Positions 1 through 64,000 of a DNA stretch of 64,000 nucleotides are shown piece after piece. This DNA comes from Utricularia gibba (lineage: Eukaryota; Plantae; Magnoliophyta), in NCBI GenBank assembly GCA_002189035.1, contig NEEC01000024.1, positions 806,001 to 870,000 of the forward strand, in the 5' to 3' direction. The position numbers and the translations under genes are program-made. Positions within the stretch are counted from its first letter, which is position 1, and the number at the start of each line of letters is the position of its first letter. The notes under the pieces were generated by a model, which was not told where the DNA came from, did not search any database, and was given only the letters and a program-made list of their open reading frames with translations.

Positions 1-1730
1 ACTTGGGTTATTTGAAGTTGTGAGTTTAGGAACATGATAAATTAAATTAGGAACCTTAGCATAACACCACCTACAGATCCTTAAGGCATCTTCGTGTTAT
101 TCTGAGTTAAAACCAGTACTTGTTATTGTTAAGTGTCATTTTCTTACTATTTCTTAGGTTGTTTTTATGTCTAATTGTGATTAGAAGTGTCTAATTAGGG
201 GTCTATAATATGAGATTTAGGTTTTTATCTAGTTTAGGGTAATTATCCTAAATCTTGTATTTTATGTAATAATTTTATTAAGTTTAATTGAGTTTTTCTA
301 GAGGTGCACACGTGGCAAGAAGTGAGAGAAAGAGGGTATCAGATGGAGACAAATTGGATCTTTCCGAGCTGACATTCCCTTGATTTCCAGAAGACTGCAG
401 ACGCTTAATTACGAGCCTTGACGTGCGGAACACGGGAGTCTCTGACAGGCAACATCATTAGCATACCAGTGTCAGACGTTGCTTGCAAGTCATCCCAAGT
501 TCAGCAGAATCACAAGGACATGAAATCTCAGACCCTCATTGAAGTGGGAGTTCTGTTCAGACGAAAAAGAGTAGTTAGTTTAGTTTTCCCTTTTGTTTCT
601 CTCTCTAGAGGAATTTTCCTCTAGCTTCTCTCTAGAACCTTGTTTCGTTTTCTTTAGTTTGTATGGCCGTTCGCGGCTAGAAACTTCCGTTTCTGAGTTG
701 GAACACCACCAGATCTATGTTTCGTTAGCTTATCTTCACATTTTCTTTGAATCCGAACGGGTTTCGTATGTCTTCGCGCAACTATGTCACAGTCTTTCTG
801 TAATAATCCCCTTATTCAAGATTCATGGTTAGCTGATCACGACCTGCGGGTTTTGGAGAGGAGCAAGGTGGATAGCACCAACTCATGCCTTTTTGGCAGG
901 AGGAAGACTACATTTTGTCTGTGGCTGTACCTCAGGATCAATGGATAGGTAGTGACCTCGTATCTGGACTCATTGGGTCATTGGCAACACTCGGGCACAT
1001 GCGCGCAATTCGGGCGTGAGGGTATGCTGGCAGGACCTCTTATTCTCACGTTTGTCCAAGGAGGAGCAACATCGGGCTATTCCCGTGCCTTCTTGCAAGA
1101 GGGAGGGTAGGCAATTCCTTACTCCTATAACCGAGTACTCGAGAGGACCAGAGAAGTGTGAATATGCAACGAACATAGCTGGATAGGATCCCAAACCCAG
1201 GAACATTTACTTTATTTAAGGTTCATCGCTTACGTTTATTTTAGTTGTTTGTTCAAAACCCTCTTATTCCCACTCAAGCTTCATCACCAACGTTTCTCAC
1301 ACTTTTTACCTTCAAAACCGTTTACAAATTGTGACAGTTGTATTCGGGGTGCCTCACCTTTCACTCAAAAACTACTCCCTGTGTTCGAGACCCGTACTAT
1401 GCTTTTGTGTTTTATGAGTTTTAAAAGTATTAAAATTTGTTGTGGAAACGACACGCATCAGTTATCTTTCGCATTGAAACCTGATATTGTTTACTGATCT
1501 TGTTTACCGCACTTGTTTACCACTGTTGGTCTGAGCTTAAACTAAGACTTATTGTTATCCCGAATTATGCATTTACTAAAACACTTAGCAAGCACAAGCT
1601 CTTCGTGATCGACCCCGATATCCACTATACAAGTTTTCTAAATTCGTATTTCGTGTAGATTAGGACATATAAATTTATTTGATAACGAAATTTCTATTTT
1701 TGCAATGGCATTAGATAATTTCGTTTATCA
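1..1730 (+). mobile_element. Athila-like LTR (family X), left end outside window, interrupted by a family Y solo LTR
   Basis: 1-126 and 1461-1730 are colinear with the end of the LTR at 15504-16902. Ends ...TTTCGTTTATCA at 1730. Confidence 0.85.
127..1460 (+). mobile_element. Solo LTR, Athila-like family Y
   Basis: Starts TGTTAAGTGTC and ends GACACGCATCA. 5-bp TSD GTTAT at 122-126 and 1461-1465. Homologous to 5856-7146, 10561-11913 and 25417-26728. Confidence 0.92.
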
Positions 1731-4700
1731 TGGTGGTTGGTTGGTGGCTCTTCTGATCTCTACTGAAAAGCTTGGATAATATACATGACCCAACTCCTAA
1801 GGCTTGGAGGTGATGCCTAAACTAAAGGGTCAAGAGACTTGGGCAAGGATAGGCTATGGGACTCATAATGTGCCTATGTGCTTGTTTTTTTAACTTTACG
1901 CTCAAGCATTTCTCTCTTTACTTCACTCATGTTTTATCTTTCTGCAAATTGCAGTAGCATGACCACTTCATGTCTTTAACTTGTTCCAAGTGTGGAGGGG
2001 AATATCTAGAGGTCAAGTGATCAACCAAAGTAGGAGCGTGCCTTTCGAGGGTGTGGAAGCTACTTAGTGACTGTAGGTTAATAAGCTGCGTGTGGAATGT
2101 GTCCCATTTAGGCTTGCTATAGTTCTTATGTGTGCTAGGCTGGTGACATAACCATATGTATGTAAACATAGCCTAAGTTATTCTCTATGTAAATTATGAG
2201 GGTAAGGTTGCCTTAGAGTCCTATATCTGGGGTTTGACGGTCATGACTCCTGCCCCTTGGGCCCTAGGCAGAGGTCTGACAATAACCTACAATGAAAGTG
2301 TTTTACGCTCACTGCAAATCCCATCAGACCCACACCAATGAGGATATCATCAACTTAGTTTCTGTGATTTTTGTTGTCTCAAATTTCATACTCATTTGGT
2401 ACTAAAAAGTTCGGCTAATAAGTATCACTAATTAGGAATAAAATTTCACTAACTTGGCACCATGAAGAAATTAAAAAATCTTGGGGCTTGAGGGTGTATT
2501 TATGCAATAACAAGAACTTATGTCATATAACTATTGTTTTGAAGATATTTCTCTAGATGAATATCAATGTATGCATGTTTTAACATAACAAAATGTAATT
2601 GTGGTATATCATGATGTATATAGTAGTATGGGATAAAAAATAAATCCAATTGTTTCTATCATTTCTTTCTATTCATCCATCTTCTTTACATCACTCTATT
2701 TTATTGTTGCTACTTCTACCTAAGAGTAAATTATCTCCTTATTTTGTTCATTTTTTCCTCTCTACCCTTATTTCCTGTCATCGATTTGTGATTATAAGTT
2801 GGACATGATTTGTTCTATAATATTGCTTTTAATATTTAGAAAAATATTAGAAAACACAATGTATGGTCTAAATCATTAATTCAATTCATATTTATACTTA
2901 AAAATAGAAATGATGCTAAAATTACCAAAATATGAAAAATTATATTTAAATTACCTAATTCCACTACTAAAAATTAGCAATTTATAACATAAAAATATTA
3001 TAAAATGTAATCAAACCTCAAAATTTTCTTAAGAGTCATAACTTTAGTATTTGACATATGTATCAAATGAAAATGAAAAAAATTCTTTAGAATTCTATCC
3101 TTATCAACAGATCTTAACACCAATGCTATTTGCTCTCGTTTTGAAATATTGCAAGTTTCATTAACACTTATATAGCAAATTTTGAATCAACAATTTCTTC
3201 ACAAATATAACATTGAATCAAAGTAGCATAAATACTCATTTTTTTAATGAATAAGAAAAGTATATCTATAATTAACTGGGTATTTTGAAGTACTACTTTC
3301 TCAATATCAGGATTGAATTCTAGTAAAACTTGAAATAGATCAAAACAATTATCTCAATTCTTTCAAGTTGATGTCTCATCATGACCCAGAAATGCACAAC
3401 CATCAGAAGTAAATGATAATCGTTTTTTGCATTGTCATTACAACAAAAGTGTCATAATAAAAAAACCTGAAAACATAGGTGATGAAATATTAGGATTGAA
3501 CCTAAATGAGTTTCTCAAATTATGCACAAATTTATACCTATGCACTCTTAATTAAAACAACAAGAATAAGAAATCGAGTCTTCGCTTAGCTTAAAATTCA
3601 ACATTCAGAATGAAATTCATATAATTTAAATACTTTAAGAAACTCAAAACTTGCAACCTCACAATGCCAACTGTATTCTTAAATGTTTAAATTCATTATA
3701 AGAAATTAAATCAAATAAAAATCTAATGATGTTAAAGTATCACATCTTAAATCATTATTTGTGATTAAGAATGGAATGTGCAGGTTTGAGGATCAATATA
3801 ATAATAAGAAAATAACCGGAATGCTGCTGCAAGATGTCTATTCCTCTGATGTGAACTAAGTCTGTGGCAAGGTTATAGTACCCAAAGCCATTAGAATTTA
3901 AATTGTATACATTGGGAAAACGGCTTATTATTTACCAAGGATTAGTTATTTCTGAAGTTTTCGACGAGCTCATTTAAGATTTATTCAAAATATTATTTAA
4001 CATAACATATTCAAAGGAAAATTATTAGTTTTAGATTTTTTAAAAAATAAATAAAAAGGATGGATATGAATAATAAAAAATAATAGTTTTGTAACATGGT
4101 TTTACAAAAGGAAAAGCTTGTTTGCAAATGCATGTAAAACTCATGAATTGACTCGTTTACACAAGTTGTGCAGGCAATATTCTAAAATATTGATATTTGA
4201 TAATTATTATATCACCATCTTTCATTTAGTGATAATTAAGAATAAGTTGGAAAGAAAAATATTATGTAAAATAAAATCAAATATTAAATTAAATATCAAA
4301 TAGTATAGTAAAAGAGAAACATGTTTCACTATAGAACATAAAAAAACATGAAAATACGAAAAGTAAAAGATCAAAAAACATCTCTAATGATTGAGAAAAA
4401 AATTATTTGTGGAATATAGGATTTAATTCTTTTATTAAGCTTGCTTGATGAATTTAGATCAAATATTTTATGTATCTCATATTAAAATCTTTTATTTAAA
4501 TCTTATAAAATTATCTTCAAATCTTTATTTATAACTCGAATTTTAGATCAAATCTTATTTTTTGAACCTCTTCTTGAACTTAATTTCTCACACTCTCAAA
4601 CTCATTAATTGTTTGGTCTCATAGAATTAATTGAAAATGTAACCTAAAAATTCACAAAAATTCTCTGTAAAAATATTCGGTTAATGTAAAAGATGTAAAT

Positions 4701-5855
4701 TCAATAAAATTAATGAGAAAACCAAAAAAATTCTGAAGAATGATGAAAAAGCTTATTTTAAAGCAATGTTTGTTTTAAAATTCTCCATAGCTAAGTTGTT
4801 TGTCCCAGCAATGTTTCAAGTGCTTTGATATGAAAAAGTCATTTTGAAAAAAAATTCAAGGAAGTAAGATGTGGGGTATCCAAATAGCATGTTCATAGAC
4901 TAACCTTCTTTGCTCATGTCCACTCTTCATAAATTTCACTCATTCACTCACATAAGATATCCATAAGAGGAGGTTAAAATAAAACGGAATCATTCAATAC
5001 CTAATTACAATCGAGTCAATGTACTTGTGCAAGTACTCCATGTATGCATTTTCAACAAGCTTGTGCAATCATGAGGTATTTTTCGTGAATTGTAGCATAG
5101 CAGGAGTTTGGGATAGATTTGGAATTGGTTGGATGCTTGAAGATGAGCTAAAAGAAGTGGGCATCTCTTGGATAAATCAGAAATTTTCTCCTTTGAATCC
5201 ATGTTAAATCTCACATGTCCTTATATTCTATTGTTTTTCTAGAGCATTGAATGATATTAGGCTTTTGATGAGTGAAACAAAAAAAAGGTTAAGTTCCAGC
5301 ATGATTCCCTAAATGGAGAGAGGGTGAGCTATGCTGTATACTAATTAGGCAATTACTAATGTCTTAGTCCTCTTACACTAGTCTCTTTGAATTAACCAAA
5401 TAGCATGCGCAAGGCAAATTCTTAATCTTTTCATACTCAAGTCACTCATAGAAAATTAGCCTTATTCTGAAACATGAGTGAATTTGGAAAGCGAATGATC
5501 ATACTATACAAAAGCTAAACATCTTATAGAGCCAAAATATTTTTCAATAAAAAGATATCAGAATTGAAGCACCCTAATCAAATATCTAAAATAAGCCAAC
5601 ACCAAATGTTAGGTTGTGACAAGTGAGTGAAAGATAAGGACATTTGTTGTGAAGAAAACAATTAAAAAATGTTAGCTTTCCTATACACTTCAATAAGAAT
5701 GATTTTCAAACTTCAATGAAATCTAGTCTCATTCAATGATATCTAAACAATGAGCATATGTTGCACCACATGTGCATGTTCATGGTTATGAACATCACCC
5801 TACTAATAACATTCCAATGCAAAAATCATCCAAACTACAATGTGAGTTACACAAG

Positions 5856-7146
5856 TGTTGTGTGTCGTTTCCAAACAAATTTTAAAGAATTTTAAACTTG
5901 TAAAACACAAAATACATAATACGGGTGTCAAACATAAGGAGTTGTTTTTCAAAGAAACGTGAAATTACACCAAATACAACTGTCACGATTTGTAAACGGG
6001 TTTGTAAAGTAAAATGTGCAAAAGACGTAAATAATGAAGCTTGATTAAGAGGATTGTAAACAAAGAACGAAATAAACTTAAGAGATAAACCTTAAATAAA
6101 AACAATGTTCCTAGGATTGGAATCCTGTCCATCTACGTTTGTTGTGTCTCCACTCTTTTATGATCTTCTCAAGTACTCGGTTATAGTAGTAAGAAATTGT
6201 CTAGCCTCTCTTATACTCTCCTACAAGAAGACACAGGAATAGACTGATGTTGTTCCCCCTTGGATGAACGTGAAGATAAGAGGTCTTTCCATCATATCCT
6301 CACGTTCAAATTGCGTGCGTGTGCTCGAGTGTTGCCAATGACCCAATGAGTTCAAATACAAGGTCACTTTCTATCCATTGATCCTGAAGTACAGTCATAG
6401 ACAAAACATTGTCTCCTTCCAACAAATAGAGTGTGAGTTGGTACTTTCCACCTTACTTCTCTTCAAAACTTGCAGGTAGTGATCAGATAACCATATATCT
6501 TTAATAAGGGGGCTGTTACAAAAAAACTGTAACATAGTTCCGCGGAGACATATAGAACCCAATCAGATTCAAAGAAGAAATAGAGATTAGCTAACGAAAC
6601 ATAAAACTGGAAGTCTCCCAACCCAAAAACAAAAGTTTATAGAGAATAAAGTTTTAGAGAGAAGCTAGAGGAAAAATTGTCTAGAGAGAGAAATTAAAAG
6701 CTAAACTAAAACTAGAATTGAATGTTGTATGTCTGAACTTAACTGAACTAAACTACTTTGTTTGAGTTTTAGTGTTCCTCTAGTCCTGCTGGACTAGAGT
6801 GACTTGCAAGAAAGCTCTGCTTTGACATTAGTATGCTAATGATTTCATCTGTCAGAAACTCCCATGTACCGTACGTCGAGGCTTATCATTAGGCGTTTAC
6901 AATCTTCCAGAAATCTATTTTGTCTCCATTTGCTACTTCCTTTCTCATATTTCCTGCCATGTGTTCACTCTTGAAAAAACTTAAATAAAGCTAGACAAAA
7001 ATATTAGATAGAATACATGATTTAGGATAATTACCCTAATCTAGATAAAACATAAATCTTATATTATAAACTCACAATTTGCTAATTTGGATTATAGTTA
7101 AACATCTAAAATAACCTAAAACATAGTAAGAAAATGACACTCAACA
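5856..7146 (-). mobile_element. Solo LTR, family Y
   Basis: Reverse-complement copy of 127-1460 with TG..CA ends. TSD ACAAG at 5851-5855 and 7147-7151. Confidence 0.9.
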
Positions 7147-8899
7147 ACAAGCATGATTATTTCATGTTAATCAAAGCTTGTACAAAAAATTCAAATCTAT
7201 CCCTACAAAACCATACCTTAACAGATTTACCAGATAAAATAAGCTAATAAAAAAAATAATGTTTTACCCTGCTAAAATCTATTTTTTTGAAAACAAATTA
7301 AATGATGAAATAAACAAAATTGTTGGATGGCAACAAGTAAACCATATCTGGGTAGTGTATGAAAATGGCCAACATGGAAGTGATGAAAAGGAAAATCAAA
7401 CCTTTTGAATTTCTTACAAAGTTTGTTTCATTTTCAGTTACTAAGAGATTTCCTTTCAAAAAGTTTCATGATTGTATGAATCTCATCCAATACATATCTG
7501 AATTTCCCTACAAATATAAGATTGTTGGAACTATAAACAAAAAATTGTCACCTATCATGAATTGCATCTCGCACAAGTGCCATCATGCCCTGTTTTTGTT
7601 TCCCTTTGTATAACTACAATGTAAAGCTCGAGAGCCAATGATTGAATATATGGAATGATTATGAAAGCTTCCTTGAGTTTCTCTACTCTACAAAATATAT
7701 ATATATATTTATAAAAAAATATTCTTCAATCAAGTCCTTACCACTAGTGATGAGCTCTCCCTCTTCTTTTGTGATAGTTGTCATTTCTCCATTTTTTCTT
7801 AGAATTGAGTTAGTTTAACATTGTGGTCTCTTGAAATCGTTAGTACTACAATCAATGATATCGTCATGTTCCTTCATGGTTGAAATGAGCTCTTGACTTT
7901 GGTGATCATCAAAACCTGCATTCACAATAATTGTATCTTCTCAAGCTTAATGTGTCCCACTGCTTCCTTCTAAGTCTTTTTCCGTTAAGTTTATGATCCT
8001 TGAGACTTCCTCTTATTCTACTTTCTGATCATCTAATTCATATCCATGGCCTCTTACCTCACAAGGATCGATTGCTCATCAATGTGCCTTTCCAACACAC
8101 TCCTCCTCATCAAATCTCTCATTAACATGCTTGATTGACTAACAACTCCCTCCTTCATCTTCTGAATTTGGTTCATTACTCCCTCATTCACCCCTTCTTG
8201 TGTCCTGATGAATGGATTAAGCATTTCTCTTAGAGATGGGCATAGAGATTGTCTCCAACTCTAATTGCAGTTTTTTTTTTTTTCTCAACTTGATTGCCCG
8301 AGTTATTACATGCATCAAGCTATCAATTTTAAGTGAAATATAGAATGATTTACCTAGTTATGTGATTTGTAATCAGGCTTGCATATCCTAACAATTTTTT
8401 TTTCAGGATAAAAAACTTCTTCCTCTTTGAAAATCGTATTTCAGAAAATTCCTCTCAATGGCTGATTTGTTGAAGCACACTTTGTTCTTCATAATATTGT
8501 TGTGCAGACTGACTTTTTATCTTATTTGCTCATCAATCCTTGTGATCGAAAGATTAAAGAGTACATCTTAATCAATTCTTGGCATCTGTGTATAAACAAA
8601 TGGTGAAGAAAAAGAGTAGAAAATATGATAAAGAGACATATTTTTTTGTTTTACAAAAATGAGAATAAAAGAAAAAAATTAAAAAAAGTTCAAAATGTCA
8701 AACAATTTTTCGGCAATGATGACAAAAAATTTGATGATAATTACGTGAGTGCAAAAAACCATTAAAATGATAAAAAAAAAGATAGTTTACATAAAGAAAT
8801 GATCATTTTTAGTTTTCTAAAAATAAATAATAACAAAATAAAAAAATAGATTTAAAACAAAGAAAAACAATGGTTTCGGAATAAAGCTGTGCTAATACA

Positions 8900-10516
8900 G
8901 AAGTTTTCCATCGTGTGTATTTTTCAACATGAAGATTTGATTCGCTTGTGCAAATTATGAGGTATATTTTAAAATTGTGATATTCGATACCTGTTATTGT
9001 ACATTCGATCATTGTTTCCTGGAGTAATGCTGCAATTGTCGGCCAACTCAGTTCTCTGGGAGTCAAAAAGAGCACAATGAAATTGCAGAGGATATGGACA
9101 AAAAACTGAAGTAAGTGCAATCAAATCCCAAGGAAAAAGAAGAAAAGGATTTGGAAAATAATGAGAATAGAGAAAATATTTCTCCATTGAAGAACACGAA
9201 AAACAATTTTGGGGAGGGAGATTTGGAAGAAAGGAGTAGCAGAAACATGAGGACTAGTGGGGTATAAATCGGCTGAGGATAATCGACTTCTAAAAAGCTG
9301 CCAAAAGAGGCTCTGATGGGACAATGCTAGTCGACAGATATCTGACAACGGTGGCCGTATGGCACAGTCTAAAAAGTGGCTGAATTATGGCAGAGCAGGT
9401 GGCCGATATCTGAAAAGCGAGATCACATAGCAGGCGCAGAAAGCAACCGACATCTGTAGAAGTCAGGACTATCGACCTCTTCTATAAATAGAAGAAATCA
9501 TAACGGAGAAAGGGTTCGACTCTAAGCCCCCCAACCTGTACCTTTCTTCACCATCTCTGTCTAGTAAAGACTTTCTCGGCGAGCTCTGATAGCTCCGTGG
9601 TTTTTCTGTCCTTCGGCGGTTTCCACGTAAAAATCTTCGCCCACCCTTATTTCTGTTTATCAAATTGAACAAATCACAGAAAAGCACATCAAGGTGCGAT
9701 ATTTCTGGCTGCACCTATAACCCGAAAATCAGCCCCATCTCTGATACCGATTTTCACCCTTAACGAGGATGAAGAAGATGAAACCATGATCCAAGCTCTC
9801 TTTTGAAGATTTCTTCTACTCTTGAAGATATTGTTCCTAGTTGAGACAAGTTCTAGTTGATGTTCTATTATGTATCTTATGTCGTCGTTTAACTTTTAGA
9901 TCCAAATGTTCCTTAGTATATGTCATGAAAACGTTTTCTTTTTCCTTATCATGAGTGGCTAAGCACTTAGAGGGGTGCCTTGGGATCAAAGGGGTGTAAT
10001 GTGCTAATCAATCATTTGACCTTAATAACCATAAATCACACCACTTCCTTATCAAACCAAGATAGATCTAGAAGGGGGAAGGAATGACATTGATCTTTGC
10101 AACCCTAATTAGAAGTAGACCGAAGATTAAGGGAAAACAAGGGTTTGGGTAGACCTAGAATTTTGCTTGTTAGACGTATGATTTGTGGTGTATGTGAAGT
10201 TATTTTAGTGATAAGCATATAAGCCCTAGAAGTCCCAAGGCACCACTCATTTAATATTAGGTACAATCGAGTTCAAAAGTTTGATACTTTCCTTTATTGT
10301 ATTTCTTCGTAAATTTGCCTTAATCCTAGTTAAGATCAAATCTATCAACGTGACACCGATTGCATGCATTGATAATCACATGAAAAACACTTGCTCTTCG
10401 TAGTCGACCCTAAACACTATGCTCATAATTGTATTATATTTGAATGTGTATTAGGTTATAAATTTATTTGATATGAAATTTACAATTTAACGATGTTGCA
10501 TATTTTTCATTTATCA
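8900..10516 (+). mobile_element. 5' LTR of an Athila-type Ty3/gypsy element (family Z); left boundary approximate
   Basis: Homologous to 23560-24038 and 38510-40263. Ends ...TTTATCA and is followed directly by a PBS and gag. Confidence 0.8.
9255..9765 (+). mobile_element. Solo LTR (family W, probably Tat/Retand-like) inserted in the Z LTR
   Basis: Second copy at ~26840-27285. TATA-like CTATAAATAG. End CACCCTTAAC(G/A). Near-TSD AGGAC/AGGAT. The Z LTR resumes on both sides. Confidence 0.7.
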
Positions 10517-10519
10517 AAT

Positions 10520-10537
10520 TGGTGCCGTTGCTGGGGA
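10520..10537 (+). promoter_or_regulatory. Primer-binding site complementary to tRNA-Asp 3' end (Athila-type)
   Basis: TGGTGCCGTTGCTGGGGA, 3 nt after the LTR end. Differs from canonical TGGCGCCGTTGCCGGGGA by two C>T changes. Confidence 0.85.
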
Positions 10538-10560
10538 GCAGTGTTCAATTGTTGTCTATT

Positions 10561-11913
10561 TGATGCATGTTGTTTCCACAACAAATTTTTAATATTTTTA
10601 AAACTCGTAAAATACAAAAGCATAGTACGAGTGTCGAACACAGGGAGTTGTTTTTGAGTGAAAGGTGAGGCACCCCGAATACAACTGTCACGATTTGTAA
10701 ACGGTTTTGAAAATAAAAGGTGCGAGAAACGTTGATGATGAAGCTTGATTAAGGGAATAATAAGGGTTTTGAACAGACAACTGAAATAAACGTAAGTGAT
10801 GAACCTTGATAGAGTGAATGCTCCTAGGTTTGGAATTCTGTCCAGCTATATTCGTTACGTCTTCACTCTTCTCTGGTCTTCTCGAGTACTCGGTTATAGG
10901 AGTAAGGAATTGCATACCCTCCCTTACACTCTCTTGCAAGAAGACACAGGAATAGCCCGATGTTGCTCCTCCTTGGACGAACGTGAGAATAAGAGGTCCT
11001 ACCAACGTACCCTCACGGCCGAATTGCGCGCGTGTGCCCGAGTGTTGTCAATGACCCAATGAGTCCAGATACGAGGTCACTATCTGTCCATTGATCCTGA
11101 GGTACTACCACAGACAAAACGTAGTCTTCCTCCTGCCAAAGGGGCGTGAGTTGGAGCTTCCCACCTTGCTCCTCTCCAAAACCCGCGGGTAGTTATCAGC
11201 TAACCATGAATCTTGAATAAGTAGACTGTTACAAAAAGACTGCAACATAGTCGTGCGAAGACATACGAAACCCGTTCGGATTCAAAGAAGAGATGAAGAT
11301 AGGCTAACAAAACATAGATCTGGGGGTGTCCTCTAGAGAGAACAAAGTGTCTAGCTGCGAACAGCCATACAAACTAAAGGAACGAAAACAAAGTTCTAGA
11401 GAGAAACTATAGGAAAATCCTCTAGAGAGAGAAAACAAAAGGGAAAACTAAACTAACTATTGCTTGTCCAACGTTTGAACAGAACTGAACTTCAATGTGA
11501 GTCTGAGATTTCTTGTCCCCTTAGTTCTGCTGAACTTGGGATGACTTGCAAGCAAACGTTTGCTCTGGCACTGGTATGCTAATGATGTCGCTTGCTAGAG
11601 ACTCCCGTGTTCCGCACGTCAAGGCTCATGATTAGGCATTTGCAGTCTTTCGGAAATCAAGGGAATGTCAACTCGAGAAGATTCAATTTGTCATCATCTG
11701 ATGCGCTCTTTCTTTCACTTCCTGCCATGTGTGTGCCTCTAGAAAAACTCAATTAAAACTAGCAAAATTATTAGATAAAATACAAGATTTAGGATAATTA
11801 CCCTAAACTAGATAAAAACCTAAATCTCATATTATGGACTCCTAATTAGACATTCCTAATCACAATTAAGCATAAAAGCAACCCAAGAAATAGTAAGAAA
11901 ATGACACTTAACA
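10561..11913 (-). mobile_element. Solo LTR, family Y, inserted in the Z 5' UTR
   Basis: TG..CA ends. TSD CTATT at 10556-10560 and 11914-11918. Close reverse complement of 127-1460. Confidence 0.92.
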
Positions 11914-12489
11914 CTATTTTTGTTGATGCATTTGTGTTCCTCTTGTATAGGTGATTTCGATTTCAACCTAGAAATTGAAAAGGTTGCTAAGAGGAACCAC
12001 AAAAGAGCGATGGAAGCAGCAAGGTTGAGAAGACTCCATGCTGCAATATAAGTTAATTTCATCATGACAGAACAGGTGAAGACCCTAAATGAGCTTGACG
12101 CAGTTGACCATACATACAAGGGTTTGTGAATCAGGTTTTCTGATGACACTGCCAATGAATTGAAGCCATCTATAATTCATTTTCTACCTAAGTACTATGG
12201 AAAGATCGGAGAAAACCCACACGAATATCTGGATAATGTCATCGATTTGAGAGCATTCCAATTTACACTAGAGGGAAGTTCAAAAACATGGTTCAACTCG
12301 CTGAAGCCTGGAAGCATCATAGACTGATCAAGGATGAAGAAGGTATATCTCAGCAAGTATTTTCCTGCTTCCAAGGCTGAAGGGATATGAAAAGAAATTT
12401 GTGACATTGAGCAATCAAGTGGAGAATCTCTACATGAATATTAGGAGCGATTCAATCAACTGCTTGAATCCTGTCCTCATCATGGTTTT

Positions 12490-13849
12490 TGGTAAACGAA
12501 AAATTTCCTAATGTCGTAAAAATAGATATTCCGTTATCAAATAAATTTATAAGCCCTAATCTACACAAGATACAAATTTAGAAAACTTGTATAATGAATT
12601 TTGGGATCGATCACAAGGAGCTTGTGCTTGCTAAGTGTTTCAATAGATGTAGAATTCGGAATAATAGTGTGTCTTAGTCTAAGCTCAAACTAACAGTAGT
12701 AAACAAGTTCAGTAAACAAGATGAAGTCTCAATGCTGAAAATAACAGATACTAGTTTTAACACAGACTAATGCGAAGATGCCTTAAGGGTCTGCAAGTGG
12801 TGTGGTGCTAAGATGCCTAATTTAGTTTACCATGTTCCTATACTCACAACTTCAAATAACCTAAGTCTACCCAGGTCATTCATCATATTTTCGACTGAGT
12901 TAGTCCCAAATATCATCATTAACATTGAAAAAAGGTCTATCAGTATGCAAAGTATAGGTCTACCCGATTCTGCTGGTTCTACCCTGTACTAATACCTACT
13001 ATGCTTGCCTTGATTTGTTGGTTTACCTCAAAATCAAGCATCTTAGTTGTGAAGCTACTTGTTCCCCTACTCAGGTCTACCCATGGAATAATTAAAACAA
13101 AAACTAAGAAACAAACATAAATTATATCATTAACCCTAGACCCACATCACCATACTTCACCTTAAGGCATCCCTAAAGTTTTTAGCTATTCATATATGGA
13201 AGATAAAGCATGTGTCGTTAAGATAAACTGAAGAAAATAGCAAAGACATTGTAAAACAACAGTCAAAGTAACAAAATATTCAGCAAACTAAAGATAAAGT
13301 AGAGTGTTTTGTTCACGATCTGCTAGTGTTCACTGAATTGGGCTTTCGATGCTGTTCCTCAAGTCTTTGGTCTTCCTTCTGGAAAAATCACCTTCATCTT
13401 CCTTCCTTCGTGTTCTTCCTCTCCCCTCCTAGCGTCTGGTCGTGTTCTCCTCCTTCTCCCCTCTTCAAAAATATCTTTCTTTCTTTTCTTTTCATTTTCC
13501 AAGGTCAATACATTGTTCCTGACATTTGTACTGTTGTTGGTCTAAGCCTGCAGGTTGTAGACAGCATAACAGTGCAGTATGTCTTCTCTTTTAATGCTGC
13601 CCATTTTTCCAAATCTTTACATGCACAAAATTCATGTTTCCTCTCTGATTTTAGAACTTTGCTGCTGGACTAGAAAAAATGTTAATAACATGAAATTGGC
13701 TAAATTAAAGGATTTAGCCATTAACAGATAAAATCACATTATGTCCTAAAATTTTATAAAAATACTAAAAACTATAAGATAAACACTTAAAACATGATTT
13801 AAAAGCATAATTTTCTTATTCTAATAATAGGAAAATTAGTGTGTTATCA
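12490..13849 (-). mobile_element. Solo LTR, family X
   Basis: TG..CA ends. TSD GTTTT at 12485-12489 and 13850-13854. Splits gag right after SCPHHG. Confidence 0.9.
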
Positions 13850-15503
13850 GTTTTCATTCTACTTCTTTGGTGAAGTATTTTTATGATGAATTTCTATATT
13901 CTGATAGAGCAATGGTGCTTTCAGCAACTGGAGGATTTTTGAGAAAAAAGACTCTAACGGCGGCTCTTCCGTTGCTTGAGGAGTTGGATGAGCACTCCAG
14001 GCATATCATTAGGAAGCAAGCTTCAAACAAGAGAATTTATTAGGTGGAGTGCAAACTAAAACCATCAAAAAGGAAGCTCAAAGAATGTTGTTGTGATGTC
14101 TGAGATGATGAATGAGCTATTTTTATTCCAAACTAAGAAAACGCCATGTGGGAACTATCGCCGACTTGGACATCTTGCTGATAAATTTCCAGAGTTCTTT
14201 CAACAGGAGCACTTTAAGGCTATGGGGGATTCAAAGCTTCAACTCAAGGGAAAATATGATCCATATTCGAACACTTACAATCCAGGTGGGAGAAATTACC
14301 CAAACTTTCATTGGAACAACAATAATAATGTGTACAAGGGAGAAAGTTCAAGGATGGGGCAAAAAAATCTCCAGCGGAATTTTCAAGAGCAGCAACAACG
14401 TTCTTTCAGTCTCCACCATTTTAAAAACAAGTCCAACAACCTCACTGCCAAAATAATGTTGGAGGAAATTCTAGGAATTCTTTAGAAGAAATGTTGAAAA
14501 TGTTAATGGTGCAATCAACCAAAAATGAAGTGGAGAATTGACAAGCCATCAAGAATTTGGAGACTCAATTGACATTGGAGTTTGGAGAATTAACCAACAA
14601 CATCATATTCAAATTCTGGTGGAAGAATGAATTCCAGCGCCATGACATTGAGGAACATAAAGGGGAAATTAAATGGGAATTTAGTTCAATCTATGACTTA
14701 AACAGATGAGAGGCAAGAATTTCATGTTTTGGTTGAAAATAAGGAAGATGTGATGGTTCATTGGAAACCTACGAAAGTGAAGATCACTTAACCTCCTTTT
14801 TCTGGTAAGTTGGAGACAAAAGATGAACATGATGAGAAGGAGAAGATTTTGAAGATCTTGGGTAATACTCAACTTAATTTGAATATTTTGGACTACATTT
14901 CCCTGGTGCCACGAAGTGTCAAATATTTGAAGCACCTTTGCATGTCCAAGCCCAAGATGAAGAAAAAAGGAAATGTATTTTTAAGTGAGAGTTGTTCAAC
15001 CTTTTTAACCCAAAAACTTCCAGAAAAATGCAAGGATCCGAGTATATTTTTTTATTCCTTGCAAGATTGGAGATTTGAATATCAATGTGATGTCATAATC
15101 AGTTTATGAAGCTCTTATATTGGGACCTTTGCAAGCTTCTGGAGTACAAATTGAATTGGCAAATCAAAGTCTAATTTCTTCCAAAGGGTTGCTAGAAGAT
15201 GTCTTAATTCGAATTGAAGATATGACATTTCCAACTGATTTTAATGTGGTCAATATGCCTGCTAGAGGATCAAAGGATACTACCATAATTCTGGAAAGAA
15301 CATTTCTGAGCACATCTAATGCTATTATCAATGTGAAAATGGGGACAATTGAGTTATCTCTTGATAAAGAGAGGATTTTACTTCAGATGAAAGATGTGAC
15401 AGAGTATTCTAGTGATTTTGAAAATATTTGTTCTATGGAATCAACTGAAAGATTCTTTGAAGAACATATAGAGAGAGAAAATGATAAAAAGGAAAAAGGA
15501 TAT

Positions 15504-16902
15504 TGATAACACACGAATTTTCCTATTATTAGAGTAAGAAAATTATACTTTTGAATCATGTTTTAAGTGTTTATCTTATAGTTTTTAGTATTTTCACCAA
15601 ATTCTAGGACATAATGCGATTTTATGTGTTAATGGGCTAAATCCTTTGATTTAGCCCATCGCATGTTATTAACATTTTTCTAATCCAGCAGCAAAGTTCT
15701 AAAATTAGGGAGGATACATGAATTTCGTGCATTTAGAGATTTGGAAGAAGGGGCACAAGACACAAGGAGGAGACATGATTAATATTCAACCGCCTACAGT
15801 CTGTAGGTTCAGGCCAGGAACAGTACGAATGTCAGAAACAGTGGATTGATTTTGAAAAATGGAAAAAAGATGTGAAGATATTTTTGAAGAGAAGAGAAGA
15901 GAAGAAGAGAGGAGAGAGATCCAAGGAGGGGCTTCTCCCCCAACACGACGAGTACTGAACCAGGAGAGGAGAGGAAGATCTTCATCCTCAAGAACAGCAT
16001 AAGAGCCCAGTCTAGCGCTACTGTTCCGGCTAGGGAACAGTAGCAGACGGAAATCAGAACTCTTATTGCTTTATTTTCGTTTGTTAATGCTTTCAGTTTC
16101 TACAACCAACTCTTTCATGATGTTCTTGACATTTTCGTTGCTTTATGTTAATGTTATCATGTTTTACCTTCAAAGCATGAGTAGCTAAACCCTAGGAGTG
16201 CCTTGAGGTGAAGCATGGTGGTGGGGTCTAAGAATCTTAATAAAATTTATCATTCTTCTTTAGTTCTTGTTTCTATCAAACCATTGGTAGACCTAAGGAG
16301 GGGAACAAGTAGCTTCACAATTTAGATGCTCGATTTAGAGGTAGACCAATAAATCAAGACGTGAGCAATAGGTGTTAGTCCGGGGTGGAACCAATAGAAC
16401 CGGGTAGACCTAGTTCTATATGCTTTGCATGCGGGTAGACCTAATTGCAATGTTGGTGATGATATAAAGGACTAGCTTAGCCGAAAGTATGGTGAATGAC
16501 CTGGGTAGACTTAGGTTATTTGAAGTTGTGAGTATGGGAACATGGTAGATTAAATTAGGGATTTTGACACTACACCACCTACAGACCCTTAAGACACCTT
16601 AGTATTATTCCGAGTTAGAACCAGTACTTGTTACCTTAGCGTTAAGACCTAATATTGTCTACTTATCTTGTTTACCGAACTTGTTTACCACTATTGGTCC
16701 GAGCTTAGACTAAGACTTCTTGTTATCTCGAATTATGCATTTACTAAAACACTTAGCAAGCACAAGCTCTTCATGATCGACCCCGACATCCACTATACAA
16801 GTTTTCCAAATTTGTATTTTGTGTAGATTAGGGATTATAAATTTATTTGATATGGATTTTCTATTTTTATTGCAACGATATTAGGAAAATTTTCGTTTAT
16901 CA
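15504..16902 (+). mobile_element. Solo LTR, family X
   Basis: Starts TGATAACAC and ends TTTCGTTTATCA. TSD GATAT at 15499-15503 and 16903-16907. Confidence 0.92.
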
Positions 16903-17221
16903 GATATGAAGAAGTATTTGTTAAAGAATCAAATGTTGAGGTGAAGACGGGGCATTTGAATGCTGTAGAAGTTGAACCAGAAGATAGATGTGTGAATTTC
17001 AAGCCTTCTGTAGCTCACATGAAACAGGTTTTGATTGATATTGAGAAGAAAAATTCCAGAGTTAGTCTTATCATGGACCAAGAATCAACATTGCTTGAAG
17101 GATTCATCCAAAATCCAAAAGAAATTTTGGATAATGTTAAAAGGGAGAATGTTGGTATTAATTATTTCAAGAAAATTGACGGATCTGAAGATGCTTACAT
17201 GGAATATGAGGATTCATTCCT

Positions 17222-18616
17222 ATAGCTCTTCCAGTTCTTCATGCCAAACCTGGGTAGAATGATCTTTTTGAAGAGATTAATTATAGCTCTTCCATCGATT
17301 CCTGGAACTGTAAAAGCTTCTACCCATTTTGAGACATAATCCACCACCACAAGAATTTGGGTATTGCCATGAGATGAAAGAAAAGGACCCATAAAATCCA
17401 GACCTGAAACATAAAAAATTTCCACCTCCAGAATATATGTCATAGGTTCTTCATGTCTTTTGCACATATAACCCGCATGCTGACATGGCTTGTATACTTG
17501 AATAAATGCCCTCACATCTTGGTTCATGGTGAGCCAATAAAATTCAGATTGAAGAATTTTGAAAAGCGTATTGGAGGATGTTGCATGTCCTCCATATGGT
17601 GATGAATGACAGTGCCAAATAATGTCTCTTACCTCCTCTGGGAGTAAGCATCTTCTGATGATTCCATCAGCACACTGTTTGAAAAGCATAGGTTCCTCCC
17701 AAAAATAATATCTTGCTTGTGCAAGAAAGCACTTCCGCTCATTGAAGTTCAGATTCTGGGGCAAGACACCTCTAGCAAGATAGTTCACTAAATCAGCATA
17801 ACATGGTAGAGTTGTATCTAGGATAGCTAGGATATCTTTGTTGGGAAAGAATCATCAATAGATGACTACCCCACACTTGTTTCAGTCCATAGGCATGACA
17901 AATGATCAGCTACTCTATTTTTCTTGCCCTTTTTTTCATTAATTTCAAGATCAAATTTTTGGAGAAGTAGTATCCATCTAATCAACCCGAGCTTTGATTC
18001 CTGCTTGCTCAAAAGGTATTTCAAGGTAGCATGATCCATATGAACAATTACCTTAGCACTCACCAAGTAGGATCTGAATTTTTCATTGACGAAGACAATT
18101 GCTAGCAATTCCTTTTATATGGTTGTGTAGTTCCTTTGGGCTGCATTGATAGTTTTGCTAGTATAATAAATCACATGAATTACCTTGTCTTTTTTGTACC
18201 CTAGAACAGCCCCTAAAGCACAATCACTAACATCACACATCAGCTCAAATGGTAAGGACCAATCTAGTGATTGAATAATAGGTGAAGTAACAAGAGTTTG
18301 CTTCAGCGTGTTGAAGGCATGCACGCATTCTACATCAAAACAAAATTTCGTGTATTGCGCAAGCAGCATTGTTAGTGGTCGAGAAATGTGAGAAAAATTA
18401 GTAATAAATCTCTAATAAAACCATGTATGCCCCAAGAAGTTTTCTGATCCCTTTTACTGTAGTTGGTGCTGGTAATTTTTCAATCACCTCAATTTTTGTT
18501 GGATCCACTTGAATGTCTTTGGATGAAATGTAATGTCCAAGCACAATGCCTTCTTCTACCATAAAATGACATTTCTCCCAATTGAGCACCAAGTTGCACT
18601 CAATACACCTCTCCAA
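17222..18616 (-). pseudogene. Athila pol fragment (RT C-terminus, RNase H, integrase N-terminus/core), truncated at both ends
   Basis: LVLNWEKCHFMVEEGIVLGH (RT). PFELMCDVSD..GAVLG and RWILLLQKFDLEI (RH). HCHSSPYGGH, GLDFMGPF and VDYVSKWVEA (INT). RT-RH-INT order is that of Ty3/gypsy. Confidence 0.92.
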
Positions 18617-19939
18617 AATGATGCCTAGGTTCTATGAACATGAATCAAAATCAGCCTCATAAACAGATATATCAAGGCCCAAATTCACATGTTATGAGCT
18701 TAGGCCTTGATGACATGTTTCCAAAAAAGGAACATAAGGCTCTATTATCTTATCAACTTAAACTCATAGGGAGATTAGATATAGTATAGTGAAAATCACA
18801 TAGGAAGAGGTAAGACAAAAGAAAGTCATTCACATAGCATAGTAAGTGTGGTATGGACAACATGTTTAGTTTAACTAATACTACTCCCTACATAGACTCA
18901 ATGTTTAAAGAACTCGTAAAGACACTCTAGAAACACAAGGATTAATTTTTGCACCAAAAATGACCGGTAATGAGGTTCCTTCCCCAATGACTTGGATCAC
19001 AGCACCTAATCCTGTCTTTCCTCCTCATTTCCTGAAATAATTAGTGGTCTAGGCACTGAATGCAATGCAAAAAATCAAGAAGGCCATGTAGAGCAAGTAT
19101 GTAACCATTCAGAATAAAGTCTCACTAGAAAACATGAAGTATAGGCAGCAACACTAACATATCATGAGTCCATTAACTATGTGACCATTAATGTGTATGG
19201 TTGCACTCTCTTGATCTCAATAAGTTCAGTTTGGCAACCTTAGAAACGAAGATCAAAATGTTTCTTTTGGCTTTGGTCTTATGATACCAGTAGAGGGGTG
19301 CCACCCCCTTTACCAACTTCATATAGTTACAGCCCTTTTTTCCTTTCCTTTCAATTCCTCAACCTCATTCTATTTGGTGGCTAAATCTCCATAAGGATTG
19401 CCTCAAGCATGCTTGACATATAGGAATGTATATCCTGATAACACATATTTTTGAGTGTTTAGGAGTAGGAAAATGTCTAATATTTTACCACAAAACTCAA
19501 GTTCTAGCATGAATTTCTATGCTTTTGTGACTAGTACAACAGTCGTGCATTTTATTCCTAATTGAGACTAAAGCTCTGTTTGGAATTCATTCATTTAAAT
19601 TGCTTCAAAAAAGTATTTTTTTTTTTAAAAGCATTCTTCCAATAGCAAAAAGTGTTTGTTATACTTCAATTCTGAAAAATCTAAAATCTATTTGATAAAA
19701 TCAACTCTAAAAAGGTAACTTTTATTTTAATTACCATTTTACCCTTTTATATTTTAAGTATATATTAAAAAAATGAAAGACTATCCAAGTTATCCATCTT
19801 CTTTCTTAGGGTTTGTCGATTGGGCATCCACCTTCATACAATGAATTTTTCTTGGATTGAAGACTGTCGACACTTTCATTGGTAATGATCATTTTCAAAA
19901 ACTAATTATTTTTATTTCTTGGATTAATTTTCAGTAAGC

Positions 19940-21260
19940 TTGGAGAAAATGGTTGAAAAAATTGTTGCGAGTGTTTCATCGTTAATTGCTCAATGTTACC
20001 AGAATCGGATACGCATATTGCCATGTAAAACTAGGAAGTATTCGGGAGCTGAAATGTTAAAAGATTTGTTAAATGGAAATCCAATAAGATGCTACAACAA
20101 GTTATGGATGAGTACTCATGTTTTTCACCACATTTGTGAGTTGTTGAGAAGTTATTATGGTTTGAAACCTATTGGTAATCTTTCAATCATGGAACAAGTT
20201 GCTCATTTTCTTTAATATGTTGACCAAGCTCATAATCAGCATCACCTTGCTGAGGAATATCAGCATTCAAGTATGATATTTATTTAATATGCTCTGAAGT
20301 GTTTTTAGTAGGTATTTTGTGGATAAATGATTCATTTTATATAGTATAGCATGGACAATTAATAGATCAATACGTTCAGTTGCTCAAGCTTGTTTGAAGA
20401 TGTCTAAGGATTTGATTTATTTGTTTCGACCTCATAATATGACCCTCTGGAAATTCAAAATGATGATCGTTATGCTCGATATTTTCAGGTTATCTACTAA
20501 ATCTTAAACAATCTTTGTTGTTGATATCATGGTCTAATTTACTTCAGAGGCAATAGATGGCACTCATGTTGATGCTATCCTTCCACCTAAAAGACAGATT
20601 CCATTTATTTGGAGGAAAGGAAAACCGACTCAACATTATGGCTGTGTGTGATTTTAATCTTTGTTTCACCTTTGTTGCTGCTGATTCGGAGGGTGCAGCC
20701 CATGATTCACGTGTGCTTAATGCTGTCATTTTTTATTCACAATCTAGATTCCAAATGCCACCACAAGGTGAAGTGATTAATGCTTATTATAGTTATAAGA
20801 GTAATGATTCTAATGTTTATATGCTGGAAAATACTATCTTGTGGACTCTTGATATGCAAATAGGAAAGGATTTTTAGCTCCATATAGGAGGGAAAGATAT
20901 CATCTTCCAGAATTTCATCGAAATCCTTCAGTTAAAAATGGAAGAGAACTATTCAATTTCAAATATTCATCACTTCGAAGTTCAATTGAAAGATCATTTG
21001 GAATATGAAAGAAGAAATTCAAGCTAGTAACTAGCTTTTCTTCACACTTATCTTGGAAGACATAAGTTAGGTTTGTGATCATCACAATGGCTCTACAAAA
21101 TTTTATTCGAATCATGAATACTGATGATCTGGACTTTTTAGCTGATTTGGAAGAGTATGATGACCAAGATCCCATTGATGTTTCAAATGATAATCAAGAT
21201 GATTCAATGGATTTTTTAAGAGATATGATCCGAATGAAGATGGAAGCAGACAGAAGTTAA
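19940..21260 (+). pseudogene. PIF/Harbinger DDE transposase pseudogene
   Basis: AIDGTHV, NIMAVCDFNLCFTFV..EGAAHDSRVL, YYLVDS, FLAPYR and LRSSIERSFG motifs, with introns, stops and frameshifts. Confidence 0.88.
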
Positions 21261-21944
21261 AGGCATTTCGTTAGTTAAAATCTAGTGTTTTTCATTGTTT
21301 GTTTTTCAAAACTTTTTTATATGATAGCTACAATCTTATTTTTAGTTTCATCTTTTTGGATTTTTGTTAATAGTCTGTTGCTATATATTCTTCATTTGTT
21401 TAGTAGTTCATAAACATTATGCCAATGGAATTGTAGAAGTTTGAGTATTTCCTTTTAAACATCTCTTGAATGAAGTTTGAGTTCAAACCTCAGCTCAGAA
21501 GCAGTAGGTACATGTGTAAAACACCTCATGACAATCCCATGATAAGCCACTTGGTTATATGAAGAGAGCATTAAAGAAAAGCAAGGACAACATTGATTTG
21601 AAAGGGAACAAGTGTCTTCATATCAGAGCTACTCATCCTCTAAAGCAAAGTCCATCACATTGACTTTATCATTTGGTAGCATGTCACGATAGCAATGAGA
21701 AAGATGGTCAAAGCTCTAGTTTTCCTCCTAAGTACACCTTCCCACACTTGCTTTCCTATGACAAAATGAGCAACCCACCGCCAAATTCTAATCCCCTCAT
21801 TTAATATTATTTTTGTTACATGCTAGATAAAAAAAAACTATACATCAGCAGTAGACTCAAGTTTGAAATATGCATAATACATTATAATCAAAAATAATAA
21901 TAGTCACAAAACAATTCAAAAGTTCACAGATTATTCTTCTTCAT

Positions 21945-23181
21945 TTAAAAATAATGAATATCAAAATCATACTTTAGATAGCCTACTCTCTCTGCATTGT
22001 CTTTCGCTAACAACCAAATATTGTGTTTGGCTTCCACAGCAAACATTGACATTGCGTGCACATATAACTCACTCCCGAATGCAACTTCAGTGCAACTTTC
22101 TAAGATATCCAAAAATGTACTTATCTCTTTTTTCTCATGATCTCCAACAAACTTGTCTCTTGATGGCCCGACAACTTCTGCCATCTTCTCCAATGCCTTA
22201 GCAATCGCATTACATTCACTTGCCCTTGGACGTTTTTTTTGTTGGCTCTGGCTCTTCTAATAGGTGATTTCAATCCACTTTGGCTGCACGGTTGAGTTGG
22301 CGTGGTCTCTTGTGGCGAGATATCAATGTCGTCATCAAAATCAATGTTCTCAAAATCTCCAACTGTGCCTTTTTCTTCATCTGGTGAATTACATGAAAAG
22401 TGACCAGAAGTTGGATAAGCTACTGAATCTCTTGTCACCAAGATGTCATTAAAGGGAATTTCTTGCTCATCCATCAAGATAGTAGGACCTTTTTTATAGC
22501 ATCTCGCAGTCTTCTTAGCCTGTAACACAATTAGATCTTGACATTATGCTGAAGATTTTGCTGCTATATTATGCATCAATTTAAAAAAAAAAAATCCTAG
22601 ACTAAGCACGTATGAAGATAAAAAAATGAAAGTAAGAAGTTATCCATATTCTACAATTAAAAAAAATAATATCATCAAAAAATAAACCAAAAAACCATTT
22701 CACAATGAAAATAATTCCATCAATAATTCCACAACATTATATGTCACACATATGAATCAAAGCTTATTAAACACTACATGAGTACCTAACTTTTATAAAA
22801 AAAAAAAAAAAAAACCAGACTTGATTCAAGTGCATGTAGTTAATATACAAAAAACCAAAACATTACCTTCAGGTATTCAATCAACCAAGCATCCGGCATA
22901 TCAATGCCTCCATTAGGCTTAAAACCAATTCCAGTCTGTTTTGTCAACTTAACCCACACATCCCAACCGGTTTTCAACTTATCCCATTTGTTCCTCAATT
23001 GCTTTCGAGAAAAATTCTTACCGGATAAAGAATTAAAATTCGTAATGACATTTGCCCATCCTGTTTTATTGAAATTTTTAATAGACTTGTTTCCTACACG
23101 AACCTCTACAACACATACCCTAATAAAAAATTTGACCAATTTTGGATCAGCCCATAAAGCACAATCCTCATCTCCTTCCAC
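21945..23181 (-). pseudogene. PIF/Harbinger Myb/SANT-like DNA-binding protein (ORF1); start uncertain
   Basis: W.DPKLVKFFI...GW..V...FN..SG.NFSRKQLRNKWDKLKTGW..W..L..QTGIGF is the typical Harbinger Myb/SANT pattern. It also has the C-terminal F.....R..WL tail. Confidence 0.82.
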
Positions 23182-24038
23182 TGAACCATAAAATCAAGAA
23201 ATTTGGACAAAAAAGTTGGAATGAGAAAGAGGTGAGAATGAAGAAGAAAGAGAATTATGTTAAAGAATTACCAAGAACCCTAACTTGATGTGAATGTGAG
23301 AAATGAGGAAAAACATCAATATAAATGGTCACAAAAACCAAAAAGGGTAATCGGAATTTTATACATACGAAGCTTCCAAAATCTAAAAAAAGCTGGGGCA
23401 GAAGCTTCAATGTTTTTTTTGAAGCTCTCTGAAATTTTTGCTCCTTTTCTAGCAAAATTTTATACTGTTTGATAACAATTTGATTTTTTAAATTACTTTT
23501 TAAAAGGAGAATCACTTCCAAACAAATCTTAATTTATAATTTAGTCCCACCGTTAGTTTTAATTGTTGTTTGGAGCAATGCAGCAATTGTCAGCCAACTC
23601 AATTCAATAGGAGCCAAAAATAGCACAGTAAAATTGCAGAAGATAAGAATAAAAAGTTAAAGTAAGTACAATTAAATCCCAAGAAAGAGAAGAAAGGGAT
23701 TTTTGGAAATGATAGGAGAGAGAAGAGATATTGATCCTTGAACCTTGCGTCACACAGAAATTCCGGGGGGGGTGGAGGGAGGATTTGAAGAAAAATCGTA
23801 AGAACACACAAAAGAACAAGGAAGATGATTCAGAAGCAAAAAAGCTCTACTTTGAAGATTTCTTCCGCTCTTGAAGAACAATATTCCTAGTTTAGAACAA
23901 TTCCATCTTTACTATGTGAACTATTTACTTTTTCTGTTTCTGTTATGTACTATTTGTTGTTGTTTGACTTTGACATCAGAATGTTGCTTAGTATATGTTA
24001 TAAAAATGCTTTCTTTTCCCTTATCATGAGTAGCTAAT

Positions 24039-26735
24039 TGATAAACAAAAATTTTAGCAATGTCTTTGCAATAAAACCAAATTTACGTTATAAAATAAAT
24101 TTATACGCCCTAATCTACACAAAATACAAATTTAGAAAACTTGTATAGTGGATGTCGGGGTCGATCACGAGGAGCTTGTGCTTGCTAGGTGTTTCAGCAG
24201 ATGCATAATTCGGAATAACAGTGAGTCTTCGTCTAAGCTCGGACCAACAGTGGTAAACAAGTTCGGTAAACAAGATCAGTTCTCAACGCGAAAGATAACA
24301 AGACTAGTTCTAACAAAGAGTAATATTAAGATGTCTTAAGGGTCTGCAAGTGGCATGGTGCCAAAATTCTTAATTTAATCTACCATGTTCCTACACTCAC
24401 AACTTCAAATAACCTAAGTCTACCCAGGTCATTCATCACTAACATTGCAATTAGGTCTACCCGCATGCAAAATATATAGAACAAGGTCTATTGGTTCTAC
24501 CCCGAACTAACACCTATTATTCCCGTCTTGATTTGTTGGTCTACCTTTAAATCAAGCATCTTAGTTGTGAAGTTACTTGTTCCCCTCCTTAGGTCTATTT
24601 ATGTAATAATAGAAACAAGAGCTAATAAAAAATGATGAATTTTATTATGAATCCTAGATCCACACCACCATTCTTTACCTTAAGGCATCCCTAAGGTTCT
24701 AGCTACTCATACTTGGAAGGTAAAATATGATAATGTTAACATAAAACAACGAAAAATGTCAAGAATATCGTGAAAGAGTTGGTTGCAAAAACTAAAAATG
24801 TCAACCAACAAAAGTAAAGAAGTGATAGTTCTGGTTTCCGTCGGCTACTGTTCACAGGCTGGAACAATAGTGCTAGACTGGATCTTGATCTTCTTCCTTC
24901 ACGTTGAAGGTTTTTCTCCGAAAAAAAATCGCCCTTCTTCTCCTTCTAGTTCTGTATTCTTCGTGTTGGGGGAGAAGCCCCCTTGCGTGCGTTCTACACT
25001 TGTTTGCATGTTCTTCCCACTCTATCCCCCTTTTTCGAAATATATCTCCTCTCCTTTACTCCATTGCACTGTTCCTAACACTAGCACTGTTCCCGGCCTG
25101 AACTTGCAAACTGCAGGCGGTAGAATAGTGCTCTTTGTCTCTCTTCAGATATTGCACTTTTTTTTACTTGTTCCACACGTTTGTGAGCCTGATTTTTGCT
25201 GCAAATCTCCCTACTGAACTTAGTCAAACATTAGTAACAAAGGTAGTGGATTAAATCAAAGGATTTAGTTCACTTTTCAACATAAACACATAAAATTAAC
25301 ATGAACACACAAAATTAACATAAACACACATAAACATGAAAAACCACATTTACCTAACCTAAACCACAATAAAACGTAATCATTTTGTATTATAAAATTC
25401 AGAGAAAATGTGTCATTGTTAAGTGTCATTTTCTAGTTAATTATTATGTATTATTATGTGTTAATTTTGTATGAAGTCGCCCAAATTAGGAGTCTTATTA
25501 TTAAGTATTTGATTTTTACTAGAAAATTCCTATTTTCCCATTTTGTGTATATTTTATGTCTTTTTTTCTCACACTTTGACCGAGACATGTCAGGAGACTG
25601 TCATAGAGTGTTGCAGGAGTATTGCAGGTGGTCAGACTCTGAGTTTTCGTGCCTTGTGCACGAGTTGGAATGATTGTGGGTGGAAGACTGACATTAGTCA
25701 AGGCCCCTGACTTACGGCATGTCAAAATATGCAGCAATGATTGGGCGCAAACTTGCACGCAAAGAAAGTATGGTGGCACACGCAAGACAAAAGGAATGAT
25801 GGGAAGGGGACCCAAAGGAGTTAATGCACGTGGGAAGTCATATAAAAACCACTTGGAGCACTTAGTTTCGGACTTTTGCCATTTCCTTTCTAGACTTAGA
25901 ACTTTTAGGTTCTTCCTCCCTTCCAAGGAGAAAGAACACTTAGCTTTCAATTTCCTTTCTGTTTACATGGCATTTTCGGGCTAAAAACCTTGAGTTTTTG
26001 GGAAGTAGATGAAGTCTCCTTCCAAGTCTTGAGCAATACACTTGGTTCTTCGCTGAATTGATTTCGGATTCTGCATACTTCCACACGCTTTGTTGCAGTC
26101 TTTCTTTAACAACTCCTAGTCAAGGTCCATGAGTAGCAGACCACTTCTCGCGGATTTTGGTGAAGATCAAGGTGAAGAGCACCAACTCCAACCCTGCTGG
26201 TTTGAGGGAAGTAGTGGATTGTTTGTGGCCTAGGTACCGCGACAGTGGACAGGTTGTGACCTCGGACCTGCCACTGGCCATTGGGTATTAGCTAGGCACA
26301 TGCGGCAATTCGGTTTTGATGGCAATCAAAGGCAATCCTCTTGTCTTCCTAATCGTCCAAGGGGGAATCACATGAGACTATTCCCGTGCCTCTTTGTCAA
26401 TCAGAGTGTAAGGGAGAGTAGGCTATTCCTTGCTCCTATAACTAGCTATTCGGAAGAAATCAGTGAAAACCAAGGCAAGGACGAACAAAGGAAGGTGATA
26501 GAATCTTATTCCCAGAAATTGCGTACCGTAGTCAAGGTCCATTACTTAGGTTGTAACTTTTATTTCTGCATCTTAAAAACCCTCTTTTACAAAACCGTGA
26601 CATTTTGTAGAAGTTATTTACAAAACACTTTACACGAAAAACAACTCCCTGATATCGATATCGTACTACGCTTTCTAGTGTTTTACGTTTTAAATATTTA
26701 AAATTTTTTGAGGAAACGACACGCAACAGTCATCA
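24039..26735 (-). mobile_element. Solo LTR, family X, carrying a Y solo LTR at its extreme 5' end
   Basis: TGATAAAC at 24039 and ...CATCA at 26735. TSD CTAAT at 24034-24038 and 26736-26740. Confidence 0.85.
25417..26728 (+). mobile_element. Solo LTR, diverged family Y
   Basis: Starts TGTTAAGTGTC and ends GACACGCAACA. TSD GTCAT at 25412-25416 and 26729-26733. Confidence 0.88.
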
Positions 26736-26839
26736 CTAATGCACTTAGTCATGCCTTGAGATAAAAGGGTTAACAAGTTTGTTGTTCACTAAATCACATT
26801 AACCAAATATTACATTATTTCCTTACAAACCAACAGATC

Positions 26840-27285
26840 AATATGCGTTAGAAATCTGATGGCGGTGGCCGTATGGCACAGTCTGAGAAGGGCCGAATTA
26901 CGGCAGAGCAGGCGGCCGATATCTGAAAAGCGAGATCACATAGCAGGCGCAGAAAGAAACCGATGTCTGTAGAATTCAGGACTTGGTCAGATCGACCTCT
27001 TCTATAAATAGAAGAAATCATAACGGAAAAAGGGTTTGACCCTAAGCCTCCCAACCTGTACCTTTCTTCACCATCTCGTCTTTTAAAGACTTTCTCCAGC
27101 GAGCTCCAATAGCTCCGTGGATTTTCCGTCCTTCAGCGGTTTCCACATAAAAATCCCCACCTGCCTTTCTTTCTGTTGATCAAATTGAACTAATCACCAA
27201 AAAGTATAACAAGGTGCGATATTTCCAACTGAACCTATAACCCATAAATCGGCCCCATCTCGGACACCGATTTTCACCCTTAACA
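26840..27285 (+). mobile_element. 5'-truncated LTR, family W
   Basis: Colinear with ~9330-9765. Ends CACCCTTAACA. Confidence 0.75.
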
Positions 27286-30211
27286 ATAAGTTTTCTACTT
27301 CAAAGCATTACACCTCAATATCATGACACATCACGATACACATGAACACCATGCCATATCTCATGAACTTTTACTTATTTTAAATTACCAAATAGAAATC
27401 ATTTGACAATTAAGGAGGCTTTCTCCAGTAAAAAAAAAAAATCACAGAAATTCAAGCACTCAATAGAAAGTTACAAAATCCTGATGTTGGACTCGAAAAC
27501 CAATTTTTAGGGCTCAAGTAGATTTCAAAGGTTTTAAAAATACACCCATAGCTTCCTACTCCTATCTCCAAACTGATAAATTCTTTTTGAGACATCATCG
27601 CAACATAAGATACAAAAGTTATGTGCAGCATATCTCATGAATCATAGCCAATCACATAAAAGCCATGAAACACAGATAATCACGTAAGCACATATTTACA
27701 CACAGAGCACATCACATAAATTCCGAACCCGTCATCTTGCTTACCCCTGTCCAAATCAGCCCCTTCAAAAACCAAACCCTTCGTATATCATTCTAATATA
27801 AGCCTGCGAAGTTCTGCGATATTGGCACTACCGCAAAGCTCTCAACAAATCGAACTTCACAATGGTACAAACTATTCTTATGATATCCCTATCAACAGAC
27901 CCCCCTTCTATCCCTCATGTTCAAATGCTTTTCCTTTCATCTATCTTCTTCTTTTTATAACATTAGTCATGTTTATTTGTAATTCCTCTAAACGAGACAC
28001 ATCACCAACACATGACACTTTCTTATTCTACATGAAACACATGTCAATATCATATTAAAACACGTGGCACTCTCTGATTGGCAATGCTATATGTTTTATC
28101 TTTGTTGTCCTTAGCTTACTAAAATCATTGGCGCTTTCCAATTGGTCATGGTTGTATGTATGATTGTTCTATGTTCTACCTTTTCCTTTCCTCCTATTCC
28201 AATCTTAATTCTAAAACCTCACAATGTATGTGAACTTATTATGAGTATTGAGTAGTCCATACTCAAGGGGAAGGCATCCACTAAGAATGGCAAGTCTAGT
28301 ATTTCTCTACTTTCTACTTTTAGGGTTTATGAAGAGGTATTGGATCATCTTCCCGGTCTTTCTTTTGGAACCTCTCTATAAAAGGTTGTTCTTTTTTTTT
28401 TCTTTCTTGAATTATACATTTGTAAGTCGATACTCCATCATTTTCCAACAATACCTTATTGTATAAAATTCCCTCTAGGACAAATGAATTTTTAAGCATT
28501 CATCAATAAAATTTGCATCATAGCCTTTCACCCCATTTTGGTCCATCTATTAGCACAACAAGGAAGAGAGGCTGTATAACTTGCCTACAAAGTTTGCAAA
28601 GGGCCTTTGTTTCGTCCATGCTATCAATTTGCAACTCCTTGATTGCCCTTCATGAAAATGGTATGCTTGCTCTGCCATGTAGGAGTTTGAATCTGAAAAC
28701 TATGGTTAGAACAACTCCTAAACAAATAATATGTCCTTAAGTACCACTAATTACCTCCCACATGGGCATGTGTGTTGTTCATAAGGCTTTGTGAAATGGT
28801 TTTTCTTGACCAGACAATGCTTCAATGCTTGTAGTGGAGACAAGCACTTAGGGCTTTTAGAGGGTGATATGTATTTTGGCTCCATCTTAAGGGGGCCAAT
28901 GGTCGAAGATTTCTGACATTTATTCTCACAAGGGATAATGTAATTCTTGCAACCAATAAGGGAAGGTAGCTCTCTGTTTGGCCTTCTCTAAAGTCCTCAC
29001 TGCAAAAAAATTAATGACATTCAATGTATACTCATAAAATTAATGACATTCAATGTAATTCCCTAAGTTAGACCCTTTCTTAAGCTAAAGTCTTTGGTTG
29101 CAAAAATGTCCCTAGTATGATGCTTTGAGGGTGTTCACCACATAGTTTTGGGGGCACTTAGGATTGACTACTAGTCCTTCAAGGACATCCATAAAATAAT
29201 AAACATAACAAAGATATTTTACTAATAAATCATCAAAGTAAGGTATTTCAAAAATAAAAGATTAATGACAAAGTTCTATAGAATCATGATCAATCCACGC
29301 CCAAAAGAAAATGAGACTACAACCAAGGATGTCACACACGTTAGATGAAAGATTTAGGCACCTAAGGAGAGCTACTATGCATAGAGTAATAATTACCTTA
29401 CTGTATATTAAAGACTACCTTCTCCTTGTAATGGTCTTCAGTACTTTTTATTTCCATGGATTCTATAACTCTTAGGAGATAGCCTAGCTCCATGAAGAAA
29501 CCACCACGTCGTTCCAATTCCCAGGGGGTATGACAAAGGTTCTTCCCTATTCTTAACTACCCATTACTGATTCGCAAAGATTAGAACATAATATTATGCC
29601 ATCTCTACTCTACTGAATCCATCAGCTTCTTCTTGAGTCAGTTAAGTAGTCCTTGCTGGGTAAAACACAAAAAGGAAAGGATGACTTATATCCCCAATTC
29701 CACTAGTAACGTGGAATCTCATGTTCGCCCAAGCTGCCATCCAAGCTTCTTGGCTCGAAAACTTCTCCATGCGCCGACCTACAGTAATACATTGGGACTC
29801 CAATCTGCAGATAGTGAATGAACAGTCACCAAAATCATCAAAAAATAAGGATCTAGAGAATATTGCTCACATCCTCCCGGCCCTCATGATTGAGGTTATC
29901 TATACAAGAATCACCGGGTCAATATCACATTTATGGAAATACTCGTAGCTCCTGTTGTTCCACCTTCACGAAGGCAATGGATGAGGGTGGGAATTCACCT
30001 CAAGCCCTCAGTTACTTTCGAGTATATTCGTAAGGGTGTATTTGTTCTCACAAAATTAATATACCAAAAATATTTTAATAAGAATATGTAGATAGAAAAG
30101 GAATATGTTTTAATAGATACAAAATATTTTGGAGTTCATTTTTATCAAACAACGATTGTATCTTTTTCTAAAAAATTAATATATCGTCTAATAAATCCAA
30201 CCCACCATGAA

Positions 30212-30614
30212 TAGAGGTGGGCACGGGTCCGACTCGGCGGGTCACGGGTCGAACCCGCCGGGTAAAAAATGAAATGGCTGACTTGGTGGGTATGAGTTGA
30301 CGGGTTGGATGGGCTGACCCGTCCCGGGTCACGGGTTGACATGTGTCATTTTTTTTTTAACTTTAATAATATTAGACATATTCATTGATAATTAGATTAT
30401 GGGCTACTTATGTATTTATATTTTTGTGAGTTAGTCCAATATTTCTTAATACACTACACGCTAGGCCCATTTATACTGATCTGCCGGATGACTCGTACCT
30501 GTGTACAACCGACCCGTCCCGTACCCGTTTTCGACGGTTACGGGTTACGGGTTGGACCCATCACGGGTTGACCCGCCGGATACACGGGTCAACCCGTAAC
30601 CGTGCCCAGCTCTA
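30212..30614. mobile_element. hAT-superfamily MITE (403 bp)
   Basis: 15-bp TIR TAGAG(G/C)TGGGCACGG with one mismatch. Perfect 8-bp TSD ACCATGAA at 30204-30211 and 30615-30622. Dense subterminal CGGGT/ACCCG motifs. Confidence 0.93.
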
Positions 30615-31703
30615 ACCATGAAAGAAAGTAAATGAATGAAATGGAGTGAAAGAAAATTGTGAGGAAAAATCCAAAGGAAAAAAGATCGTTCTAATATACT
30701 ATTAGAGAAAGGTAAATTACATTTCTTGAGATATCCAAATTTTTACTTCATTTGATCTTTTAAATATTAAGTATTTAAAATCTCAAATACATTATTCTTC
30801 TTTTTTAAATCCTCAAAAAAAATAATGAAATATAATTTTACAAGTACCATCAATTATGTTTAACAAACCCACCCATTGTGAATACACTGACAATGCACAG
30901 TCACTTTGAAGGATTACCAAAGCATGATGTGAATCTTTCATACTTGTTTACAGGAGCTACTTCACAATGCCAAAGGAAGGGCTTGAGAGGAGAGGTACAC
31001 GAAAACTTTCATCCTTGTTTTTATCGTCTTCATGTACTTGGAAAAGTTTCCTGCACCTTGCAAGCGTTTGGTATTGTGAAGTTGCCCTTGTAATCAAGGG
31101 TGAAAGATTCAACACCAGAAAATGTTTGTTTTGGTTTAAGAGCCCAGTATAGGCTCATACCAAAGGCAGTGAGTATAATGAATCAGGTTGTTCATAACTT
31201 CCGCTCCACGCATGCTTCAGAGTCCGTCCAGCTGTGGGATTCCTTTCAAATTTCAAAATTTTTAATACCCTTTTAACTTCGTTGCGGCAAATGGAGAACC
31301 TTTGCGTCCATTTCTGTACTGCGACCTACGGTGAAAGTAGTTCTTGACAGAGGTATGTATACTGCTTTTCGTAGTTCGTCTGTGATTTGTTCTTGTTTGG
31401 ATTTCAGGGTTTATGTACCTTGCTGTTTCCCAGAAACCTTCCACGATTACGGTTTTTACGGTGTAGTTAGTTCAATGCTTTCCGTTTCTTTTTTCTTTTA
31501 CGTAGTCTGACGCTCAGGTAGCCACCGTTACTTCCGGTGGGGATTTTCTTGCTGTGTTGATGTCGTTGATTCGTTTCTGCCTACAAGTTGTTCGCCGAAA
31601 TGCTCTTCTTTTTAATTCATTTGAATTTTCTTTGTATTGGTATCCCGTGACTTTCGGATCGTCGGTAACTTGATTTTTATTTTTACGTTCCAGCAAGCAT
31701 GTC

Positions 31704-32451
31704 ATGGCGACCTCGGTGGCTATGAACGATGCTCCGAGGAAGCATAGGATTCTACTTGCAGCCACCGGATGTGTCGCTGCAATGAAGTTTGCTCATCTTT
31801 GCCATTGTTTTGTCGAGTGGGCTGAAGTAAAAGCTGTTGCCACTAGAGCGTCATACCATTTTCTCGACATTGCTTCCCTCCCAAAAGATGTGATTCTTTA
31901 CACTGATGAAGATGAATGGTCTAGTTGGAACAGGATTGGTGACAGCGTGCTGCACATTGAGCTTCGAAGGTGGGCTGACGTTTTGGTCATTGCACCGCTG
32001 TCTGCGAATACACTTGCGAAGGTGAGTTGAGTTGTCTCCTTGAATGCACGGCATATCTCTCAATCTCAAACCACATGAAAATGCTTTGCCTGCTTCGAAT
32101 TTGATGTCTCGTGCTTCAAGACTCCATCATCAAGTTGTTTAACGTTTATCTTCTTATGTGGATCAGATTGCCACAGGATTATGCGATAACTTACTGACCT
32201 GCATCGTTCGGGCATGGGACTACAGCAAGCCACTGTTTGTTGCACCTTCAATGAACACCCTGATGTGGACCAATCCTTTCACTGAACGGCACCTGATGGT
32301 AGTCGACGAACTCGGGGTCTCCCTCATCCCACCGGTAAGGAAGAGGCTGGCCTGTGGGGATTACGGGAATGGAGCAATGGCTGAACCTTCGCACATATAT
32401 TCCACCATAAGGCTTCTCTTTGAGAAACGCGCAGCCTCCAGCGGTCAGTAA
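31704..32451 (+). CDS. HAL3: Phosphopantothenoylcysteine decarboxylase (HAL3-like flavoprotein), 200 aa; exons 31704-32021 and 32167-32451
   Basis: RILLAATGCVAAMKF, VLHIELRRWAD (catalytic His), IAPLSANTLAK, LCDNLLTCIVRAWD, PSMN and KRLACGDYGNGAMAE (catalytic Cys). Phase-0 GT-AG intron. Confidence 0.95.
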
Positions 32452-32649
32452 TGCAATTTTACATGGTTTTGTGAAATTCTCTTATTCTTTGGAATGACGG
32501 GCAATTAGGGTGCTGGAGGTTGTAGTCAGCAGAAAGATATATTCGTTCCTTGGAGAATGCAAGTGACAAAGAATACATCATAGCACATTTGCATTTGATA
32601 CGTTTCTATGGAAAAAGTACTAACAACATTGTACGCCATCGACTTCGTT

Positions 32650-35569
32650 TCATATAGTAACAGGGCTGCCCAACACAGCAGTGCTTCTTTTGTCGGACGA
32701 TGCCTGCATTCGTCTCTTGGATCTTACAGCTGCTGCTGCACCCTGTTTCCTGCCAGAAGCGGCTGCCCTGCCTTTATTTGCATTTTGCGTTATGCGAATG
32801 GGGATTCCGCTGAGATGGAAATCATCTGTTAGTGATTTGCTCAAGAACCTCACTTCTGTATCTGGCAGCTGGTCCTTGCCACTCAGAAATGCAACAAATG
32901 TGGGTGGCCGGGCTTTCACTTGAGTGAAGTACTTGACCTTTGGCTGCGTCGACTGATCTTTCCAGGAATGTCTGCTCATGACCTGCAAGTCCAGAAACCA
33001 TAGCTTATCACATCTGCTGTATGGCGAAGCAGAGACGCGATGAAACCTTTTGTAGCCAACGGTTGAGACGAGCTGTTGGCAATCTACAGCACCACTTTTC
33101 GTAAGTGTCGACTACTTGACGCATCACGGCTATCCGGCCTCTCCCTTCGATGGCAGATACGAATACGACAGGTATTCCAGTCACCTGAACACAATGAAAT
33201 AGCAGGCGGCAATAGTACAAGGAAAAAAATAATGTAACAAAACGACAAGCTCCAGAATGCAGGCAACATTACCTGTGGGATGACTGTCTGAATTTCTTCT
33301 GGTACTGCATTGATCACACTCTCATACATCTTCGGGTTCCCTCTTAAAAGGTCCATCTTATTCACCACGACAACCAGACCTCGGCCTTCTTCGACTGCTC
33401 GCCTGGCTATAGCTACTTCGGCATGCTTCATACTCCTTTTGGCCTTCGCAATCTGCTCCAAGAGAATGAAAATGACCGATAAATGAAGACCATCATTACT
33501 CTGGTTTCCGGTACACAATGTTGTGAATTGTGTAAAGGACAGAGTTTGGTTTTAATAAACATACCTCCTGGGCGTCCAAAACCAACGCAACAACATGCGC
33601 CCTCATGAGATGCTTCCTTGACTGCACAATGCTTAATGAAGACGGCCCCTTGTCCTGTTTTGTTCTTTCCAACCACCCGGCAGTGTCAACCTGCATAGCA
33701 TTTTGAGCCGCGCGCATTAGGAGGTGCTGAGGCATTTTGAGGTGTAGACTGATGGACAACGAGAGGTAAACAAACTCAAGTCGACGCTCACCAGATATAT
33801 GCTTCGCCCATCATACTCAAATTCAACCCGAATCGAATCTCTGGTTAAGCCAGATTCGGGCCCAACCAAAATGCGGTTTTCTTGTAAAATTGCATTGAGT
33901 AATGTGGATTTCCCTACGTTTGGTCTCCCAACTATTGCCAACTGCAATGGAAGCTTGCCTTCAGCATCATTGGACTTCAGTGATGCACTCCGAGTTGGCT
34001 CCCCATCCGCAACTGAAAAAAAAAAAAAAAATAGCACCCCAATCGGCGACATTAGCCTGTATAAACAGCACCCACAAAACCAGAATGCTGACATGATGAA
34101 GGAAAATGAAAAGTGGCCTTTGAGATTTTACCGTTCATCTGGATCACATACTCCAAAAGCAATGGTCTCATAGCTTGATAAAGCTCAGACATTCCTAGTC
34201 CAGTTTCAGCAGATACAGCAAGAGGATCACCAAATCCTAGCGTATAAGCTTCACCAGCAGCAGCAGCAAGAGAGCCAGAAAATTCATCCAGCAACTCAGC
34301 TTTATTCATAACCACGATAGTTTTCATATTTGGGGCATTCTTTCTTAGCCACTTCCCAACATCCAAATCCATGGGCTGAAGGCCATCTCTGTAGTCGTTT
34401 TTTTTAAAATTTAAAGCAAGTAAATTGTCAAGCTCGTACTACAGAGATGTCTAGTCAGGCAAGAAAGGACCAGTAACAAGCAAAATCACATATTCTTAGG
34501 CAAGAAAGGGAACAATCTAACCTTGCATCAACTAGGAATAGAGCAAGTTGGGCCTTTAGAAGGACATCTGCAGTCATTGCAGCTGTCCTTCCAAGAACAG
34601 AACCTGAAGATGCCTCTGCCTCCAAACCTGCTGAATCTACAACACGAAAGCGCAGGTCACCCAACTTAGCAACCCCATCTCGTATGTCACGTGTAACATG
34701 GTCGTTTGGTGTGTTGTAAACAAGAGCTTCTCTTCTTCGAATTAGCCTAAAACATAACAAGACACTCACATCTCAAACGCAGAAAAATGAGAAAAGATGA
34801 TCATGTCAATCCATAGTTAAGCACGAAGTCAGGATGTGAGTCTTCACCGGTTAAATAAAGCTGACTTTCCAACATTGGGACGGCCAATTATGATGACTGA
34901 TGGTAGCTTCTCAACAGGAATTTTAGTAAAATCAACCGATTTTGATGAGGTAAACTTATCATTTGGGACATCCGCTAGACCTGCAAGAGCCTCAGCATCT
35001 TCAATTTCACAGCTTGAATCAGTGGATGACAATGTGGTTTCAGATATACTTCCAGCATTCTGACAACATAAAGAGCGTGATATACAGAATGAACTTCCAC
35101 CCCCCAATCTGAAGGAAGTTACTCCACTATCACAGGATGTCGTAGTCCCTAACCACAGATATTGTGGCACACGTGTTAAAACCCCAAAGATCAGCAAAAT
35201 CAAGCCTTGCCCTCAATTATCATTCAGCAAAAAGGTAACGATATCGATCATTCACTTTATTCAAAGAATAGTTGCAGATTTAAAAAATTACTTATGCACA
35301 TCGAATCCAGTATATAGAGACACTTATAAGTAGTATCAAAACCTGAAGCTTTTGACTTCAAACATGTAAAAAAAAAAAAAAAAACGCAAGGAGTGTTTAC
35401 AATACGGTGATGCTATTTGTCTGCTGCCGCTTAGAACGGTTCCTTCTCCAATGCCAAACAAGTTCGAAGCTTGTTCCCCTCCAGATATTATGGTGCGATA
35501 CCTTAAGCGTTTAGCAACAGAGAAAAGGGCTCCTCGGCTCGATAAAGCCCAAAAGAATGCCTTGCACAT
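32650..35569 (-). CDS. der: Der/EngA double-GTPase ribosome biogenesis factor, organelle-targeted; N-terminal exons uncertain
   Basis: Two G1 motifs GRPNVGKS, plus DSAG/DTAG, NKAE/NKMD and a KH-like tail ([15 protein letters not shown]). In-phase GT-AG exons ~35085-34848, 34746-34522, 34388-34132, 34012-33792, 33690-33565, 33452-33273, 33184-33047 and 32982-32650. Confidence 0.92.
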
Positions 35570-38509
35570 CCTTAAGCTTACAAGTGACGCGCGAAAGCTC
35601 ACATCATTTCCAGTCACCAAGTTCAACTCTTGGAATCAAATTGCAAGACCAACGGGCATCATCGACCAAAGTTAATATATCTCTGAAAAATCGTATCATC
35701 ACGATTTAAGCCAGCAAGAAAAATCGTATCATCGACCAAAGTTCACATGCGATTCCACGGAGAACTCGGGAGCTTCTGCCCCGCACGGCGGGCGGCGAGA
35801 CCGCCATTTCCCTTACAACTGAACTGGGTTGGGCTTTTCCCACACGCAAGCCCAGTATCACGAATTGAGCTCCTCCCATCGGACTAAGAACAATGGGGTC
35901 ATGTTTGTACTGGGGTTCTTATTTCCATGGCAGAAGTTGGGCTTAGCTTTAGCCTTTATAGGTGGGGATAATGATAAAGCGGAAAATTGAAGGAAAAAGG
36001 AAAGTCGAGTTTCAAAGATCGTGACTTGACGTGGGAAGACGAGGAGTTAGTGGAGAACTTCTTCACTCCATTCTTGAATACGGAATCATGTGGCTCGCTG
36101 TTAGCCATCGCCTCCAAACACAAAATTGTACTCTCACAACAACCACACACAATCTTTATGATCGCTCACACGATATGAACTTAATCGTCTTAATCAAATT
36201 AACCATTAAATATTTTATCTATAATTATATAATCTACAAAATTGTTTTATAGATTTTTTGAATATAAAAATTATTCTTTCATTTTCATGTTATTAATAAC
36301 ACTAGAATATATCTCTTTTTTTCTTTATTATAGTTTTTCTAACTTCAATTTTTCTATATTCTCGTTATTCCTTTATCTCTCTTTCTGTATGGATGGTAGA
36401 TGAAATTACCAAACAAATCTTATATATATTCCGAAAAGCATCACTCTATATATCTCCTCTTGTTGCTATATCCCCAAACCCTTACCAGATTTTACGAGGG
36501 GAAATGGGTAAGAGTATGCCTACACCCCTAAAGGCCTCAACTACTATTCTTGGGTCAAGGCTATGCGACGTGGTCTTTCCATTCAAGAAAAACTAGGTTT
36601 CATAAATCTAGTGTGAAAGCACCAAAGGAAAGTAATCCCCATTACGAGGATTGGGTAAGATGCGATGATATGGGAGCAATCTCATTAAGTGTACTGACAC
36701 CAATATTGTTTCGATTATCTATTTAGATTATTCAACTCTTGAAATTTGCAAATGATAATTGTGTTGCAACCATTCAATATGATATTAGCATATTGATGCT
36801 TGAAAACTCACCAATCGATGACTACTATACAATGTTGGGGAGACTTTGGGAAGAACTTTTTCTATTATCATTTATCCCATTATAGCTGTAGAGCTGCAAT
36901 GATAATTATCTGAATGATTATTGAGAACAAAAAATGGAGGATAAAGTTTCAAATTCCTCATCGTTCTTGAATCTTCATATCATAATTTGACTTAACTTTT
37001 CCTAAATTAAAAAAATTATATCATCATGTCTTTCAAGAACACAAAAAGATGAAGCAAGTCACTCCTTTATTATCCACACCTATTAATGCATCTACTAATA
37101 TTGAAATTACAAACATACCTCTATACCTCCATGAAATACGGCAGCCAAGATCAAATGTGGAAACATCAATCATATCACAAATCATTATTATTTCATTATT
37201 GAATTTTCATTAGACAAGAAGAAGCCTTCTCAAGAACAACATTAAGAAAACGGTGATTACACACATTTTATAATATTTTTTATTCTATAAAATTATAATT
37301 TTTAGCAATAAAATTAGATATTTTATTTATGATTCTGAGTATTTTAAGTATTTTAGTATTATTTATATTTTTATTTATAATTATGAACTAAATTAGTTTA
37401 TATTATGTTTTTCTAATATTTATCTTAGTCTAATAGCAAAGTCATGGACAAATTAAGCATCATTTTGGTATGCACAAATCGATGGTAAACAATACCAACA
37501 AAGTTAAAATAGAAAAAATAAATGAACAAGACAATTTACTCCAAAACATAAATAACTTCAACTGAAAATGAAAGGAAAAATATATGATGCACGTAAATCC
37601 AATGAAAAGAAGATAAGGAGAAAAAAGAAAGATATTTTTGTTCTTCTCTAAAGAAGAAAATAAGAGAAATAGAGAGTGAAAAAGGAGATATACGTGGAAA
37701 CTTCTAATTAGACCCCCTGGAATAAGAAAAAAAATTAACTAGATTGAGAAGGATGAAGAAGTTTGATTCACTGAAGAACTCAACCTAGTTACAGGATATG
37801 CTACTTTCATCTAAAATTAGCAATGTAAAAGCAAAATCAACTATTTGACATTTTTAAGATTTTTTTGACTTTTTATTTCTATTTATTTTTTATATCAAAA
37901 TTGTGACATTGGATCTGCTTTTGTTTGAAAATGTTTTATTTATCTTTAGTATGAATGACTAGATTAGAGTGATGATTCAGGGGAATGAGTCAATGTGCTC
38001 ATTGTATTCAAATACATTCAAACCAAATTTGTATTTTCTTCTTTTAACAAATTTGGATAGATCAACAAGGGAAGAAGATGAGAACACCTAACTTAGAATT
38101 AAATCAGAGAGCTAGAAGGCATTTAGTGGGTAAGGTTGTTAGATAGAGATTAATAGAATTAGGTAAGCTTAGTCTTATATACTTTGTAATAAAATTAAGT
38201 ATGAGGTGATTTAGAAAATTTAAAAAATCTAAAACCAAAAATTTTAGAAAAAAGTCACTTAAATTTGAATATCTTAATAATAGTTAGACTTTTGAGAAGG
38301 TTAAGACAAGAATTTCATTGAACACATAACCCTTTAAACTCTGAGATATTACATTTAATATATTAGAGTTAGCATTTGAGTTACCCTACTTATTACTTTT
38401 ACATGATTGGTTGTTGCTTGTATTTTCTTAGTTATAGCTCAAACTGAAAATTGATTATCATACTTGAATACATGAACTTTAACATAATAAGCACTAGTCT
38501 CTTTATGTT

Positions 38510-40263
38510 TGATAACACATATTTTTGAGTGATGAAATGCATGGAAATTACTCATATTGTGTTACAAAAATCAGATTTTACTGTCTAGTTCTATATTTTT
38601 GCACAAAGTACCGTAGTTATGTTATTTTAGTCTTAGTTGGAACTCCCAACCTTCTAATTGTTTTATTCGAGCAATGCAGTGTAGGTCGTAACACAAATCC
38701 CAAAGAGCCGAATATGAACAGTGTGGTGGCAGAGGATGAGACAAAAGTTTGAAAAGGAATACACACAAAATCTAAGGAAAAGGAAAAAGGGGGATTTTGA
38801 ACAAAAAGAGGGAAAGATAGAGAGAGAAGACAGATTTCTTTATTGGAGACTCAAGACATATTTTTTAGAGATTTTTATGGGGTAGAAGAAGGAAGGGAAC
38901 GACGAACCAGAAGAACACAGCTTCTCTTTGAAGATTTATTTTCATTCTTAATACATACTGTTTCTAGCTAAGACTAGTTTTAGATTTACTGCGTGAACAA
39001 TTTGTCTTCTCTATTTCTGTTATGCATTGCTTGTTGTTGTTTAACTTTGAAACCAGAATGATGCTTATGATATGCTATGAAAACGTTTTCTTTTCCCTTA
39101 GCATGAGTGGCTAAACACTTAGGGGGGTGTCTTGGGATGAAAGGAGGGTAGATGTGCTAATCAATCTTTAGACTTAATCAACCATAAGTCACGTCACTTT
39201 CTTAATAAACCAGGATAGATCCAGGAGGGAGAAGTAGTGAAACCCAACTTAACAACCCTAATTAGAGGTAGACCAAAAATTAGGAGGAAAAAAAGAGTCT
39301 GGATAGACCTAAACCTTGTGAGTTAGTTGTATGATTTATGGTTTGTATGAGCTTTGATGAGTCCCAAGAAGATAATGAAGTGTATTTAAAGAATGATGAG
39401 GAGTTTGTCCAAGTGAACATATTAAAGACAAAGATGATTTCAACGGGATCAATGACTAGAAGCAAGAGCAAGATGCTTGAAGATACACTTAAGGCTCTAC
39501 TCAATACAATTGGAATCAAGTATGGACTTGAAGACATCCCATCAAAAGAGCTGAACTACTTGAAGATGGATTTATCTTAGAGCATTGGGCTTATTGTTTG
39601 GCCCAAGTAATGTTAGAGTCCAATCCTAGAGTATAAATACTCTAAAATTGTACTCTTTAAGGACCTTTAGTCATTTTCATGTATGTTGTGAGGATTCTCC
39701 TCTTCTTTAAGTGCTTGTACACTCTTGACTTATCAAGCTTTGAGCTTGTGGCGTCCTAGGATTATCACTTCCAATCCCTTCTCTTTTCTGAGGTGTGCCT
39801 CCTAATTTTCTTTGTTTCGAAGTCTGATTGCAAGAGATTCATTCTCTTGAGGGTAGACTTGGGTGGGTTCTCTTCTAAGTTTCAAAATCAACTCTTGTTC
39901 ATGGGTTGCTAATCTCTATAGATTAGAGGGTCACATCAAGCTTGTTTAGTGATAAGCATACATCCCCTAGAAATCCCAAGGTATCACCCATTTCATATTA
40001 TAAACCACCGAGTCCCAAGCTTGCAATTTTTTTTTACTGCATTCCATCGTAGTTTTGACTTAGTCCTAGTTAAGACCAAATCCACAAATGTGACATTGAT
40101 TTTTTGCATTGACCTTCACATGGTAAGCACCTAGCTTTTTGTGTTCGATCCTAGTCCACTATGTTCATATTTTTCATATGATTTGATGTGAATTAGGTTT
40201 ATAAATTTTATTTGATAGGAGAAATTTGCAAATTAACGACTTGCACAAATTTTTCGTTTATCA
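38510..40263 (+). mobile_element. Solo LTR, family Z
   Basis: Starts TGATAACAC and ends TTTTCGTTTATCA. TSD ATGTT at 38505-38509 and 40264-40268. Confidence 0.9.
39355..39938 (+). mobile_element. Solo LTR of a CRM-clade (centromeric) chromovirus, 584 bp
   Basis: TGATGAG..CACATCA ends. TSD AGCTT at 39350-39354 and 39939-39943. The LTR 5' part encodes GSMTRSKSKMLEDTLKALL, resembling the CR motif that runs into the LTR in CRM elements. Confidence 0.78.
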
Positions 40264-42173
40264 ATGTTCAACTTCGAAGCACTACATATTTTCTGTAGAT
40301 TTATTGATTAATGTGGATTAAGATTTTATAAATTTCACTTGAGGTGAAAAATAATAATATTTCAAAACAATTTGGGTATTTTGTTTATCAACCCATCACA
40401 ACAACATAATTATCAAGCAAATAATATTAATTTAATTCATGAAACTTCTCAAGCTGGAGACTCATCAAGAGATCATGATGATGTCTCAATTACCAATGTT
40501 CAAATTCGTATATTATTATAGCAACTTCAAAAGAAAAATGCAAATATTCCATTGGTCCTTTACAATCCATCCTCATTGATAGAAAATTCAAGTAACTTTA
40601 TAGATAAAATTATTCAACATATTATTTATTCACACATGATTCACTTTATTGATAACTCAAAAGTATGGATCGATAATTCGAGCGCAAATATGTGTAATTT
40701 TCTTTACACCCTGAATTTCGCAATATGTTTTATATGTCTTTGATTTATATATACCATTATCTTTATATATAATCCTACAACACAAAATTCAATTTATGTA
40801 GTACACTTAACCAAAATCTCATTCAAGACTATAAGGTTTCAAATACGATTAGATGAGATGAACAACAAGATACTTTGTACTTTTTTCAAACTACACCACC
40901 AACACCATCAATTTATTTTGCCTACCCATTTGATAAAACTTGAAATATTTGATGATTTGATTCAATCAATGGCTTTGCCAATGGCTTTTGCTGGTAATGT
41001 TCATACTCATGATATGTTTAATCTTCGGCATTATAGATTAGGACATTTGGGACAGTAAATTTTCATGAAAATTATGCAAGTAAATGAATATAGAGATAAA
41101 TTACTTTATTTATTTATTAATTAATAGCATTTGTTTTTATCTCTCAAAATTGAGAAAAAAATAATAAATATGTGTTTATTATATAATAAATAAATAATAT
41201 AGACGAATAAAGATATTATTAAAAATGTTTTATTTTTTAAAATAAACATTAAATTGCGTTAGCAATAAAAAAAAATTATAAAAGTAACATATTTACAAAC
41301 GATCAACTTTGATACAGGAATTTTACAAAATAATTTTGCTTAGAAAAAATTACTTAGACAGGTATTCCACAAACGCACCGGCCAAGATGCATCCAAATTT
41401 TTTATTTGTCTTTTTTGTTATTTTTTAATATGAAAATCGTCGGTTGAGTCGTTGACATTATCTCAGTACCGGACAATAAATGCGTATCCATACAGGCGTC
41501 GGCAATCCAACAGTAGGGTGACATTTGAGAGAATGGTCCACCGTTGGCATATGTGGATTGTGGTAGTCTTTTCGCGATGACGGCGACTGAAATGGCCCAC
41601 GCGGCCGACTGCCATTGGGTTCCGCTGTTTTCGCTAGATATTTCAGGTCCTCCGGTGTGGGAAGAAACCTCCAAGATATTCATAATTAAAACAAAATTAC
41701 TGAACGAGATTCCTTCTTTAAATACAGGTCGAGTTCTCAAGTTTGCTTCGTGGAGAATCCTTTTACTTGGTTATTAGGATAAAAAAAGTGTGATTCGGGT
41801 TTCGTGTTCTCCTAGGTGTTCATTTGTTTTCGAGGGTGAGTTTTATTTCTTGCTGTCATGTCTTAGCACCTTGATCATGATCACTTTCTTGGTCCTTCTA
41901 TGTGGGCTGCTATTCAAGAAATTGGGGGCGATATAAATCCACAAGAATTGGAGAAGTTTCCAGAAGAAGATCGTTTCTTTTTACAGTGTGTTTTCAAAAA
42001 CTGACAACCAACTTCCCTGGTCATTTATTGAAAACGGCTGGCAGCTATTTGAGTTCAGATGCTTCAATTTATTAACAATCTACAAATGTTTGAGCTTGTT
42101 CTTTTCTGGGTTTAAAGTCAAATATTAACTAGAATTTCTTTTGTTTCAGTTGAGTGCTTGCTTTCTTTTTTCC

Positions 42174-43771
42174 ATGGCTGTGAAAAGAAATGGACTGCTC
42201 GAAGGCAGATTCCCTGCAGAATTGATGAACCTGCTGCTAACTATTGCATCACAATGGGGGATGTGATTGAGAAAACTGATTTGAAGGTAGTTCATCTTAG
42301 TGGGGCTATGACGAATGAGGTTTATGCCATTAGCTGGCCAACGAAAACTGGAAACACTCGAAGGACGGTTTTGATTCGTGTATATGGTGAAGGAGTTGAT
42401 CTGTTGTTCAACAGGAATGACGAAATTCAAACATTTGCTTGTGTATCAACTCATGGCTCTGGACCAAAGCTTCTTGGCCAGTTCAAAGGTGGGAGAGTTG
42501 AGGAATTCATTCATGCGAGGGTATGTGAATCTTCATTCTGAAGTATCTGTTTTTGTGAACTACGGTTGCGTTTTTCATGAAGCTGTATTACAATTTTACT
42601 GCCTGGGAGGCATCTTGCTTGTTTAAAAGCGTACATCATGGTCCTGTGGATTCATGCAGACCTTATCAGCACCCGATCTCCGTGATCTAGAGATTTCATC
42701 TCTCATAGCAGCAAAAATGAGGGAGTTCCATGGCATCAGCATGCGCGGTTCCAAATCCCCTGTCATCTGGAACAGACTCAGGTGAATTCTCAGTCATTCC
42801 AGACGATCCACTTGGTTTTCAAATTGTGATTGACTCTGTTGTTTGTGTAGAAACTGGCTTAGGGAGGCTAAGATTCTGTGCACTCTTCATGAGGCAGAGG
42901 AGTACAACTTGAATCTCTTGGAAACTGAAATTGCTTTGTTGGAGAAAGCAACTTCAAGTAGACCACAAGAAGTTGGTTTTTGTCACAATGATTTGCAATA
43001 TGGCAACATCATGATAGATGACAACAAAAGATGCATCACTCTGATTGTAAGCCATTTTCAGCTCTCCTTCTATTAGCCTTACGCATTCAATTAGAATTCT
43101 CAAACTTGCTACAGGACTATGAGTATGCGAGTTACAACCCCATCGCATTCGATATTGCAAACCATTTCTGTGAAATGGCTGCAAATTATCACACTGACAC
43201 ACCCCACATTCTTGATTACAACAAGTACCCTGGTGAGTGAATCATGTGTATCCACTTGGTTCATGAACGCATGTGCTGCGCTATGCTGAACCACACCTAC
43301 TAAGAACGTGAACTCAACAGGTCTGGACGAACGCTGCAGATTCGTAAGGCAATACCTCACTTCAGCAGGTTGGTTTCCAAACACCACACCGATCACTGAA
43401 TCGGTTTGACAGCATTTTTTTATCTAATCATAGAAAACATTAAATCTTGACGCATTGGCTGAGAGGAGATGCTATTTTTCAATGTTGTAAACAACAGGGA
43501 GTGAACCCAGCCACACAGAAGTCGAGCAACTGATCGATGATGTGGAGAAATACAGCCTTGCAAGCCACATCTTGTGGGGACTCTGGGGGTTATCTCGGTA
43601 AATGAAATGCATGTCGACTCAATGCTGATACTGAATCCCTCCCATAACATGCATCATATGTCTTGCTTGTTGCAGGCGCGTGTGAATGATATAGACTTCG
43701 ATTATGCGCAGTACGCGAAGCAGAGGTTTGAGCGGTACTGGTCGACAAAGCAGCAGATCCTTCATGTGTAG
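42174..43771 (+). CDS. Choline/ethanolamine kinase, 7 coding exons; as assembled it has two -1 frameshifts in G runs
   Basis: [35 protein letters not shown] (Brenner motif) and [22 protein letters not shown]. Exons 42174-42520, 42660-42781, 42851-43046, 43115-43232, 43321-43368, 43498-43597 and 43676-43771. Confidence 0.93.
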
Positions 43772-44925
43772 GAACAAAGAAAGGAGGTTTAAGAGACCAA
43801 CTGACAGAATACCATGTATGTCACTAGGGCTGGATAAATGCACCAGTACACTTGTAATGTCTCTACAATGTGAAGCTGATCTTCATTCAATACAGAAGTA
43901 ATGGCAGTTGAATCTGCCTATTGTATGCACATTATGTTTGGCGTTTGAGATGCATTCTGCTTTATGTACAAAAACAAGGCTCCGCACTTAACGAAGGAAA
44001 CAACTTCAGGAAAATCTTGTTACTCAAGACTCTCCAGGATTCATCATTCTACACAGAAATGAGTCCATCAACTAAAGAAGGGTTACTTTGAATAATAATC
44101 ATTTTTTTATTTTTCAAATTTGAAAAATAATCATCATTTTAATTTTTCTAAAAAATGAACATCTCAAATAGAACTTTTTAAATTAAATGATTTTACCTAA
44201 ATTTAAAAATTAGATAAATTCATCAATAATACATTTATATTTTACATTTTATTTTGAATTTTAAAATTGAGATAAATAACACTAAATATATTATCTCAAT
44301 GCTAAAATAAACGATTTTATATTTATTATCTTTATTTTAATCATATTTTCAAAATTAGTGACAAATTTACTATTTTTTGTATTAATCTATACAATATCAA
44401 AAAATATTATAAAATACATAAGTTATACCGGTCAATTATTATACCTCTTAGGGCGCGTTTGGTTGCTGAGTTTAAGTGGGTTGCGGCGTGAGTTTAGATA
44501 TAAACCCATGTTTGGTTCGTGGGTTTCAGGTGAGTAAAAATAAACCCATTTGTTGACCATAAACCGGGCGGGAACTCGTGGAGTTGGGTTTAGCTAAACC
44601 TAGGGGGGAGGGGGGTCGGTTTAACTAAAACCCAGGTCGGCACTTCCATTTTTGCCCTCGCATGAACTACATTTGAACGCAGATCTACAACCCAGATCTA
44701 CATTCTTGATTTGTCGATGGCGAAGCATGTTCTTTAGTGCAAAAAGGGTGGGTCTTTCCTTAAGTATGATTTCTGTTCTTTGTGGGTTGGTCCACGGTGA
44801 CACTGCGAAGGCCAACTATAGCAGCACCGCATAGTGGGTTTTTATCTGTAAATTTCCAATTTCAGAATCTATAGTGCTGTGTGTGTGGATTTATTTTGCT
44901 CGATTTTTGCGACTGTTGAGGGGAC

Positions 44926-46271
44926 ATGGATTTTTTCACGGAAGGTCATGTCATCTTGAGTGCGGCAGTGGCAGTTTTGACCGAATACTTGGTGCAAATG
45001 AATGTGTTAGTATACTTACATTGGAAGAAATGCCGTATGGGATATAGGGTGAGACGCAGGTATTCACTTACACACAAGATTCTTAGACAAGTTGAGTATA
45101 TTAGTAGGTTGGTGAGTGATGTGAATAGCGCATCCATTAAGAATTTGAGAATCAGCCGAGATGCCTTGGGTATTTTATGTAGCCTATTAGAAAATCATTC
45201 TAACTTAAAGACTGGAAAATATGTAACGGTACTAGAGATGGTTTGCATGTTTTTAGGAATATTAGGTCATCATAAAAAAATGCGGGTGCAAAAGCATGTA
45301 TACGGGAGGAGCACCGAGACACAGTCTCGATGCTTTCAAAAGGTGTTGCATGCGGTGCTTTGCCTCCATGAGGTGCTGTTAGAGAGCCTAGTAGTTGATG
45401 CAGAACGTGCATCAGAAGGAAAGTTTAAACACTTCCAGGTTGACACATCTTTCATGCTTCTTTTAACGAATGTGTATCCTAAAATTGATTATACATTTGC
45501 AGGGTTGTGTTGGGGCCATAGATGGTACATACATCGGTATACGAGTTAACAAATGTGATGCTACAAGGTACAGAAATCGAAAGGGGGTGATATCCACCAA
45601 CGTGTTAGGTGTATGTGATGAACATATGAAATTTATATATCTGCTTGTTGGGTGGGAGGGGTCTGCTACAGATAGTCGGGGTGCTAAACGATGCACTCTC
45701 ATGATCCGACGGCTTCCGTGTACGCCCAAGTATTTCACTTGTTTAGCCCGTGCGCATGTGATTCCAATGATTTTATGCACCATGTATACGTGATGACACA
45801 GAAACATATTACCTGTGTGACAATGGATACGCCAATAGGGAGGGCTTTTTGGCACCATACCGTGGAGTTTGTTACCGTGTGAAGGAGTGGGGACAGGGAA
45901 ATGGAGCACCCTAGAATGCGAAGGAGCTATTCAATATGCAGCATGCATCAGCCAAAAATGTGATCGAATGAGCTTGGGGCTTGATGAAGATGCAGTGGGG
46001 TATACTACGGGCAGCTAGCTACTATTCGGTAGACACACAGAACCGCATTGTATTGGCATGTGCTTTGCTCCATAACCTCATTCGAAAGGAGATGGTGGTC
46101 AATCCCCTGGAGGATTAGGTCCCATTGGACTTTCATGATGAAGCTAGGGACACGAGTGATACAGAAGACGTCACGACATCTGCCGGAGGCAATCAGGCAT
46201 GGAATAGTTGGTGTGACCAGCAAGCTGAGGGGATGTACACCAAGTGGCTGGCATCCCGCAGACGCCGCTAG
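44926..46271 (+). pseudogene. PIF/Harbinger DDE transposase pseudogene (3 exons)
   Basis: GCVGAIDGTYI, RYRNRKG..STNVLGVCD, VGWEGSA.DSR, YYLCDNGY, GFLAPYRG and NVIE motifs. +1 G at 45678-45681. Stops at 45702, 45912 and 45969. Confidence 0.93.
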
Positions 46272-47117
46272 TGTAGCAATGCTTTAGACATTGTCATGCT
46301 AGTGGTTTTCCTAAATTCCCGTTCAAAACCTATCAAGTCGTTTGTACTGGATTTGCTAAGCACAACTGTTTGCATTGCAAAGTCACAGCAATTTAAGCTC
46401 TAGTTGATACTCCATCTTGAACACCTGTTTCCATTGTATTTGGTGGTTGCTGCAAAAATTGTTGGGATTGTACCGTAGTGTCATGTCTTACCATGGGGTA
46501 ACATTGTACCACATGGTGGATCATTGGAGCCAACACCGCGATCCTCAGACGAGGTTCTACGGAGGCTTCTACGACACCAAAGTTGTTAGCAGCACCATGT
46601 GTTTCATCGTATCTGGTGCTGTCAAAAATTAAAAAGTAGATGAGTGTGAAGTTGGTGCATAGTAGTGAGGGTATTTGGTAGTTCAACGATGCGCCATTTT
46701 ACTCTACATCGCGATCCGTAAAATCAGGTGCTTCTAAACGCATGGGCTATGCTGTGCACACCACTGCACCGCGTGCTTTGTAATCTGGTGCTCTGAGTTT
46801 TAATAACAAATTGGCATAAAATATTGCAGTTATTCAGCATTAAATGAGTTGGGCGGTTGACAACTGCCCAAACCGCCCAGCGCTATTAATACCCCCCTGC
46901 GCACAATAAAGGCACCTGACATTGAACACTTTCCAAAACAGTTTCATTAATTCCGCCCATCCAACTCCACCCTTTCGACAACCACGCAGCAGCACTGCGA
47001 AGACAGTCTCATTGACAACCTCTCAAGAACAACGTCCCGATGGTAGGATTTATTTGCCCTAAGCGTTTCAAATTCTTCGTTGCCATCGTCAAGTAAGTTT
47101 TCACTTGTTTTCCATAG

Positions 47118-48913
47118 ATGTTGACGTGTGAGAAACTACGTGCCCGCTTCTCAATTCCCGACGGTTACGCTATGTGGAATAAACAACCGGGTGAAACGTT
47201 CGATGGCGAACCGCCATGCAGAGTTGGAGCATCGGGATTCGCCATTAGCACTGAGCACTTTCGGTGTGGATTGTGACTACCCCCGCCCCCTTTCTTGGTG
47301 CAGATACTTGCTGCACTCCAGATCCCACTCTCCCACCTCACACCACGTTCTGTGGTGCACGTACTCGCATTTATGTACATCTGTGAAGAGGAGGATATAC
47401 CCCCGGAAATGCGTGTCTTCTTTGCTGTTTCTGTTTGTGTGCAATGTAAGGGGAGTCCGCACTATTCGCTTCATGGAAAACCTGGAGTGGTTCTGGTTAT
47501 AGACGTGAGAAGCACATATGATGATTGGTGGACTAGTTTTGCATGGGTATGCCCACCCACCGCTACAGAATGGCCAACAACATTGAGAGTTTCAGAGAAT
47601 GTCGGACACTCATCAGGTGATCACAAACAATTACTTCGGATATTCTAATAGTACTCATGCTTTTTGCTGTTGTCATTGTAGGTATAGAGGTATTGTCAAA
47701 CGTGCAGCAAGGAGGTTTGTGAATTTGTTCTCTTGCAGAATAAAGTCACTGGAGGACGTATTGCCCCCCTTTCTGAATGCCCCTAGGAACAGCATCTGTG
47801 GTGTGGAACCCCTCGACATCGTAAACAACGTAGGAGTACGAATGAAGATCTTGAGGAGGTGACCCATGAAGAGGATGAAGATGTGCAGCCAGAAGTCAGG
47901 GGCAACACGGATGGGCCAACATCGATCTGGACACATGACGATGGGTGCGGTGCTGCCACTGCAAAGTATATCGAAGTGGAGAGACTGTACGCAGAGAATC
48001 TTGAACTCTGTGGTCGGCTTGCATGGTATGAACAAAGGTGGCCATATGGTGGAGTGTCGAGTGATAACACAGCCCCACCACGAAAGTTGTTAATATTTGA
48101 CGTGAATGGCGTACTTGCGCACATTGTGCATCCTCGCAAAGTCAGGTGGCAAGTGCTGAAGCTGGATGCCGTCATCTACGGGCGAAATGGTAATGTGGTT
48201 TATTTGACTCGCATTTAATATTTGGGGTATGTGTTAGTACTATTTCTTGTGGTTGTAGTGTATCTTCGACCAGGTGCACGTGAGTTGATACAGTTTTGCA
48301 TGGAGCACTTTGACGTCGCCATATGGTCTTCAAGAGGACGGTAAGATTGACCACCTTGGTGGCAAGAGGATCCGCATTCTTGCTGACATTTTTTTTTTTT
48401 GACAATATGTGTTAGTGAACAATTGCACGATGTGCTTCAGTGGTTACTAGGGCCTGCAGTAGCCATCAAGCTCGTCTTCCAATGGGATGGATCCAGGTGT
48501 GTGGACACAGGTTATCCGATGCACGACAACAGGAACAACATGGTTAAGCTTAAGCTTTTGAATCATGTATGGGGCATCAACACCGAGTTCAAGGGCAAAT
48601 ATCACCGTCTTAATACGCTACTCATTGATGATGCATCGTGCAAGTCACTACACAACCCGGTGAGTTTCTGGTCACGCCCATTCTCCACCATCTTGCATCC
48701 GATGATTGTTTACTTTCATTGGACAGCCCAAAAATGCCATATTCCCAACCACCTTCAAGTACACCGCTGGTTCGAGGGGGAGATATTAGGTCGTTCTTGG
48801 AAGCTCTCGTTGACAACATGGATGTACCCATGCACATCGATCGCCGTCGGGTAGGTCAACGTCCAATAGACAAGGAACACCCATTGTGGAAGCATTACAA
48901 GACTATTGTGTAA
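47118..48913 (+). pseudogene. Transposon-borne chimeric gene: PF04195-like N-terminus, acidic/coiled-coil linker, HAD/NIF (FCP1/SCP-like) phosphatase domain
   Basis: N-terminus LRARFSIP..F.CGL*LP.PPFL..IL..LQIPLSHLTPRSV..VLAF..ICE...IPP.MRVF..Y..W. C-terminus KLLIFDVNGVL, VYLRPG..ELIQFC.EHFDVAIWSS, FQWD..RC.DTG, NTLLIDDA..KSLHNP and GGDIRSFLE.L..VGQRPI..W..Y. GT-AG introns. One stop at 47274 and at least one frameshift. Confidence 0.82.
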
Positions 48914-49380
48914 TCGATGATGCACCTTTGAAATTGCATGGATCTTGCGTGAACTATCATATGCTGACCTTGTTAGTTTTTGATCGACCACTGATCATGG
49001 TGGAACCGCATGTTGTAACATCCGGTGCCATCACTAGATTTGAAACCTTGGGTCTAGACGTGGTGCTTCGTAATATGCAACACCAACGCAATGCTAGTCC
49101 ATCACTACTCGATAGCACCGCACTGAATGTGGTGGTAGTTGCAGCACCGCATTTGTGGAAGAGTGCTCAAGAACGAAGCACCGCGCTTGTTCATATGCGG
49201 TGCTTCCACATACAAAGTCAGAACACTCTCTACCCTTCGCAGTGCTCATACTAGTTACATGTAGTCATCCTTCGCCTATATTTTCATGTGAAATACCATA
49301 TATTTGCTTAAAGGATGATTAGAAGATGAAAAACATCTAGTCCATGAGTCCAACATAAGGCGAAGCACCGCACAATAGAT

Positions 49381-50425
49381 TTAAGATGTACATTCGGATG
49401 CTAAACCACACACAATAAGCTCTCTTTCACAGTCGCTAGAGGCAAGGAAGTAGCGCAACCTCGCAGGGTTGGAACTAATCATCTCTGCTATGGTAAAACG
49501 TTCGATGGCAGTTAATTGCAACGGCATACCTCTAATGATCTCCCCTGCCTGACGCTGATTGTCCACCAACTCCTGCGCTTGCTGCACCACTGTTAATCCC
49601 AAGTGACGTAGCTCTTCGCATGTGCGCACGTTCAGCTCCTTCATTTCTTTGATGAACTGCACATCATCATCGATTCCCCTCGGTCCCCTACCATTTCGTC
49701 CAGTCCGCCGCGACGAGTCAGTGCTGTTGTGTGACTTAGAGTGCCTACTAGGTGTGACGTTCACACCCTCTGCAGCACAATCAATTGGGTCACAAGGTGT
49801 GTCAACATACGAGAAGTTCATATCCTGTCTAGTGCTATCCAGGTCCAGAGGGCAATCCGAAGAGACTTCCAGATTCTCCCCAACATCTTCCGTGAATTTC
49901 CTCTTCCTGGTCGCGGCTACATAGCTCATTGTTCTATCTCCTGTAGCCCGATCCTTTCCAAAGATTTCCTACCACTCCATGTAATACGGCCACGATTTGT
50001 GTCTTAGGACGCGCAGCCTGGGAGCATGCTGACATAAGAACACGGTAAGCACCGGATATAACATAGCGAGAATAGGGCATACGTACCTGATCAATCTCCT
50101 TCCAAACCTCCTCGTCTGCGGTGTTGGACAGCTCACTGAAACCGGTGCCCGACCTTGATAAAAAATCTATAAGGAGGTAGTAGTCTTATTTCCAGGTATG
50201 CACCTTGCTAGATATATGCGGGTGTGAGCGGATGTCGGTTTTAGGGCAGAGTTTCAAGAACTCTGTCTCCAACGCTCGGTGATACCCACCCCTAAAACCA
50301 TTCTCGATTTTCCAACCTTCTTTCACTATCTACTTCAAAGCGTGCAACAAGTCTTTCTCCTCATCTGGCTTTTAGGCGCATTTTGTTTTTTTGTGAGAGT
50401 CTTCCACCACGATTGGGCTGTGCAT
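49381..50425 (-). pseudogene. PIF/Harbinger Myb/SANT-like ORF1 pseudogene (exons ~50425-50087 and 50028-49381)
   Basis: KPDEEKDLLHAL..GWKIENGFRGGY..LE..PHISSKVHTWK..SG.GF, then KSWPYY.EW.EIFGKDRATG. C-terminal LT..ER..AEMI..P.RL.YF. Several stops. Confidence 0.88.
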
Positions 50426-52699
50426 ACCTGCAATCTGTGCTGGAGAAAAGAAAACAGCAAGAACAAAGCACCTACACTGAGCACTTACAACAAGTAAACC
50501 CTAAATTCACTCAAAATTCAATGGATTTCAAACAAGAAACTCTGCACAACGAAGAGAGTATACAATCTGGAGTTAACCCATGGCTCTTCACTCTCAATTA
50601 CTTGTGAAATCGGGAGATCTTGTCGACCGGCAGCACCGCGTCAACCAGGTGTGAAAGTCGGTGGACAAAGAGGAAAACAAACGGTAATAAAGAGGAATAG
50701 TTTATTGTTGAGGAAGGCTATATTGGTAAATTTCCATGAAAATTATCCATAAACCCAATTTTATACCCACCTACCAAACGTGGGTTCATTTAAACCCAAA
50801 TAATGTAAACCCATCAACCAAACACGATTTATACACCCTAAACCCATAAAACCGGGTTACCTAAACCGAAATAAACTAAACTTGGGTTTAGGCCAAACCC
50901 AGCAACCAAACACGCCCTTATGATTACAAAGGATCAATAGACATTCTTGCGATTAAACCAATAATTCAAAGAATATTATAAAACAATTTTATGATGAAAG
51001 GATATATATTATGCATTAATTTAAAATTCAATATTTTTGTCGTTTTTTAAATAAAAAAAATAAAAGGCCATACTTAGTGATATAACCGACATCCAATATT
51101 TTTTTAACTAAAATACACTTTACACTAACTTTTAGATAAATTGTTGAAATATAATTAAATTATTTCATTAAATTATAAAATAATTTTTTAGTTTAATGGT
51201 TTAATCAAAATATGTGTATTAATCTTTTTTGTAATCAGAAGACATATAATAATTTATCTATTGTATCAGAATTTTTTTATATTGCACACATTAATATGAA
51301 AAATAAGGAATTTGTCATCAATTTTGAAAATGAATAAAAGAATAATAAACAATAAAGAACCATTTAGTTTAGAATTGAGGTAACATTTTCGATATTATAT
51401 GTCTCACTTTTGAATAAAATAAGATATCTGAAATTTATTTTAAAATTTCAGATTAAAATGTAAATTTGTTCTTAATGAATTTATCTAATCTTTAAGTTCA
51501 TGCAAAATCATTTATTTTTAAAAGTTATACTTGAAATGGTTATTTTTCAAAAGAAATTGAAGGGATAATTATTTTTTAAATTTGAAGAGTGAGAGATGGT
51601 TATTATTCAAAGTAACCCTTTGAAGGAGACAATGGATTTTGCCTTCCAAGTTTTGATTTTCATGGAAATTCTTGTCAATCCATTGCCATAGACTCAGAAA
51701 GAATCTCAAGATGAAAGCTTGCGACATAGCAAGATAAGTTGATGTTGGTTTAGTAGCTTACACAAGGAAGCTACCCACCTCTGGTGAGGTGGGCCAAGTT
51801 GGCATCTTCGTTTCTTTCAATTCCTGAATTGATGAAGCTCAGGGTATGCTGTAGTGTTCGATGAGAGAATACTTCGACTTCCACCATATACGTCACAGAC
51901 ACAACCTTTGGTCAGATATTATATGTTCTAATATGCTATATCTCAATAGTTTCACACTTTTCCCGAATGACGTAACTTGATCACACCCAGATGATTCGAT
52001 GCCATTAACATACTTTCAGAGCTTGGATTAAAAATCAATGAATGATGCAGAGGCTAAAGTCAAGAACCATTATTCTAATCAATGGCATGAAGTGGGAGAC
52101 TGAAGAGAGCACCCAACCATGCTAGGGTTCGCCTCGCAGCTTTTGAATCCCCTTGATGGTATTCAAAGTCGTAGTTGTTTTGTATGTACATGGAAAACTC
52201 ATAGTACCTTTGTACCATCCCTAGAATACATGGCCTTTCTCAAGCTCATATATGAGTTGCAGAAGACGGGGCAATATGCTAGTTGTTCAAGATAGAGCAT
52301 ATACATTGACAAATGTGTCTACTTCCCCTGTTTGACATGGATATATCTGCAATTTCCAAGCATCCATCCATTTGAGCATCACCTGATCCCTCTCGAGGAG
52401 CTTGGACCAGTCATTTTTGTAAACAAGTTCTGTTGTGAGCTTTTATGGAAGGTTACTTCTATAGTTGAAGTCCCAACCAAAATATTTTCCTGCACACAAG
52501 GGACAAGGGAAAATTGCATATTGTACTAATTATATTTCACATTATTGTACGTTATATCCAAAATTTGACAAATTATATTTCATGATCAAATCATTTTAAT
52601 TGGGATCATGTCACTTCTACATGCACCTTATGTTCGTTACTTACCCCTAATTTTTACCATCATAAACATTTAACATATTTGATGTAGTTTGAATTTCTT

Positions 52700-54270
52700 C
52701 GAAAGAGGGATTGTGGATCATTTGAAGCTACAATTGCTATCGATATACACCTGAACGTTTTCCATAATACTTAGGCAGAAAATTAATCATAATTGGCTTC
52801 CATTCATTAGTTGTGTCATTAGAAAACCTGATGCACAAACTCTTGTATGTATGGTCAGTTGCGTCAAGCTCATTCAAGGTCTTCTCCTATAATGCAATGA
52901 TGTAATTAACTTGAGTTGCAGTAGGGAGTCTTCTAAACCTTGTTGTTTCTCTCACTTTTGTTTTGTTCTTACTGATAGTTCTCTCGATTTCTGGATAGAA
53001 AACAAGATCACTTGCAGAGAAGAATGCAAATGCATCAACTGAATCACAAAACAATTAAACATCACTCCCAGAAATATTGCCAATTTGATAAACGAAAAAT
53101 TTAGCACATGTTGTGAATATGCAATTTTTCGTATGAAATAAATTTATAATCCTAATTCACATCCAATCATACAACAAATATGAGCATAGTGATCAGGGTT
53201 GAACATAAAAAGCAGGTGCTTGTCATGTGATTATCAATGCATGCAATCAGCGTCATGTTGATAGATTTAATTTAAACTAGGATTAAAACAAACTTACGAT
53301 AAAATACAATAGAGAAAAGCAACAAACTTTTGAACTCGGTTGTACTGAAGATGAGATGGGTGATGCCTAGGGATTCCTAGGGTTAACATGCAAATTGCTA
53401 CAACTACCCCACTTAAACCATAGATCATTTACATAATAAGCAAAGGTCTAAGTCAACCCAAATCTTAGTTTTTTCTAATTTTTGGTCTACCTTTAACTAG
53501 GGTTGTTCTAGTGAGCTTCACTATTTCCCCTCATGGACCTATCCTAATTTGTAAGGAAATAATGTGATATTTGGTTAATATGGTTTAGTGAACAAATTGT
53601 TAACCCCTTTATCCCAAGGCATCACTAATTGTTTTAGCTACTCATGATATGGGAAAGGAAAACGCTTTGGTGACATATCATAATCACCATTCTAGTCTCA
53701 AAATTAAACAATAGTATAGGATGCATAACAAAGCATAAACAGTAAATCGTTCATGTTAAAAAACTAAAAACTATTATCAGCTGGGAATAGTATTCTTCAA
53801 GAGCAGAAGAAATCTTCAAAAGGGAGCTTGTTTTCCTGGATTGTCTTCCTCGTTCTTATGTAAGTTTTTCTTCTGTCCATCCCTCCCCCTCCAGAAGTCT
53901 ATGTCCGTTCTTCCCAGTTGTGGAGATCTCTTTTTTCTCTCCATTTTGTCTACTTTTGTATCCAAAATCTTCCTTTTTCTCCTCCTTAGATTTTGTGTCT
54001 GTCTTTTCAGACTTTGGCCTCATCTTCTGTCACTTCACTATTCATATCCAGCTCCTTACGATTTGGGTTGTTGACATGCATTGCATTGCTCAAGGGGACT
54101 ACTAGAACCAAGGTTGGCGGTGAATCTATGATCTAGTCCCAACTAGCAATAAAACACGCTACGTCGCTACTAGTCATAAAAATATAGAAATATATATAAA
54201 ACTTAAGTTTTGTAGCAAAAAAGAGTCGTTTTCCTGCACTCAAATACTAAAAAATGCTCTCTTTCCATCA
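52700..54270 (-). mobile_element. Truncated Athila (family Z): 5' LTR 54270-53086, degenerate PBS 53085-53066, start of gag
   Basis: LTR matches the 19436 and 38510 copies. PBS-like AATTGGCAATATTTCTGGGA. The 5'UTR/gag matches 11920-12200 (RL.RL, NFLPKYYG). Confidence 0.8.
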
Positions 54271-54637
54271 TTCTTTCTGTCTTGTATGCACAACCAACTT
54301 TCCCATTTGTGCATGTAAGCGCCTAATCATTAATGTAGACTCTTACATGTCATAACTCAGAGGCCTTGTTTAATATTAGTCTTCCACCCACAATCGCTCC
54401 AAGTCACGTGCAAGTCATGAAATATCAATGTTTGTTCTCTTGCAATACTCCAAGTCTACCTCCTAACACTTTGGATGAAAGTACACGAAAAAGACAACAA
54501 AAATATGTACAAATAATGAATATAGGATTTTTCGAATAAAATAAAATATTTATTAATATAACTCCTAAGTTGGGTGATTTAATCCTAAATTAACATATAA
54601 TAATATATAATAAAAACTTAGAAAATGACACTTAATA
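54271..54637 (-). mobile_element. 5' fragment of a family Y LTR
   Basis: Reverse complement aligns with 25417-25805 (T.TTAAGTGTCATTTTCT...GATTGTGGGTGGAAGACT...). Confidence 0.75.
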
Positions 54638-55143
54638 GTATCTATACACAAATATGAAAAGAGTAGGATATAATTCGCCATTAAAGAAACTTACCTTGTG
54701 GAGAGCAGCAAAAACCACAATTGAAGAGTTGGTTACAAGATGAATGCAAGTTGAGATAACTTAATGAAAATAGTTACGAGTGGTTGTAAGATAAACCATC
54801 AAAGCATTGGTGTAGAACTTTGTTCAATACAAATGTCAAATGCGATACCTTGTTCAATAATTTATTAGAGTCATTTAATTTATTCATTTTAGAGACCAAA
54901 GATAAACCTATTATTCAGCTTCTTGAGTGGATTAGAGAACTTGTTATGGTGAGATTGTGTCATTATTGAGAAGTAGCGAAGAAATAGATAGCTTTAGTAA
55001 CTCCGTGAGCATGTGAGATATTTGTGTTAAGATTTGTTACAAAAGACTTTAACCTTGAAGATCTAGAATCTGAGATTGAAAGAAACCCACAACAATTCAA
55101 CATTGTTATGAAAAGCAAAAAGAAAATGTTTACAAGAAGACCA
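54638..55143 (+). pseudogene. Mutator/MuDR transposase fragment (post-MULE core up to the SWIM finger), cut by the satellite array
   Basis: YLYTNMK..LK..LWRAAKTT, LNENSYEWL, KHWCRTLF..KCDTLFNNLLESFN.FILETKDKPIIQLLEWIR..MVR is a characteristic MuDR stretch. Confidence 0.8.
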
Positions 55144-58100
55144 CATGAGATCCTAACTTCAATAAAGGTATCACGATTTTCGTCGAATGGGACCTTATTG
55201 TGCTGTGAAGTCAGACCGAACCTTGGGTCCGGACGAAGTTCCCAACAACAGCACCGCCAAAAAACGACAACTTTTGCTTCAAAAAGCATGTAGGCAGCCG
55301 CCGAAAACCCAACGTTAATAAATGCATCGCTTTTTTGACCAGGCTACAAATGACTATGGGCCAGAGCGCGACTCGACCATTTGCTCGATACTAGTGCCAG
55401 CCTAGAGCACCTCGTCAAATATAAATCAGGTTGTTGAGAAAACCATTTGGGGCGCTCATGACATCCTAACTTCATTAAATGCATCACGATTTTCATCGAG
55501 TAGGACCCGATTGGGCTCAGGAGCCAGACCAAACCTTGGGCCCGTACAAAGCTGCCAACGACAGCACCCGCCTTAAAACGGCAAGCTGTTGCTTGAAAAA
55601 CCATTTAGGCAGCCGCCGAAAACCCAACGTTGATAAATGCATGACTTATTTTCCGGGCTACAACTGACTATGGGCGTGAGCCCGACCCGACCTCTGGCCC
55701 AATCCCTAAACCCCCGAGAGCGCCTTCTCAAATATAAAGTAGAGTGTGGAGAAAACCCATTGGGGTTCTCATGACATCCTAACAAAAGCAAATGCATCAC
55801 GATTTTCATCGAGTAGGACCCGATTGGGCTCAGGAGCCAGACCGAACCTTGGGCCCTTACAAAGCTGCCAACGACAGCACCCGCCTTAAAACGGCAAGCT
55901 GTTGCTTGAAAAACCATGTGGGCAGCCGCCGACAAGCCAACGTTAATAAATGCATCACTTCTTTTGACGGGCTACAGCTGACTTTGTCCCCCAAGCCCGA
56001 CCTGAATTCCGGCCCGATCTCGGTGACCCACAAAAGCGCCTTCTCAAGTTTAAAGCATGCTGTTGAAAAAAGCATTTGGGGCGGTCATGAGATCCTAACT
56101 TCAATAAAGGTATCACGATTTTCGTCGAATGGGACCTTATTGTGCTGTGAAGTCAGACCGAACCTTGTGTCCGGACGAAGTTCCCAACAACAGCACCCGC
56201 CAAAAAACGACAACTTTTCCTTGAAAAAGCATGTAGGCAGCCGCCGAAAACCCAACGTTAATAAATGCATCACTTTTTTGGCCGGGCTACAAATGACTAT
56301 GGGCAAGAGCGCGACTCGACCATTTGCTCGATACTAGTGCCAGCCTAGAGCACCTCGTCAAATATAAATCAGGTTGTTGAGAAAACCATTTGGGGCGCTC
56401 ATGACATCCTAACTTCATTAAATGCATCACGATTTTCATCGAGTAGGACCCGATTGGGCTCAGGAGCCAGACCAAACCTTGGGCCCTTACAAAGCTGTCA
56501 ACGACAGCACCCGCCTTAAAACGGCAAGCTGTTGCTTGAAAAACCATGTGGGCAGCCGCCGACAACCCAACGTTAATAAATGCATCACTTCTTTTATCGG
56601 GCTACAGCTGACTTTGGGCCCGAGCTCGACCCGAATTCCGGGCCGATCTCGGTGACCCACAAAAGCGCCTTCTCAAGTGTATAGCATGCTGTTGAAAAAA
56701 GCATTTGGGGTAATCATGAGATCCTAACTGCAATAAAGGTATCACGATTTTCGTCGAATGGGACCTTATTGTGCTGTGAAGTCAGACCGAACCTTGGGTC
56801 CGGACGAAGTTCCAACAACAGCACCCGCCAAAAAACGACAACTTTTGCTTCAAAAGCATGTAGGCAGCCGCCGAAAACCCAACGTTAATAAATGCATCAC
56901 TTTTTTGGCCGGGCAACAAATGACTATAGGCCAGAGCGCGACTCGACCATTTGCTCGATACTAGTGCCAGCCTAGAGCACCTCGTCAAATATAAATCAGG
57001 TTGTTGAGAAAACCATTTGGGGCGCTCATGACATCCTAACTTCATTAAATGCATCACGATTTTCATCGAGTAGGACCCGATTGGGCTCAGGAGCCAGACC
57101 AAACCTTGGGCCCTTACAAAGCTGTCAACGACAGCACCGCCTTAAAACGGCAAGCTGTTGCTTGAAAAACCATTTAGGCAGCCGCCGAAAACCCAACGTT
57201 GATAAATGCATGACTTATTTTCCGGGCTACAACTGACTATGGGCGTGAGCCCGACCCGACCTCTGGCCCAATCCCTAAACCCCCGAGAGCGCCTTCTCAA
57301 ATATAAAGTAGAGTGTGGAGAAAACCCATTGGGGTTCTCATGACATCCTAACAAAAGCAAATGCATCACGATTTTCATCGAGTAGGACCCGATTGGGCTC
57401 AGGAGCCAGACCGAACCTTGGGCACTTACAAAGCTGCCAACGACAGCACCGCCTTAAAACGGCAAGCTGTTGCTTTAAAAACCATGTGGGCAGCCGCCGA
57501 CAAGCCAACGTTAATAAATGCATCACTTCTTTTGACGGGCTACAGCTGACTTTGTCCCCAAGCCCGACCTGAATTCCGGCCCGATCTCGGTGACCCACAA
57601 AAGCGCCTTCTCAAGTTTAAAGCATGCTGTTGAAAAAAGCATTTGGGGCGGTCATGAGATCCTAACTTCAATAAAGGTATCACGATTTTCGTCGAATGGG
57701 ACCTTATTGTGCTGTGAAGTCAGACCGAACCTTGGGTCCGGACGAAGTTCCCAACAACAGCACCCGCCAAAAAACGACAACTTTTGCTTCAAAAAGCATG
57801 TAGGCAGCCGCCGAAAACCCAACGTTAATAAATGCATCGCTTTTTTGACCAGGCTACAAATGACTATGGGCCAGAGCGCGACTCGACCATTTGCTCGATA
57901 CTAGTGCCAGCCTAGAGCACCTCGTCAAATATAAATCAGGTTGTTGAGAAAACCATTTGGGGCGCTCATGACATCCTAACTTCATTAAATGCATCACGAT
58001 TTTCATCGAGTAGGACCCGATTGGGCTCAGGAGCCAGACCAAACCTTGGGCCCTTACAAAGCTGTCAACGACAGCACCCGCCTTAAAACGGCAAGCTGTT

Positions 58101-61100
58101 GCTTGAAAAACCATGTGGGCAGCCGCCGACAACCCAACGTTAATAAATGCATCACTTCTTTTATCGGGCTACAGCTGACTTTGGGCCCGAGCTCGACCCG
58201 AATTCCGGGCCGATCTCGGTGACCCACAAAAGCGCCTTCTCAAGTGTATAGCATGCTGTTGAAAAAAGCATTTGGGGTAATCATGAGATCCTAACTGCAA
58301 TAAAGGTATCACGATTTTCGTCGAATGGGACCTTATTGTGCTGTGAAGTCAGACCGAACCTTGGGTCCGGACGAAGTTCCCAACAACAGCACCCGCCAAA
58401 AAACGACAACTTTTGCTTCAAAAGCATGTAGGCAGCCGCCGAAAACCCAACGTTAATAAATGCATCACTTTTTTGGCCGGGCAACAAATGACTATAGGCC
58501 AGAGCGCGACTCGACCATTTGCTCGATACTAGTGCCAGCCTAGAGCACCTCGTCAAATATAAATCAGGTTGTTGAGAAAACCATTTGGGGCGCTCATGAC
58601 ATCCTAACTTCATTAAATGCATCACGATTTTCATCGAGTAGGACCCGATTGGGCTCAGGAGCCAGACCAAACCTTGGGCCCGTACAAAGCTGCCAACGAC
58701 AGCACCCGCCTTAAAACGGCAAGCTGTTGCTTGAAAAACCATTTAGGCAGCCGCCGAAAACCCAACGTTGATAAATGCATGACTTATTTTCCGGGCTACA
58801 ACTGACTATGGGCGTGAGCCCGACCCGACCTCTGGCCCAATCCCTAAACCCCCGAGAGCGCCTTCTCAAATATAAGTAGAGTGTGGAGAAAACCCATTGG
58901 GGTTCTCATGACATCCTAACAAAAGCAAATGCATCACGATTTTCATCGAGTAGGACCCGATTGGGCTCAGGAGCCAGACCGAACCTTGGGCACTTACAAA
59001 GCTGCCAACGACAGCACCCGCCTTAAAACGGCAAGCTGTTGCTTTAAAAACCATGTGGGCAGCCGCCGACAAGCCAACGTTAATAAATGCATCACTTCTT
59101 TTGACGGGCTACAGCTGACTTTGTCCCCAAGCCCGACCTGAATTCCGGCCCGATCTCGGTGACCCACAAAAGCGCCTTCTCAAGTTTAAAGCATGCTGTT
59201 GAAAAAGCATTTGGGGCGGTCATGAGATCCTAACTTCAATAAAGGTATCACGATTTTCGTCGAATGGGACCTTATTGTGCTGTGAAGTCAGACCGAACCT
59301 TGGGTCCGGACGAAGTTCCCAACAACAGCACCCGCCAAAAAACGACAACTTTTGCTTCAAAAAGCATGTAGGCAGCCGCCGAAAACCCAACGTTAATAAA
59401 TGCATCGCTTTTTTGACCAGGCTACAAATGACTATGGGCCAGAGCGCGACTCGACCATTTGCTCGATACTAGTGCCAGCCTAGAGCACCTCGTCAAATAT
59501 AAATCAGGTTGTTGAGAAAACCATTTGGGGCGCTCATGACATCCTAACTTCATTAAATGCATCACGATTTTCATCGAGTAGGACCCGATTGGGCTCAGGA
59601 GCCAGACCAAACCTTGGGCCCTTACAAAGCTGTCAACGACAGCACCCGCCTTAAAACGGCAAGCTGTTGCTTGAAAAACCATGTGGGCAGCCGCCGACAA
59701 CCCAACGTTAATAAATGCATCACTTCTTTTATCGGGCTACAGCTGACTTTGGGCCCGAGCTCGACCCGAATTCCGGGCCGATCTCGGTGACCCACAAAAG
59801 CGCCTTCTCAAGTGTATAGCATGCTGTTGAAAAAAGCATTTGGGGTAATCATGAGATCCTAACTGCAATAAAGGTATCACGATTTTCGTCGAATGGGACC
59901 TTATTGTGCTGTGAAGTCAGACCGAACCTTGGGTCCGGACGAAGTTCCCAACAACAGCACCCGCCAAAAAACGACAACTTTTGCTTCAAAAGCATGTAGG
60001 CAGCCGCCGAAAACCCAACGTTAATAAATGCATCACTTTTTTGGCCGGGCAACAAATGACTATAGGCCAGAGCGCGACTCGACCATTTGCTCGATACTAG
60101 TGCCAGCCTAGAGCACCTCGTCAAATATAAATCAGGTTGTTGAGAAAACCATTTGGGGCGCTCATGACATCCTAACTTCATTAAATGCATCACGATTTTC
60201 ATCGAGTAGGACCCGATTGGGCTCAGGAGCCAGACCAAACCTTGGGCCCGTACAAAGCTGCCAACGACAGCACCCGCCTTAAAACGGCAAGCTGTTGCTT
60301 GAAAAACCATTTAGGCAGCCGCCGAAAACCCAACGTTGATAAATGCATGACTTATTTTCCGGGCTACAACTGACTATGGGCGTGAGCCCGACCCGACCTC
60401 TGGCCCAATCCCTAAACCCCCGAGAGCGCCTTCTCAAATATAAAGTAGAGTGTGGAGAAAACCCATTGGGGTTCTCATGACATCCTAACAAAAGCAAATG
60501 CATCACGATTTTCATCGAGTAGGACCCGATTGGGCTCAGGAGCCAGACCGAACCTTGGGCACTTACAAAGCTGCCAACGACAGCACCCGCCTTAAAACGG
60601 CAAGCTGTTGCTTTAAAAAACCATGTGGGCAGCCGCCGACAAGCCAACGTTAATAAATGCATCACTTCTTTTGACGGGCTACAGCTGACTTTGTCCCCAA
60701 GCCCGACCTGAATTCCGGCCCGATCTCGGTGACCCACAAAAGCGCCTTCTCAAGTTTAAAGCATGCTGTTGAAAAAAGCATTTGGGGCGGTCATGAGATC
60801 CTAACTTCAATAAAGGTATCACGATTTTCGTCGAATGGGACCTTATTGTGCTGTGAAGTCAGACCGAACCTTGGGTCCGGACGAAGTTCCCAACAACAGC
60901 ACCCGCCAAAAAACGACAACTTTGCTTCAAAAAGCATGTAGGCAGCCGCCGAAAACCCAACGTTAATAAATGCATCGCTTTTTTGACCAGGCTACAAATG
61001 ACTATGGGCCAGAGCGCGACTCGACCATTTGCTCGATACTAGTGCCAGCCTAGAGCACCTCGTCAAATATAAATCAGGTTGTTGAGAAAACCATTTGGGG

Positions 61101-64000
61101 CGCTCATGACATCCTAACTTCATTAAATGCATCACGATTTTCATCGAGTAAGACCCGATTGGGCTCAGGAGCCAGACCAAACCTTGGGCCCTTACAAAGC
61201 TGTCAACGACAGCACCCGCCTTAAAACGGCAAGCTGTTGCTTGAAAAACCATGTGGGCAGCCGCCGACAACCCAACGTTAATAAATGCATCACTTCTTTT
61301 ATCGGGCTACAGCTGACTTTGGGCCCGAGCTCGACCCGAATTCCGGGCCGATCTCGGTGACCCACAAAAGCGCCTTCTCAAGTGTATAGCATGCTGTTGA
61401 AAAAAGCATTTGGGGTAATCATGAGATCCTAACTGCAATAAAGGTATCACGATTTTCGTCGAATGGGACCTTATTGTGCTGTGAAGTCAGACCGAACCTT
61501 GGGTCCGGACGAAGTTCCCAACAACAGCACCCGCCAAAAAACGACAACTTTTGCTTCAAAAGCATGTAGGCAGCCGCCGAAAACCCAACGTTAATAAATG
61601 CATCACTTTTTTGGCCGGGCAACAAATGACTATAGGCCAGAGCGCGACTCGACCATTTGCTCGATACTAGTGCCAGCCTAGAGCACCTCGTCAAATATAA
61701 ATCAGGTTGTTGAGAAAACCATTTGGGGCGCTCATGACATCCTAACTTCATTAAATGCATCACGATTTTCATCGAGTAGGACCGATTGGGCTCAGGAGCC
61801 AGACCAAACCTTGGGCCCGTACAAAGCTGCCAACGACAGCACCCGCCTTAAAACGGCAAGCTGTTGCTTGAAAAACCATTTAGGCAGCCGCCGAAAACCC
61901 AACGTTGATAAATGCATGACTTATTTTCCGGGCTACAACTGACTATGGGCGTGAGCCCGACCCGACCTCTGGCCCAATCCCTAAACCCCCGAGAGCGCCT
62001 TCTCAAATATAAAGTAGAGTGTGGAGAAAACCCATTGGGGTTCTCATGACATCCTAACAAAAGCAAATGCATCACGATTTTCATCGAGTAGGACCCGATT
62101 GGGCTCAGGAGCCAGACCGAACCTTGGGCACTTACAAAGCTGCCAACGACAGCACCCGCCTTAAAACGGCAAGCTGTTGCTTTAAAAACCATGTGGGCAG
62201 CCGCCGACAAGCCAACGTTAATAAATGCATCACTTCTTTTGACGGGCTACAGCTGACTTTGTCCCCAAGCCCGACCTGAATTCCGGCCCGATCTCGGTGA
62301 CCCACAAAAGCGCCTTCTCAAGTTTAAAGCATGCTGTTGAAAAAAGCATTTGGGGCGGTCATGAGATCCTAACTTCAATAAAGGTATCACGATTTTCGTC
62401 GAATGGGACCTTATTGTGCTGTGAAGTCAGACCGAACCTTGGGTCCGGACGAAGTTCCCAACAGCACCCGCCAAAAAACGACAACTTTTGCTTCAAAAAG
62501 CATGTAGGCAGCCGCCGAAAACCCAACGTTAATAAATGCATCGCTTTTTTGACCAGGCTACAAATGACTATGGGCCAGAGCGCGACTCGACCATTTGCTC
62601 GATACTAGTGCCAGCCTAGAGCACCTCGTCAAATAAAAATCAGGTTGTTGAGAAAACCATTTGGGGCGCTCATGACATCCTAACTTCATTAAATGCATCA
62701 CGATTTTCATCGAGTAGGACCCGATTGGGCTCAGGAGCCAGACCAAACCTTGGGCCCTTACAAAGCTGTCAACGACAGCACCCGCCTTAAAACGGCAAGC
62801 TGTTGCTTGAAAAACCATGTGGGCAGCCGCCGACAACCCAACGTTAATAAATGCATCACTTTTTTATCGGGCTACAGCTGACTTTGGGCCGAGCTCGACC
62901 CGAATTCCGGGCCGATCTCGGTGACCCACAAAAGCGCCTTCTCAAGTGTATAGCATGCTGTTGAAAAAAGCATTTGGGGTAATCATGAGATCCTAACTGC
63001 AATAAAGGTATCACGATTTTCGTCGAATGGGACCTTATTGTGCTGTGAAGTCAGACCGAACCTTGGGTCCGGACGAAGTTCCCAACAACAGCACCCGCCA
63101 AAAAACGACAACTTTTGCTTCAAAAAGCATGTAGGCAGCCGCCGAAAACCCAACGTTAATAAATGCATCACTTTTTTGGCCGGGCTACAAATGACTATGG
63201 CCAGAGCGCGACTCGACCATTTGCTCGATACTAGTGCCAGCCTAGAGCACCTCGTCAAATATAAATCAGGTTGTTGAGAAAACCATTTGGGGCGCTCATG
63301 ACATCCTAACTTCATTAAATGCATCACGATTTTCATCGAGTAGGACCCGATTGGGCTCAGGAGCCAGACCAAACCTTGGGCCCTACAAAGCTGCCAACGA
63401 CAGCACCCGCCTTAAAACGGCAAGCTGTTGCTTGAAAAACCATTTAGGCAGCCGCCGAAAACCCAACGTTGATAAATGCATGACTTATTTTCCGGGCTAC
63501 AACTGACTATGGGCGTGAGCCCGACCCGACCTCTGGCCCAATCCCTAAACCCCCCGAGAGCGCCTTCTCAAATATAAAGTAGAGTGTGGAGAAAACCCAT
63601 TGGGGTTCTCATGACATCTAACAAAAGCAAATGCATCACGATTTTCATCGAGTAGGACCCGATTGGGCTCAGGAGCCAGACCGAACCTTGGGCCTTACAA
63701 AGCTGCCAACGACAGCACCCGCCTTAAAACGGCAAGCTGTTGCTTGAAAAACCATGTGGGCAGCCGCCGACAAGCCAACGTTAATAAATGCATCACTTCT
63801 TTTGACGGGCTACAGCTGACTTTGTCCCCCAAGCCCGACCTGAATTCCGGCCCGATCTCGGTGACCCACAAAAGCGCCTTCTCAAGTTTAAAGCATGCTG
63901 TTGAAAAAAGCATTTGGGGCGGTCATGAGATCCTAACTTCAATAAAGGTATCACGATTTTCGTCGAATGGGACCTTATTGTGCTGTGAAGTCAGACGAAC
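55144..64000. repeat. Satellite array: ~157-bp subunits, 311-316-bp dimeric monomers (28 complete), ~1.57-kb 5-monomer higher-order repeat; runs off the window
   Basis: Monomer starts (CATGA[G/C]ATC) at 55144, 55457, 55770, 56086, 56400, 56715 ... 63924. The same monomer variant recurs at 56086, 57653, 59221, 60792, 62360 and 63924. Confidence 0.97.

Follow-up and report, generated by a model that had tools for sequence, protein, structure and literature searches.

Plant elements of the PIF/Harbinger superfamily have been described in surveys as carrying two ORFs only (PMC4482050). The TRP28 domain (PF04195, Transposase_28) has been reported from transposable elements only, in antisense additional ORFs of Retand/Tat elements, where 97% of the Retand clusters retain it; similarity to it was found neither outside transposable elements nor in other known ones (PMC11963269). 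Within the window (the whole 64,000-nucleotide stretch of Utricularia gibba DNA that was analysed), a 6.5 kb PIF/Harbinger element at 44451-50917 was found to hold three genes, as against the two-gene coding capacity of the superfamily, between inverted ends and a TTA duplication, the third gene (the cargo) joining a TRP28 domain to a NIF-like domain. Both the three-gene structure and the chimeric cargo had been claimed in an earlier note made from the letters alone and both were confirmed, as were the intact terminal inverted repeats (TIRs) and target-site duplication around the three genes, which were recovered with a repeat finder and in the flanking letters (see Table 1 for details). Overall, the observations are probably best explained by a high-copy PIF/Harbinger family with a third gene of TRP28 and NIF-like domains.

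Table 1. Features of the three-gene element, with positions in the window.
Feature	Position	Strand	Evidence or remark
Left target-site duplication TTA	44448-44450	.	same trinucleotide at 50918-50920
Left TIR	44451-44473	+	repeat-finder pair, 92% complementary
Left subterminal region	44474-44750	.	AAACCC/GGGTTT repeats
Transposase pseudogene, ~three exons	44926-46271	+	DDE_Tnp_4 matches, reading frames
Spacer 5' of cargo, presumed promoter site	46272-47117	.	covered by contigs in 3/3 DNA runs
Cargo exon 1, TRP28 (PF04195) domain	47118-47616	+	in-frame TGA at 47274; profile match
Cargo exon 2, HAD motif I (DVNGV) after an acidic, helical linker	47690-48189	+	NIF look-alikes, 0.90
Cargo exon 3, NIF core, motif II region	48259-48340	+	PF03031 profile positions 35-62
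Cargo exon 4, NIF-like, LLIDD motif at end	48416-48659	+	NIF clusters, 0.91
Cargo exon 5, natural TAA stop at 48911	48727-48913	+	frame open with the 20 letters of other copies
Spacer between 3' ends of cargo and Myb gene	48914-49380	.	5 of the element's 10 GCACCGC motifs
Myb-like ORF1 pseudogene, two exons (~50087-50425, 49381-50028)	49381-50425	-	frames, look-alikes
Right subterminal region	50618-50894	.	AAACCC repeats
Right TIR	50895-50917	-	contigs depart at 50918 into unlike flanks
Right target-site duplication TTA	50918-50920	.	directly outside right TIR

The element resembled canonical PIF/Pong-like elements in its TIRs starting GGGC...GTTTGG, its 3-bp duplication of the TWA type (TTA), its DDE_Tnp_4 transposase, its putative Myb-like ORF1 and its subterminal repeats, and was unlike canonical PIF/Harbinger elements in having an intron-containing third gene of ~1.8 kb between the core genes. 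The TIRs measured 24 nt at 92% with the repeat finder, or 23 nt with 2 mismatches when read by eye, and no further TIR-like site was present anywhere in the window. The terminal 600 bp held 11 AAACCC motifs (5 within 300 bp of the left end, 6 within 300 bp of the right end), whereas the 5,867 bp between them held 2. The GCACCGC motif was over-represented inside the element. The other PIF of the window (19572-23529) had the same convergent layout (Myb_DNA-bind_3, 53 bits; DDE_Tnp_4, 20.9 bits) at a size of ~4 kb; it shared no DNA with the 6.5 kb element and had only the core two genes, with no third, as had been noted previously. The traits of Pack-type elements, which are non-autonomous and bear host gene fragments, were absent, the element having transposase and ORF1 genes of its own. 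The cargo is moreover a whole gene with start, introns and stop, unlike the gene fragments of Pack-type transduplicating elements.

The transposase gene gave a DDE_Tnp_4 match of 29.3 bits (cut-off 24.8) on the + strand at 45470-45790 and a co-linear C-terminal match of 18.1 bits at 45972-46115; it was interrupted by a +1 frameshift near 45678 and by stops at 45702, 45912, 45969 and 46116. The Myb-like gene, on the - strand, bore stops at 50372, 50330, 50186 and 49969. A Pfam search of its pieces yielded no match, their look-alikes in a protein language model fell in Myb_DNA-bind_3 clusters (0.88-0.89), and BLASTP against the Myb protein of the other PIF gave an E value of 0.33. The earlier identification of a Myb/SANT gene thus agrees with the look-alikes, the position and the orientation, and is weaker than claimed in that Pfam gave no match. 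All three genes are damaged and the element at 44451-50917 is a dead copy.

The cargo gene (47118-48913, + strand), when rebuilt, comprised five exons and four GT..AG introns of 67-75 nt with a higher A+T content than the exons, so that the earlier statement that it keeps its introns was correct; its frame of about 509-510 codons was obtained by bridging two indels. The N-terminus, previously assigned by eye, matched PF04195 above the Pfam threshold (33.7 bits, cut-off 26.2) at 47277-47645, over profile positions 14-62 of 69. An AlphaFold2 model of the TRP28 piece, made without an alignment, was unusable (pLDDT 49.6). The cargo is like the TRP28 side-genes of Retand elements in having the same Pfam domain above threshold, in being borne by a transposable element and in being dispensable for transposition chemistry, and unlike them in its DNA transposon host, its fusion to a NIF-like domain and its multi-exon structure.

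As Retand elements are the other known source of PF04195, the cargo might be a piece of a different mobile element, such as the side-gene region of a Retand, that was inserted into a two-gene PIF. A TIR, LTR or target-site duplication belonging to the cargo, which had been named beforehand as the sign of such a separate insertion, was looked for and none was found; nor does any direct-repeat pair bracket 47118-48913, and the nested-insertion reading was rejected on this ground. Signals of gag, pol and LTRs were likewise absent, and a gene enclosed by PIF TIRs, with neither LTRs nor pol close by, does not qualify as a Retand antisense additional ORF. The gene also continues in one frame into the NIF-like domain, and both of its spacers were covered by contigs of all three DNA runs like the rest of the element, which leaves a nested insertion very improbable.

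The NIF profile (PF03031) matched a single exon piece (48258-48341) with 18.3-19.5 bits, below the cut-off of 21.8, which no single piece of the cargo reached. In the language model, NIF clusters accounted for 95 of 100 matches of the exon 4 piece and 59 of 100 of the exon 2 piece. These three co-linear signals on three separate exons, individually weak, suggest that the C-terminus of the cargo is NIF/FCP1-like. Read by eye, it was like FCP1/SCP1 and the plant SCP1-like small phosphatases (PMC8774115) in its motif I Asp, motif II Ser, Lys and LLIDD, and the HMM and the language model extended the resemblance to FCP1/SCP1 NIF over the three exons. It was unlike FCP1/SCP1 in its sub-cut-off scores, in having no close relative among the search results, in being carried by a transposon, in its fusion to TRP28 and in its HAD motif I, which reads DVNGV as against DxDxT, with the nucleophile Asp kept, the acid/base Asp changed to Asn and the Thr to Val. 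Among HAD proteins, Asn in place of the acid/base Asp would be expected to leave a protein that binds, or one that catalyses very slowly. Judging from this residue, the cargo protein was probably not an ordinary phosphatase.

A HMMER search of 47787-48215 against 1.84 billion representatives returned no genuine relative of the cargo; the sole match, to a bacterial repeat protein, was discarded as spurious (a short WT.DDGCG word matched ten times). Word-based searches with NIF exon 4, the TRP28 piece and the transposase N-terminus gave no relative among targets of 0.55-1.75x the piece length, a limit that makes them uninformative on full-length fusions. Five ORFs looked up exactly in the protein collection were all absent from it, a PDB sequence search with three NIF pieces returned no NIF chain, and metagenome contigs, scanned once with a DNA pattern and once at the protein level, yielded nothing. 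A tblastn search of the window with the cargo read through its lesions, X standing for stops and N for indels, found neither a second copy nor another TRP28. No published description of this third-gene PIF/Harbinger arrangement was found. The lack of database relatives in these searches argues against a cargo freshly copied from the host, and a sequence that is this distant from database proteins and yet recognisable fits long evolution as a coding sequence better than recent capture.

Other copies of the element were examined in contigs from three DNA runs of two studies, only contig counts and positions being used and depth not being taken as copy number. The runs gave 1,126, 1,362 and 3,357 contigs on 45100-51050, covering 30 of 30 bins, with similar numbers at the transposase, cargo and Myb gene positions. 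Contigs exited the element at 50918, where their flanks disagreed (agreement 0.49). Since contigs span all three genes and then leave into unlike flanks, the cargo belongs to a high-copy family, whose members carry the third gene between convergent transposase and Myb-like genes and are spread over many insertion sites; a look for the cargo at other insertion sites had been proposed as a check in the earlier note. This anatomy, at the level of the family and with a single capture, is very likely. The cargo would have been captured as DNA in a single event by a founder element, and would then have been copied as part of it.

Comparison with these contigs separated lesions private to the window copy from shared ones. 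The other copies lack a 1-bp deletion behind 47697 in cargo exon 2, where they have an A, a 17-bp deletion at 48768-48770 in exon 5, which shifts the frame and beside which the contig data show a loose end at 48767, and the TAA of the Myb gene, where the family reads AAA (50188 A>T); this suggests an ancestor that was open at these three sites. Exon 2 of the window copy also bears a TAG at 47784. The extra base at 45678 in the transposase is missing from only a minority of contigs, and as most copies share this frameshift they were mobilised in trans and are a poor guide to selection. Cargo codon 87 (47376-47378) is TAC in the window copy and TAG in most other copies, the change 47378 C>G being carried by 9-20 contigs per run, so the main burst may have spread an already broken cargo.

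The stop at codon 87 is in keeping with a chimeric gene or pseudogene that was captured once by the founder and hitch-hiked to high copy number without benefit, as are the loss of the acid/base Asp from motif I and the best-supported differences of the window copy, which alter six cargo codons, all six of them non-synonymously, as expected from neutral decay. An intact cargo was not found among the contigs of the three DNA runs and no homologue was recovered in the searches described above; the only run taken, by guess, for RNA yielded three contigs, less than 90% alike and none on the cargo, so that no transcript was seen. With these results and the codon 87 stop, the suggestion in the earlier note that the cargo was a working part of the element was not supported. 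Mere hitch-hiking is a substantial possibility, if short of a likely one: it sits poorly with a frame that is complete across five exons, with the absence of the two cargo lesions and one Myb lesion from other copies and with the fact that separate exons of so distant a protein are still recognised by an HMM and by a language model. Its N-terminal domain is also a transposable element-specific accessory and not a host domain (PMC11963269). That the cargo gene ever served the element is held with slightly less than even confidence.

Under the preferred reading of a high-copy family with a third gene of TRP28 and NIF-like domains, the role of the cargo is the weakest step and is speculative. The protein could have been an accessory factor that regulated how the element itself was expressed or silenced. 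The TRP28 part would then target the protein, with the NIF-like domain engaging a phosphoprotein, for instance the tail of RNA polymerase II, and the protein itself would stay out of the cut-and-paste chemistry. VANC of the Mutator-like VANDAL21 is likewise encoded by its element in addition to the transposase. The cargo shares with VANC the property of an extra non-transposase protein; the analogy is functional only, a sequence relation not being expected, and an anti-silencing or Pol II CTD role drawn from it is speculation. It is unlikely, although conceivable, that TRP28 has passed between LTR retrotransposons and DNA transposons as a portable accessory module and was here fused to a catalytically altered NIF domain, giving a factor that acts on Pol II tail phosphorylation or silencing at the element's copies, for which GCACCGC might be the binding site.

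A high-copy family with a spliced third gene widens the picture of PIF/Harbinger elements, which have been described as two-gene. The fusion also offers the first clue to what TRP28, which nearly all Retand retrotransposons retain, may do, as relatives of its partner domain act on the tail of RNA polymerase II. A protein that worked would be a second kind of host-manipulating factor encoded by plant transposons, beside VANC; if it was a passenger, an autonomous PIF can bear a 1.8 kb extra gene to very high copy number.

The dead copy in the window contributes mainly a map of private and shared lesions. Lesion density was ~2.6 per kb of coding sequence in the cargo compared to ~4 per kb in each core gene, in agreement with the earlier view that the cargo is no more decayed than they are. 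Changes among contigs were mainly C>T and G>A, and several stops fit the proposed origin from CGA>TGA or CAG>TAG; that origin held only in part, as one Myb stop is AAA>TAA when compared with other copies and deletions account for two of the four lesions in the cargo.

The PIF/Harbinger transposon at 44451-50917 contains three genes, in contrast to the two ORFs given for the PIF/Harbinger superfamily in a survey (PMC4482050), and this three-gene anatomy is real and is the anatomy of the family. TTA was found directly outside both element ends, and a TIR pattern scan of the window (up to 3 mismatches) matched those two ends and nothing elsewhere. AAACCC/GGGTTT motifs numbered 5 and 6 in the terminal 300 bp per side versus 2 in the 5,867 bp between, a distribution typical of subterminal repeats in elements of this type. 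The G+C content of the element is 45.7%, compared to 31-36% in its flanks. A 61-nt inverted repeat (82% complementary; 44345-44405 and 51271-51331) brackets the PIF ~50 and ~350 bp beyond its ends; the PIF seems to have inserted into a small inverted-repeat element (~0.5 kb) rich in A+T. The window's other PIF (19572-23529, ~4 kb) shares the convergent gene arrangement but has, as the earlier note had stated, two genes only (Myb_DNA-bind_3, 53 bits; DDE_Tnp_4, 20.9 bits); no DNA similarity was found between the two elements, which are unrelated.

Features of the three-gene PIF/Harbinger element, in window numbering
Feature	Position	Strand	Basis
Terminal inverted repeats	44451-44473 and 50895-50917		repeat finder (24 nt, 92%)
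Transposase gene	44926-46271	+	frame reading
Cargo exon 1	47118-47616	+	
Cargo exon 2	47690-48189	+	
Cargo exon 3	48259-48340	+	
Cargo exon 4	48416-48659	+	
Cargo exon 5	48727-48913	+	
Myb-like gene, two exons	49381 to about 50425	-	frame reading

Within the transposase gene, DDE_Tnp_4 was matched on 45470-45790 (+) at 29.3 bits (Pfam; cut-off 24.8) and by a co-linear C-terminal piece at 18.1 bits. Frame reading identified stops at 45702, 45912, 45969 and 46116, in addition to a +1 frameshift near 45678. The Myb-like gene has stops at 50372, 50330, 50186 and 49969. A Pfam search of its pieces gave no match, and the nearest look-alikes of its central 47 residues were Myb_DNA-bind_3 clusters at 0.88-0.89, slightly below the tool's threshold for more than a lead; the Myb/SANT identity previously proposed is therefore likely by layout and look-alikes but is not HMM-based. 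BLASTP showed no significant similarity between its product and the Myb protein encoded by the other PIF in the window. A 716-nt contig from a sequencing run guessed to be RNA lay unspliced on this gene (49500-50209, -, ~90% likeness); it may represent either transcription of a related copy or DNA present in the library. At 50007-50079, around the intron, 71 bp were replaced by 19 other letters in one contig per DNA run (3/3 runs), so that the intron region differs among subfamilies.

The third gene, or cargo, lies between these two genes and inside the TIRs, and its five-exon model was checked by script. All four introns start with GT and end with AG, are 67-75 nt long and have 54-67% A+T (exons 50-53%), and the gene runs for 510 codons to a TAA at 48911 with the frame held over two indels. 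Its N-terminus, likened by eye to PF04195 in the earlier note, matched that profile (TRP28) on 47277-47645 at 33.7 bits (cut-off 26.2). TRP28, of unknown function with DNA binding predicted, has been described as an antisense ORF that is the hallmark of Retand retrotransposons, and neither sequences outside TEs nor other TEs showed similarity to it (PMC11963269). The third gene may at some time have served the element; the complete spliced frame and the TE-specific domain both favour this. A nested element was rejected, as 47118-48913 is not flanked by paired repeats in either orientation (best inverted or direct pairs 15-23 nt, 72-93%, scattered), and no second cargo copy or other TRP28 was found elsewhere in the window.

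The NIF assignment of the cargo C-terminus is based on three different exons that follow one another in the expected order, each signal being weak by itself. The nearest look-alikes of the exon 2 end, which carries motif I, were NIF clusters (0.90, 59/100 hits), followed by other HAD phosphatase families; exon 3 scored 18.3-19.5 bits against PF03031 (profile positions 35-62, E about 0.001-0.002), under the cut-off of 21.8; and the look-alikes of exon 4 were again NIF clusters (0.91, 95/100 hits). It would be unlikely for all three exons to point by chance to one and the same family out of about 25,000. Motif I reads DVNGV, with the nucleophile Asp present and Asn in place of the second Asp of DxDxT, the acid/base catalyst in HAD phosphatases; the product would thus be expected to act as a binder or, if as an enzyme, very slowly, and the missing Asp speaks against service to the element. 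Many SCP1-like NIF proteins of Arabidopsis are uncharacterised (PMC8774115), and a literature search turned up no paper that links Harbinger/PIF to NIF, to FCP1 or to a third gene. No homologues were found using HMMER (motif I piece against 1.84 billion representatives), length-limited word-based searches, exact ORF look-up or metagenome-contig scans; the motif I search had no length limit, and its blank outcome speaks against recent copying from a conserved host gene.

Three DNA runs, taken from two studies, gave 1,126, 1,362 and 3,357 contigs that align to 45100-51050 at a likeness of at least 80%, the evidence being where contigs lie, with depth not used as a copy measure. All 30 bins were covered in every run, and in X1, one of these runs, the listed positions of the transposase carry 5-17 contigs, those of the cargo 2-16 and those of the Myb gene 6-17. 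Likeness in X1 was at least 99% for ~16% of contigs, 95-99% for 22%, 90-95% for 36% and lower for 26%. At 50918, 10 contigs of run X3 and 13 of run X5 continue into sequence differing from the window flank and mutually (agreement 0.49), so that insertion sites are numerous and the boundary coincides exactly with the end of the TIR. The cargo therefore recurs in other copies and is a feature of the element family, not a one-off.

Several lesions of the window copy were absent from other copies, which again favours service to the element. Behind 47697, at the beginning of exon 2, the window copy has lost a base that other copies retain as an additional A, and restoring this A, with the acceptor at 47689, brings exons 1 and 2 into one frame. 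In three X1 contigs 20 letters stand in place of the 3 at 48768-48770, and with these exon 5 is open to the TAA. Nearly all other contigs have AAA instead of the Myb stop at 50186-50188. Only a minority of contigs are without the extra base at 45678, so the transposase frameshift is common to most copies. Position 47378 is G in 9-20 contigs per run, turning cargo codon 87, within the Pfam-aligned TRP28 domain, into TAG (TAC in the window copy). This transversion can be read in two directions: the burst may have spread a cargo in which this codon was already closed, or the window copy may come from a minor lineage that never had the TAG. The widespread stop argues against service. Among the 40 best-supported differences, 18 had C/G in the family and T/A in the window copy, and 4 had the opposite, a bias which places the window copy mostly on the derived side, with deamination-type decay. 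The cargo codons changed in the window copy were all non-synonymous (6/6), as neutral decay gives. Per kb of coding sequence, the cargo has about 2.6 lesions and each core gene about 4, bearing out the earlier description of the cargo as decayed about as lightly; this copy of the element is dead. Three contigs came from the run guessed to be RNA, all <90% alike and none on the cargo (0/3), and that no intact or expressed copy was found also counts against service.

The heptamer GCACCGC (extended form AGCACCGC[A/G]) was observed at 10 sites in the element (44824-50639), compared to 0.5 expected given the dinucleotide composition of the element (at least 10 in 0/2,000 simulations) and only 4 sites in the remaining 57.5 kb of the window. 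The sites lie upstream of the transposase and Myb genes, with a cluster of five in the spacer 3' of the cargo (49115-49371), where two form an 8-bp hairpin (49177-49205). The heptamer is a candidate cis-element.
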